Shown piece by piece: positions 1 through 64,000 of a DNA stretch of 64,000 bases. Below the pieces are notes generated by a model, which ran no database searches, was not told the DNA's origin, and saw only the letters and a program-made list of their open reading frames with translations. Every line of letters starts with the position of its first letter. The stretch's first letter is position 1. The stretch is taken from NCBI RefSeq assembly GCF_036588685.1, contig NC_086385.1, forward strand, positions 49,127,216 to 49,191,215. Direction: 5' to 3'. This DNA is from Mytilus trossulus. Taxonomy: Eukaryota. The position numbers and the translations under genes were made by a program.

Positions 1-1699
1 AATTGTATTACCGATATTCAACACAATCAAACTAAGTTCATAGTGATATGCAATATCGTTAGAAATTGACGTTTGAATTGCTTCCGTGTGTTAATTAAGA
101 TTCAAATAAATTAATACTTCAAAACTCATCCTTTGTTAGTAACGTTGTGTTGTTAATTAAATGCATGTTTTGCATTCGTTTCACTAGTTTATACATTAAA
201 ACTATATAATGATTAATGCTCTATTACAATGACGTACTAGCTGAGAACATTGATTCGTTAGAAATCTACACTTCTTAATTATATCAAAATCATATAGATT
301 TAAATTCTGCTCATCACGATTGCTGACAAGAAAGTCGAACTTAACATGTAGTACTGATAAAACAGCAGACATGCTATGACAGCAATGTTTGTTTTCGTTA
401 TTACATTGGGTATCATTTTCAATGAAAATCATTAAGATCACTGTACTTGATTATGCATAGTAATAGAATTCAAATCAAATAAAATGGAATTGAAAAAATA
501 AGGTAAGATACTATGCCTGTGATGTTAAGCAGACGACAACGGTGTAGTCAGGAGTCTGGTAATCACTGGTTATCATTTGTTGCCGGATATCATATTTGTC
601 ATTCGTTTATTATTTAAGCATAACTATTTGTTGGTGTCCCTTTTCGAATTATTTTAACCGTTTTTTTTTTTATATATGATAGGGCTTTTACACAGCTAAT
701 TCTACCTTTTTATTATCAAAGCATAACTGTGACCTAAATTTTCTTACATTTACAGCATTTAGTCAATTGCTTCAAATTTAATTTATTTTTACATGCAAAA
801 AGTTTATCAGACAAATATTGACAACAACACAATTATTAAGTCAATAACTGTAGAAAAAAAATCATTTGTTTATTCAGACCTGCAATTATTGAAATATCGT
901 GTTATTGATTGCTGAGTAAATAAATCAAATGACATTTATAACAGCCAACACCATACAAATACTATTCAAGTTAAATAGATCGGGGTTATAAATAGAAAAT
1001 AAAGCGGTGTGTACATTTTGGTATTTCATTCAAACAACAAAAAAGGCTCCAAAAAGTAGTAATCATCAATAAGGATGATGTTTGTATAAGTCAATGAGAC
1101 TTTTCCTCAAAGACATGATTTGCTACTTATAAAGATCTACATAACTTTGAGATCAAGTAAATTGGAAGCACATAAAACAAAAAATACAATGTTTGTTCGT
1201 GTCTCCGGACTTCAAAACACGATATCACCGATTAAATTATCAAACAAAAGAAACACATTGTAAGAACAATGAAAATGTTCGATTTGGGAAACAAGGATAA
1301 CTCTTAAAAAGAAAGGTTAAGATTGGTTTAACATTGTTTTAATGAAGGTTGCGTTTTGTGATCTTTAGAAAACAAATGTTACATCACAACAATACTAGAC
1401 TCCGATTAAATTCGAAACGGAAAGTCTCTTATCAAATGGTAAAATCAAAAGCTCAAACACATAAAGGAATGAACAACAAATATCATTTCTCAGACGACTT
1501 GGTACATAATTTTCTTATATAGCAAATTGTGGATTAACGCCAACCTGGTTTAATAGCTATAAAATGTAGCTGTTGCATTTAACAATTTATTCAGTATATC
1601 AAAAAAAGATTGAATCGTGTGAAAACTCACAATGATATGATTATGTTAGTCTTTCATCAGTAATAAATATCAACACGGTGTCCTCCTATCAATCTATTG

Positions 1700-2420
1700 G
1701 ACTGCAATCTTCTATCTTTCTTGTTTCAATCATTAGTTTAATGGACGAACATGTGATGTTCTAGATAATCCCTTTGAACTGGAATCCTAATAAGTTTCAA
1801 TCAAGACGTCTGTCTTTGAATCGAAGACATATATCCGTATTACAAGAATAGCATTTCTTAAGTATTATTGTCAGTAATGTTTTCTTTGTTTTCCTGATAT
1901 ATCGATATGCGTATCTTACGATTAATATGTTCTGATGGTAAAATATCCTGGACAAGTATTGTGGTTGTTGTTTGGGTTTTTTTTAATATCAAAATCGTAT
2001 AATGGAAATCTGCGAAAATGAAAACAATATGCTATATAAATGTCATGTGTCCGACGCGATGTCCTGGATCTACCTTCATTAGAAATGATTGAATCCAAAT
2101 AAATTGAAGCCAACCATTTAAAAGAACTGAAACAACTGAAGAGGTGCGGTTATATGACCAAAACTAACCTGATAAAAAGCCAAATCAATCTAAGGCCAAC
2201 TTTGCCTAAGGGATTTGAAAAACTGAGTTTAATGGTTTCAACAATGTATACAAATTATAATCGAATAAGGAATTTTTCGATAAAAATTGTATTAACAGTT
2301 CTAAGGTTCAGTATTGTTCAGACCTAGTGCAAAATGAAAAAAATATACAACACAAAGGTGCAAACTTACATTTAAACTTAAACATATTGAAAGCATTATC
2401 TTGTACTTGTTCATAAAGCA
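1700..2420 (-). pseudogene. Possible decayed Toll-like receptor (TM plus TIR) pseudogene fragment
   Basis: One minus frame reads LIWLFIRLVLVI*...FKWLASIYL...THDIYIAYC; shifted frames then give QDILPSEHI and KTKKTLLTII. Judged by eye only. Confidence 0.3.
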
Positions 2421-5400
2421 CAACGCACCATTTCATTTAATTAATAATATTCTGAAATAATATAATTCATCTTTAAGATCCAGGTTCTAATGTATTTAGT
2501 TTTATTGTTTTCTGTAAAAGAACTATCCTCATTTGTTTACCAAAGCTTCTTTTATAAAGTAGTATTTCTTTTACTAATTGCTTAGTAGACCTTGCGACAT
2601 AATGACAGCGTAAATGTGTTGCGTGATGTTGATCAACGTTTGAGTTTATCTAATGGTAGTTCGTAAATGTTTTAACTTAGTGCATTTTGTTTTTAAATTT
2701 CAAATGCTAGTAATAGTGTAAAAGAATAAACCCTTTATATATTTGTACCTTAAAATTAAGTAATTAAATCAAATACATCGCAGCTCCTTCTGATTTGGTT
2801 AGTTCAAAAATAATTACTGAACAAAACATGTGTTTTGTCAAGTATTCAATGAATCATTTGTAATCAAAGTATTGCACTTTTGAATCGTTTGGTAGTGCTC
2901 TCCAATGGTAAACAGTACACGCAACATAAACAATTTCACTTTGGTTATAACACAACTTATTACAGGGTAAACGACAAAAAAAGTATTCGAGATAACTTTT
3001 TGTGTTTTCTTCTTTGTGGTTTTATAACATTATGTCTGAAATTTTGCAATAATTGATAATATGCTAATATAACTGATAACTTCATTGCCATCAAAATAAA
3101 TCAAATTAATGTCTAATTCTCATTCTTTGATCAGATAAAAATATTGCGATTTTCTTCTGCAAATTCTTTATCTTTATTAATTCCTTCTTTGTGTCAAAAC
3201 ATCCATAGTCCTCAGGAGAGGATTTTATTTCTTTTGTATCTGACGTAACACGTGACATTAAAGCTCTGTACATGTGACATTAAAGCTTGGGTCTGTCTTT
3301 GGATTTCTATTCATTCAAGTTTTCACTTCATCTCTTAGAAGAATTAATTGAGGTTTAGGCAAATTAATTCATTGGGTTTATCTATACAGCTGATGTTACA
3401 TCCGTTGTTTTCTCTTTCCTTACTGAAGTGTTGGTACGCCTTCGCAAGAAACCATTCAAGTATTCATTGAAAGTTGGTAATCCACGTCGATGTTATTAAG
3501 TCACTCAGTGATATGACAATGATAATTCAAACGAGCTTTATTTAGACGTATTTGTTAGTATTGTCGAGAATATCCTTCTTTTTTTTAAATCTAGGTAGGT
3601 TATTAAGGGTTGAGTAGTATTCGTGTATTATATTCAAACGTTTAGTCATAATACGTATAACATTGGGAATAAATTAATTATGTATATTTGTTTGTCCGAT
3701 GACTTATTTCCATTTTTTCCGTAAATATTAGAATAGTTTAAACAAATAGTTTAATCGTCATCCTTCCCTTAGGAAATAAAAAACCTTAGTTTTAGTACTG
3801 TTTCATGTTTAAGTACAATTTACAATCATTTTGTTAATGTATCTTTTATGTCAAAAGCGTCGACAATTGCGTTAATTATTAGTTATAACTGAAACTAACA
3901 TTGTGATGCAATCGTGTATTATTGTCAATTGAACGACAGTTTTATTTCAGAAGTCATCCTTGAATCATTATGGCGGTTATTGTAGTCTGGTATATTCAGT
4001 AAATGAAAAGGACTCTATTGATTTATGCTCCAAGCAGGATGTTTTGAACGGTCAACTTGCGTTTTTTTTTAAAGTCAATTAGTAAAATCACAATTATATC
4101 ATTTCAATATCTAAATAATGCGCATATAAAATATTTATGGTTACTGATAAAATTATTCATGTGGTATATGTCGAGGAGAAATCAGTCGAACGTCAAAATA
4201 AAAACAAATGACAACCAGGTTGATTTATATTCACCAACAATTATTAACACACTTTGTCAATTTTCAAATCGTCAATTTGCGTATTGGGGAGTTTTGCTAC
4301 TCAATAGTATTCGGATTTTGTAAGATTTGCGGTGCCTTTAAATTTTTTAACACATTTTTTCTCTATATATTTTCATTCCATATATTTTAATAACTAAGCC
4401 ATTTTTCAAAATCTTATAATATCATTTTTCTTTTTTTTTTATTGTTGTTTTACCAAAGACAGTGGGAAATGTTAAATGATTGAAAAGTCTAGAGAAATTG
4501 TTTCCCATCAAATTTTTAATGGCGTATTTTTCAGCTGTTTTAGTTTCTTTATTCAGGTTCCATCTATTCATAACAGTAATTTGAAGTCCTTGTTATTTTC
4601 AAACTGAGTAGCGAACCTCCTTAATAGGTTATAAACTTATATGTTTTCTCTTTTCTCTTTTTTTTTTTGAAATCGGTTTGAAAATTCTTCTTTTCTCAAT
4701 CATAGTTCCTAGTAATTGTATAACCATATCACTGTATCGGACATTCGAGCATTTGAAGGGTTTTTTTATATTGACAAGTTAAAGTTTTTAATCAATTCTG
4801 TTGTTGATTTATTTTCAAGATTATAGTAGTATTACTTAAGTACTTCCGCAAACCGATTATATCAAACATTAAAAACGAGATTGGCTCGGGTTTTTATATC
4901 TATTTTCAAACTTCCGGTTTATTAATGATTTAAGGGCAACATTATAGTATTGATGACAACCTTAAATGTACTTTTTTTCTTTGAATCATTATGACAAAGG
5001 CTTTAGTCAGTGTTAACAAAAAAACACCCCGTATACTATTACTAATCCTTTGTAATTTATCAAAGGAAAAACTTATACAATGAAATTAGTTTTTATAGAT
5101 GTGCAATGATTTGATTCATTCATGTTAAATAATTTATTCTGAGTGTGTCAAATGACTAAACATTTACTGGAGTTGTGTTTTAGTGAATTCAACTTTGTAA
5201 TGTTTTTTTTTTCTTCTTCTGTTTTGTGTTTTCTTCCTTTTTATTTGTTTTTCTATTTCTTTAGTTGTGTTCTGTTGTTCCGTCTTTTTTTAAGAGATTT
5301 GGAAGTGTGTGTTATGTAAAGACATTTTCCGAGGAAAATGGTGGGTAAATAATAGTGTCAATACTAGCTTAACATTATGTTTTCGTAATTGGTCCAATAA

Positions 5401-6496
5401 ATTAATTGCCATCAATGTTAAGACACCAGAAAGTCATGTCTTAAATCAATGTCTACATTTATAACCAACTATCAATTTCATCTCAATTGTAGAGCATACA
5501 TTTCATACTTTGCCACTGCTGGTGGAGATTTATTTTCCGAGGGTATCACCAGCCCAGTAGTCAGCACTGTTTGTGCTTACATGAATTATCATTGATATGG
5601 TTATATTTATAAATTAACTATTTAAAAAATTAAAAATTTTTGAAAACTAATGCTTTTCTACCTCAGGCATAGATTAACTTAGCTGAATTTGGCAAAACTT
5701 TTAGGAATTTTGGTCCTCAATGCTCTTCAACTTGGTACTTTATTTGGTCTTCTTAACTTTTTTTAATACGAGCGTCCCTGATGAGTCTTTTGTAGACAAA
5801 ACGGGCGTCTGGCGTATATAAAAAATCTAGTCCTGGTATCTATGATGAGTTTATATATAGACAAATTGAAAAAAGTGTCATCATACTTTGTTATTGATGA
5901 CTTCAATTTAGGATCTTGTTTTTGATACAGAATATTATGATACAATGATAAGCAAGCTAAAACGCAACCGATCTTTGTTAAACTGTATCTTTGATTTTTC
6001 TCGGAGTTTAGTATTTTTGTATTTTTTACTTTTGCATGTTAAAAAAAATAAAGCAAATGAGCTTTCAACTGATGTGAAAAGTATATTGTCAGTAGTTCTT
6101 TCTTTGTTTCGAATCGAGGTTGATCTGCGTTGTATTTAACTGTCTATACTATCATAAGCTGGACATCAATTTAGAGGGCAATGGCATCAATTTAAAGGTC
6201 ATGCAATGACATAACTGAATAAGAACTTCCTTAATGATTGTATAGTGTATGTTGATTTCACCTTTAAAGAAAAATAATTCATTCATGTTTAATACGTAAT
6301 AAATTAATTAGCTATTGAACATGTTGAATGAGGCTCGTTGATTGCGTTTACTTGGTATGTGTTTGATAAACACTCAACTATCAGTATATTTAGATTAGAC
6401 TGTTAACAATTCAGAGATCGAAATATTTATTGTTGAACACTGTTTGTCCCCTTTTTCATTACCTATAACGCAATATTTTTTAAATGACGAACCCCG

Positions 6497-6863
6497 TACC
6501 GCCGATTTCATTCAGTTAGTTCAAACATATTTATTTATAGTGGATTGGGAAACAAGTTTTGCTACTTATAGAAATCCCTTTCCACTTTGCGGGTGCGAGT
6601 TCTTTCATTCAGTGTGAAGCCAAATGTAATATCTTTGGTTAGGTTGCTTGTTAGCTGTTCCGTGAAGTCATTGTTAGGTCAGGTAAACTACCCCTCATTA
6701 GAGTAGACTAGTCCAGTAGATTACCAATCTATTTTTCTGTTGGACTAGGCTACATCGAAAGGAGTGTAGTATACCGGACCTTATAATGAAATCACGGTTC
6801 AGCTAACAAGCACGCTAACCAAAGATATTACCCTTGTGTACACATTCAATGAAATCGGCTGTA
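6497..6863. mobile_element. Foldback MITE with long inverted arms
   Basis: TACCGCCGATTTCATT ... AATGAAATCGGCTGTA termini; inner arms TAATATCTTTGGTTAG..GCTTGTTAGCTG / CAGCTAACAAGC..CTAACCAAAGATATTA. Confidence 0.8.
6517..6602 (-). mobile_element. 86-bp insertion with 11-bp target-site duplication, likely the 3' end of a 5'-truncated retroposon
   Basis: TTTCATTCAGT at 6506-6516 and 6603-6613; interrupts the MITE left arm. Confidence 0.7.
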
Positions 6864-9800
6864 AAAGATTTCAACTAATGCGTTCCGAAAGTGTAGTCTT
6901 GTCGCTTTTTAATTGGAAGTTTCTTATAATTAAAATTTACATTTAATTTTTTTGCATAATGAAAATAGAACTTCTTGATTAGACGTTAATACGTTTTCTG
7001 TTGTTTCCTGTTATCCGTTAAAACACTTTCAAATGAGGAAATGGTTTCTTTCATTGGTTTTCTTATTTTCGTCGAGTTTAAATAATAGCAATCGCTTTAC
7101 GGGATTTTTGTACATTAACCTAAATGCTGTCGTGGAATACCAATACATCAGTATATGTCCGCAGCAAATAGCTTCATGTCAAAATCATTGTTGAAATATT
7201 AGAAACGTAGAGATTAATATCGGATTAGTTACTGATATGTTGAATTTATTTCAATAATCGTGTACTTTAATAGTGAAATGATTACAGTTGCTACTCGTGA
7301 GATAATATGCAAACAGAAGTAGCTTTACTTGGATTCAAATAGTGATGTTCTTAAATGTTGAATGCAGTTTTTTTCTATATTTGATAGGTTGTTAGTGGTT
7401 TAAAATTGATGCATAAACATCAGTTTTAAAGCTTATTTGTTTTGATTTGTGTCTTTGTAATGATTTTATAATATTTAAAAATCGATGTATCTCATGTATG
7501 TATTGTCTCATGTCAACTTTAAGAATTAAATTGCGGTTAAGAATATTTAACTTACCACAATTTTTTAGTATATACCAAAGATACGAAAGATACCAGAGAC
7601 CTTTAAATTCAAAAATCAAAAACAGATTGAAAATGCCATTAAAAAATCACCAGATAACAGAATGCAAACAACACAATAAAAAACAAATTACAAATTGAAA
7701 ATCACAATATGGAAAACTAAAGTCTACATAATTCGAACCCATTGAAATATGGGGTGAAGATAGTGTAAGTAAATCTATAACGTTTTTTGTAAACTTGATA
7801 TCTGTTTAAGTGCACATTCATTGAATCCATGATATAAAGAAAAAGATTACAATGCATATTTGTAACTGTATTTATGGTGGGTTTTATCAAATGAGGAATT
7901 TATTAACTACAATTTAAATAGTCACGACGGGTATTACATTAAGAGTATGATCGACTTACCTTTTCGGTTCAACTGTTAACAATCACGTTTTATTTATTGT
8001 GTTCGCATTGTTCCGTCTTTCGTTTGTAAATGTGTGTCTTGTACGTAATGTAGATTCCCACTTTGCCCTATCCTTTGATATCTTTTCTCTCTCAAAGAGA
8101 AGTAGAAAACAGCATCAAAGGAATGACTGTAATATGTTTTCGATCTATGAAGAAATAACATAAACATGTGGTGCACACTGAATAACCCGCGTAACGTGTT
8201 ATTTTTAAGTATGGTCTACATTGTTTATGTTATTTCTAATAGACAGAAAAACTATTAAAGTCATTTTTTATAACTTAATCAAAGGAGTAAATAATAATGG
8301 AAACGTTGAAGTCGCAGTCACATGATAATGTCTATGAGCTGATAGACAGAACACTTTCAGCCAATCAGAAGATGTGTTACATTAAGAATTAAATCATATT
8401 AAAGTAGAGAGAAGATATGGAAACAATCAAAATACAATAGAATTCCTTACTGCAACTTACAAATTGAACAATTCAATTCCAGAAGAAAAAAAACGTTGTG
8501 GCGGGAAAAATCTAAAAACTGCACAACATTCTGCGTGCATTTACACAGATCAATTCTAACTTTGGGTAGCGTGACTTTTACCGTTTTAGTGTTATGCTCC
8601 TTCATAAATGGAATAATTGAATTTAATAAAACGACATGTTTCGGTTTTGGTAAAAGCGGTCTTGCAAATAAGTTGATTTCCTTTTTGAAAGCTCTCATAT
8701 TCCATATCGATTGTTCAGTGCCATCTTCAAAGATAGTGGAAGACATCCGACCTACTTTTAGCTATTGTATTGATGTTTTTGTGCTCTCAAGGCCTTTTAA
8801 TGTTTCTTTTTCTGATATGATTTTGCTTATTGTTGAGGGCTGCACAGTAACCCGTTAACCCGTGATGGTCAATATTCATATCCTGTGTTTTTTAATGGAT
8901 TATTGTTTGATTGGCAATCGTAAAACACTTCCAATATCCCTTGCATTGTGTGTGCATTCCATTACGTATGTGACATTCAATTGATCGTTACAGATAAAGG
9001 TCAAGGATGACATTTAATAGTTTTATGTTCTTGGAAGAGGAAGTCAGACTGACATTTGATTTTTTTCCAGATATTCCATCTATGACTTTGAAAGCATGAT
9101 AAAACAAATTGTTGGAAAATAAATAATTGTTTATCTCAGAATAAGGCCATGTATCGTAGAAAACATATCGGAAAATCTAGATACCTCCCGGGTAGACTTA
9201 TAATACTTTCCTTTCTCTCCGATAAACTTTACATTGTCACCTCTATTCGTGCCATTTTCATATCATTTTGCAGGAACGTCTTTTATACGGGATACTTATT
9301 TATTTACCCTGGCCGAAATACTAAATTTTAATCCTGGTATCTGTGATGATTTTATTTAGATGATGAAATTAATTGGCAAACATTGGATTGTCTAATATTG
9401 ACTAATGGTTTTTTTCTTGCATAGTCTTCATGGTTTAAATTTAATAATTGATCGATCAAACATGTCTAGTACAGTTATTTCTGAAGAAGTTTAAAGATAT
9501 TAATTTCAAAGCAGTTTTGAAAAGTGACAGTCCTTTAAATAACTCAAATGCAGTTATGCGTGAATATTAGTTATTGAAAGCATTACGTTTCATTTTAATT
9601 TCATTTCTTGATTTTGATTATTTCAAGTAAGGCATATATGCATATATACATGTATATATAGGGTGAAAAAAGAGAACATTCAGAATTTAACCAAATTTGT
9701 TTTATCTCACAGATTTAACTCTGTACGTTAAAATATCCCGTCAGTATGATATTGTTCTATTATATGTCATTATGATATATTTCTATTATGAATTTCTATA

Positions 9801-11829
9801 TACGTTGAACCATAAACGGCAAAATTATTCAATCGCGTAGTGGAATCAACTTTTTTTTTATTCTTATAAATTCTATATATGACTTTTTGACTAGTTTAAA
9901 TCTCGGTCTATTCCTGAAATTTATTCTTACATACTTTTGATATTTTAACCCTGTATGCTAACATTCCTTGTGTAAATTTTGAAATTGGTTGTAGGCACAT
10001 TGAACGACAAATTTATGTGACGTTTTAAAAAATAATTCTGACGTCAGACACTCAAACCAATCAATGTATTCGTAGACAGTAGATGTTTTTGTGTTCTGTT
10101 AAATTGTTCCTTTTAAAGTTGTTATCCGATGATGACTGATGTACCCATATTTTGACTATTTTATTGTTTATTTAACGCATCAATGTAAATATAACGGAAC
10201 TTGATAAGACTGTCATTAAAGTGAGAGGGTTAGCGCTATAGAACAAGGTTTAATCCACCATTTTCTACATACGAAAAGTCAGGAATATGACAGTGTTTGT
10301 CCTTTCGTTTTTGATGCGTTTTGTTTTTTGATTTTGCCATGTGATTATTAACTTTCCGAATTGATTTTCCTCTAAGTTCAGTATTTTTGTGATTTTAATT
10401 TTTATCTCACAGATTTTAAAGAAATTAACTCAAATATGAAGTTTTATAAATATTTCATGAATAATGATAGAATCCTGATTAGATATGATGACTCAGCAGA
10501 AATTCACAGTTTACAGTATACATAGGTTACTTTATTTCTCAATACAAAACTAATTCATAATATTTGCATATTTGTAAGTTAAAATGTTAAGAATTGCTTA
10601 TATGTACTGTTCGCAGTCATTGAAACTCATCGATCGTTCCTGAATTTTATTCATGGGGTATTTGTGTCCTGTCGATAACCCCAAAATAAGCCGTAACACC
10701 TAAATCTACTTTTTTATCAACACGGCATAAAAAATGCAAGCTAGAAATACAAAAATATTTCAACAAAACTTACATTAGCATGTTCTATCCTGAATATGTA
10801 CTAAATATTCAAAATTGCTAGAAACAGCAGAATAATTTAGGAAATTTGAGTCTCAAGGGGCAAAAAACATACAAAATTGCATACCTCCTTGGTCATAAAA
10901 CAGTTATTTTAACTTGTAAATGCTATGATTCTATGACTTTTTTAAGTTCTTGATATAGAAGACAATAACAATGCTTGGAAGTTAGGCAAAAATCAGATGT
11001 AAGCAGTCATCTCTATAACATTCTAAATCAATTTATATCTCAGACTGGTATCTGCATACATACAGCTATTGCAAATATGGATTTGTTTGAACACTTCTAG
11101 TATATCCATTAGGTAAATTGTGTCAGATATATGGTACAGATGATACTGTTGTGACAAGAATTCTAAATTGACCATTTGAGGTAGAAAATGAGAACTTTAA
11201 TTGACAAATAAGCATAAAGTTAGATGTGAACTGGAGACAGAGGCAGGATTGGATATTTTATATATTCTTGAATGTATTAATGATAGACTGCTAAACATAA
11301 CACTTATAGTATTCTGATATGCTTTCAAAATGTTATCAAAACAGTTTTAAACAGGTTTTAGGCATTTTATATCAGAAAATATGCAAATAGGGTAAGCTGG
11401 CAATAATTAAAGTCTTGTTTTTAAATTCTTTTAAAAAATGAAACAGGAGAGGGGTAAAAAATGTTCAGTAAAAAACCTTCTGAGTATACACAGTGATTTC
11501 TGTCGGGCTATAATTCTAAAAAGTGAGTACTAATGTGAGAAAAACTGATTAAAGAAAGTTTTCTATTTGAATAAATAAATGTATAGATATATTTGTATTT
11601 CCTTCTGAAAATTCGAGCACAATTTTTAACATGTCAATACATTAGACGTTAGATGATAGCATATATATTTGCATGTGTACTCATACAAAATAAGTATAAA
11701 GACAAAAAATGAATCACTAAATATGCAAATGACAGATTATGGTTTATCCAATGGCATGAATTTGTAAAAGAAATTCAAAATTAATCATTCTGAAAAATCT
11801 AAAAGGGAAATTGTTAAACTGTCAAGCTG

Positions 11830-12008
11830 TTCACTTCAACTTAAGTACATCCGTACTTGCTAGTTCACTTCAACTTAAGTACATCCGTACTTGCTAGTAC
11901 ACTTCAACTTAAGTGCATCCATACTTGCTAGTACACTTCAACTTAAGTGCATCCATATTTGCTAGTACACTTCAACTGAAGTACATCCGTACTTGCTAGT
12001 ACACTTCA
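11830..12008. repeat. 34-bp minisatellite, 5 full copies plus a partial one
   Basis: T(T/A)CACTTCAACTTAAGT(A/G)CATCC(G/A)TACTTGCTAG at 11830, 11864, 11898, 11932, 11966. Confidence 0.95.
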
Positions 12009-12687
12009 CCTATAGACAATGGTGGGGTTACATAATAATTTATACAAACAGATCCTGTCAGAACTTTTTAATTCAATTCTATGTTAGCAGCTGTGTGATA
12101 TTCATAAACGAATTTCCCTTTTGTAATTTTCGAAAAATAAAGCTGTGATTCAAAAATTAATGCCAGTTCTCAAAAGACAACAAAGTCAGATTAAATCATT
12201 CAAACCATCATCAAATCTTCATGTTTACCCTTTCTAAATCAACACTCATAATACATCATGAGTTATCTATTTCAAATACTGGAGGCCAAAGTTCTTTGTG
12301 AATAGTTCTTGTGAGAATTTATATATTGTATATAGATGTGGACTTGAAATAAAGTACTAAAGAGACAAGAAAATTTACATGTACAGCTGTAGATCGAATG
12401 CCAACAATACCACATCTACGTGTTGTTTTTTCAATATGTGTCGATATAAATAACATTGATTTCTTTTCACGTATTGTACTGACCATCCATAACTGACATT
12501 CGATATAATTTATCAAAAAAATTATTGCGCTACAATTAGTTTAGTTTTTATCCTGAATCACGTTTTATGTTATACGCAAAATCTACACAGATGTGGTATT
12601 TTGTTGTAAAATAAAGCACATTCATATGTGATATGTGAATGGGAAAAACCTTTATTTTTACTTTTAACACTAAGCAAAAACGCAGTA

Positions 12688-13774
12688 CAGTGACACCTGG
12701 GTAAACCAAATTTTAGTTTAAACCGAACAATTTTCAAAGTCCAAAAACAATTCCCTGTAAATTAACATTAATCTAACCTTGACAAACCGACCCCTGTCAA
12801 CACCAAATTCGGAACGCGTTTTGAAGGCTCGTTAGAAAATTGGTATTTAAAAATTACCTCTCAAAATTGATCAATAGCAATCAAACCAAACAAGTATTTT
12901 TAATTATTTGCATGATTTAGTTAAACAAACACCAGATGACAGAATACATTAATTTAACTGACGAGTTGATATTACAAATTAATTAGAATGTCTGTGTCTT
13001 TGTATGAAGTGTTTTTTGTTGTCAAGACACATTGAACTTTTCAGCTACCCTAATCGCCGATAACGACAAAAAAGAAAATTCCCCTCAGATCAATTAAATG
13101 CACGTTACTTTAATAACTTCGACCACAAAATCGTAACTGCCATTCTGAAGCTAAACCGTTTAATTAAATAATAGTTTTATAGCCTTTACTGGATTAATAA
13201 GTCGTGCAACACAACAAGGTAATGGCTTCCGATTGCCGGATACCTTTTAGAGGCCCTTAATATTTGTATCGGATGCTCCCGAAGACTTCCTTTAGCTATT
13301 TAGCAACGATAAAGTCCGAGAATAAACTGGACGCCTGCTGTTGTTTTACTCTTATTCTGTTGCGAAGTATCAATCAGCAGGTAGCTAGTTTAGTACGATA
13401 ACTCGTGTGTACAATGACTATCTTCATTCAACTACGGAATCGTCATTTGACAGTGACTGGGAACCTGAACTGGTCAGGGAATTAACGATTGAGAAAATAA
13501 AAAGAAAAAGAAAACTCGCAGAGAAAAAAAAGTGGCGTTTGATTTATTAACAAAAATGTAGCAATACGTCTATCTTCATCTACTTATATTTTTACATTTA
13601 CATCTAAATCAACATACAAAAAAGGTCGTCTGTTGAGTCATCTGTTGTCCCTTGTCAGAAACTGCCAAAATTATTTTTGGTGTCGACTTCCGTTTACCTC
13701 TGCAATCCGAACACCTGTGAAAACCGAACAAAACGCAAAGTCCCGTGGGTGCTCGGTTTGGACAGGTTTCACTG
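12688..13774. mobile_element. Non-autonomous Tc1/mariner (pogo-like) DNA transposon
   Basis: TA|CAGTGACACCTGGGTAAACC ... GGTTTGGACAGGTTTCACTG|TA; no transposase ORF. Confidence 0.7.
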
Positions 13775-14861
13775 TATAAGCAAATTGAATCGAATCCTGA
13801 TATTGGAAAGTGACTGATGGTAGCTTTTGCATTCCAGATTGATAAAGCCCTTTTATATGTTATGCTTAACATATAAATTGGTTCTGTCACCGCTAAAGCT
13901 ATAACAAAGGGCTTAATATATCTTCTTAATGTCATTTTGTCCGGGGAAACGATTAAGGAAAAGAATTTCAAATGTCACCATGAATTTAAGCCAATAAACT
14001 TGTTGAATTGTCACCTATAACGAACAAATAAACTTGTTACTTTATCGTTATTAATTAACTTCGTACAATTGACATTGACCCAAATCCATTCAAATGTCCC
14101 TCAAATAAAGGAGACTACTTGATTATAAGTGCACAAGTAATGGGCAATCAATGTGTGTGTATCGTTGATAAGGTTTTTGATCTGTAAATTGCCGTTCATA
14201 AAACGTATACATCGTTGGTAACATAAGTAAAGGAGATTTTGAATTATTGTATGTGAGACAATCTTCACCAGTAAAAATTTAGCACATGATGTGAACAAGT
14301 AAATGACATCGTTTGGCCTTAAACAATACAAGTAATTTATATCTTGTAGAAACCTTTTGAAGAAATCGGCATGATGAATTGTAATTCAGTTCAACAGAGA
14401 AAATCAAAGACTTTATTTATCATGTTATGATGAAAAAAATAAACACCAATTGTTAACCCAAGGCATACATGGTCATTACAAGATTTGAAAGTATCCCTTA
14501 ATTTAAACTTTCAATATCATGAATAGCACTTTAAAATAAATTGTTCATTTTTTTAAAATGACGTCGGCAATTTTTTCTGCAATAGAAAAAAGTATAACCA
14601 CTGAACTTCGTGGAAAATTCAAAACGGAAAGTTCCTAATCAATTGGAAAATTCAAACGATAAAACATTCAAAAAATGTCATATAGAACAGTTTTTGACAG
14701 TTGAAGTCTTAATCGTCTTTGGACTGTACAATCATATGTCTGGCTCTGGCAGTTCTACACTTTTTACAATTCTTATAGTTCTACTATGGAACATATCCCA
14801 ACATCGCAATCACAGTATTAACTTTTCAACATATTTATGCCAGATTTTTTGGGAAAGTCAG

Positions 14862-15225
14862 TTCTGATTTATCTTGATGCTATATTCTTATTTCTGGTAT
14901 CTTGATGCTATATTCAATATTCTTGATACTATACTATTTTGTCTGGTATATTGATACTAAATTTTTCTTTCTGATTTATCTTGATGCTTTATTCTTCTTT
15001 CTGGTATCTTGATGCTTTATTCTTCTTTCTGGTATCTTGATGTTATATTCTTTATTCTTGATACTATATTATTCTATCTGGTATATTGATACTAATTTTT
15101 CTTTCTAATGTATCTTGATGCTATATTCTTCTTTCTGGTGTATTTTGATGCTTAATTCTTCTTTCCCGTATATTGATACTATTTTCTTTTCTTTCTGATG
15201 TATCTTGGTGCTATATTATCTTTCC
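14862..15225. repeat. Degenerate ~27-bp minisatellite (TTTCTGGTATCTTGATGCTATATTC)
   Basis: About a dozen imperfect copies visible. Confidence 0.9.
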
Positions 15226-15906
15226 TACAATCTTAACTATTATGTATAAAGAACGTAGACCATACAAGGGCATTGATTATTAATGAAACTATCAGAATGG
15301 TTCCTGGTAAGAAAATTGAACGGAAAACGCAAATGTTATTATTGCGGCATATAAACTATGATATTTCATAGCTTATACCAATTAGACAAACGGAATTTCA
15401 TCACCCAGATTACAACGTCAATTTAAATAATTATAACTGTCTAGATAAAATAAAAATATTCCCTTAAAGTTTAGGCAAACGTTAACATTGATGTTTTTTA
15501 AATAACTTTTTTATTCGGTCAGTTCAGAATTAATCTGTATTTTGTCTGATATAAACTACATCTAATGTGTCTGTACATGATTATATATACTTGTTTGAAA
15601 TATGAAAGAATTCTAGAAAAGAGAATGGACATTGAGACAATCACGTCAATGAGACAACAACCTGACAAAATAATAAGTAGTTGAAAGCTGTCCAGGGCCA
15701 TGTATTGGTCTTTAAAGACTCGTTTAAATATCACAGCAGGATGCTGACCTTTGCTGACTCCAAGATAATAATGTATATTACTTCAGTAAAATGGACGCAA
15801 TACTAACTCCGAAACATATAAAATGAACCAAAATATAAAATAAAAACGAGATTAACATAGACTTGATGTTTCTGGTTTGGTATATGCGCTAACAATACAC
15901 GGTGTT

Positions 15907-16341
15907 AAATAAAGGCAACAGTAGTATACCGCTGTTCACTACTCATAAATCTATGGACAAAAAACCAAATCGGGGTAACAAACTAAAACTGAGGAAAATG
16001 CATTTAATATAAGAGGAGAAAAACGACACAACAAATGTAACACACACAGAAACGGACTAAGCATCAGACAAAATCCTAATAAAATAACAAATAAAACATC
16101 AAAACCAAATACATGAATTTGGGATAGACAAGTACCGTGACACGTCCCACAGCAATGTGAATGCACACTAAAAAATCAGAGAAAACAAACGACACAACGG
16201 AAACACAACGTTAAAATATAACACATACAGAAACGAACTATCATATAACACTGGCCATATTCCTGACTTAGTACAGGACATTTTTAAAGGAACAAATGGT
16301 GGGTTGAACCTGGTTTTGTGGCATGCCAAAACTCCCTCTTT
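15907..16341 (+). mobile_element. Interspersed repeat family A (non-autonomous, Helentron-like). Other copies: 19138-19569(-), 49632-49812(+), 54498-54835(+), 59378-59667(-), 60525-60722(-)
   Basis: Shared end AAATAAAGGCAACAGTAGTATACCGCTGTT with a subterminal imperfect palindrome; classification is inference. Confidence 0.8.
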
Positions 16342-19300
16342 AACTACCGTAGAATTTAATTACAAAGAAGTCTGATCTCCATCAAAGAATAGGTAACAGA
16401 ATAAAGTAAGCATGATAACAAGGGTCAATATAATTAACAAAGGACTATCAGCTGTTATTACAAAATGTAACATACCAGCTCCAAACCTCAATTGAAATTA
16501 TCGTGACATTTTGACGTCATCATATGAAAATCACACACAACCCCTGCCGTTATTTTTTTTTTATATAATGCCATCATCAAATAAACAAGCCCTATCATTT
16601 TGGCTTGAGTAGTCTGCTGAAAGAAGAACTCAGTGCGACCACGGGTAACAGCAAATAGACAATTTATGACAATATTAAACACTTTTTCATCTTAATAGAC
16701 AAACAACGGTTTTCAAAATGATAGCTTTATCTTTGTGTTGGCGTTTCATTTTATGACATTTATGACATTTTATTCCAAAGCTTTTTGATAACTCTATCAT
16801 TAATGACTGTCATATTTCGCCTGAGGGAAACCGACTACCTTAATGGATTCCAAGTCATTTAATACAATTACCATAGAGATATCTTACGAATTAAAGATAA
16901 TTATGCCAATCTATAAACCACCACATCCTTTCTATTGAGAATGTCGTGATCGTGGTCAGGAATATGGTATTGTTTATCAAGATTTATAATATTTCTACAG
17001 CCTGGTTGTTACATTTTGATATGGCGTATAGACAAGACGGCTGATCACTACTATAGATACTTACATGGATTTTGCCGTTATAATTGATGGCCTAAAGGGA
17101 CATTCTTCAATTCTTTTCAATTAAATTTTTGTTTAATGTTTAGCCATTTCTCTCTTCTTTAAAAAAAATGAGTGTGACATGTTTCTTTGTTATTTATCAA
17201 ATTTGCCTATTTTTCTCTCTTTGTTATATTTCAGAACCATCTTACTTTTTTAGTTCTACATAATCGTAAATTTTACGTGTTTCTGAAGATTGTTTACGTA
17301 GATGGTAAATAGCCTAATGCTGCTAAACACTGTTGTTTGCTGCTTCTGTTCAATGAAACAAAAACTTAAGTGATTAAGACTGTTATCGTCTTTACGCTGC
17401 TATATTTAGATAATTAATTGTCTTTTTGTGTTGTTTTTTTTTTGTCTCACTAATTATTCAGATAACAGATTAATTGAATACTTGCATGTTAAGAACAAAA
17501 AAAAACTAATGAGAAGGTGGTATGATTGACATAAAGGCACTTATCAATATAGACAAAAATAAAAATGCCAGGCATGTGAAAAATTAGTAGATATTGTAGG
17601 GCTTTCTGTTTTCAACAATTCGTTAAACCATCATGTAAAGTAAACTATAAAATTCGCAGTGCGAAATTATAGAATGATTCGAAAAAGAAAACCGGACTCC
17701 TGATGAATACAAAAATAATCAATAAAACATGTAAAACTGAAACCACCAAAAAAAAAGAAAAACATATGTCTGACTTTGTTGTGGTGTTAGTAACGTGTAA
17801 GAAGAAATCAATGCAGGGTACATTGAACATTAGTATCAGAATGGTGAATGTCATGTTAGTATAAAGATCAAATCGGCAAACAAATAACATGGTACACGGG
17901 TGAACATGATAATGATCATGTCGATCGGAAAAAGACAAATGTAAACACAACAACTGTCATATAATATTATGACTTAAAACACAGAAACAACGTCTTCAGC
18001 CTTTTCATTGTGAATTTCCCTTAGACTTTTGGACATCCTAAGAAATATATAATAGGTGCTACTATGTTTTTCTATACTGGTTACAGACTCAAGTTATTTC
18101 TCTATGTGATAAAACACAGAGCTCATATCTGGGAACCGGTACGTTAACAAAGTAACATATATATGACATGTATGAATAGCATACGTCGCTCCGAAAGATG
18201 CATGGTTTCTGAAGCAGCTGTATTTACAAAGTGTAACCTACAGTCTGTTATCGAATGTTTAACTAAGACAAAGGCATACTTGGTTATACACTTGTTTCCT
18301 ACTGAGTATTTTGACCTCGACCTTCATAACAATTAACAATATATTTTGACATCTGTTTAAGACACGTGTTTATTACTGAGCGTTTTGACCTCGACCTTCT
18401 TTACAATTAGCGATATAGATTTTGACACATAGTAGAGACACTGTTTAATAATTTGGTATTTTGACCTGTCGTTGTATTGAGAGACAAATCTCTGTCAAAA
18501 TCGAAAATGGCGTAGACATAAGCAACTTAAGATCACATTACGGTCTTCAACAATGAGGAAAATCCGTATAGTAAGCTTAAAGAACATTGAATGACAAAAG
18601 TAAAAAAAAAAAAAAGATATTCAAATAATAATGTTAATTTTAATTCATAAATACAATGCCGTGTTTGTCAAAACCTTTTCAACTTTTGATCTTCAGTGCT
18701 GTACAACTTTGTACCTTTTTCACGTTCGATCTTTTATATCTAGGCGTTATGTATTCAGGTTTAGTTTTCTGTAATTTTTAATACTTCAGTGTCTTTATGT
18801 ATATCACTTTCATATTCATTTGATAAAATTAACTGTTTGCAATAACATGAATTGTTCTTATCCCGGGCATAAAAACAATGCCGTATTTGGCGAAACCTTT
18901 TCAACTTTTGATCTTCAGTGCTGTACAACTTTGTACTTTTTTCACTTTCGATCTTTTATATCTGGGCGTCACTGGTGAGTCTTGTGTGGACAAGGCGCGT
19001 TTTTGGCGTATTGAATTTTAAACCTGATGCTTTTTGTTATCTATTAATCATGTTTTTCTTTGTCTAATATGTTCTCCTATTTATTTGTATTGTAGTCCTG
19101 TAATATTATGTTGTCATTTCAATATTATATTTAACTTTGACATTAAAGTGCGAGGTTTGGCATGCCATAAAACCAGTTTTAACCCACCACTTTTATTCCC
19201 CTTTAAAAGTGTCCTGTACCAAGTCAGGAAGATGGTCATTGTTATATTATTGTTCGTTTCTCTGTGTGTTTCATTTTAACGTTGAGTCGTTTGTGTTTTC

Positions 19301-19724
19301 TCTTATTTTTTAGATATTGAGATAAGACGTGGCACGGTACTTGTCTATCCCAAATTCATGTATTTGGTTTTCATGTTATATTTGTTATTCTCGTGGTGTT
19401 TTGTCTGATGATTGGTCAGTTTCTGTGTGTGTTGCGTTTCGGTGTTGTGTCTTGTTCTCTTCTTATATTTAATGCGTTTCGCTCGGTTTTGGTTTGTTAC
19501 CCCGATTTTGTTTTTTGTCCATGGATTTATGAGTTTCGAACAGCGGTATACTACTGTTGCCTTTATTTACATCTTTAATCAATGAACTGATAAAGTAAAT
19601 TTTTGGGGTACATTTTTATTAAAGTATTGAGTTCAGTGTGTAATTCAATGACTTTCGTATCATTCTTGTGTAGCTTAGTACTTCTATACTGGTATTAACA
19701 TACTGAAACAAATTTATTCGTTCA

Positions 19725-20198
19725 TGGTGTATTAATTTACGTTTTTTGATTGAGTTAATTGTCAATTGATATTTTATCGTGTGTTTTCTATGTTTTGATG
19801 TTGTGCTATTGTTTCAGAAAACGGGAGAACATTTGGATCCATTAAAACGTTTAATCCCGCTGCAAATGTTTGCAACTGTTCTAAGTCTGGAATCTGATGT
19901 ACATGTTTACAGTAGCTGTCGTTTGTTTATGTTATTTGTTCGTGTTTCTCGTATCTCGTTTTTTATGTAATTTGTACGTGTTTCTCGTTTCTCGTTTTTA
20001 TTTAGATTATACCGTTGGTATTCCCGTTTGAATAATTTAACACTGGTAATTTTGGGCCCTTTATAGCTTGTTGTTCGGTGTGAGCCTATACTCCGTGTTG
20101 AAGGCCGTTCATTGACCTATAATGGTTTACTTTATTTAAATTGGTATTTGGATGGAGAGTTGTCTCATTGGAACTCACACCACATCTTCCTATATCTA
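19725..20198 (+). mobile_element. Interspersed repeat family C. Related copies: 33570-33770, 38115-38190(-), 40100-40238, 58250-58355(-), 62222-62485(-)
   Basis: Shared end resembling GAAGGCCGT..TGACCTATA...GTTGTCTCATTGGCAATCATACCACATCTTC. Confidence 0.85.
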
Positions 20199-20942
20199 TG
20201 ATATTGTTTTATTGCTGTAGAAAATATTAAAAATAATATTTAAATCAAGGAATATATCTATCCCATGCATAGCTTTGATTCTATATCCTAGTTAGACTAT
20301 TCATCAAGTCCTTTCCGATCATATCAGCCCTTTAACGTTGCTTGACTCTAAATATTTTGCCTCGAGCTTCACTGAAGTGACATTAATTATCGAAAAATCT
20401 CATATGGTGTTATAACCCTATAAATATGGTACCGTTTAATGTGATTAGTATCTAGGTCGGCCAACATTAATGGATAGTCACGATATTAAATAGGTTTACA
20501 TGGACATCATACACATTATAGATTCTTATTTTGAAGTAGAAAACTTGTAGGCTTTATTATCAAAACAATATAAATGTGACTAGAATGTAATTTTAGTATG
20601 ATTTAGCAAGAGCTTGTTTTTTTTATATCTGATAATCAATTAAAGTCAATATAAACCTCGTTGAACCACCTATCCTACATACTATTATCTCCCCTAAAGA
20701 TAGTTTTCTCTCCCCTGAAGATTTATGCTTGTCGACTGATTTTCCTTTATATATTGGTCATTGGGTACAATATGGATTAACTTTATGCATCAACATACTG
20801 TAAGAAGTGACTTCTTGTATTGCTGTTTTGTTGTGTTTTTGTTGTTTTTGTTTTTTTTAACTTTAATGAAGATGCTGAAACAAACATTTGTTAATAATGA
20901 CAAATAAATAGTATTTTTCACAATATAACTATTATACATTTG

Positions 20943-21058
20943 TATATATATATATACAACTCGTCTAAACATCAACCTAACAATGTTAGATCTGTAAATT
21001 TGCTTTTGCAAATTTTTGGTTCTTCCCTCGCCGGGATTCGAACCCATGCTACTGTGAT
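20943..21058 (-). mobile_element. tRNA-derived SINE-like fragment
   Basis: Pol III B-box GGTTCGAATCC on the minus strand (21033-21045) and a (TA)n tail; no A-box or cloverleaf seen. Confidence 0.55.
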
Positions 21059-21297
21059 ATATAAATATATCAATGTTAACAAGTGCATGTAAAACAGAAT
21101 AAAGGGTCACTATTTGTAATACAATGAAAACAATTTATCAGTTTTAAAGTGTTTTTTCTAAATTACAAATTAACGTAACAACAAAAGAGATGATTTAAAA
21201 AAAACATTATGATCTTTTGGAGCAAGAGTATTACATTGAAAAATCTCTTTTAAAAAAAATTACGGACACTGGAATTGTGTTTACCGTTATTATATAT

Positions 21298-21480
21298 AAT
21301 TCGCCGTTTCAGAATCTAATGCATTCTGGGTCATATTTTCAAAAATGTACACCGAAACGTCGTGATTGGTTGAAAACGTCCAAAACAATGAATATTCAAC
21401 AAATTTCGTGACGTTATTTTAATTTTGGACTACGAACAAAGAAATTACCCTTGATGCTTTAGATTCTGAAACGGCCAATT
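21298..21480. mobile_element. ~180-bp MITE, uninterrupted copy
   Basis: AATTCGCCGTTTCAGAATCTAA ... TTAGATTCTGAAACGGCCAATT terminal inverted repeats. Confidence 0.85.
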
Positions 21481-22611
21481 GAATACATTTGTCAGAGTTG
21501 GTATGTGTCTATTTTTGTAGCTACATTTCTATCTTTTTTTCTCGTTGATGAGGTAATGAATTAGAAAGGTTCACAATCAGAAAAATCGAAATTATTTCTT
21601 TCTGTCTATCCATTGACATGCTTAATTCATTTGATAATCAGGACAACTGTACATAAACTGCATACCATTCAAGAGCACTTGATTTCAGTCTGTTTTGTAA
21701 GGATCATGTTTCCATATATGTATGCATATTTTTTATTGGACTTGTTTTTTCTGTCTTAAACTGATTGATTATACTTCAAGTATACAACCATCCCCTTTTC
21801 TTTCTCTTTTTCGTTATCTTTACTTTGATTAATTTTATTTACTTTCAAATCCATTCAACGAACATGACATTCTTCTTTATATAGAAAATAAAAGTGCTAA
21901 AAATGGCAAAGGTACACATTTTTATTTCGAATTCAATATGTGTGTATTTCTATATGTTATTGTAAAATTATTTAGAAAGAAAAAAAAGAAACAACACGGT
22001 TAATAATTTCTTGCGTCCGAAGCGCTTTTCTGGGTTTACCTTCATCAGGAACGCTAAAAGCCAAACATTTGTAATCCGAAGATGTAACCGTAACCGTTGA
22101 AGAGCTATATGTCAAAAATACCAAAAATAAATAGAGCTGATGATACCCTCGTGGACTAATAGTCCACCAGTAGAAAGGTTATTCGTATTAAACATATATA
22201 TGTTATAAGCGGGAGTAAGAGTAAAGATTTATAAATGCCAACGATACTTAATGTATTGAATCAAAAGGTCTTTAATATAACAACATATATTAAAAAAACA
22301 AACCCTTCTAATATAACATTTAATATTGACTTTATCATAATGATTAAGTTAATGACTGTATAGTTAAATTCCACGTTATAAAATAGACACAAAGCTATAT
22401 TTGCAGGTGAACTTTTGAAGTGCTATAACTTCAAAGTACTGAACATGAAGTGATGTTAATCTTCTTGTAAACAATTGTTTTTTAGCCTTATAAATGCAAT
22501 GTATACTATATTTCAATCATTACATTGAAGAATGTAAATTACATAAGGTAAAGTACAAAATACTGTAAAATTGTTTTAGTATGCCTTAGAGTTAAGTGAA
22601 ACGTCCATTTT

Positions 22612-23112
22612 CACAACTTTTTGAATTTTGGATACTCAATGCTCTTCAACTTGGTTCTTGTTTGGCTTTATAAATATTTTGATGGAAGCGTCACTGATGA
22701 GTCTTGTGTAGACGAAATGCACGTCTGGCGTACTACATTATAGTCCTGGTACTTTTAATAACTATTTACGCCACTGGGTCGATGCTACTGCTGGTGGACG
22801 TTTTGTCTCCGAGAGTATCACCAGCCAAGTAGTCAACACTTTGGTGTTGACATGAATGTCAATTATGTGGTCATTTTATAAACTTCCTGTTTACCAAACA
22901 TTGAATTTTTCGAAAAGGTAATGATTTTCTTATCCCAGGCATATATTACCTTACCCGTATATGGCACAACTTTTGGGAATTTTTGGATCCTACATGCTCT
23001 TCATATTTGTACTTATTTGGCTTTATGAATATGTTGATATGAGCGTCACTGATGAGTCTTATGTCGACGACACGCGAGTCTGGCGTACTTAATCATAATA
23101 AACCTTTGATAT
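22612..23112 (+). mobile_element. Interspersed repeat family B (internally tandem, ~340-bp unit). Other copies: 5510-5852, 18651-19030, 35193-35503(-), 60828-61032, 62904-63026(-), 63110-63259
   Basis: Shared core resembling GCGTCACTGATGAGTCTTNTGTAGACGAAACGCGCGTCTGGCGTA. Confidence 0.85.
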
Positions 23113-26100
23113 TATTCGATGAAGTAGACTTAGTGCATATTTTTTACTCTGGCACGGGATATATATTTATATCCTAATCATAATGATAACTATCATTTTA
23201 GAAGTGTATTCTTATATACTTGATCTTTTTTATTTTGCTTTCAGCATACAAGACTAAGTTTGTATAGTACATTGTATGCATCCAAGCTTTTATTTCACTG
23301 GGAAATATCCAAATACAATCATTTGAAACAGTATATATGTGACAAAACGTAATTGGTAACACTTCATTACTGAAACTTGATATTTAAACATGTCTAGACG
23401 TCTCGTCTGAGATATGAAATTGCTGCAATTCAAATACTACTGTTACATGGACAATATAATCATAGTTTTATTCCCAGGAAAAAGACATAATAAATTGTTA
23501 GTGTGAAATATTGAATAAATATAACGGATAAACTAATTTTCGTTATGAGTCCTTAAACCGAATTGTTTTCAATCTCAAACACATTATTAACAAACAGAAA
23601 ACTGATGATTTTGTATCAGGAACCCCGCCAAAAATTTAAAGTGAGCTCGGGTGCTTTAGAAAGGTATTTACTATAAGCTATTCCAGCTTAATGGGTAGTA
23701 CACGTGAGGGTGGTCATACAAGCAGATATCCGGCGATAAGTCTTATTCCGTAATAACACAATCAAAGACAATTGCAAACTCTATCAGTACTTAAAAGAAA
23801 GTGCGCGCACATGTAAAGCGCTCTCTTGATTTACCATTGCTGTGTAATTGTACAGTAGCACCATCTTGCATTCGGAAACAGTTGTTTAGACGTAATTATA
23901 TACAAAAAGCAACATTATTCATTACCAAATCATATAATGTACATGTATACAAAAAATTAGGAAAGTGGAATGAGTGCAAGTGAAAAAGCTTTGTACCATA
24001 GAATATAAACCGAGAATAAACAAAACTTTTAATCACCGAAATTCAATGTCTGTAATAAGGTATAATCTAAAAATAACATCTGCATTTTGTCATGATAACA
24101 CGATTACTGCATTGCAAAGAATAAAGATGTGAATTATATTTTATAATGGAACGATATAAGTGTTCAATAATGCGAATCATATGATTAAAATCATAGGTCA
24201 ATAACAACAGCAAAAAGTGTTTGAAAAACGATTTGCAAAATAATTGTTTTACTTCTTTTGATGACCTATAGTCTGTTTTAATCTGACCACTGATATGTAA
24301 CTTTATGCGATGTCGCTTTAGAAGAATGGTGAAAATCCTGCACTTTCGCAACATTTTATAGTCATCAACTAAAATGAATACATAAACCGACTCTACAATT
24401 TTGATTGCTCCCATATCCCGTTTTTGTTTAATGAATGATCCCTAGTCTTTACTTCCCCCTCCCCCTTCCTCTCCCCTTCTCCGTTGTCTTTTGTGCATGG
24501 AAAAACTTTTACGATCAGAAGTTATAAAAATTGATGAAACTATAAATTAACGTGCGTACTACATCGAATAAACCGTTTCAACGAATATCAACCAAATCAC
24601 CTTCTACATCAAGTTAAATTATTAGAACATGCTTTTTGCAAATCAATGTAATAATTAAGTCATGTTTTAGATATTATAAAGTGCATTTGACATTTCAAAT
24701 ATACGTTTTTTTATCAATCATGTTGTCTAGAGATTGTTGTTATTTATTAGTTTTGTAGTAACACGGAAGTACCAAACAGAAGACGTCTGTATTTCAAATC
24801 TGTTTCCACATGAATTTTGAAGAAAAAAAATCAATTAAATATTTTGTTCATTCGTTCAATAAAAATGAAGTGTAACAATCTGAATGAATTTAATTATAGG
24901 TAGGTTTTAATAAAAGAAAGGTTTCTCATATTTTGATGTTTTTTTGGGTCAAATTTACCATGCTGTACATTTTGTACATGTTAAGTATGTAAATTTGTGA
25001 TTTTCCTCTATTTCAAGTTAGAACTTGTAGAACAAAATGCATATTATTTTAACATATTTGTCATAAATAATTGAAAAAATACAGATCTAATAAATTATAA
25101 AAGTGATATGGGATGTAAACGTTGCTTGTAAAATCATATATTGTACCCCTCACCCATGTTCTCAAAATTTTGGATAAAAATACTGAATGTATTGGTAATA
25201 AAAATATTACTTGAAAACTACAAAAAAATTTCAGAGTTGAGTTCGATTAAAACATTTTTTAAATTCATTTATATTTTCCACTTGTATCACGTGTTTTGGA
25301 AATAGTTCCAGGACGAGATTTTAAAGAGACTGAAACGTCTAAAGAATACATCCTTAACAAAATGAATTAGACAAGAAGTATTATACTTTAATTGTTTTAT
25401 CTTGTAGTGTTTCATTTGTCTGTAGTACTGATTGGATGAATAAATTGATTTCATGATACGTCCCTCGTGCTGTCAACGATTGATGTTTCTCTACGCATAC
25501 TTACATTTCTCGAGCACATTCGCTTATCCACATATTTCGGAACTTCGTAAATAAACAAACTTTAATCAAGATGTCAAATTCTGAAAACAGTTGAGAAATG
25601 AGTTATTTTCTATGAATGACCCGAACTACTCTAACATTCTATCTTAGGGTTTTTGGTCGGGTTCTTTGTCATCAGTTTCTTTGTAATGTAATGATTTGTT
25701 TTTATCTATTGGGGAAGTTGCATGTTTATTCAAATGTTTACGAATGCTTTAACGGCTTATCATCGTTGAGCAACTACACTTATCTCGCTTACATTCAATT
25801 ATAATTACAGTAGACCACACACAGGTACAATGCATATTATGATTAATTTCCTTATACTGAATCAAGCATACCTAATTCGTATGTATTTTAAAAGTATTAT
25901 TCTATGAAATGTTTTGGTTAATAGTTGTTTTATGAGATTGAAAATTAGTTGTATTTGTGCTTTTTTGTTGATTTGAATTATACAACTTCGATATCTTTAT
26001 TCATTATTCTTTCCATCATGAATATTCATGTTTTAAGTCTCATTATACTTAATTGTAAAATATGTTAAAGGAATATAAAGTAGGCTTAAGACCTAGTTTC

Positions 26101-28664
26101 AACGCTAGGTTCATTTGATAAATTGTCTTCGGTTATACATTGATTAATTTACAAAGGAGATAGGGTTTTTATGATTTCTATAAAGATAATGAGAATTTGT
26201 AAAGTGTAATCAAGATCATTTGAACAATTATAAAAATGAGAAAATGAGAAAAAACACAAATAGATACGAGTATACGTCAATGCCATATCAACATTCATTT
26301 ATAACATCACAAACATCTAAAATAGATATCAGAAGATGTGGTATGAATGACAATGAGAACTCTCTATACAAGTCAACATGCAGGTCAAAGTACGTTTTTT
26401 TAAATATGGAGCCTTCGAGTTGGTTCACAACGAAGAACATGCTGGAAAGGGCTCAAAACATAACATGTTTCAAATTTTTCAAACTGGAAAAACCAATAAT
26501 CTAACAATCGTAAAGTATATTTAGAATCTAAATATCGCACAGCGTGTTTAAAAGCAGACAAATATCTAAAAAGTCTGTATAGATAAATCAAGCAGCGATT
26601 ACCAAAGGACTGTAATATTCCTTTTATGAACAATGAACATTATCGGCAACAGACGTCATACCAACGAATTAGAATACTATGGTCAAAGGTTGGCATTGCA
26701 TGAATGTGTTTGATAGGACTTAACGCTTCCCTTGTATTCTTTTATTGGATTAATCATACAATCAACAAAGAAAAACGCATTTAACACTGTTATTTAGCAT
26801 ATCGGTACAAGAAACACAACAACAAAAAACTTCGATGCATGGAACACTATATGCTAACTAATATAGATTCATTATTATTCGTTGTATACTAATTTTAATG
26901 GATTCCGTGGGTACATGTATAGGCGAACCACGAAATTAAATGTTCAAAGAATGAGAAATTTTTTAAAGGCTTGTATGAAGACATCGGCAAACCACAGAAT
27001 TAAATGTTCATGAAGATACAAGTTTTTCTTCATCCACAAAATTTGGTACCCAAGAAAATAAGTGAATTCACAGTAACTAAATAATTCCATGTTTTGTCAT
27101 GTATATGCCTTTTCTAGCTCGCTATACGGTAAGGGTTTTTCGCTGAATACTGCTGTACTGTGACCTATGATTTAATTATTATATAAGCGTTATTTTGGTC
27201 ATTGGCGGCTTTTTGTCTCAATTGCAATCCTACTATATCTTCCCATTTAAGTATTACAGATATCGTATCCAAACTTCTCAAATATTAACAGTATGGTACT
27301 TATCAAATGCTAATAATGAAATCTTTCAAATAGTTTGCCATGATTGTAGTCTCATTTGCAATCATATCCTATCTTTTTATTTTAATATTACAGATACCTT
27401 ATCCAAAATTTTCAAATATGAACAGAATGGTACTTATCGAATGCTTATAATGAAATCTCTTAAATACTTAGCACGATTTCAGTCATGGTAGCAATCATGA
27501 GCAGTGCTTGAAGACAACATTGAATCAAGTCCATCACAAATACGATTACTATTATAAAACAAGGCCCGTATGCATAACAACCACTTAAGTTTAGATATCC
27601 AATCTTCATATTAATGTATCGTAGGACATTTAGAAACATTTGTGAGCTAGGAACAAATCTCAACTTAAGTAGCTCTATGCATAAGTCCCCTGTACTTTAT
27701 CGCATTATTCAATCTATTTTTCATTTTTTTCTCTATCTTTAGCGGAAATGTGTTGCACTTAAAAATATCGTTAGCTTGTTGTACAATTTTGAAATATGAA
27801 TTTTTATTTTTATATCATTTTGATCACAAAAATGTCACCATGTTTGGAACCACTTTAATTATTCATTCTATAACAGCTTTATGATTGATGAGCGTTTTAT
27901 CTACATATGAATAAAATGGAGTGATGTTACTAGTTTTTCAAGTGCGTGTCTATTTATCAACTGATTTTAATTTAGATTCTCTCATTGTACGAAGTATTGA
28001 CAAGGTTCATACCTTCCAGGATAGTTACTCGTAACGTAACGACACATCGAAGTCCTTCAAATTTAATTGCAGTTTCTGAAATCGCACTACAAAATCGGTC
28101 TACTTATTTGTCCAAATATGCAAATTTGGAGACAGATTTGCAAATAGTTAAACTGTTTATTTATATAAAGAAACTTGTAAGCTTATTGTATTATTTAAAA
28201 AAAAAAAAAAAAATATCAAATTGTTTTGTTTTTAAAATCTTTTTTTTTCAAATGAGCCATCTAACTCTTTTAGTACAAAATTAATACTGGGCTTATAGTG
28301 AAATATTGTATTTTGACTTGTAGCAAGAAAACAAGTTCGGTGACACCATGTTTTCCTTTTATTTTCTTTAAACATATTATGAAACCTATTTTTTTTTATA
28401 ATTTATTTCAAAATTCTTTCAAAATTCCATCTCATAGAAAAACAATTATGCACACTAATATGTTTTTTTTCATGAACAAACTTAATAAATTTATGCAATT
28501 TTCAACGACTTGAAAAATAGCAACGGGACCCATACTTTTTATTATATTTTTGAAAAAAGCATAGTAAAATCTTCATTTTGGCAAATTATATGAAAATTCT
28601 GTCTCAAAAGATCTATCATAAGACAAATGATTCACGAAAAACGAATAATCAACATACAAACACT

Positions 28665-28971
28665 AACAAGAATGTGTCCTCAGTACACGAATGGCCCACT
28701 CGCACTATCATTGTCTATGTTCAATGGACCGTGACATTGGGTTAAAACTCTAATTTGGCATTAAAATTAGAAAGATCATATCATAGGGAACATGTGTACT
28801 AAGTTTGAAGTTGATTGGACTTCAACTTCATCAAGAACTACCTTGACCAAAAACTTTAACCTGAAGCGGGACAGACGGACGAACGAACAGACGGACGAAC
28901 GAACAGACGGACGAACGGACGCACAGACCAGAAAACATAATGCCCCTCTACTATCGTAGGTGGGGCATAAA
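28665..28971 (-). mobile_element. DINE-1/HINE-like non-autonomous element with (GTCC/GTTC)n microsatellite
   Basis: Terminal ATGCCCC..GGGGCATAA inverted repeat next to a GACG/GAAC tetranucleotide run; homologous to 41894-42232. Confidence 0.8.
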
Positions 28972-29479
28972 CAACTTGATGATTATTCCTTCAAAATGTT
29001 GGATGGGGTCTACTGGAGGTCTTTATATATGTACTATCTTGACTCACTTCGGGTTTTATTTCATGACATTAGATTGTTTGTAATTGACTGGCATTATACC
29101 GTTCACTGTGTTCGCTTTTAAATATTATTGCCGATCGACAGACAGTGTTGTGTTTTATTTTATATAGGTCAATTTTCGCCTGCATTAACTCATTTAAATA
29201 TAATGCTTACAAATTTGGTGTTCTGTCGAACGTTTTATGCCTTCACAGACGTTTTAGTTCGAGCATACTTTACTAGTACTAGGTTAATCCAGACATTGTT
29301 GTTTTCGCATTAAAATTGTTCATATACGGTTATCGTATTATTCTATTAACCATTAAAATGAACTTTTATTTGTCTGTTTGAGTCACGTACTTAATTTCTA
29401 CATTAACTGACATTTTCAGTGTAATTATGTTGTCGTGTAAATGACAGATTGTTTGTCTATTACATGTTCTTCAGTTAAT

Positions 29480-29760
29480 TAAAAAGTAAAATAACAATAA
29501 TACTGAACTCCGAGGAAAATTCAAAAAAGAAAGTCCCTATTCAAATAGCAAAATCAAAGGCTCAAAGATATCAAACGAATGGATAACAACCGTCATATTC
29601 CTGTTTTTGTATATGCATTTTCTTATGTAGAAAATGGTGGATTGAAGCTGGGTTTATAGACAGCTAAATCTCTCACTTCTATGACAGTCGCATCAAATTC
29701 CATTATATTGACAACGATGCGTGAACAAAGAAAGACACTATTTGTAAAAATGTCAAAAAT
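29480..29760 (+). mobile_element. Interspersed repeat family D. Related copies: 1375-1560, 10000-10403(-), 14590-14670, 32630-32775, 48930-48986, 57138-57200(-), 58590-58700(-), 59085-59223(-)
   Basis: Shared consensus resembling AAAAATACTGAACTCCGAGGAAAATTCAAAACGGAAAGTCCCTAATCAAATGGCAAAATCAAAAGCTC. Confidence 0.85.
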
Positions 29761-31489
29761 TGTTATTTGAGGGGGTTCGCTACTCTGTTAAAATAACAAA
29801 TTTTTAAATAAAAGTTATGAATTTAAAGTAAAAAGATAACGGAAATAACATGGAATTTGAGATATATAATAAATTTATAATTTTGCGGGGAATTATTCTC
29901 TCTAGATTTTTTTGTTATATATTTTTTTAACCAGTGCAAGATTTTAAAAAGAAATTTTTAAACTTCAGGGAGTTACCATAGGATTAGTTGTGGGGAGGGG
30001 GTCTTTTGAACGAAATATTTTCCCAAAAATTAAACTCTCCAAAAATTTTAATCGATATTTTATTTTTCCTGTGATATCTCTTTATGTATATAATTTATAA
30101 TCTATATTACATTTATTGATTGATCATTTGGTGTTAAAAGCCACTAGTAGCCTTTTTGCTTTTTCCTGCTTGACAACCAGATTGTATTGGGAAAAGAAGC
30201 CGTAGAATGCCACTGACATGACATCTGAAAGGAAAACAGGGAATCCCAATCAATTAAGAGTGAGGTCGAACGCACCTAACACGTGCCTGGCATATTACGT
30301 TCAGTTGTAACCTGGTTTAACTTTGATTACAGTAAATGTCATTACAAAAGTTAAATATTGAAAAGTAATAATAAAACTAAGATCTTATGAACATCATTAA
30401 TTTAATAAATTAAGGATATTATTCATTTTTATCCCGTCGACAGATGTCTTAACATTCGATTTTTTTTTAAATTTCGATACATAGTGTATTATCCTGCTTT
30501 TAATTAAATTATTTAAAGATATTGAAAGAGGAACAAACCAATTCAATATAATATTTCAGTTAATTATAAACATATTTATCATTTAGTAGTCAACATGGAC
30601 CAATTGTACTTAACCTGCAGTATTATTGGTAAACAGCATGTCAAATGTCATGCTGAATATCTTAAAGTACATGTACGCTCGATCGATATTTCAGAAACAA
30701 TTGTTTTGATGTAGTTATTGCATTTTTCTTATTGGATTTTAACAGCCATGCTCAGAATTGAGATATTCTTGACCTAGGTGTGTTCTGAATTCAGGATAAA
30801 AAGAACGATTTATCGATAACATGTGCTTGACGTATATTCCATGTATTTTGAGTGTGTTTGATGACAAATGGTTCTTTTTGTTCCGTGTATTCATCTTTGT
30901 TCACTGTGTAATGTCACAGTGGTGACATAAGTTATTTGTGTTATTTTGCTTAAAGTAAGAACTTATTGTTCTATGTTAGCCACGGAAAAATAGCTTTTAG
31001 GTCCTTATGCTATTTGTTTTACTATTTGCGAACCATATATGTATGGTCTGTAAATAGTCAAAAAGAATGTTAAGGACATACGAGCTCAGATCTATGTTCC
31101 GCATATAGTCAAAACATATCAGAAAGACCTAGGAGCTAAAAGTGTGGCGTTAAACACCAACTGTCAATCAATCCATCATTATAATCATTGATTTTACTCC
31201 TTTGCATTACAAATATGTTGTCTTTCAAATTTTCTTATATGCCGTCAGTGTTTCCCGATTTGGCAAAGGATTAGCTTTTTGTATTGTGTAAATTGATTTG
31301 CTGAACGATAATAACCCCTTTGCCTTGTCCTATGTGAATTACTCTTGGAAAGTCTTTTAAATGACATGAAAGTTGTAGGCAAATCTTATGATGTATCTGT
31401 CAAATTCATTATCGCTTTTCTAGATTATGATCGATTTAACCTTAAAGGCTTATTAATCATGAGGGTCTCGATGAAGGAATCATAAAATG

Positions 31490-32030
31490 ATGGACAAAAA
31501 TAATAAGAATATGCAAAGCAAATAAAGGATACAGTGTAACGGGGTGTTGAAATGTGCAGGATAAAGCATAATGGTAAAAAATAATAAGAATAACAATTAT
31601 GCAGAACAAGTAAAGAAAAGAGTTTAATGGGATGCTGAAATACGCAGTATAGAGAAGTATGGTAAAACATAATAAGAATACGCAGAACAAATAAAGAAAA
31701 GAGTTTAATGGGATGCTAAAATGTAACAAATTGAGAATAATGGTCAAAATAATAAAAATACGCAAACCAAATAAAAAAGAGTGTAATAGGGTTTAAATAC
31801 GCAGTATAGAGAATTATGGTCAAAAATAATATCAATAGGCAAAACCAATTAAGAAATAAGAATAGACAAAGCAAATAAAATAACAGAGTGTAATGGGGTG
31901 CTGAAATATAAAGCATACAAAATAAAAGACAAAAATAATAATAGACAAACCAAATAAAGGAAGAGTGTAATGGGGTGCTGAAACGTAAAGATCAGAGAAT
32001 AATGATCAAAATAAAACGAGAATAGAGAAA
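31490..32030. repeat. Degenerate A-rich tandem repeat
   Basis: Recurring variants of AAATAAAGAAAAGAGT(T/G)TAATGGG(A/G)TGCTGAAAT; explains the overlapping minus-strand ORFs. Confidence 0.85.
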
Positions 32031-34871
32031 ACGGTCTAAAATATTTAAAGTCATAAGAAACCTCAAATTAAAAAAAATATATACATATGTTTTTTATAAC
32101 TAAATGGATAGTTTTCACTATACAACTTATTTACACTTTTTTTCTGAGAAAAATTCTTTAATTTGTCCACATATAGAAAAAGTTTACTTATTTTTAATTG
32201 CTTGCTTCCAGGAAGCAATTCGCCGACATATTTTCCGTATGCATAGTGACCCGAGCGTAACCCTCCTCGTAAAAATCCGGTGATCGCAATACGCATGGGT
32301 CTGTCATTGAAATAAACAAATACTTGATTATACATGTTAAACACGTGCTCAATACCCATGTTTTTTGTGATTTGTTTACTATAAGGTGACAATCGATAAA
32401 ACTCGGTTTCAAAACACGGCATTTAATGAGCAGCCATATTTGTTAAATCATAACAAACAGACAAAAAAAGTTGACGATTATATGATATATTTGCGAAAAT
32501 AATGATAAAATCATGCACAGAGAACTATTAAAGTATATGATATATACATGTATTGGTTCAAGAATTGGATAAACATTATTTTTCACCACCCACTCGTTTC
32601 ATATGACTTTAACATAAAAAAAAAAATAAAAGGTAAAATCACAAAAATACTGAACGCCGAGGAAAATTCTAAACGAAAAGTCCGAAATCACGTGGCAAAT
32701 CAAAAGCTCGAACACATCAGAGAAAAAGATAAAAACTGTCATATTCCTGACTTGGTACAGACATTTATTATGTAGAATAAAGGACCCCATCAACACATAC
32801 TGATTTCGTGGCATACGGTATTGACACTTGTAACTTGGGAGTATAATTTAATACCATATTTTGATATCAAGATGTCAAATGGTCTTTTGTATATTGCCAT
32901 CCTCTTATCCTCTCCTTAATTGCTTTTGAAACTGTGTGTTTCTTTCTTTTATTTGTTTGTTGTTTTGAATAGTGAAAATGTGTAACTTAATTTTAACTTC
33001 GGTTTGGCTTCCAGCTTTTCTACCAATGTGTATTTCTTAGGAACAAAGTTAAACCGTAATGTTATACTTATCTTTTATAGCTGACACTTGTTTTGTTCGT
33101 GTTCAAATTGTCATTTAAAAATGAAGCCCTTGCAATGTCAATGTGCTATCGACTATTTGCGTGTATTTGATTATTTGACAGACAAACTTTTATCAAGTTG
33201 TTTTGATTGACTATTGAAGTTTAAAAGTAGAAAGTCAACAGCACACATGATGGATAGAGTTTTAATATCTGCCAGACAAATTTAGATTATCTAGACTTGA
33301 TAACTTGTAATTGAAATGAAATTTACAATCGTTTTCTATTTTAATTGATCTGATGTATTTGTAAAGTTTAATGACTTTTGAAGTAGAAAGCAGATTATTT
33401 GTTCGATTGTTTAATGACTTTTAAAATAGAAAGCACACTTTTTGTTAGATTGTTTACTGACTTTTATAGCAGAAAGCTCAATATTTGATGGATTGTTTAT
33501 CCACTTTAGTCTTAAATAGTTTATTGGCCAATTACCGATTTGATTCTATTATTTTTTTCGTTCATTTTAATACGTAAATAAGGCCGTTAGTTTTCTCGTT
33601 TGAATTGTTTTACATTGTCTTATCGGGGCCTTTTATAGCTGACTATGCGTTATGGGCTTTGCTCATTGTTGAAGGCCGTATGATGGCCTAAAGTTGTTAA
33701 TAGTTATGTCATTTTGGTCTTTTGTGGATAGTTGTCTCATTGGCAATCATACCACATCTTCTTTTTATATACTTGATTTTTGAAACACAAGTTTTCTCCC
33801 TATGGTAATTGTAGACTGGTTCTAAACCGGGTTAACTGCAGAGGCGGATAAAGACGGGTTTTCAGAAGGCCCAACTCCCCCTTTTTTGGGGGGAAAAATG
33901 GTTGATTATAAAGGAAATCACTGAAGCATGACTGGAACGGGCCCCGACTTAGGCATTCAGTATCCCCCCCCCCTCTTTTATGAAAATTTCTGGATTACCA
34001 CTGAACAGGGCTACTGCCCATGCGAAGTAAGATACCTTGAATGTGTTTTATGTGGTTTTGAACTTTTCATTGTTTTCAAATTGTTTTTTTCAAGTGAAGT
34101 CCACCCAACGTCAATGTTTGATTAACTATTGCTGGTACTTGTTTATATGTGAGACAAATTTTCATTAACTTAAGTTTTTATTCTCTTAAATTATTTTAAA
34201 GAGGCTGTCCAAGTAAATATCAGGCAAATCCTTTGATATGAGTGGCACAACATATTTCCCACAGATATTTTTGAATCAACAGTGGATGGCTCAGAAAATG
34301 ATTTTAAAATTCACTAATAATGCAACAAAATTTAGTACAATCTGAAGAGTTATCTCCCCTTTTCAATGGATTTTCAGTGCTTTCTATGTATTTTTGTTCT
34401 CTTTATTTATTGCAATTAATAAAAAAAAATGTAACTTTGAGAAATAATGAATTTATCATATGAAAAAGATGAAAAAAATTTGAAAACAAAATATGTCATG
34501 TGCCATCCACTGCCTGGTTTTTCCATGAACACCCTCTTAAAGTTTAACAACTTGCTGTATGGAAAGGATTTTGTTTATTGTGAAGGCTGTATTGTGGCTG
34601 AACAGTTGTTTTTTTTCTACGTCATTCCGTCTCTGGTGGAGATTTCTTCATAGGCATTTTTTTCAAATCTTCTTATTGTATATAAAGTACAAACATACAA
34701 AAGTATTATTTTTATATTTATTGACGAAGAATGTCTGTACGTTTGACATCTAGATGATTGTTACCATATTGACCCCGAGATAACTGTATCGTGACCTCGA
34801 GATGAAAATGAATTGTTTGGATCGTTGGGTTTCTGTATCATCTTTTATAATCATGTTATATATCATTTCAG

Positions 34872-35102
34872 ATAGTAACTTTGTCCTTGGAAATGCTCAA
34901 GCGTCCAGTTTCCCAATCGTTTATTGTTCTGATGGATTTTGTGAACTCACGGGGTTCGCAAGAGCTCAAATTATGGGAAAGAGCTGTGCTTGTAAATTCT
35001 TATATGGTGCTGATTCGGACGAAACGGATAAAACTAAAATAGACGAAGCTCTGGAGGAAAGACAAGAACTTAAAACAGAAATATATTTATACCAAAGAAA
35101 CA
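34872..35102 (+). CDS. Elk exon: PAS domain N-half (SNFVLGNAQ...[29 protein letters not shown]...YQRN)
   Basis: tttcag acceptor, gtaagt donor, 231 nt, phase 1-1, KCNH PAS motifs. Confidence 0.93.
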
Positions 35103-38100
35103 GTAAGTCAAAAGTAAATTTCTGTTGATTTTCTTTTAACATGTTACATCAAAATAATTTCTTAACTAGATTGACTAGGTGGCTAGCCGATGTAAATAAA
35201 CTCATCATAGATACCAGGACTAAATTTTGTATAAACGCCAGACACGCGTTTCGTCTACAAAAGACTCACCAGTGACGCTTGAATCCAAAAAGGTAAAAAG
35301 GCAAAATAAAGTACGAAGTTGAAGGGCTTAAAGGACCAAAATTCCCAAATACAGCTATAATCTATGCCTGGGGTAGAAAAGCCTTAGTATTTCAAAAATT
35401 CAAAATTTTGTTAACAGTTAATTTATAAATATAACCATATCAATGATAATTCATGTCAGCACAAAAGGGCTGACTACTTGGCTGGTGATACCCTCGGGGA
35501 AATAATTTTAACTTGCTATTAATATAGGCTTTCCTTCACTCCACATGGGTAGAATAAACTACTAGTACATGTATGTCAATTTCGTCAGAATGTTTCATTT
35601 TTGTTTTTACTCCAAAACGTTATTTAGTATCCTCGATAAAATCGGTTCTCTGGACCAGGTTGCTAGTTTCATTCAGATTCGTGGACTGTATGTTCATAGA
35701 CCTTATCGTTATTTAGAATTCTGCGACACTTGAACTATTGATGTCATCCAACAATCATTTTTCATTCATTGAATTTTCTATTGTGAAGTCAAAATCTTAC
35801 GGGAACCTTTATGATGTCCAGTCATGGCAGACACACAGCGCTTAGGTGCATTAGTACCAGGGGCAAACTGGGTTATCCAATAATGAATTATGTCTTTGGT
35901 AAAAGTGCAGTACTTTATGTTTACTACGTGTACTATTAGATAAGAAAACAAATGCTCTGTCGTTTAAATCGACATTTACATTGTTATCCGTGTCGCCCGT
36001 ATGAGAAACCTGTCAAACACAAACACCAGATACGGGGGAAATGTGACATACGAGAATTATAATGTTTCCCGCTCTTAATTCCTTTACTAAGTACTCTTTT
36101 ATTTGTCCAATGGGTTTTGGTAATTTGATTTCATTTCCCTTTTAGTTATATCAATATTGCATAATATTCTTTATTTGTTGTAACAAAATAAACTTAAGCG
36201 TAGTGATTTAAACATTAATGTTTGATTATTTATTTTGCAATTGGCGGAAAATTGCAAATTGGGTAAGCAATTATCAGTTTTGAAAGCATATATAAAAAGA
36301 AAGACTGCATAAATGTTACATAATTTTTGTTCGTTTCATAATTTTAATTCCAAAGAGATAATTTGGATGATTTATAGGGAAGTAGTATTTGAACGCACCT
36401 TCTACCTGATTGATAATTGTAAATTAATTTTACATTGTGTCAGTTATCAAAGCATATTAAAAAGAAAAAGCCATGTCATTACATCTAGCAATAAATAAGA
36501 GGGTCTGCATGGGGTTTACAGCATAAAACAAAATTTAGTAAAACATGTTTTTTTTTCAAATGACAGAAAAGAGATAAAAAAAAAAAAGAGTGCTAGCATA
36601 TAAAGAATTTCCATGATTCTTCGTCAATTTATCCCTCTCTCCACCCAATGTATAATAAAATTAAAACAAACGTGTGGTTCGTTTGATGTCAGATCTTCAT
36701 TAAAATCCGATTATGGCGTCGAATTTTCTTTCTTTCCTCTGAACTTCCTATTGTGACGGCATGAAAAAGGGCGCCCATGCCTGATGACGTCAAATAGAAA
36801 GTTCACATCTTTTTGCAGATCATTCGAAAAGATGGAATAAGTTTGCCTGTATATTGTTAGACAGAAATTATTAGAGAAACAGATTCCACCACCAAATCTC
36901 CAGTGGATGAATATCGTATATTCGATATATATCCCCTCGATATCGACAGATAAATTTTCGGCGAGCCTCGCGTTTTAACTTTGAAAATTTAATTGTCTCC
37001 ATTGGATAAATATCGTAGCATACACGATGCTTTGAAAGAATCTATATGTAAAAATGAAAAGAAAAACAAAATAGATAAAAAGAAAGAAAGAAAAATAGTG
37101 GAAATTTGGCGATATCATTACAGAAAAGAGATACGTAGGGTGCTAAATTACAATAGAGAAAACTGAGAATAAAATATATTTGATACAAAACTGGACGGTA
37201 TAAAAACAGAATACAATGTTAATTTATTTGGCAAAAAAATTAAGAATAGAAAAAGTGCCATTAATACTATAAAATACAAGCATATAGAAAAAATGAGCAT
37301 GCAAAAATATTGAATAGAAAAAGTGTTTAAAAACAGAAAAGAGAATATTTGACAAAGAAATTTAAAAAAATGCAGAAAAATAACCTTGATACTTAAAAAA
37401 AAATCAAATATGAAGACTCCCCACTGAGACCCTCGTGTGACAGCTATTAAAGCATATTTGAACAAACACTGTGTCATTAGCCATATATTGGTTTACCTTT
37501 TGAGAGAATAGCTGTGCCATTAGACCAAGATAGGCTTACTATTCAGACGCAGATAGTCTTACAATTTAAGAGGAAAGCTGTGCCATTACTCAGAGATTTT
37601 AAATATCTCATCAACTAATCATTTACATTAGTCAACGCCACAGTCACCTGATCCCTCAAGATATTCCTTTAAATAATATAATGCAATTTATTGTGTTGTT
37701 ACAACCCGTTCACATCGATATTCAAATAAAAAAGTAGTAAAATTTCTTTGAACATCATATGAAGTGGCAATATAACACGAGAGCAATTGCAATTATAGGA
37801 TGCTGGCTTTGTTGTATCAATTCCTGCTTGAGTGAAGAGTTTATTTATTTAAAAAGCCACAACTCGTCATAAAGATATTGTGTTTATTAAGATACATAGC
37901 TTGTGTCAGTAATATTTCTTTGAACATCATAATAAAGTAGCAATATAACACGAGAACGAGTGCAACTATATGCACCTGCGCGATTGTTAAGTTTATTTAT
38001 CAAAAAAGCCGAAACTCGTAATAAAAGAATTATAGGTTATTGTGTTTATTAAATAACATAACTTGTGTTTCCGAAAAAAGGATTCCTGTAATTGTGTTTT

Positions 38101-41100
38101 GTAATAACAAGATATATGAAGATGTGGAGTGAGTCCCAATAAGACAACTCTCCATCCAAATCACAATTTGCCAAAGTTAACCACTATAGGCCATAACTGT
38201 TTGTTTCATTGTATTTGCATAATTCTAATTTGTTCTTGCTTTTATTTACCTTTTCCCCCTTTTTAATACTTATATAAATATTATTTCTTTCTATCTTTTT
38301 TCACATTATCAAAAAAGTACGTACAATGTATGTGTACATTTTACGTTATTTTCTGTGATACAAATCTAGGTTGGACTTTTATTTATTAAGTTGCAATTAA
38401 TATATTATATAATATATAACGAAAATCAGATTAAGTCCTTTCCATCCATACATTGTTCCTCAAATGTTACAGGTTGTAGCTAATATTACTACTTGTATGA
38501 AAACATATTCGTAATGACAACCCGATTGAATTTTTTTTTTAAAAGGACAAAAGACACAACAGTAAAGAAATACTACAATCATGAAAACCAAGGATTGAGC
38601 AATTCAGAACACTACATGATTTAAAGCTTCTTACGAACTTGGTGTGAACAATCAATTCAACATTGCCTGACACAGCGCTCTGTTTTGTATCAAACTTGAA
38701 ATCATATCCGGATCAAGTTTTATCCCTCGCGGAAGATTGATTTAAAAAATAAATTTACGTAAGGATTTGAAAATAAATTAAATTTTGATCGTCTTTATTC
38801 TGAGTGTAATAGGATTAGAAGTGAGACAAATGTCATCAAACAATTTTAAATTGGATTCTACAATTCATGAATAATAAGTACTTGGTCCAAACAGTGCTTG
38901 CGGATCAGGTGTTTTTTCTTGGAAATAGCTCGATCGTAGGCTATACAAATTTCCGATTCTTAATAACAACATCAGTTCTCATTGTGTGCGAGCTTAAAAG
39001 CTTTCAATGACTTAAGAACAAAGGCTGTTATACATCAATTGAATACTGGTATAAACAATCTTGATGGATCGTAGTGCACGATGATATCAAAAGAAGCCGG
39101 ACGACTAAATCTATACAAGATTTTTAGCTCACTTGACTCAAAGGGCTATAAGCTAATGACAACAAAATCAGTCAAGCAGATGACGTGTTACACCCAAACT
39201 TAAAATGCATGTATAAGAGGAGAATGTATGAATGATACACAACATTCATGTAAATATTTTTTTCAAAAAAAAACATACCCCCCCCCCCTTGAAAAATCAA
39301 ATGGTTGCTGCCTTAGATAAAGCAAAACAGATTATAGTTTCAATCTGTATCATTGATATTTCCTAAAGAAACCAAAGCCCTTTTTCATATTACCGACTTC
39401 TGACTCCGGAAGTAATAATTTTTCAACAGTTTTCCTTCAGGACAACCTGGTACAAGCACGAGCAACAGAAATAAGTAAATGCAAGATTTTTTACAATTTT
39501 GCGGGAAAGTGAACTAGTGAAATGTGTTCTATACATGATTAAATCATCGTGGTAAGTTACCTGTCGAATAATTGTAGAACACGGAGTCACTTACAAGTAC
39601 AAGTCGATTACATGAAAATCATCCATTAGAAACAATAACGAAGGACTTTGAAACCAGACATTTGATTGATGTCTTTGATGTTTAAATTGAAAGTGCAAAT
39701 TGATTCAATAAATGCTAAAGCTCGTATTCAGTATTGACCTAAAATTGAAATTTCAGTAGGAATTGAATTCTTTATTGAAACAATGACTAGAAGAATTAAA
39801 TTACGTTTAAACGATGTCACATTGATTGATGTTGACCATTCAACCTTGTGCTCATTTAATGTGATACATTTTGCAACCCAAATTCAACATTGATTCAACT
39901 TGATTTAATAGTATATGTATCTGGTTCTTACTAATATCAATGTCATTTGTCAATTTCGTTCCAAAAGGGGGGGGGGGGGGGGTCTGGGGGTTGAAACCCC
40001 TTCTTTGTTGCATCAATGCATTTGAATGGGAACATGGTTGGATAAACTAATAAAACATATTTTCATCCTACGTATACGTCTGCCAAATTAACATGAAGCC
40101 TTTATAGCATGCTGTTCGGTGTGTGCCAAGGCTCCGTGTTGAAGAACGTGCCTTGACCTATAATGGATTACTTTTATAAATTGTGACTTGGATGGAGAGT
40201 TGTCTCTTTGGCACGCATACCACATCTTCTTATATCTATGAATATGCCAACCACATATGTTCCTGGTAGGTAAATTCGTTGGTGTTTAAAAATGATATTT
40301 TGCATGTAATGGATTACAAAAACTATGAAAATTATATATTTTGAAAAATACTGGTTTCCATGGCAACAAATTGTTTTAAATATTATCAGACCTCTTGTAC
40401 TTGTGAAATGATCCCGAAAGATATGTTTCCTTAGATGCAAGATGACAGGGCATGATAGAAAGTTCTTTTTTTTTCTCCTAAAAATGTTCTCTATGACATA
40501 ACATTTCTGATAAAAGCAATTTTTGCTCCTTCAGGGTTTGTACGGTACGAATCTCAATGCTTATTGACAATGCCCTCTTAAAATAACAGCTCTATTAAAA
40601 CAGTAAAATTTTATGTAAAAATGACACATTTCAGGGGTTGTTTGAATGTAAAAATTGCTAAAATTTCCACATTCTCATTTATCCTATTCAGAACATTACA
40701 GTATAACACTTCACGCATGTCTATTTATAATAGTACACAATATTAACTTTCCTGCTTGCATGACCATTCTTCGTTAAAATGTGTTAAAAGCCCTCAAATG
40801 AAAAATATTTTTAAAAATTCAAATCCATTCTCATCAGTTTCTATAGAAACTTTGGATTATGTTGTCAGAAAACCATTTTATCATTTCAATTTACGGCATT
40901 TTCACAATTAAATCATGATTTAAATTGTCAGTGTGATATATAAGAGAAGTTTACTGCTCACGCTAAATTAAGCCGGGTAGTTCGGTAGAAATATTCTAGT
41001 TCCAGGACAAATTATAATTAAAGTGCGTGAAACAAATAATGAATATATCTATCGTCTTTTAGACACATAAAGAGTATTTCAATCATTTCTTAATTTACCC

Positions 41101-44100
41101 ATTTAAAAAACTTAATTGTCTCAGAGAAGGTAATATTTGTTTTTTTGAAAGACACATTTGTTCAAATTAAAATAGTCTTTAGGAATTTGTTGTCAGAATA
41201 TTTGAAATCTGATCATAAGACAAGTTTTGAGTTTGATGTATGAACCAGTAATAATGCATAGAGTTACATTGTTACAAAACTATATTTCCAAACGGCTTTG
41301 TAAGTGGAAAACATGAAATGAAAAGACTGATTGACGATGTCAATGTTTAATGAATAGGTTGATAAGTTAGTATTTTTGTTAATGAAATGAAATATTATTT
41401 AATCGATCCTTACGGGAACATCCTGCCATGTCAAAGTCAAGACTGAGTCTTGTACGAAATAAATCAAAGCTATTCTTCGGGGATCATTCTACCATGTCAT
41501 AACTAAAACAAAGACACAGTTGTGTACGAATAAATCAAAGCTATCCTTACGGGATCATCATACCATGCATGTCATAGCTAAATCCAAGACAGAGTCTTGT
41601 ACGGATAAATCAAAGCGATCACCAAGGGCACAAGTACGAACATTGAGTAAAAAATTGAAACAAGCATTGATAAATGATCATCTAAATCAGATGACACTAA
41701 ATACATTTTGTCCTTGAATCTGACCTTGACTTTGGACTCCTCCACAAATAATTTACTTTACATAAATAGATAAATTGTTGGTGTTTACGAACCAAAACCA
41801 CATATAAAGAACAGTATCTCTAAAGATGAACATGAAACGAATGCAACAGAATTATTAGATAATTATTTTCGTTAGAACAGAAAGATCGAATAGTTATGCG
41901 CCATTTTAGGGCATAATGTTTTCTGATCTGTGCGTCCGTCCGTCAGTCGTACCGTCCGTCCGTCCGTCCGTTCGTTCGTTCGTTCGTTCTTTCGTTCGTT
42001 TGTTCGTCCGTCCGTTCGTCCGTCTGTCCCGCCTCAGGTTAAAGTTTTTGGTCGAGGTAGTTTTTGATGAAGTTGAAGTCCAATCAACTTAAAACTTAGT
42101 TAACATGTTCCCTATGATATGATCTTTCTAATTTAAATGCCAAATTAGATATTTTATCTCTTTATCGCGGTCCACTGAACATAGAAAATAATAGTACGGA
42201 TGGGGCATCCGTGTACATAGGACACATGCTTGGTTGTTTTCCTGTTTCAATGATGGGTGGGATTTAGGACAAGTAAGCCTAAGTACAACATGAGTCTTAT
42301 ATTTTACTCTTATACGTTTGATGATTGTGGGTCGTTTCTGTTCAAGTGAGTGACTCTAATAAAACGAAACAAACCTTTACCGTTGTTATAAACTACTTGT
42401 TGTGTTTGTTTATGTATCGTTTCGCACATTCGCCTTCTCCCATAGCTACCAGATTGGTTTGTTGTCCTAAATGGAATATTCTTGGTCCAATAACTATAAA
42501 AATGGATATCGTTAGGGGAAACATAATCAGGGGAAAAAACTAGGTAGAATTAATACAGCAGATTATATGTTACAAGCACATAACCATAGGATCTTTCTTG
42601 AAAGTATGATACAGCGAAACTCTCAAAAGCTTTTAAGTAAGATTAAACTTGTATATAAATCATGTTTCATTCCAGAAAATGGTGTTTGCCTCTTTTTACA
42701 CATATTTTTATTATGCATCATTTTTCATTTCAGAGAATGGTTTCTGGTGCTTACTTGATATTGTTCCAATCAAGAATGAAAAGAGCCAAGTTGTACTGTT
42801 CTTAGTATCACACAAAGATATAACCAAAGACCGAACGCCGTCCATCGTTACCAATAATAACAAAGATGAATCAGGGTCAGATGAAGGTAATTGTATCTTT
42901 TTTTCTTGTAAAATAATTAAATAGTTTACAGTTCTGTACGCACAGCACCGTATACATGGTGCTGACGTACAAAACTCTCACATGGGAGTAGCCACTTGCA
43001 AAAGTCAAGTGCATTTTTATTCAGGTAATAAGTACACGTAATTCATTTTATATCAATGAGAATTATGAAAATTGTCTCGTCTCTAACTAGCACTGCAACA
43101 TCAATATTTGCGACTCTTCTTTGACTATCAACCTGTAAATAAATAATTTTCATAACTATTTATTTGGAAAAAAGCATCTAGAGCACTTGACTGCAATGAA
43201 TCGAATGACTTTAACTACTACCAAACCACCCGTGCATGCAATTCTTCCCTCATACTTTATATATCCAATCAAACAGACCTTTCTATAAATAGCATAAACA
43301 CATGTTCCTTACCAAACAAAACAAACTAGCATCGATATATGTACAACTTTGATAAATATAAATAGTTGTAGTATAAACATGTATTTCTAGTTACTTTATC
43401 TAAATATGTTTTACATGCATTTACGCAAAATTAGGAACTTTTTTACACGGGAATAAACATCCTTCCAATGTGCCGTAGTTTTATACGATGTTAAAGAACA
43501 ATTTTTAAAAAGAACCATATTTATATTACTGTGAATTCATTTATTTTCGAGGGTATCAACTTTTGTGAAAACTTGAATTTTCGTTGGTATTTGATTTCGT
43601 GTTTTAGATAATCTCCGCATACAAAGCCTTTAGAAAATGTGTGATTCGATCAACATTTGAATTCGTGGTTCATCTGTAACCACGAAAACCACGAAAATTG
43701 ATATCCAACGAATAATAATGAATCCACAGTACTTGTTGTTGGGTTTTACAAATCCAATAGTGTTCACCATTATCAATATTTATTACATTGTATAGGCTTG
43801 TAAATTCTAAGTAAGTCTGTTCATTTATGTTTAAAAATGCTACATTCATTATTAGACTGTGCAATTTCATACATAAAATGTTGATAAAAAAAAAATTCGA
43901 CACTAGAAAATACCGCTAGTCTTAGAGATGAATAATCATTTGAGACATTAGACTATTCACCGGATTTGTTATTACATAAGCAACACGACGGGTGCCACAT
44001 GTGAAGCAGGATCTGCTTACCCTTCCGGGACACCTGGGATCAGACACCCCTAGTTTTTGGTGGGGTTCGTGTTGCTTATTCTTTAGTTTTCTATGTTTTG

Positions 44101-47100
44101 TCATGTGTACTAATGTTTGTCTGTTTTGTCTTTTTCATTTTTAGCAATGGCGTTGTCATTTTATTTTAGATTTATGAGTTTGACTGTCCCTTTGGTATCT
44201 TTCGTCCCTCTTTGAGGACGTAATACTAAGTTTCATACTGAAATGAAAATTTTAACAGCAATGTTGTTGTTAACCACCAGCTGTGTGTTTTACTCCTATT
44301 TCGAGTCTCTGAAGCTCGCATTTCACCTGTTTCTTAGCTTCATACACAAACAGCTGATATTTAATGACACTAAACAGTTATTGTCTATGTAAAATTGTAA
44401 TTAAATGGTTGAAATCTTAGATTTTGGCATACAGTGCGAATGAAATAAATTTTACAATGTTGATTGTTTTAAAGGTTTACGTTCAAAACTTGACGTAATG
44501 TGTTACTTGACATATATAAAGCTGTTCTGTCCAGAAGTTAAACTGATAAGTTTACTTTCCAAATCTGTTGACAATTACCTCTTTCAAATTTTATTTCATT
44601 TTTTCTTGGTATCAAGTCTATTTTAAGAGAATACATGATCATGTTAGAAGTGGTGTACTTTTGAAAAGGTTTTAACACTATATATTAATTGGTATATCGT
44701 GATATATAAATTCAAGTATTAAGTTGTTGACATTTTAAGTATATATATCAGTGACATTTTCCTTTTTTTTGCCCCAAAAATATTTTTCTTAATATAAGAT
44801 TTGTTTTTCCTAAGAAAAAGGTTTAGGTCACATATGCAGTATTTTTTTTTTTGAAGAGTCTATAATTTTATTATTTAGAAATAAGAAATTTTGTTAGAAA
44901 CTATTTTAATGTGTGTGTGCTTTCTTCTGTTTCGAATTCACTAAGATGTAATTATCGTTAACTTTTTCATTGTTAATCTGCATCAACAGATGTTTTTCAT
45001 TGTTAATCTGCATCAACAGAATTCACGTGGCCACGCAGAATTTTCGCTACAGCTAGCCAAACGTTTGAATTTCTGAAATTCAAATTTATTGTATAATTTC
45101 TTTTTAATAAGAAAAAAAATAAAAATTTGAACGTTATATGAAATAGAGCAACAATTGGAATCGGTTATTACAAAAACAACAAGCTCATTGAATATTTAAA
45201 TAACACAAATTGCAACTCTGAAAACTAAACCAAATCGCAACTATGCCCTTTCAAACTAAAATCAAAACTATCTCCTTTCAAACAAAAAAAAAGACAAAAT
45301 CTTCGTTCGCACATGACTATTATTGCAATTATGTGCTCAGAAAGAACAAGTTTTTCCTCGTTACAAATTCCACTCGTTGGAAAGCAAATCTCCGGAGATA
45401 ACCCGAATTCGGTAAAGTCATAACATGTATGTCATAATCACATTAAAGAGTACAAAATAATGGCTATAAAACTTTGTACATAAAGGTATCTTTGATCATG
45501 TTGACGTTGAAATAGTGACATTAAATTTACCATAAAGATCTTTTCAGCCTACTTAAATGAAAGAAAAAGAAAAAAATACATTATGCTAATTGATTGTTTC
45601 TATTTATAGAAGAAGATTTGTTTGATCCTCCAACCATTCCTTTACGCAGTGCTGATATGCCAACTAACTATCATTATGACAGACGAAGAAGTCGAGCGGT
45701 CCTTTATCAGCTGTCTGGCCAGTTCGACAAACATAAGCATAACAGAACAAAGAGTAAACTACAGAAGCTTAATAATGTAAGGCAGTAGTATGATATGTTC
45801 TTATGTTTATTGTATATGTATGACGTATATATAGGACAATCTTGTCAATATAACGAAACTATAACATAACAGGGAGGTTTAGCTAGCTATAAAACAAGCA
45901 TTCTGTCATAAAAATACCTGTACCAAGTTTTGTTTAATAGTACCATGTCATGTATCACCATGATACATATATTACAGTATGTACTTAAAAACAAATAAAA
46001 CTTCTACATGTCAACAAAAAAAACAAGAACATTTAATGTCACAATCATTTGCCGAGAACAGATTTTTCACTAGCGAGAAGAAATATTTTCTCACACCGGT
46101 CAGGAAATGTGAAAATAGCACAAAAAATAAAGACATATTTTTCTCACACCGGTCAGGAAATGTGAAAATCGCACAAAAAATAGAAAAAAATCTAAATATC
46201 TACTTATTTGTATCAAGTAATAATGTCCATTCAGGAAATAAGAAAATGAATGGAGGAAATAAGCAGCAAACATCTTTATTTCCTTATCAAATGTTGCTAT
46301 ATTCCCTGTTCTTCATCAATTTTCTAAATACTGCTAAGCTATAAAACAAATTTATTAGATATTCAAATTGATAATTATAAACAACACCTACATTGTAATT
46401 TATTATTTATCATATAAGACCCTGATTGAACCATTTGATCGGAAATTAATCAATTGGATAATTTTTGTCTTATTCAAACTAACAATGGTATTATGTATCA
46501 TTTACGCCTAATCACATTATTTCTATATTAAAATAAGTAGATATTCAAGCTAGCAATGGTCTTATGTACTATTTATGCCTAATTAAATAATTTCCATATC
46601 AAATAATTTAATTTTGGATGTATCGCGTCTTCTGATTGGCTGACGTTATTTCGTTATGAGCCCATAGACATAATTTAACGTTTTTTCGTCGTTTTCTATG
46701 GTTTAAAATGGAATTTGGAATTAAATTATAAGAAATGCGCGTTATTCAGTGTTCACCAAATTTTTAATGTTATTTCTTCATAGACAGAAAAAATATTACA
46801 GTCATTCCTTAAATAAGAAAATATGGTATGATTACCAATGAGAAAACAATCCACCAGAGTTGAAATGAAATGGATATTATTTGGCAATAGTAAAAAAGGC
46901 TCAATCACTTTACATTCTCTTAAACTAGAAAAAGACGAAAGTTTCTTGTATTAAATAATTTTTCACAACCATGTTTATGAATGTCTTTTGCAGTTCACCG
47001 GGTCAATATCAGGGCAGATGCCAGAGTACAAAGTCCAAGAGGTCAAAAAATCTAAATTTGTGATTGCTCATTATGGAATATTCAAGGTCGGCTGGGATTG

Positions 47101-50100
47101 GTTGATATTATTATGTACATTTTATACTGCCATAATGGTTCCTTATAATGCAGCATTTTCAAACAAAGACGTCAAAGAATCGCGAGATTCAATTTACTCA
47201 GATGTTGTTGTGGAAATATTATTTATAATAGGTAAGATTAGGGTTTTTGTATGACATCTTGCATGTAAATACTGTAAACCAACTAAATTTCGTGGGCGAT
47301 TTATTTTCGCGACTTTCGCGAGTAGAAAAATAACGCGAAATTAAATCGTCGGGAAAAGGAATAACTTGGATCTTTCCCTATCAAACAGCATTCAGTAAAT
47401 TAGAAAATCGCGAAAATAAATCGCCGCGAAGTTGACTAGCTGGGTATAAACGCGAATATAAGTTGGTTTACAGTAGTATATATAGGCGATAACGTCTTCT
47501 ATACATGTCAAATGTAGGATATTTTCGTTGCATAATCTAAGCCAATGAAAATAGTTGTTACATTAAGATTGAATAGAAATTGAATTTCATTGTATACTGG
47601 CATGCATACACGAGTCGGAACTAGTGGAAATTGTCTCTAGAAAGTTAAAGATGATTGATCCATGGTATAGTTAAGGTGGTCCAACACCTTCACGAAAATT
47701 AATGTGGCTCGTTTAATTTTCATAAATTTTTAGAAAGTATTTTGAAAGTACTTCGACTCTTTGACAAAAAAAATTAAAAAAATGAAAGTACTTTGACCCT
47801 TTGACAAAAAAATAAGAATTTCAAAACATTTGAACCAACTATTTTATCAGAAAAATTACACTGGTTATATAGTAGTTTGACAAACACAAAATGTTGATCA
47901 TTGAGAAGCCTAATACTCCTTTACATTTGTAACAACACAAAGTAATTAAAACGTTTAGCTGATTTTACAGAGTTATCACACTGTAGTGTTAGGTACCACC
48001 TTAACACTCAAAACAGACGAGATAACTATAAATTGAGAAGGAGAAAGATAATACATTTATCTGATAAAAAAAACGTATAACTTAATGAACATGGATGATA
48101 AGCATACACAAAAGAAAAAAAAGAAGATTAAAAAAAAACATTTTGGTATTAAACTTCAGAAGATGAACTAAGATTAACGAAAGGATTTAAATTCGAATGT
48201 GAACATCACAGACAGATATAAAGTCATACAAATAAAATGAATATACATTTCATTAAGTTATAAGCTTTGCTCTGCGATTTTCAGCCGAATTATACATGTA
48301 CCTTTTCTAGCTTGTTGAATACTCCTAATACTCAACGTGTGTTTCAGCAATTCTTAGTTTTTACTGGATAATGTGAAATAAAATCAGAGATGACATAATT
48401 TTATATTTGCCTTAATTCCTCTGATTTCTGATTTTCATTTGGTGACTTCGACATGCATAATAAAACCAAAAATAAAATAAACACTTTTATACCCATCATA
48501 TGGTAAAACAAAGTAAGAGTGAATGTCTGCAGAAAGATCAAAGAGCAACAAACGACAAAAAGAACAGTCAACCTCATAAGAACACACCATGAAAAAAAAG
48601 AGAGAATATCAAAAAGACCAACAACAATATATATAACAAAACATAGAAAACTAAATACTGTGCAATATGGACCAAGCCAAATTCGGAGTGGTACAGGTAT
48701 TAGGTGCTACGGAAGGGTAAAAACAGGATCAATGTCATCCAACGTGTCTCGTACCGATTGACATTTTTCGACTCTCAAATTCAAGTTTATGACATCAACT
48801 ATGAGAAATATCGTACAAAGTACTCGATGTAGAGTACTGTTATCATGTATTTTCATCTATCCTAACTAACAACTACTGGTGACAAAAAAAACTAAAATAT
48901 GCATGCACTTACATGTATGATCAAACTTAAAAGGTAAATCACAAAAATATCGAACCCGAGGAAAATTAAAAACATAAGTCCCTAATATGTACAAAATGTA
49001 TAATTTAACAACCTATCTTTATTATGACAATATACATATTATATGTTTTTATCTTGTATTTTCAGATATAGCTTTAAATTTTTGTACATCGTTTCTAAGT
49101 AGAAGTGGCCATATAGTTTATGATTTAAAACAGATAGCAATTAACTACATAAAAGGATGGTTTTTATTGGACCTTCTTGCCGCCCTTCCTTTTGACTTCC
49201 TGTTTTTATTCAATGTCAACTTGGTAAGTGATCGTTTGATTGGTTGAGAATTTCTGATTTATCTAAACGAATCTCAATAGGAATAGGATCAATAAGCATG
49301 TTTTTTTATCAAATCAAATCACTTTAGTGAATTATAAAATACATTAAACATTTAAAAAAAACACGGGGGGGGGGGGGATAATTCAGTTGTCTGTACAATA
49401 CTGAAAGGCAGACACATTTGACCATTGAACGTTTATTTTTCATATTTTATTTACGTTTTGATCAGAAAAAATAAACAGATTGTTGTCATGTTATTTCACA
49501 TTTGATATAAAACGCCAGTACAGTGTAGCTCAAACTAGCTTTGTGGGATTTTTGTCGTGTTTGCATAAAAAAACTGTAACCAAAAAAACACAAGTACATT
49601 AGCTCAAAATAACCAGATGGTAATGTTATTTTAAAGGCAACAGTAGTATACTTCTGTTCAAAAGTTATAAATCGATTGAAAGAAAACAAATCGGGTTACG
49701 AACTTAAACCGAGAGTAACACACCAACTTTCAGAGGAAAACAACGAAACAACAGAACAACGAAGTGCAACAAAAGCAAATGACAATGCAACAATAGAATA
49801 GAAACGAACTATTAGATAATAATAGAAAACAGTAGTATATTTGCTCAAACTAGCGTTCAAAGATTTATCTTTGTTTCTTTACATTTGTTATAGAAAACAC
49901 CCGTACATTTGCTCAAACTAGCCAGATTGTTACGTCTTGCCAGACTTCTCCAGAAAATAGATAGATATTCGCAATACAGTGCTGTTGTTGTGACACTGCT
50001 GATGTGTATGTTTGCCATGAGCGCCCATTGGTTAGCATGCATATGGTACGCCATAGGATATAAGGAATTAAAAAATAATCCACAGAATTGGACAGTAGGT

Positions 50101-53100
50101 ATGTGAGAATTACATAAATTAGGACTGGCTTCAAAATATAAGTTCCTTTCTGTTTAGATTTAATTATGGCCTTGCTATTGTATAATGGTACTTTAAACAC
50201 ATTGTTGTCTTTAATGTTTCTACGCGCAAGTTATTTGTTTTTCCAATGACTGCGTACACAAATTTAATTCGCCGTTTCAAAATCTAATGAATTCTGGGTA
50301 ATATGGGGACGAAGTCCCCAATTACGGTAGAAAAATCAATGAAAAAAAAATAAAAAAAATCGGGAATATTTCCAGAATTTTTCATTCTACTAATGAACTC
50401 AAAATCGTTAACTTTTTTTTCAGATCTACTTCCTGTTCCGGTTTTCCCGGACAGATATCTGTCTTGTTTGCACGAGACTTTGAAAAAAAATTATATTTAT
50501 CAGTCTAGAATAATATAAGATTGAAACTCAATTTAAATTCAATTTTAATAATTGTTTGTTATGAAAAAAAAAACGTTACCTGATGAAAGCGTTTCTTTTG
50601 TTTACATCGAATATGACGTCATAACTTAAAGAACGTCACAGCTAAATCCCTTACAACAGAACCAAAATCGGGAACGTTACGTGCGGTATTTCGGTTTCTT
50701 TCATTAACATGTTTGCATTAAAAAAAAATAATACATACAGACTTCGTCCCCATTCACAGGTGATGCCTGCCTCATATTATTTTAAAAAACGGACACCAAA
50801 ACGTCGTGATTGGTTGAAAATGTCATAAACAATGGAAATTCAGCCGATGTCAAGACGTCATTTTCCCATTGGGGTTCGAACAATGAAATTACCCATGATG
50901 CTTTAGATTCTGAAACGGCCAATTATTGAATTGGTTGTCTGGAGGTACCATAAAAATAATTTAGTTTTCTTATTGATCTGAACATACCCGATGCATTTTA
51001 AATGGTACAGCTCACACATAATTTTTCGTCTAATAGTATATTACACAACAAGATGGTTGTCGGATGATACATAAACACATGATTTTTTTTATAAGGGTAA
51101 GGAATATAAAAGAATGGTTGTCTTTTGGTACTGTACAGAAAACCTAATGATTTGAACTAAGTTAACAATGTTAATGTTTTTTTTGTTGATGTGGAGTTTA
51201 TTTTAAAGGTGTACATTTTCGAATTATTTGATGTTATTTCTTAGGATGGTTATTTGAGTTGGCAGAAAGAATCGATGATCCGATAGATTCAAACAGAACC
51301 AACAAACCAGACATACTAACATCCTACCTGACAGCACTTTACTTTACATGTAGTAGTTTAACAAGCGTTGGTTTTGGTAATGTGTCTGCCAATACCAACG
51401 CAGAGAAAATATTCTCAATATGTGCCATGTTAATAGGTGGTAAGTTCGTCTATTTTTTATTTTATCTACTGTTCGGAAACTATGATGTATCAGAAGTCTG
51501 GTCAATAATATTTCCAGTCGACAGAATTTTAGTTGCCAATAAAAGAAATCAATTCATTTTGAAGGTTGTTAGCCATTATACATACATATATCTTAATACA
51601 TCGTTATGAGTGTACAATTACAGGACGTGCAAGGAAGCTTAAAATAAAACATTCTATATAGCAGGCGTCAATATTAGTACACATCATAGTTACCAAAAGA
51701 CATGGAGGCAAACAAATACAACGGTACACGTGCATTTGTTAAAGAACAACCACTCAATACCATGAAAGAAACAAACCCTTCAAAATCTTTACAGTAAAGC
51801 AATGTTTTGATAATTCATTGTAAAACATTAAAACGTCAATACAGATGACTTCATAAAATAGGGACGAAAGATACCAAAGGGACAGTCAAACTCCTAAATC
51901 TAAAACAAACTGACAATGCCATGGCTAAAAATTAAAAAGACAAACAGACAAACAATAGTACACATGACACAACATAGAAAACTAAAGAATAAACAACACG
52001 AACGCCAACAAAAACTAGGAGTGATCTCAGATGCTCCGCATGTGGCACCCGTCGTGTTGCTTATGTGACTCGTTCTTTGATTCATAGCCTTTGATTTGTT
52101 TAGTGTCCATGTGTTGTTGCCTTTGAGTTTGGTATTTTTGAAATATTGTTTTCATTATTCTTGTGATCAGGTGAGGATATAACTAACTGGTGTGTTGTGA
52201 GGATATATAACTAACTGGTGTGTTGTGAGGATATATAACTAACTCGTGTGTTGTGAGGATATATAACTAACTCGTGTGTTGTGAGGATATATAACTAACT
52301 GGTGTGTTGTGAGGATATATAACTAACTGGTGTGTTGTGAGGATATATAACTAACTGGTGTGTTGTGAGGATATATAACTTACTGGTGTGTTGTGAGGAT
52401 ATATAACTAACTGGTGTGTTGTGAGGATATATAACTAACTGGTGTGTTGTGAGGATATATAACTAACTGGTGTGTTGTGAGGATATATAACTAACTGGTG
52501 TGTTGTGAGGATATATAACTAACTTGTGTGTTGTGAGGATATATAACTAACTGATGTGTTGTGCTTTCAGCCATGATACACGCCGTAGTTTTCGGTAATG
52601 TGCAAGACATTACGCAGCGAATGTATTCTAGATGTGCCAACAACTACTGAGAGATAACGTATTGTTTAATTTCCCTTTCAGCCATCATACACACCATAGT
52701 GTTCGGTAATGTGACTGTAATTATACAGCGAATGTATTATAGATGTACCAACTACTATATAACTAATTGTTTCGTTTCCATTTCAGCCATGATGCACGCC
52801 GTAGTGTTCGGTAATGTTACTGCCATTATACAGCGAATGTATTCTAGACGTGCCAACTATCACTATAAAACCAAAGATCTCAAAGATTTCTTTAGAACAC
52901 ATCATATACCAAAACCACTCAAACACAGGATGCAGGAACACTTCCAGGCAACTTGGTCTGTAAACAACGGCATCGATACAAATGAGGTAAGATAACAGAC
53001 AAGCAACGTGGTCTGACAATAAGGGTATCGGTACCAATGAGGTAAGGTAACACCCAGTCTGTCAACAACGGCATCGATACTAATAAGGTAAGATAACACC

Positions 53101-56100
53101 GAGTCTGTCAACAACGGCATAGATAATAATGAGGTAAGGTAGCACCGAGTCTGTCAACAACGGCATCGATATTAATGAGGTAAGATAACAGACAGGCAAT
53201 GTGGTCTGACAATAAGGGTATCGATGCCAATGAGGTAAGGTTATACCCAGTCTGTCAACAACGGCATAGATACTAATGAGGTAAGGTAGCACCGAGTCTG
53301 TCAACAACGGCATCGATACTAATGAGGTGATATTACACCCAGTCTGTAAACAACGGTATCGATACAAATGAGGTAAGATAACAGACAGGCAATGTGGTCT
53401 GACAATAAGGGTATCGATACCAATGAGGTAAAGTAACACCGAGTCTGTCAACAACGGCAACAATACTAATGAGGTAAGGTAACACCGAGTCTTGTCAACA
53501 ACGGCATCGATACAAATGAGGTAAGATAACAGACAGGCAATGTGGTCTAACAATAAGGGTATCGATACCAATGAGGTAAAGTAACACCGAGTCTGTCAAC
53601 AACGGCAACAATACTAATGAGGTAAGGTAACACCGAGTCTTGTCAACAACGGCATCGATACAAATGAGGTAAGATAACAGACAGGCAACGTGGTCTGACA
53701 ATAAGGGTATCGATACCAATGAGGTAAGGTTATACCCAGTCTGTCAACAACGGCATCGATACTAACGAGGTGAGGTAACACCGAGTCTGTCAACAACGGC
53801 ATCGATACTAATGAGGTAATGTAGCACCGAGTCTGTCAACAACGGCATCAATACTAATGAGGTAAGGTAACACCGAGTCTTGTCAACAACGGCATAGATA
53901 CTAATGAGGTAAGATAACACCCAGTCTGTCAACAACGGCATCGATACTAATGAGGTAAGATAAAACCCAGTCTGTCAACAACGGCATCAATACTAATGAG
54001 GTAAGGTAACACCGAGTCTTGTCAACAACGGCATAGATACTAATGAGGTAAGATAACACCCAGTCTGTCAACAACGGCATCGATACTAATGCGGTCAGGT
54101 AACACCGAGTCTGTCAACAACGGCATCGATACTAATGAGGTAAGATAAAACCCGAGGCAACGTAGTATGTAAACAAGGGTATCGATACACATGAGGCTAG
54201 ATCAATTCCAGGTAACGTGGTCTATTAATAAGAATATCAATACCAATGAGGTAAGATAATTTCAAGGCTAGGTGGTCTGTTAACAACGGTATCGATACAA
54301 ATTATAAAAGATGTCATTGAGACAACGTGGTCTTCTAACAAGGGTATCAATATAAGCAGCTTCCTAATTAAAATGAGATAAGGTACGTAACTTCAACGTT
54401 ATATAGTCTGTTAAGAACGAAATCGGAACCAAAAAGTTCAAATAAAATATTAGCGAGTTTGTCTGTTACCACTTAATGCAATTATAATGAGGTTATGTAA
54501 ATAAAGGCACAACAGTAGTATACCGCTTCAAAACTCATAAATCCATAGACAAAAACAAAATCAGGGTAACAAACTAAAACCGAGGGAAACTCATTAGATA
54601 TAAGAGGAGAACAACAACACAACACTAAAATGTAACACACACAGAAACGGACCAAACACCAGACAAAATCCCAAGAGAATAACAAATATAACATCAAAAC
54701 CACATACATGAATTTGGGCTAGACAAGTACCGTGACACGTCTTATCGCAATGTGCATTTACACTAAAAAATAAGAGAAAAAAAACGATGCAAAGTTAAAA
54801 TGTAACACACACAGAAACGAACAATAATATAACTATGTAACACACAGGCAGAATCAGATTTTACACGATTCATCCGATGAAGTTCGAGGAGAAAAATAAG
54901 TCATCTTCCACATCACATTTTCTGAATTAGTTTATTGCCAATATACAATATTACATTTTTCAGATTTTAAAAGATTTCCCCGATGAACTTCGAGGAGAAA
55001 TAGGTCTTCACCTACATCATGACATCCTATCTTTGCCAATATTTGAGGATGCCACACAAGGATGTTTGAGGTCTATCTCTCTTCATACAAAGCGCGCATT
55101 CTGTGCCCCGGGAGATTTCCTATCTCACAAAGGCGATGCTGTGAACTACGTATATCTACTGTGTAATGGATCTATGGAAGTTCTTAAAGAAGAAATGGTG
55201 GTTGCCATTCTAGGTATGCTGAACAAAATTAATGCTCTAATCATCAATTTAAATTACTTAAACTAGTATACTCAATCCAAACATGGAATATTTACGGTTC
55301 GACTATAAAAGGATATATACGTCCACCTCTTCTCAAAGCATCCCAATATGATAACTTTTATTTGTTTCCTATATTTATACATATACCTCATTGGAATGTT
55401 TTAATATATTATAACCGGAAATGTTGATATAAATGTATATAAATGTATATTCAAATGCCTAATAGATGCTTAAATTAATTTTATTTGGTCTTTGTTAATA
55501 GTTGTAGCATTGGTATTATTTTAGTATCTCCTTATTTCAATTCGTTGTATGTGTAGGAATGGTATAACGTTGAATTCTATAAGATCTGAAGAACTCCCTT
55601 ATCTTTACTTTTACCTTGGAGTTTGTTAATTTTGTTCATTTAAATGGAAGACTTAACTCCTTTAACAAGAAAAGAATCATACATCCTTGAAAGTTTGTTC
55701 TTTATCTCCTTTAACTTTACAAATCCCTCAGACAAAGTTGACCTTACATGGTTTGGCTCTTATTTTCAGGGTCCTTTTTGGTTGTATAGCTCGTTAACTG
55801 TTCAGTTGATATACACTCTCACTTTCAACTATATGTCTTTGCTCGTACTTGGTTGGGATAAAGCTAGAAAAGCAATGTATAAAGTGCTGGTTTTATTTTT
55901 TTACAACTTTTAAGCACTGGACATAATTCACTGATTAAAAAGAAATACATGAATACAGTACGTATTTATCCGTCAGATTCCAGAATTTACATATGTTTTG
56001 ACCTGGAAGTTATATTTTCTGTGTATCAAAACGCTTTATAATTTCAGGGAAGGGAGATTTATTTGGTGCTGACATAAATATGGACGATCCAGTAGGAATT

Positions 56101-59100
56101 TCATGTTGTGACGTCAGATCCTTGACCTACTGTGAACTACAATGCATAAATATACGTGGATGTGTAGATGTGTTATCCCTGTATCCAGACTTTGCAGAAA
56201 AATTTCAGAAGGACATACGACATGACTTGACATATAATCTCAAGGATGGATATGAAGATGAAGAGGTATACTGTGAATTCATAATTTTCGTCGGAATCAA
56301 TTTTCGTGGATTAAGGAAATGTTTTTTTTTATGTTTGCATTCAGGTCTATATAAAATTGATAGTTTGTTAAAGATTTAGATTCGTGGTTAATCAGTACTC
56401 CCGAAAACAACGAAAATTGCCAATCCTAATAAATGTACATTATATATGTTTTGACAAATACCTACTAGTAATTGAATAGTCATTGCAGTTTGAATACTTT
56501 AAATCTGCAAAATTCGTTGATTGATAAAGCTTAACATTAGATTCTGTCAGTTGCTATTGACTTTTCTTTATTAATTCTATGAGGTATATATGTATTTTGA
56601 CTAATAACTACTAGTAATTGAATAGTCATTGCAGTTTGAATACTTTAAATCTGCAAAATTCGTTGATTGATAAAGCTTAACATTGGATTCTGTCAGTTGC
56701 TATTGACTTTTTCTTTATTAATTCTATGAGGTATATATGTATTTTGACAAATATTTACTAGTAAATATATTGTAATTGCAGTTTAAATACTTTAAATTTG
56801 CAAAATCTATTGGTTGGTAAAGCTTAACTTTCAATTTTGTAATTTTTTATGTCGTTCCCCTTTTTTAATTCGATGATAATTCTTGTATTGATATCATCCT
56901 TAGTCAATTCATTCGGCTTTATATGAGATGGGAGAACTATTGAAATGTTTAGTGACTGGACATCGTCATTTTATCACAAGATGGACACACTTTGCTAGAA
57001 GCTTGTTTATTGTGTTTATTAACGTTTAATATGAATTATATAAATAAACGAACAACTTTTATCCATTTAGATAAAGTTTCCAGTTATGTATTGTCTGGTT
57101 TGCTGTAAACTATTAAACAGCGGTATACTACTGTTGGCCATTTGATTAGGGACTTTTCGTTTTGAATTTTCCTCACAGTTCAGTATTTTTGTGGTTTTTT
57201 TTGCATTATTTTAGCATATTCATCATCTGCATCATTCGGTAACCTGATGGTGTTTATTTTTATTTGATTGGATTGAGCTTCGGAACAAACAGCCATGTGC
57301 CTTGTGCACGAATATCGGCAGTAAACAGTTATTTTTAATCGAATAAAAGTGTCCTTCAATGAAGAAAGAAATTTACTAGATTTGGTTAAATGTTTAACAT
57401 AACACATTGCGTCGCCTACATTGATATTATTGGGAAAGGGTCCTTACGTGAAGATACAACTGTACGTTTGGGTTTGCACGTGATTTATATAACACATTAC
57501 GTGACCTACATTATGTTCTTAAGGGAAAATGTCAAAAATGGAGATGATAGAATTGTACTTTTAGACTTGGCATAATGTTTTACATAACTGATTATACAAA
57601 CGATCGATTATTCATATCTAAATCATATAGCGAGCGTCTTAAAACATCTCAATTAGTGTTCACTTCTGGGGAGAATGACTCTCATTATATCTACTGACAT
57701 TCACACAGAGTAATTTCTATTCAAGGTATTTTAAAGAGGGGGTAATCTTATCAGTGAGTGGGTTAATTAGTACCATTTTCTATAGATTGTAGTCCGAAGT
57801 TTATTCAGGTGATTGGGTTAATTAGTACCAGTAGATTCAGGTTGAAATAATAAAGCTGTCTATAAGTTCACTAGACAATGGTATAATCCTCTAATTAAGC
57901 AGTTTACGTGTGATACGTGCATATTAATTGGAATACTCTTAGGGACAAATCTCCGTAAAATTTTCAAATAAAGTACCAGCTAATAATTTCTCTGAAATTA
58001 CTTAGAAGCAATAAATTTTAAAAAAAAATCAGCACAAAATCAACATATCGGATTTATTCATGATCCATTATCAATTTGAATTATTAAGTGGATTTAAAAC
58101 AGTCAAATATATACAACAATAAAACAAGCTTTCATATTGCTGTAGACCATAACTAAATTATAACAATATTGTAAAACCTATTTACAATCAACAGAAATAA
58201 GCTTTTGAAATAAGGCTTTGTGTACATTTTGCGTTTAATATAAAAAAAAAAAAAAGAAGATGTGGTATGATTGCCAATGAAACAATTATCCACAAAAAAA
58301 AACAAAATGACACAAACATAAACAGCTATAGGTCACCGTACGGCCTTCAACAATGAGCAAAGCTAATACCGTCTAGTCACTCTAAACATGCCTAAACATG
58401 TATTATATGAAATTTTTAATTGCAACATCATAAATGCCTTTCGACTTTTGTTCGAAAGTGACGTTTTCCATGTTTATCAGTATAGTCGTAATTTTGTCAT
58501 TTTCAAAATTGTATGTGCCTCTTTGCTTTATTATCCTTTAAGATAGTGATGATTATAGGCACAACAAATTAACAATCACTTTCGAAGAGTTCCTGTACCG
58601 AGTCAGGAATATTACAGTTGTTATACTTTCGTTTGGTGTGTTTGAGCTTTTGATTTTGTCATTTGATTAAGGACTTTCCGTTTTGATATTTTACTTTTTA
58701 CTGATAAGTTTGGTTGGATTTCATGAGAAGTACAAATTCAGTATGATAATATGGCTGATCGCATAAATATTTATCCTAAAATATAGAATTACTGAGCTAT
58801 TTCATTGATGCTCACAGTACACGTATCCTCGTAAACAAAACTTTCTGCTACATCTGAATAGCAAATGCCGACATAAAATAAACTTCATAACTATTGATGA
58901 CAACTTATCTTCAACTGTTTTTTTTTTTATTGAAATCTCATTTAAGACCAACTAAGACTGTGCTTACAACCTAATTGGCACAAAGAAAGTAATTCCTAGA
59001 TTTACATTAATCCTTGTCAGAAGCTAACAAATATGTGACGATTACAATAATTGCAATGATACCTTTAAGTTAACAACATACAAAGAAAATGCCTGTACCA

Positions 59101-62100
59101 AGTAAAAAATCTGACAGTAGTTATCCATTCGTTTGTTTTATCTTTTGATTTTACCTTTTGTTTAGATACTTTCCGATTTGAATTTTCCTTAGCGTTCAGT
59201 TTTTTTGTGATTTTACATTTTACTCGAGATTTAAAATAAAATGTCTTGTTAACAATTCATCGATGATTTCGTTCCGTTGGTAGATCTGATGTTTGATTCT
59301 GCCACTTTTCATAGACTTCCTCTTATAGGGATTTATCTTGGAGGTTGGTTATTCTATTGTCGGTATATTTAACATCGCCATGAAAGTGCAGACTTTGGCA
59401 AGCAACAAAAACACGTAAAACCAACCATGTTTTTTTCTTAAAATGTCCTGTATCAAGTCAGTAAAATGGCAGTTGTTATCTTATTGTTCGTTTCTATGTG
59501 TGTTGCATTGTCGTTTGTATTTTGTTACACTTCAGTGTTTCTGTTGTTTTGTTGTTTTCTTCTCATAGTTGATTTGTTTCCCTCGGTTTGAGTATGTGAC
59601 CCTAATTTGTTTTCTCTCAATCGATTTATGACTTCTGAACAGCACTATACTACTGTTGCCTTCATTTAATAAATAGTTTTTCCTGACTGATATTGTTTAG
59701 ATCGAGCATTCATGTGCTCAGATTTTTGTTTTCAATTTACTGTTTCTGTTGTTTTTTGTTTTATTTCTATCAATGGTATTGGCCTGTGCTTACAACTTTA
59801 GTCAACAAATAATATAATCCTTAATTGACTTTAATTCTAAATAGAGGTTACGTAATCTGGGAGTTAGTCTTGTAAATTTATAAGGCGACATGTTTGTTCG
59901 ATAGTTTCGTTTGTTTTCGTCTGTTTTATTTGGCTTTTGATTTTAGATTTCTTTCTCCGTATCTTTTCTCTTTCCTGAAGTAAATAATTAGTTACTTACA
60001 TTTTGTCACATGTTTCAAACATTTTAGAGACTCTTGGAGTGAGTTATAATCTACCAAGTGTTGTATCTATTTGTTTTGAAAAAAGACCCGTTATCATGCT
60101 GTTTTTTTTTTCTAATGAAATGTCCTTTTATAAGAGAATTATGTTATTTTCAACATTAAAAATAAAAAAAACAATTGTGCATTATAAACTGCTTCATATT
60201 GTCAATGATTAAATCTTTTGATCTTCTTATGTTTTCTGACCCCAGAGGTTGTTATAGTAGGATTTGACATATTTGCTGAGAACTTTCGTTTTCATTTCTC
60301 TTCAATTTCATTATTAATTGATACATTTGTTGCGTTTTACTGCTAAGTGTTATAAGTTTGATAATGGATTAGTTTTAACTTTATTTGTAAATAAATGATT
60401 ATTTTCTTTTAAAAAAATGCAGAATTACTTTGTGAAAATTATTTCAATAAAGCGAAGGAAAATCAAAGCTAATTAGTCTTTATAACGTTTATATTCAGAG
60501 TGTAATGCTTTATATATATGCTTTCAAGTTATATTTGTTATTCTCGTGGGATTTTGTCTGATGCTTGGTCCGTTTTTGTGTGTTATACATTTCAGTGTTG
60601 TGTCGTTGTTCTCCTCTTATATTTAATGAGTTTCCCTCGGTTTTAGTTTGTTACCCCGATTTAGTTTTTTTTCCATGGATTTATGAGTTTTGAACAGCGG
60701 TATACTACTGTTGCCTTTATTTATCACGTATATCATGGAAATACTGCAATATGTATACTGCTTCGTATATACTTTCATACGTCTAAATCAGTACATATAA
60801 GACAGCTCCTCCTAAAGCTGAAATAGATACTAAGGATTTTCCTATCCCAGAAATAGATTACCTTTGTCGTATTTGGGCACAACGTTTTGGCGTTTTGTGT
60901 TGATAATGCTAGTCGACTTGTTTTTGTGTTCGCCTTCTAACTGTTTTGATCTGGGCGTCACAGATTAGTCTTATTTAGATGAAAAACGCGTCTGGTGTAT
61001 CAAATTATAAGTCTGGTATTTTTGATAACTAAGTGAACCCTCTTTTTTAAATTTCCATGAACACAGTACAAAACATGTATATATAGAACACGCATTTTCA
61101 AATGAGAGTAGAAATGTTTATATATTAATATGCTTAGGCCAGCTGAAGGACGCTTCCGTGTGCGGGAATCTCTCGCTACATTGAAGGCCTGTTTGTGACC
61201 TTATGCTGTTGTTTTTTCTATGGTCGGCTTGTTGTCTTGTTGACACATTCCCCATTTCCATTCTCAATTTTATTAAAAACTTTTTTTTTCTTTCAGAGCG
61301 AAGGAGAAACAAAACTTCACAGGATAATAACACTGCCATCTATCTCAGAAGACGACGAAGAATCAGACAGTGATGGGAAAAACGATAGTCCGGGCAGTCC
61401 TGACTCCAATGTCGACGGAAGTCCCACATCCCCATTTCTTAAAAAGAACTTCCGGTTTCCATTACCTAATGGAGATGTAAAAACAAGGTAAAAACTCAGT
61501 GTTTAACTTATTTGTTTGAACTGAATAACAGTACATACTTACATTTTTATTTGTTTAGAATTTTCTCATTTTCTGAAATCAGAAATGTTTGATGATAGAG
61601 AGGGTATTTGATCATCATAGGAAGAAGAATACTCATGATAATGTATTTATATAATATTTATCAAATAAAAATAGCAAATTAGAAATATATTTTTTTCAAC
61701 TGGAAATTTTAGAAAAATATGTTACTACATGTAGTTATATTAAAACAGAAGCACAAAACACTTAGCTATCGATACCCTCTCAGACTAACAGTTCACCAGA
61801 AGTGATATTGACCAAATTCTAGTTCTAAAGTTTTTATAAGAAAATTGTTTTGTAATGAAATTAAAAATCATCTACATCAGACTTATCAGTGCTGGTCGAA
61901 TACAAAACGTTGTAATGTCAAATTTAAAATAAGATTTTAAAAACATTTCAAATTTTAAAACTGTCCGTAAAATCTGTGCACGGGGCTAACAAAATGTGTG
62001 CATTATGAAATTTTCAATATTGTATAAACAGTAACCTTAACTTTAAATCAGATTACATAAATCTTCGAAACATGTCATACCTTTCTTTCTATATTGACAA

Positions 62101-62657
62101 TCCTTCGAGATCTGGCCTTTGGGGTCAGATACGTTATGTTTGATTTGTATAGTTCATTGAGTTCTGTTTGGTTATATAGTAAGAGTTCATGTACATACCG
62201 GTACACCAGTATTATGGGCAAATAGATATGATAGGAAGATGTGGTATGATTGCCAATGAGACAACTCTCCATCGAAAAAAACAATTTATAAAACTAAACC
62301 ATTATAGTATAGGTCAAAATATGGCCTTCAACACGGAGCCTTGGCTTACACCGAACAAGCTATAAAAGGCCCCAAAATTACTAGTGTAAAACCATTCACA
62401 CAGGAAAGCCAACAGTCTAATCTAAATTAAAAAAAAACGAGAAACAACTGTACATCAGATTCCTGACTTAGGACAGGTGCAAATATTTGCAAATATATTG
62501 TTTGTGTGTACATGATTCATTTATAACTCTTTAAATTTTTTCCGATAAATCTTTTATAGGGAAAAACGAGTAGCATTTGGAACTAAGCGCCATAGTTCCT
62601 TTTCTCCAAAACGACGATCTTCCATGAAGGACCGACGACGATTAAACTCAGCGATAG
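34872..62657 (+). CDS. Elk: Elk/Kv12-subfamily (KCNH3/4/8-like) voltage-gated potassium channel; partial spliced gene, 12 exons visible, 5' and 3' ends missing
   Basis: Exons join in consistent phase at canonical GT-AG sites. The protein shows a PAS domain, S1-S6, S4 [21 protein letters not shown], pore [15 protein letters not shown]6 [16 protein letters not shown] and a CNBHD with LTYNL. The S4, pore and S6 wording is Elk-like rather than Eag- or Erg-like. Confidence 0.93.
41400..41620. repeat. ~70-80-bp tandem repeat, about 3 copies
   Basis: GAGTCTTGTACG..TAAATCAAAGCTAT repeated. Confidence 0.8.
41894..42232 (+). mobile_element. Second copy of the DINE-1/HINE-like microsatellite-bearing element
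   Basis: TTATGCGCC..GGGCATAA, (GTCC)n(GTTC)n; body is the reverse complement of 28665-28971. Confidence 0.8.
42734..42886 (+). CDS. Elk exon: PAC region ([30 protein letters not shown])
   Basis: tttcag acceptor, gtaatt donor, 153 nt, phase 1-1. Confidence 0.93.
43527..43731. mobile_element. TA-flanked MITE. Related copies: about 26865-27075 and 56269-56430
   Basis: TACTGTGAATTCATT ... AATGAATCCACAGTA. Confidence 0.85.
43960..44213 (-). mobile_element. Interspersed repeat family F. Other copies: 51860-52068(+), with degenerate ones near 7590-7755, 48540-48730 and 62715-62820
   Basis: Shared TAGAAAACTAAAGAATAA.CAACACGAAC...CATGTGGCACCCGTCGTGTTGCTTATGT. Confidence 0.85.
45610..45776 (+). CDS. 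Elk exon: N-linker with [13 protein letters not shown] motif
   Basis: ttatag acceptor, gtaagg donor, 167 nt, phase 1-0; motif typical of the KCNH N-linker. Confidence 0.88.
46994..47231 (+). CDS. Elk exon: pre-S1, S1 and start of S2
   Basis: ttgcag acceptor, gtaaga donor, 238 nt, phase 0-1; PEYK...[19 protein letters not shown]. Confidence 0.93.
47270..47475. mobile_element. TA-flanked MITE with internal inverted repeats
   Basis: Perfect 15-bp TIR TACTGTAAACCAACT/AGTTGGTTTACAGTA; internal 18-bp IR GGCGATTTATTTTCGCGA/TCGCGAAAATAAATCGCC. Confidence 0.9.
47671..48004. mobile_element. TTAA-flanked MITE (Kolobok/piggyBac-type target site)
   Basis: TTAA|GGTGGTCCAACAC ... GTGTTAGGTACCACC|TTAA. 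Confidence 0.8.
49066..49223 (+). CDS. Elk exon: end of S2 and S3
   Basis: tttcag acceptor, gtaagt donor, 158 nt, phase 1-0; DIALNF...[17 protein letters not shown]. Confidence 0.93.
49894..50098 (+). CDS. Elk exon: S4 voltage sensor and S5
   Basis: ttatag acceptor, gtatgt donor, 205 nt, phase 0-1; [17 protein letters not shown]...[12 protein letters not shown]. Confidence 0.93.
50266..50924. mobile_element. Same MITE family carrying a nested ~475-bp element (about 50303-50778)
   Basis: Same termini as 21298-21480; insert begins ATGGGGACGAAGTCCCCA and has GACTTCGTCCCCAT near its other end. Confidence 0.85.
51245..51439 (+). CDS. Elk exon: turret, pore helix, SVGFG filter, first half of S6
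   Basis: tcttag acceptor, gtaagt donor, 195 nt, phase 1-1. Confidence 0.95.
52171..52560 (+). repeat. 28-bp minisatellite x14 (GTGAGGATATATAACTAACTGGTGTGTT)
   Basis: Units start at 52171 (26 bp), 52197, then every 28 bp to 52533; near-identical. Confidence 0.97.
52571..52650 (+). pseudogene. Partial duplicate 1 of the S6 exon 5' end, ending in TGA
   Basis: ctttcag acceptor followed by [26 protein letters not shown]. Confidence 0.9.
52682..52786 (+). other. Partial duplicate 2 of the S6 exon 5' end, open and in frame with the real exon
   Basis: ccctttcag acceptor; 105 nt without a stop; ORF 52699-52995 runs through both copies. Confidence 0.9.
52787..52986 (+). CDS. Elk exon: second half of S6 (gate) and C-linker
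   Basis: tttcag acceptor, gtaaga donor, 200 nt, phase 1-0; [22 protein letters not shown]...[11 protein letters not shown]. Confidence 0.93.
52987..54350 (+). repeat. 46/47/55-bp compound minisatellite derived from the S6/C-linker exon 3' end plus donor site
   Basis: 26 countable copies of ...AACAACGGCATCGATAC(A/T/C)AATGAG|GTAAG, then degenerate copies. Confidence 0.96.
54855..54920 (+). pseudogene. Degenerate duplicate of acceptor plus 5' end of exon 54964
   Basis: cagATTTTACACGATTCATCCGATGAAGTTCGAGGAGAA versus cagATTTTAAAAGATTTCCCCGATGAACTTCGAGGAGAA; 106 bp offset. Confidence 0.85.
54964..55213 (+). CDS. Elk exon: end of C-linker and first part of CNBHD
   Basis: tttcag acceptor, gtatgc donor, 250 nt, phase 0-1; [13 protein letters not shown]...FCAPGD...GSMEVL...VVAILG. 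Confidence 0.93.
56048..56265 (+). CDS. Elk exon: CNBHD second part including the YNL intrinsic-ligand motif
   Basis: tttcag acceptor, gtatac donor, 218 nt, phase 1-0; GKGDLFG...[10 protein letters not shown]...LTYNL. Confidence 0.92.
56441..56830. repeat. ~147-bp tandem repeat, about 2.7 copies
   Basis: TACTAGTAATTGAATAGTCATTGCAGTTTGAATACTTTAAATCTGCAAAATTCG repeated. Confidence 0.9.
61297..61487 (+). CDS. Elk exon: acidic, Ser/Pro-rich post-CNBHD tail
   Basis: Long polypyrimidine tract plus cag acceptor, gtaaaa donor, open frame, phase 0-2 fits both neighbours; [14 protein letters not shown]. Confidence 0.8.
62560..62657 (+). CDS. Probable Elk exon: basic C-tail segment ([33 protein letters not shown])
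   Basis: ttttatag acceptor, gtaaaa donor, 98 nt open in phase 2-1; not in the ORF track. Confidence 0.7.
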
Positions 62658-63587
62658 GTAAAATGTCTAAATCTATAAGTTATATTGCATTTAACATATA
62701 AAAGATGAGGTAAAGATACCAGAGTGACATTCAAACTCATAGATCATAATTAAACTGCAAGGCTAAAAAAGACAATAACAAATAATAGTAAACAAGACTC
62801 AACATTGAAAACTAAAGACTAACTGATTTTGTTGTTATCCAACATAGTGAAATTGAGATTGCATGGTCTGTAATTCATGCATATATAGCAGAATAGTTGT
62901 CAGTCAAAGGTACCAAGATTATAATTTAATACGCAAAACGCACGTTTCGTCTACAAAAGACTCATCAATGACGCCCAGATCAAAATAGTGATAAAGCCAA
63001 ACAAGTACAAAGTTGAAGAGCATTAAACGCTTGTCCTTATCCTTATCCCGGTCGTACTCTCATTCATGCAGCTCCCTCAGTTTCTCCTTTATAACCATGA
63101 TGTGTCTCTTGGCACAACTTTTTGGAATTTTTGAATCCTTAATGCTCTACAACTTTGTACTTGTTTGGCTATAAATATTTTTATATGAGCGTCACTGATG
63201 AGTAGATGAAACCCGCGTATGGCGTATTAAATTATCATCCTGGTACCTTTGATAACTATCTTCCTTGTCGATTTTATATCGGTATACAAATGTCGCCTTT
63301 ATTTCTTTTTTTAACATTTTGATATACTAGTATCTACTTGCGTATTGCAGGTCTTTTGGTATTTTGAAAGGTTTAGATATGTTAATTTATCGTACCGCGG
63401 CTAAATTATCACGTTGTGATTGGTTTAATGCCGTCACGTGGTGACCCTCTATGAGACCGTAGGGGTTAGTAAATTTCATAGGGGGTTCGTGACGCGGTAA
63501 TGGTGACGTCATCTATTAATGTTGTTGTGTTTCTTTGATTATTTTTCAACAAAACGCAGCAGAAAAAGTCCAGCGTACGATAAATTC

Positions 63588-63733
63588 GTTATACGGTTAA
63601 GTACTGATCCCCTACGGATCCAAAGAGGGTGAAAAAAATTCATAGGGGATTCGGCCTCCGGCCTCACCCCCTATTGATTTTACTAAGTAAACCCTCTATG
63701 GATCCGTAGGGGGTCAGTAGCGAACCATATAAC
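63588..63733. repeat. Long inverted repeat (~43-bp arms plus inner stem), probably part of a foldback element
   Basis: GTTATACGGTTAAGTACTGATCCCCTACGGATCCAAAGAGGGT pairs with ACCCTCTATGGATCCGTAGGGGGTCAGTAGCGAACCATATAAC. Confidence 0.85.
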
Positions 63734-64000
63734 TTATATTATCCATACATGTTATTTTTGCAAAAGCATGTGATAGACAAAGAGAGTTCGATAATACCAT
63801 AGGGATATACCAAAGCAAAGAAACAAATAGGTAGACAGCAACCACAATTATCTCTCAAAATCAACCTCCTGAAAGTTCTAAAAATATGTGACCAAAATAT
63901 TCTGGGGTGCAGAGTCCTCACCTAACCTGAAAAACTGGTACCGGTAGTTCAAACTTGAAAATCAGTTTCAAAAGACTTGATTCATCATATTGACACCATG

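What the first reader, a model, noticed from the sequence alone, without database searches (positions are those of the whole stretch)
52165..54350. All three splice signals of the channel-gate exon are tandemly amplified around it
Seen: the 200-nt S6/C-linker exon sits inside a 2.2-kb block built from copies of its own splice signals in natural order: 14 branch-point units, 3 acceptor/exon-start blocks, the exon, then 26 exon-end/donor units. The copies have diverged from each other, so a simple assembly duplication is unlikely. Known: this exon encodes the activation gate and C-linker, and C-terminally truncated KCNH isoforms (e.g. hERG-USO) can reduce functional channel. Inference: the arrays may act as splice-site decoys, a copy-number-variable control of productive versus truncated/NMD transcript, or raw material for new introns and exons. 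Neutral slippage tolerated by accurate exon definition is equally possible.
Basis: partly seen in the sequence, partly recalled or inferred. Interest (0 to 1): 0.85.

Follow-up and report, generated by a model that had tools for sequence, protein, structure and literature searches.

The report
Splice-junction minisatellites around a mussel channel exon
One exon of a mussel potassium-channel gene is flanked by three real tandem arrays copied from its own splice signals, a known kind of repeat ("mirage" or F7-type junction minisatellite) that is most likely a tolerated by-product of a repeat-rich genome, not a splicing control device.

Summary
The 200-nt exon at 52787-52986 encodes the C-terminal part of S6 and the first half of the C-linker of the Mytilus trossulus KCNH8-like (Elk) channel. 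It sits between three arrays:
- a 28-nt x13.8 array, which amplifies the branch-point segment at -8 to -30;
- two decaying copies of acceptor plus exon start, 111 and 105 nt apart;
- 26 copies of exon end plus donor in 55-nt and 46-nt units, 19 of them with an intact GTAAG, followed by a degenerate tail to about 54500.

The exon-bearing arrays occur only at this locus. The three paralogues and 78 homologous exons from other animals have nothing like them.

The kind is already known: "mirage" minisatellites in amphioxus and the human F7 intron-7 VNTR, where only the donor next to the exon is used. This scan has already reported the same kind in other windows of this genome.

Every Mytilus gene model uses the canonical junctions. 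The pseudo-exon copies decay as neutral sequence. Three more junction duplications lie in this gene and one in a paralogue. About 8% of random 90-nt windows here also have a nearby direct copy.

The best reading is slippage or unequal exchange anchored on a conserved exon edge, tolerated because the inner sites are chosen. A decoy or regulatory role has no support but is not excluded.

The parts
51244..51439 (+). Upstream exon (pore and N-terminal S6, P0377 residues 411-475); its donor at 51440 must pair with one of three acceptor copies
   Evidence: Exact match to the M. trossulus protein P0377, exon by exon
52160..52563 (+). 28-nt minisatellite, 13.8 copies at 98% identity. Each unit carries an AACTAAC branch-point-like motif. 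The last unit runs straight into the first acceptor copy.
   Evidence: TRF; homology to the 31 nt before the true acceptor, score 15 against null 5.8 +/- 1.1, 0 of 2000 shuffles
52564..52681 (+). Pseudo acceptor block 1: ctttcag followed by a copy of the first ~75 nt of the exon starting at 52571. In-frame TGA at 52648-52650.
   Evidence: 13 of 75 nt differ from the exon, 7 nonsynonymous and 2 synonymous codon changes
52675..52786 (+). Pseudo acceptor block 2: ccctttcag followed by an exon-start copy from 52682. The frame is open and in phase (105 nt) with the true exon. Its 3' part (52754-52786) is the branch-point and polypyrimidine region of the true acceptor.
   Evidence: 13 of 75 nt differ, 9 nonsynonymous and 2 synonymous codon changes
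52787..52986 (+). True 200-nt exon: C-terminal S6 and first half of the C-linker (P0377 residues 476-542)
52987..54251 (+). Donor array of 26 units. L units (55 nt) hold exon -42 to -1 plus intron +1 to +13. S units (46/47 nt) hold exon -30 to -1 plus a 16-nt spacer. Units are arranged in higher-order repeats. 19 keep an intact GAG/AAG|GTAAG.
   Evidence: found only at this locus in the genome
54252..54500 (+). Degenerate tail of older donor units
   Evidence: units 29-30; TRF row 54125-54302, period 55, 71% matches
54854..54945 (+). Decayed copy of TCAG plus about the first 88 nt of the next exon, lying 110 nt upstream of that exon's true acceptor
54964..55215 (+). Downstream exon (second half of the C-linker and start of the CNBHD, P0377 residues 543-626); the acceptor that the donor array competes for
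49585..49854 (+). Two decayed copies (49585-49618 and 49822-49854) of the acceptor plus start of the S4 exon, which begins at 49894

Best explanation
These are junction-spanning minisatellites of the 'mirage' or F7-IVS7 kind, lying in the Mytilus trossulus KCNH8-like (Elk) channel gene.

Shown:
- Replication slippage or unequal exchange duplicated segments that straddle the exon's two edges. A ~105-nt unit (about intron -33 to exon +72) was copied twice. A 55-nt unit (exon -42 to intron +13) and later a 46-nt unit (exon -30 to +16) were amplified to 26 copies in higher-order blocks.
- The 23-nt stretch just upstream of the first acceptor was separately blown up into a 28-nt array.

Inferred:
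- The exon edge is held constant by selection on the protein, which is identical in five Mytilus species. It therefore acts as a non-decaying master copy that keeps reseeding the array. Distal units decay.
- The arrays are tolerated and not used. The spliceosome pairs the innermost acceptor and the first donor, which define a 200-nt exon, as was shown experimentally for the identical pseudo-donors of human F7.
- Any slip to a downstream donor meets an in-frame TAA 7-9 nt into the intron. Use of the first acceptor copy meets a TGA. Such transcripts would be unproductive and probably removed by nonsense-mediated decay.
For: - The arrays are real, diverged and hierarchically structured.
- S units differ from the exon end at 2 of 30 positions and L units at 6 of 30. 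The exon-proximal 68 nt reappear at 53645-53712 with 98.5% identity, while the tail is about 71% or less. This fits repeated seeding from the exon edge with continuing turnover.
- Pseudo-exon copies show 13 of 75 nt differences, with 7-9 nonsynonymous against 2 synonymous codon changes.
- The donor motif columns are no more conserved than other columns.
- The exon-bearing arrays are unique to this locus. They are absent at the three paralogous exons and at 78 homologous exons from other animals.
- The window encodes exactly the M. trossulus RefSeq protein P0377. All Mytilus models from five species join LIG|AMMH and DTNE|ILKDF with no insertion.
- Further junction duplications occur at acceptors 49894 and 54964 of this gene and at a donor of the C3 paralogue.
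- 7.8% of 600 random 90-nt windows have a direct copy within 400 nt, so junction hits are expected in this genome.
- Literature: tandem repeats spanning exon-intron boundaries ('mirages') occur at both 5' and 3' boundaries in amphioxus and do not disturb regular splicing (PMC3087553). In F7 IVS7, the 37-bp pseudo-donors are functional but silent, and the most upstream site is always chosen (PMC1557585).
Against: - No RNA reads could be laid on the locus, so silence of the decoys is inferred from gene models and from precedent in other animals.
- With about 19 equally strong donors and a well-formed second acceptor that would give an in-frame +35-aa product, some decoy use is quite possible.
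- My own test for junction enrichment is weak and inconsistent. It gives 5 of 20 junction windows in this gene against 7.8% background (p = 0.017), but only 7 of 52 when the paralogues are added, which I estimate (not computed in a call) at p about 0.1. A junction-specific mutational process is therefore neither shown nor excluded.
- Three arrays around one exon is still an unusual cluster.
- The 28-nt unit has roughly 70% similar 28-nt arrays at two other loci, so its origin from this intron's own branch-point region is not the only possibility.
Confidence: 0.72

Rival explanations
1. The arrays work as splice-site decoys. Their copy number sets the ratio of productive channel mRNA to truncated or NMD-targeted transcripts, so they act as a variable-number control on gate-exon inclusion.
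For: - 19 decoy donors are as complementary to U1 as the true one.
- Every downstream-donor choice hits the in-frame TAA at 52993-52995, and acceptor copy 1 hits a TGA.
- Acceptor copy 2 has a good pyrimidine tract and stays in frame.
Against: - There is no conservation signal on the motifs, and the pseudo-exons decay neutrally.
- Paralogues and other animals have no such arrays.
- Gene models show only canonical junctions.
- The identical F7 arrangement is silent in experiments.
- The same kind of repeat sits at unrelated junctions (and earlier scan notes).
Confidence: 0.1
2. A junction-specific mutational process (for example splicing- or transcription-coupled breakage, or microhomology at AG|GT-like motifs) preferentially seeds tandem duplications at exon edges in this genome. 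The arrays have no function of their own.
For: - 5 of 20 junction windows in this gene have a local direct copy against 7.8% background, p = 0.017.
- The same donor junction was seeded at least twice, giving L and then S units.
- There is microhomology at the breakpoints: TATA[AT]AAC for the acceptor unit and CAG for the L unit.
- Earlier scan notes report many such junction arrays in this genome (I did not check them).
Against: - Adding 32 paralogue junctions gives 7 of 52, which I estimate at p about 0.1.
- One of the five positives is purely intronic.
- Survivorship could mimic enrichment: arrays anchored on a selected exon edge do not decay away.
Confidence: 0.13
3. The donor array is a ladder of in-frame 30- or 39-nt micro-exons that can be included to lengthen the C-linker by repeats of [10 protein letters not shown].
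For: - Each unit is a 30- or 39-nt in-frame segment bounded by AG and GT.
- Two units (53297-53326 and 54273-54302) each encode ten residues identical to P0377, at 533-542 and 532-541.
Against: - The GT...AG spacers are 16 nt, well below what I take, from general knowledge, to be the lower limit for spliceable animal introns.
- The pseudo-acceptors lack pyrimidine tracts.
- No Mytilus protein model carries such an insertion.
Confidence: 0.02
4. The arrays are an assembly artefact: the arrays or their copy numbers were created by mis-assembly.
For: I could not check genomic read support.
Against: - The units are diverged, ordered in higher-order blocks and graded from young to decayed.
- The flanking sequence is unique and no second copy exists in the assembly.
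Confidence: 0.03

Closest known systems
'Mirage' minisatellites of amphioxus (Adh3, globin genes BflGb6 and BflGb9; Canestro et al. 2002 as cited in Ebner et al. 2010, PMC3087553)
   Same: - Tandem repeats whose units span an exon-intron boundary, at either the 5' or the 3' edge of an exon.
- Many units carry AG/GT signals.
- Central units are homogenised and edge units are excluded from homogenisation.
- Regular splicing is reported as unaffected.
- They have been proposed as raw material for intron gain.
   Different: - This case is in a mollusc, with both edges of one exon affected plus a third, purely intronic branch-point array.
- It has far more copies (26 against 2-6 in the globin genes) and two unit types in higher-order repeats.
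- Length polymorphism and splicing were not measured here.
Human F7 intron 7 37-bp VNTR (Borensztajn et al. 2006, PMC1557585)
   Same: - The first unit contains the exon-intron junction, so the true donor is followed by identical pseudo-donors competing for one acceptor.
- Those pseudo-sites are functional but silent because the most upstream site is chosen.
   Different: - F7 has 5-9 units; here there are 26, with units of 46/55 nt.
- Acceptor duplication is also present here.
- Selection of the first donor is inferred here, not tested, and the splicing machinery is a mussel's.
Intron gain by tandem duplication of an AGGT-containing segment (Rogers model; Hellsten et al. 2011, PMC3265369, seen only as a search hit)
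   Same: Tandem duplication creates extra, potentially usable donor-acceptor pairs from existing coding sequence.
   Different: No new intron or exon has been formed at this exon. The conserved KCNH exon boundaries are still the ones used in all the gene models.
C-terminally truncated KCNH isoforms such as hERG-USO
   Same: A truncated product would lack the CNBHD, as USO-type isoforms do.
   Different: Those isoforms arise from alternative 3' ends, not from repeat decoys. No truncated Mytilus transcript was seen or could be looked for.

Membership tests
Junction-spanning ('mirage' / F7-type) minisatellite | Head-to-tail tandem copies, two or more | tested here: met
   TRF: 2.7 copies of 105 nt and about 24-26 copies of 46/55 nt
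Junction-spanning ('mirage' / F7-type) minisatellite | The unit contains exon sequence plus the adjoining splice site, and the copy next to the exon is the real junction | tested here: met
   - Acceptor units hold a pyrimidine tract, AG and about 75 nt of exon start.
- Donor units hold 30-42 nt of exon end plus GTAAG and 13-16 nt of intron.
- The 28-nt array holds no exon sequence. It is an ordinary intronic minisatellite made from the branch-point segment.
Junction-spanning ('mirage' / F7-type) minisatellite | The authentic site is used and the repeated sites are silent | tested here: inconclusive
   Protein models of five Mytilus species, including the RefSeq model that this window encodes exactly, use the canonical junctions. 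No reads could be examined.
Junction-spanning ('mirage' / F7-type) minisatellite | Length instability or polymorphism | not testable with these tools
- Indirect evidence only: a 98.5% identical recent copy.
- Five different intron starts follow the identical exon in ORF fragments from other assemblies.
Regulated unproductive splicing (poison or decoy sites) | Use of the alternative site introduces a premature stop | tested here: met
   TAA at 52993-52995 after the true donor; TGA at 52648-52650 in acceptor copy 1
Regulated unproductive splicing (poison or decoy sites) | The alternative sites are conserved or constrained | tested here: not met
   - Absent at the paralogues and at 78 homologous exons.
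- The donor motif is no more conserved than the rest of the unit.
- Pseudo-exons decay neutrally.
- Orthologous Mytilus DNA could not be fetched.
Regulated unproductive splicing (poison or decoy sites) | Alternative junctions observed in RNA | not testable with these tools
KCNH (EAG/ERG/ELK) channel, Elk (KCNH8-like) branch | Sequence match of the exon to S6 and the C-linker, and of the gene to KCNH8-like proteins | tested here: met
   - Best solved match is the zebrafish ELK C-linker/CNBHD structure 3UKN, E = 3e-19; hERG residues 650-714 also align.
- Exact exon-by-exon match to M. trossulus XP_063412093.1, named 'subfamily H member 8-like'.

The most novel reading that the evidence does not exclude
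Exon-anchored minisatellites form a self-renewing class in Mytilus. Selection on the exon edge keeps an undecaying master unit that reseeds the array. The resulting ladders of 20 or more full-strength donors (and duplicated acceptors and branch points) measurably divert a copy-number-dependent share of KCNH8 pre-mRNA into NMD or into a +35-aa gate variant. That would make array length a heritable control on channel dosage.
Probability: 0.08. Interest if true: 0.7.

Novelty: new member of a known kind. Interest (0 to 1): 0.38.

Why it matters
If the arrays are silent, this locus is a stringent natural test of splice-site choice. About 19 donors identical in strength to the true one, three acceptors and 14 branch-point motifs compete, yet the annotated product uses only the inner pair. 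That extends the F7 'first site wins' observation to a mollusc and to acceptors.

This locus and the other junction duplications seen here show how a repeat-rich genome keeps generating spare splice signals. The published intron-gain models need exactly this substrate.

For annotation, such arrays are a predictable source of mis-called exons in bivalve genomes.

Tried and rejected

2. Orthologous DNA from other Mytilus assemblies.
- ORF fragments show that the same exon is followed by five different intron starts (VNIRLNT, VNIRPNT, VNIRLNI, VT, VRQMCF...), and none is this window's VR-stop.
- I could not turn that into a statement on whether the array is present or absent elsewhere.
- A search for those run-on tails in this window found nothing.

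3. The idea that the pyrimidine tract of the acceptor copies derives from exon sequence (GATTTCTTTAG). I rejected it for this exon. The 40 nt before the true acceptor match the region before the first acceptor copy (0 of 2000 shuffles reach the score). Beyond their exon-derived CCAACT they share only a short microhomology with exon positions 66-110, and the first-copy region itself does not match that stretch (p = 0.19). For the next exon (54964) an exon-derived origin is weakly favoured.

4. I rejected it because the spacers are only 16 nt and no model carries an insertion.

5. Junction enrichment. It is suggestive in this gene alone but not once the paralogues are added.

6. No paper on such repeats in molluscs turned up in four literature searches. 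The original mirage paper (PMC117041) is not held.

Exons were searched one by one by reference, and database proteins were used only for mapping.
Full report
WHAT IS THERE

The sequence and Tandem Repeats Finder show three adjoining tandem arrays around the 200-nt exon at 52787-52986.
- A 28-nt unit runs 13.8 times at 52177-52563 with 98% matches.
- A ~105-nt unit runs 2.7 times at 52564-52857 with 79% matches.
- A 46/55-nt array runs from inside the exon (52956) to about 54250. It has higher-order periods of 139, 148 and 193 nt and a degenerate 55-nt tail.

My unit-by-unit dissection adds detail.
- Acceptor AGs are followed by exon-like sequence starting at 52571, 52682 and 52787, which is 111 and 105 nt apart.
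- After the true donor at 52987 come 26 units. Nineteen end in GAG/AAG|GTAAG and match the U1-complementary consensus at 7 of 9 positions, exactly like the true donor.
- Four units have weaker GT donors, and three have a poor or dead donor.
- Decayed units continue to about 54500.

The one correction is that there are two pseudo acceptor blocks plus the real one.

GENE AND ORGANISM

The exon translates to [22 protein letters not shown]...NNGIDTNE. Among solved structures it matches the zebrafish ELK C-linker/CNBHD (3UKN, E = 3e-19) and hERG residues 650-714. That places it at the C-terminal part of S6 and the first half of the C-linker.

A representative search and a homologue search lead to molluscan 'KCNH8-like' proteins. 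The 90% cluster holds models from M. coruscus, M. californianus, M. edulis, M. galloprovincialis and M. trossulus.

The M. trossulus RefSeq protein (P0377, XP_063412093.1) is matched exactly by the window over residues 28-794, exon by exon. Residues 476-542 map to 52786/7-52986 and residues 543-626 to 54964-55215. The window is therefore this gene of M. trossulus, which agrees with an earlier scan note.

Exons were handled singly by reference.

HOW THE ARRAYS AROSE

Acceptor side. The copies align over the first ~75 nt of the exon, plus about 33 nt of upstream intron. The 31 nt before the first acceptor copy are the last 28-nt unit plus ctttcag. They align without gaps to the 31 nt before the true acceptor, with score 15 against 5.8 +/- 1.1 and 0 of 2000 shuffles reaching it. 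Three things follow.
- The duplicated unit was roughly intron -33 to exon +72.
- The 28-nt array is a later, nearly homogeneous amplification of the -8 to -30 segment that holds the AACTAAC branch-point-like motif.
- The alternative, that the pyrimidine tracts come from exon sequence, is not supported for this exon. The breakpoint shows only a microhomology, TATA[AT]AAC.

Donor side. L units (55 nt) hold exon -42 to -1 plus 13 nt of intron. S units (46 nt) hold exon -30 to -1 plus a 16-nt spacer.
- S units differ from the exon end at 2 of 30 positions and L units at 6 of 30.
- The exon-proximal 68 nt recur at 53645-53712 with 98.5% identity.
- The distal tail is down to about 71% or less.

This is the picture expected of unequal exchange or slippage in an array whose first unit is the exon edge itself. 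That unit cannot decay, because the protein is identical in five Mytilus species, so it keeps reseeding the array while distal units rot. The 'natural order' of branch points, acceptors, exon and donors is forced by the geometry of tandem duplication across a junction.

WHAT DECOY USE WOULD DO

- Reading past the true donor gives GAG GTA AGA TAA. Any downstream donor therefore yields a premature stop.
- Acceptor copy 1 meets TGA at 52648-52650.
- Acceptor copy 2 is in phase, and its frame is open through to the exon. It would add 35 residues that partly duplicate S6.
- The two pseudo-exon copies each differ from the exon at 13 of 75 nt, with 7-9 nonsynonymous and 2 synonymous codon changes. 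They show no sign of purifying selection.
- Across the 26 donor units, the GAGGTAAG columns are no more conserved than other columns.

COMPARISONS

- In the 1.30-Gb assembly the exon-bearing arrays occur only here.
- The 28-nt unit has about 70% similar 28-nt arrays at two loci on contig 7. One of them also ends just before a pyrimidine-AG.
- The three paralogous KCNH exons have no arrays.
- None of 78 homologous exons on host contigs from metagenomes has a tandem array at its edges.
- All Mytilus protein models join LIG|AMMH and DTNE|ILKDF without insertion.
- ORF fragments from other assemblies carry the identical exon followed by five different intron starts, none like this window's. The donor-proximal intron therefore varies among the sampled genomes, but I could not fetch the DNA.

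NOT PECULIAR TO THE GATE EXON

The same gene has decayed junction copies at two other acceptors.
- The S4 exon (49894) has copies 68 and 308 nt upstream.
- The next exon (54964) has a copy of TCAG plus about 88 nt lying 110 nt upstream.

The contig-3 paralogue has a 56-nt x2 duplication, one mismatch apart, of exon end plus GTAA.

On background, 47 of 600 random 90-nt windows in this window have a direct copy within 400 nt.
- Five of 20 junction windows in this gene do (p = 0.017), but one of these is purely intronic.
- With 32 paralogue junctions added, the count is 7 of 52, which I estimate at p about 0.1.

A high general rate of tandem duplication is therefore enough to explain junction hits. 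My data do not establish a junction bias. Earlier scan notes claim one for this genome, and I did not check them.

WHAT IS KNOWN

Ebner et al. [quoted passage not shown]
- They occur at both 5' and 3' boundaries.
- Many units carry AG/GT signals.
- Central units are homogenised.
- Haplotypes differ in length.
- RT-PCR indicates normal splicing.
- The authors propose a model for intron gain.
- They credit the term to Canestro et al. 2002, which is not held in the library.

Borensztajn et al. 2006 (PMC1557585) studied the human F7 intron-7 37-bp VNTR.
- Its first unit spans the junction.
- The 5-9 identical pseudo-donors are functional but never used.
- Selection goes to the most upstream site, in several cell types.

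I found no report of such repeats in molluscs.

VERDICT

The best-supported explanation (about 0.7) is a set of exon-anchored junction minisatellites plus one branch-point minisatellite.
- They were produced by slippage or unequal exchange in a tandem-repeat-rich genome.
- They are tolerated because the innermost acceptor and the first donor define the exon.
- Mis-choices are unproductive.

The steps shown are the anatomy, the history, uniqueness to the locus, neutral decay of the pseudo-exons, the canonical gene models and the recurrence at other junctions. The steps inferred are silence of the decoys and the master-copy reseeding.

A decoy or regulatory role (about 0.1) and a junction-specific mutational bias (about 0.13) remain open. 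The micro-exon ladder and assembly artefact readings are unlikely.

LIMITS

- The scan has already reported the same kind of repeat in other windows of this genome.

Noticed in passing
G000:C7:14978083-14979490 (L009 1089-2490) and G000:C7:24989099-24989658: Two further arrays have a 28-nt unit (ATAAAACTAACCTATGTTGAGTGTGTAT, 51 copies at the first locus) about 70% similar to the 28-nt unit here. The first ends directly before tatctttag, so it may also be an amplified branch-point/acceptor segment, or all three may share a mobile origin.
   Followed up: partly
window 54854-54945: A decayed copy of TCAG plus about the first 88 nt of the next exon lies 110 nt upstream of that exon's true acceptor at 54964. 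The true acceptor's pyrimidine tract may itself derive from exon sequence (a colinear TTGCCAATAT match, p = 0.03).
   Followed up: partly
window 49585-49618 and 49822-49854: Two decayed copies of the acceptor plus start of the S4 exon (true start 49894), at 85-88% identity over 33-34 nt.
   Followed up: partly
G000:C3:91594565-91594679, minus strand (L027 49-163): In a KCNH paralogue, the last 52 nt of the exon homologous to 54964-55215 plus GTAA are duplicated in tandem (56 nt x2, one mismatch). This gives a second identical donor and looks like a very young junction duplication.
   Followed up: partly
protein cluster P0151, P0251-P0254: ORF fragments from other assemblies carry the identical exon followed by five different intron starts (VNIRLNT on 22 contigs, VNIRPNT, VNIRLNI, VT, VRQMCFF...). 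None matches this window's VR-stop, so the donor-proximal intron varies among the sampled Mytilus genomes.
   Followed up: partly
window 51890-52075 and 43925-44134: Fragments of the same dispersed repeat lie in opposite orientations: on the + strand in the intron just upstream of the 28-nt array (51904-52065), and on the - strand at 43925-44134. Both translate to ...HMT(K/Q)[10 protein letters not shown]...QKLGV.
   Followed up: no
window 56441-56828: A 146-nt x2.7 tandem array at 91% identity starts about 175 nt downstream of the exon that ends at 56265. It is purely intronic.
   Followed up: no
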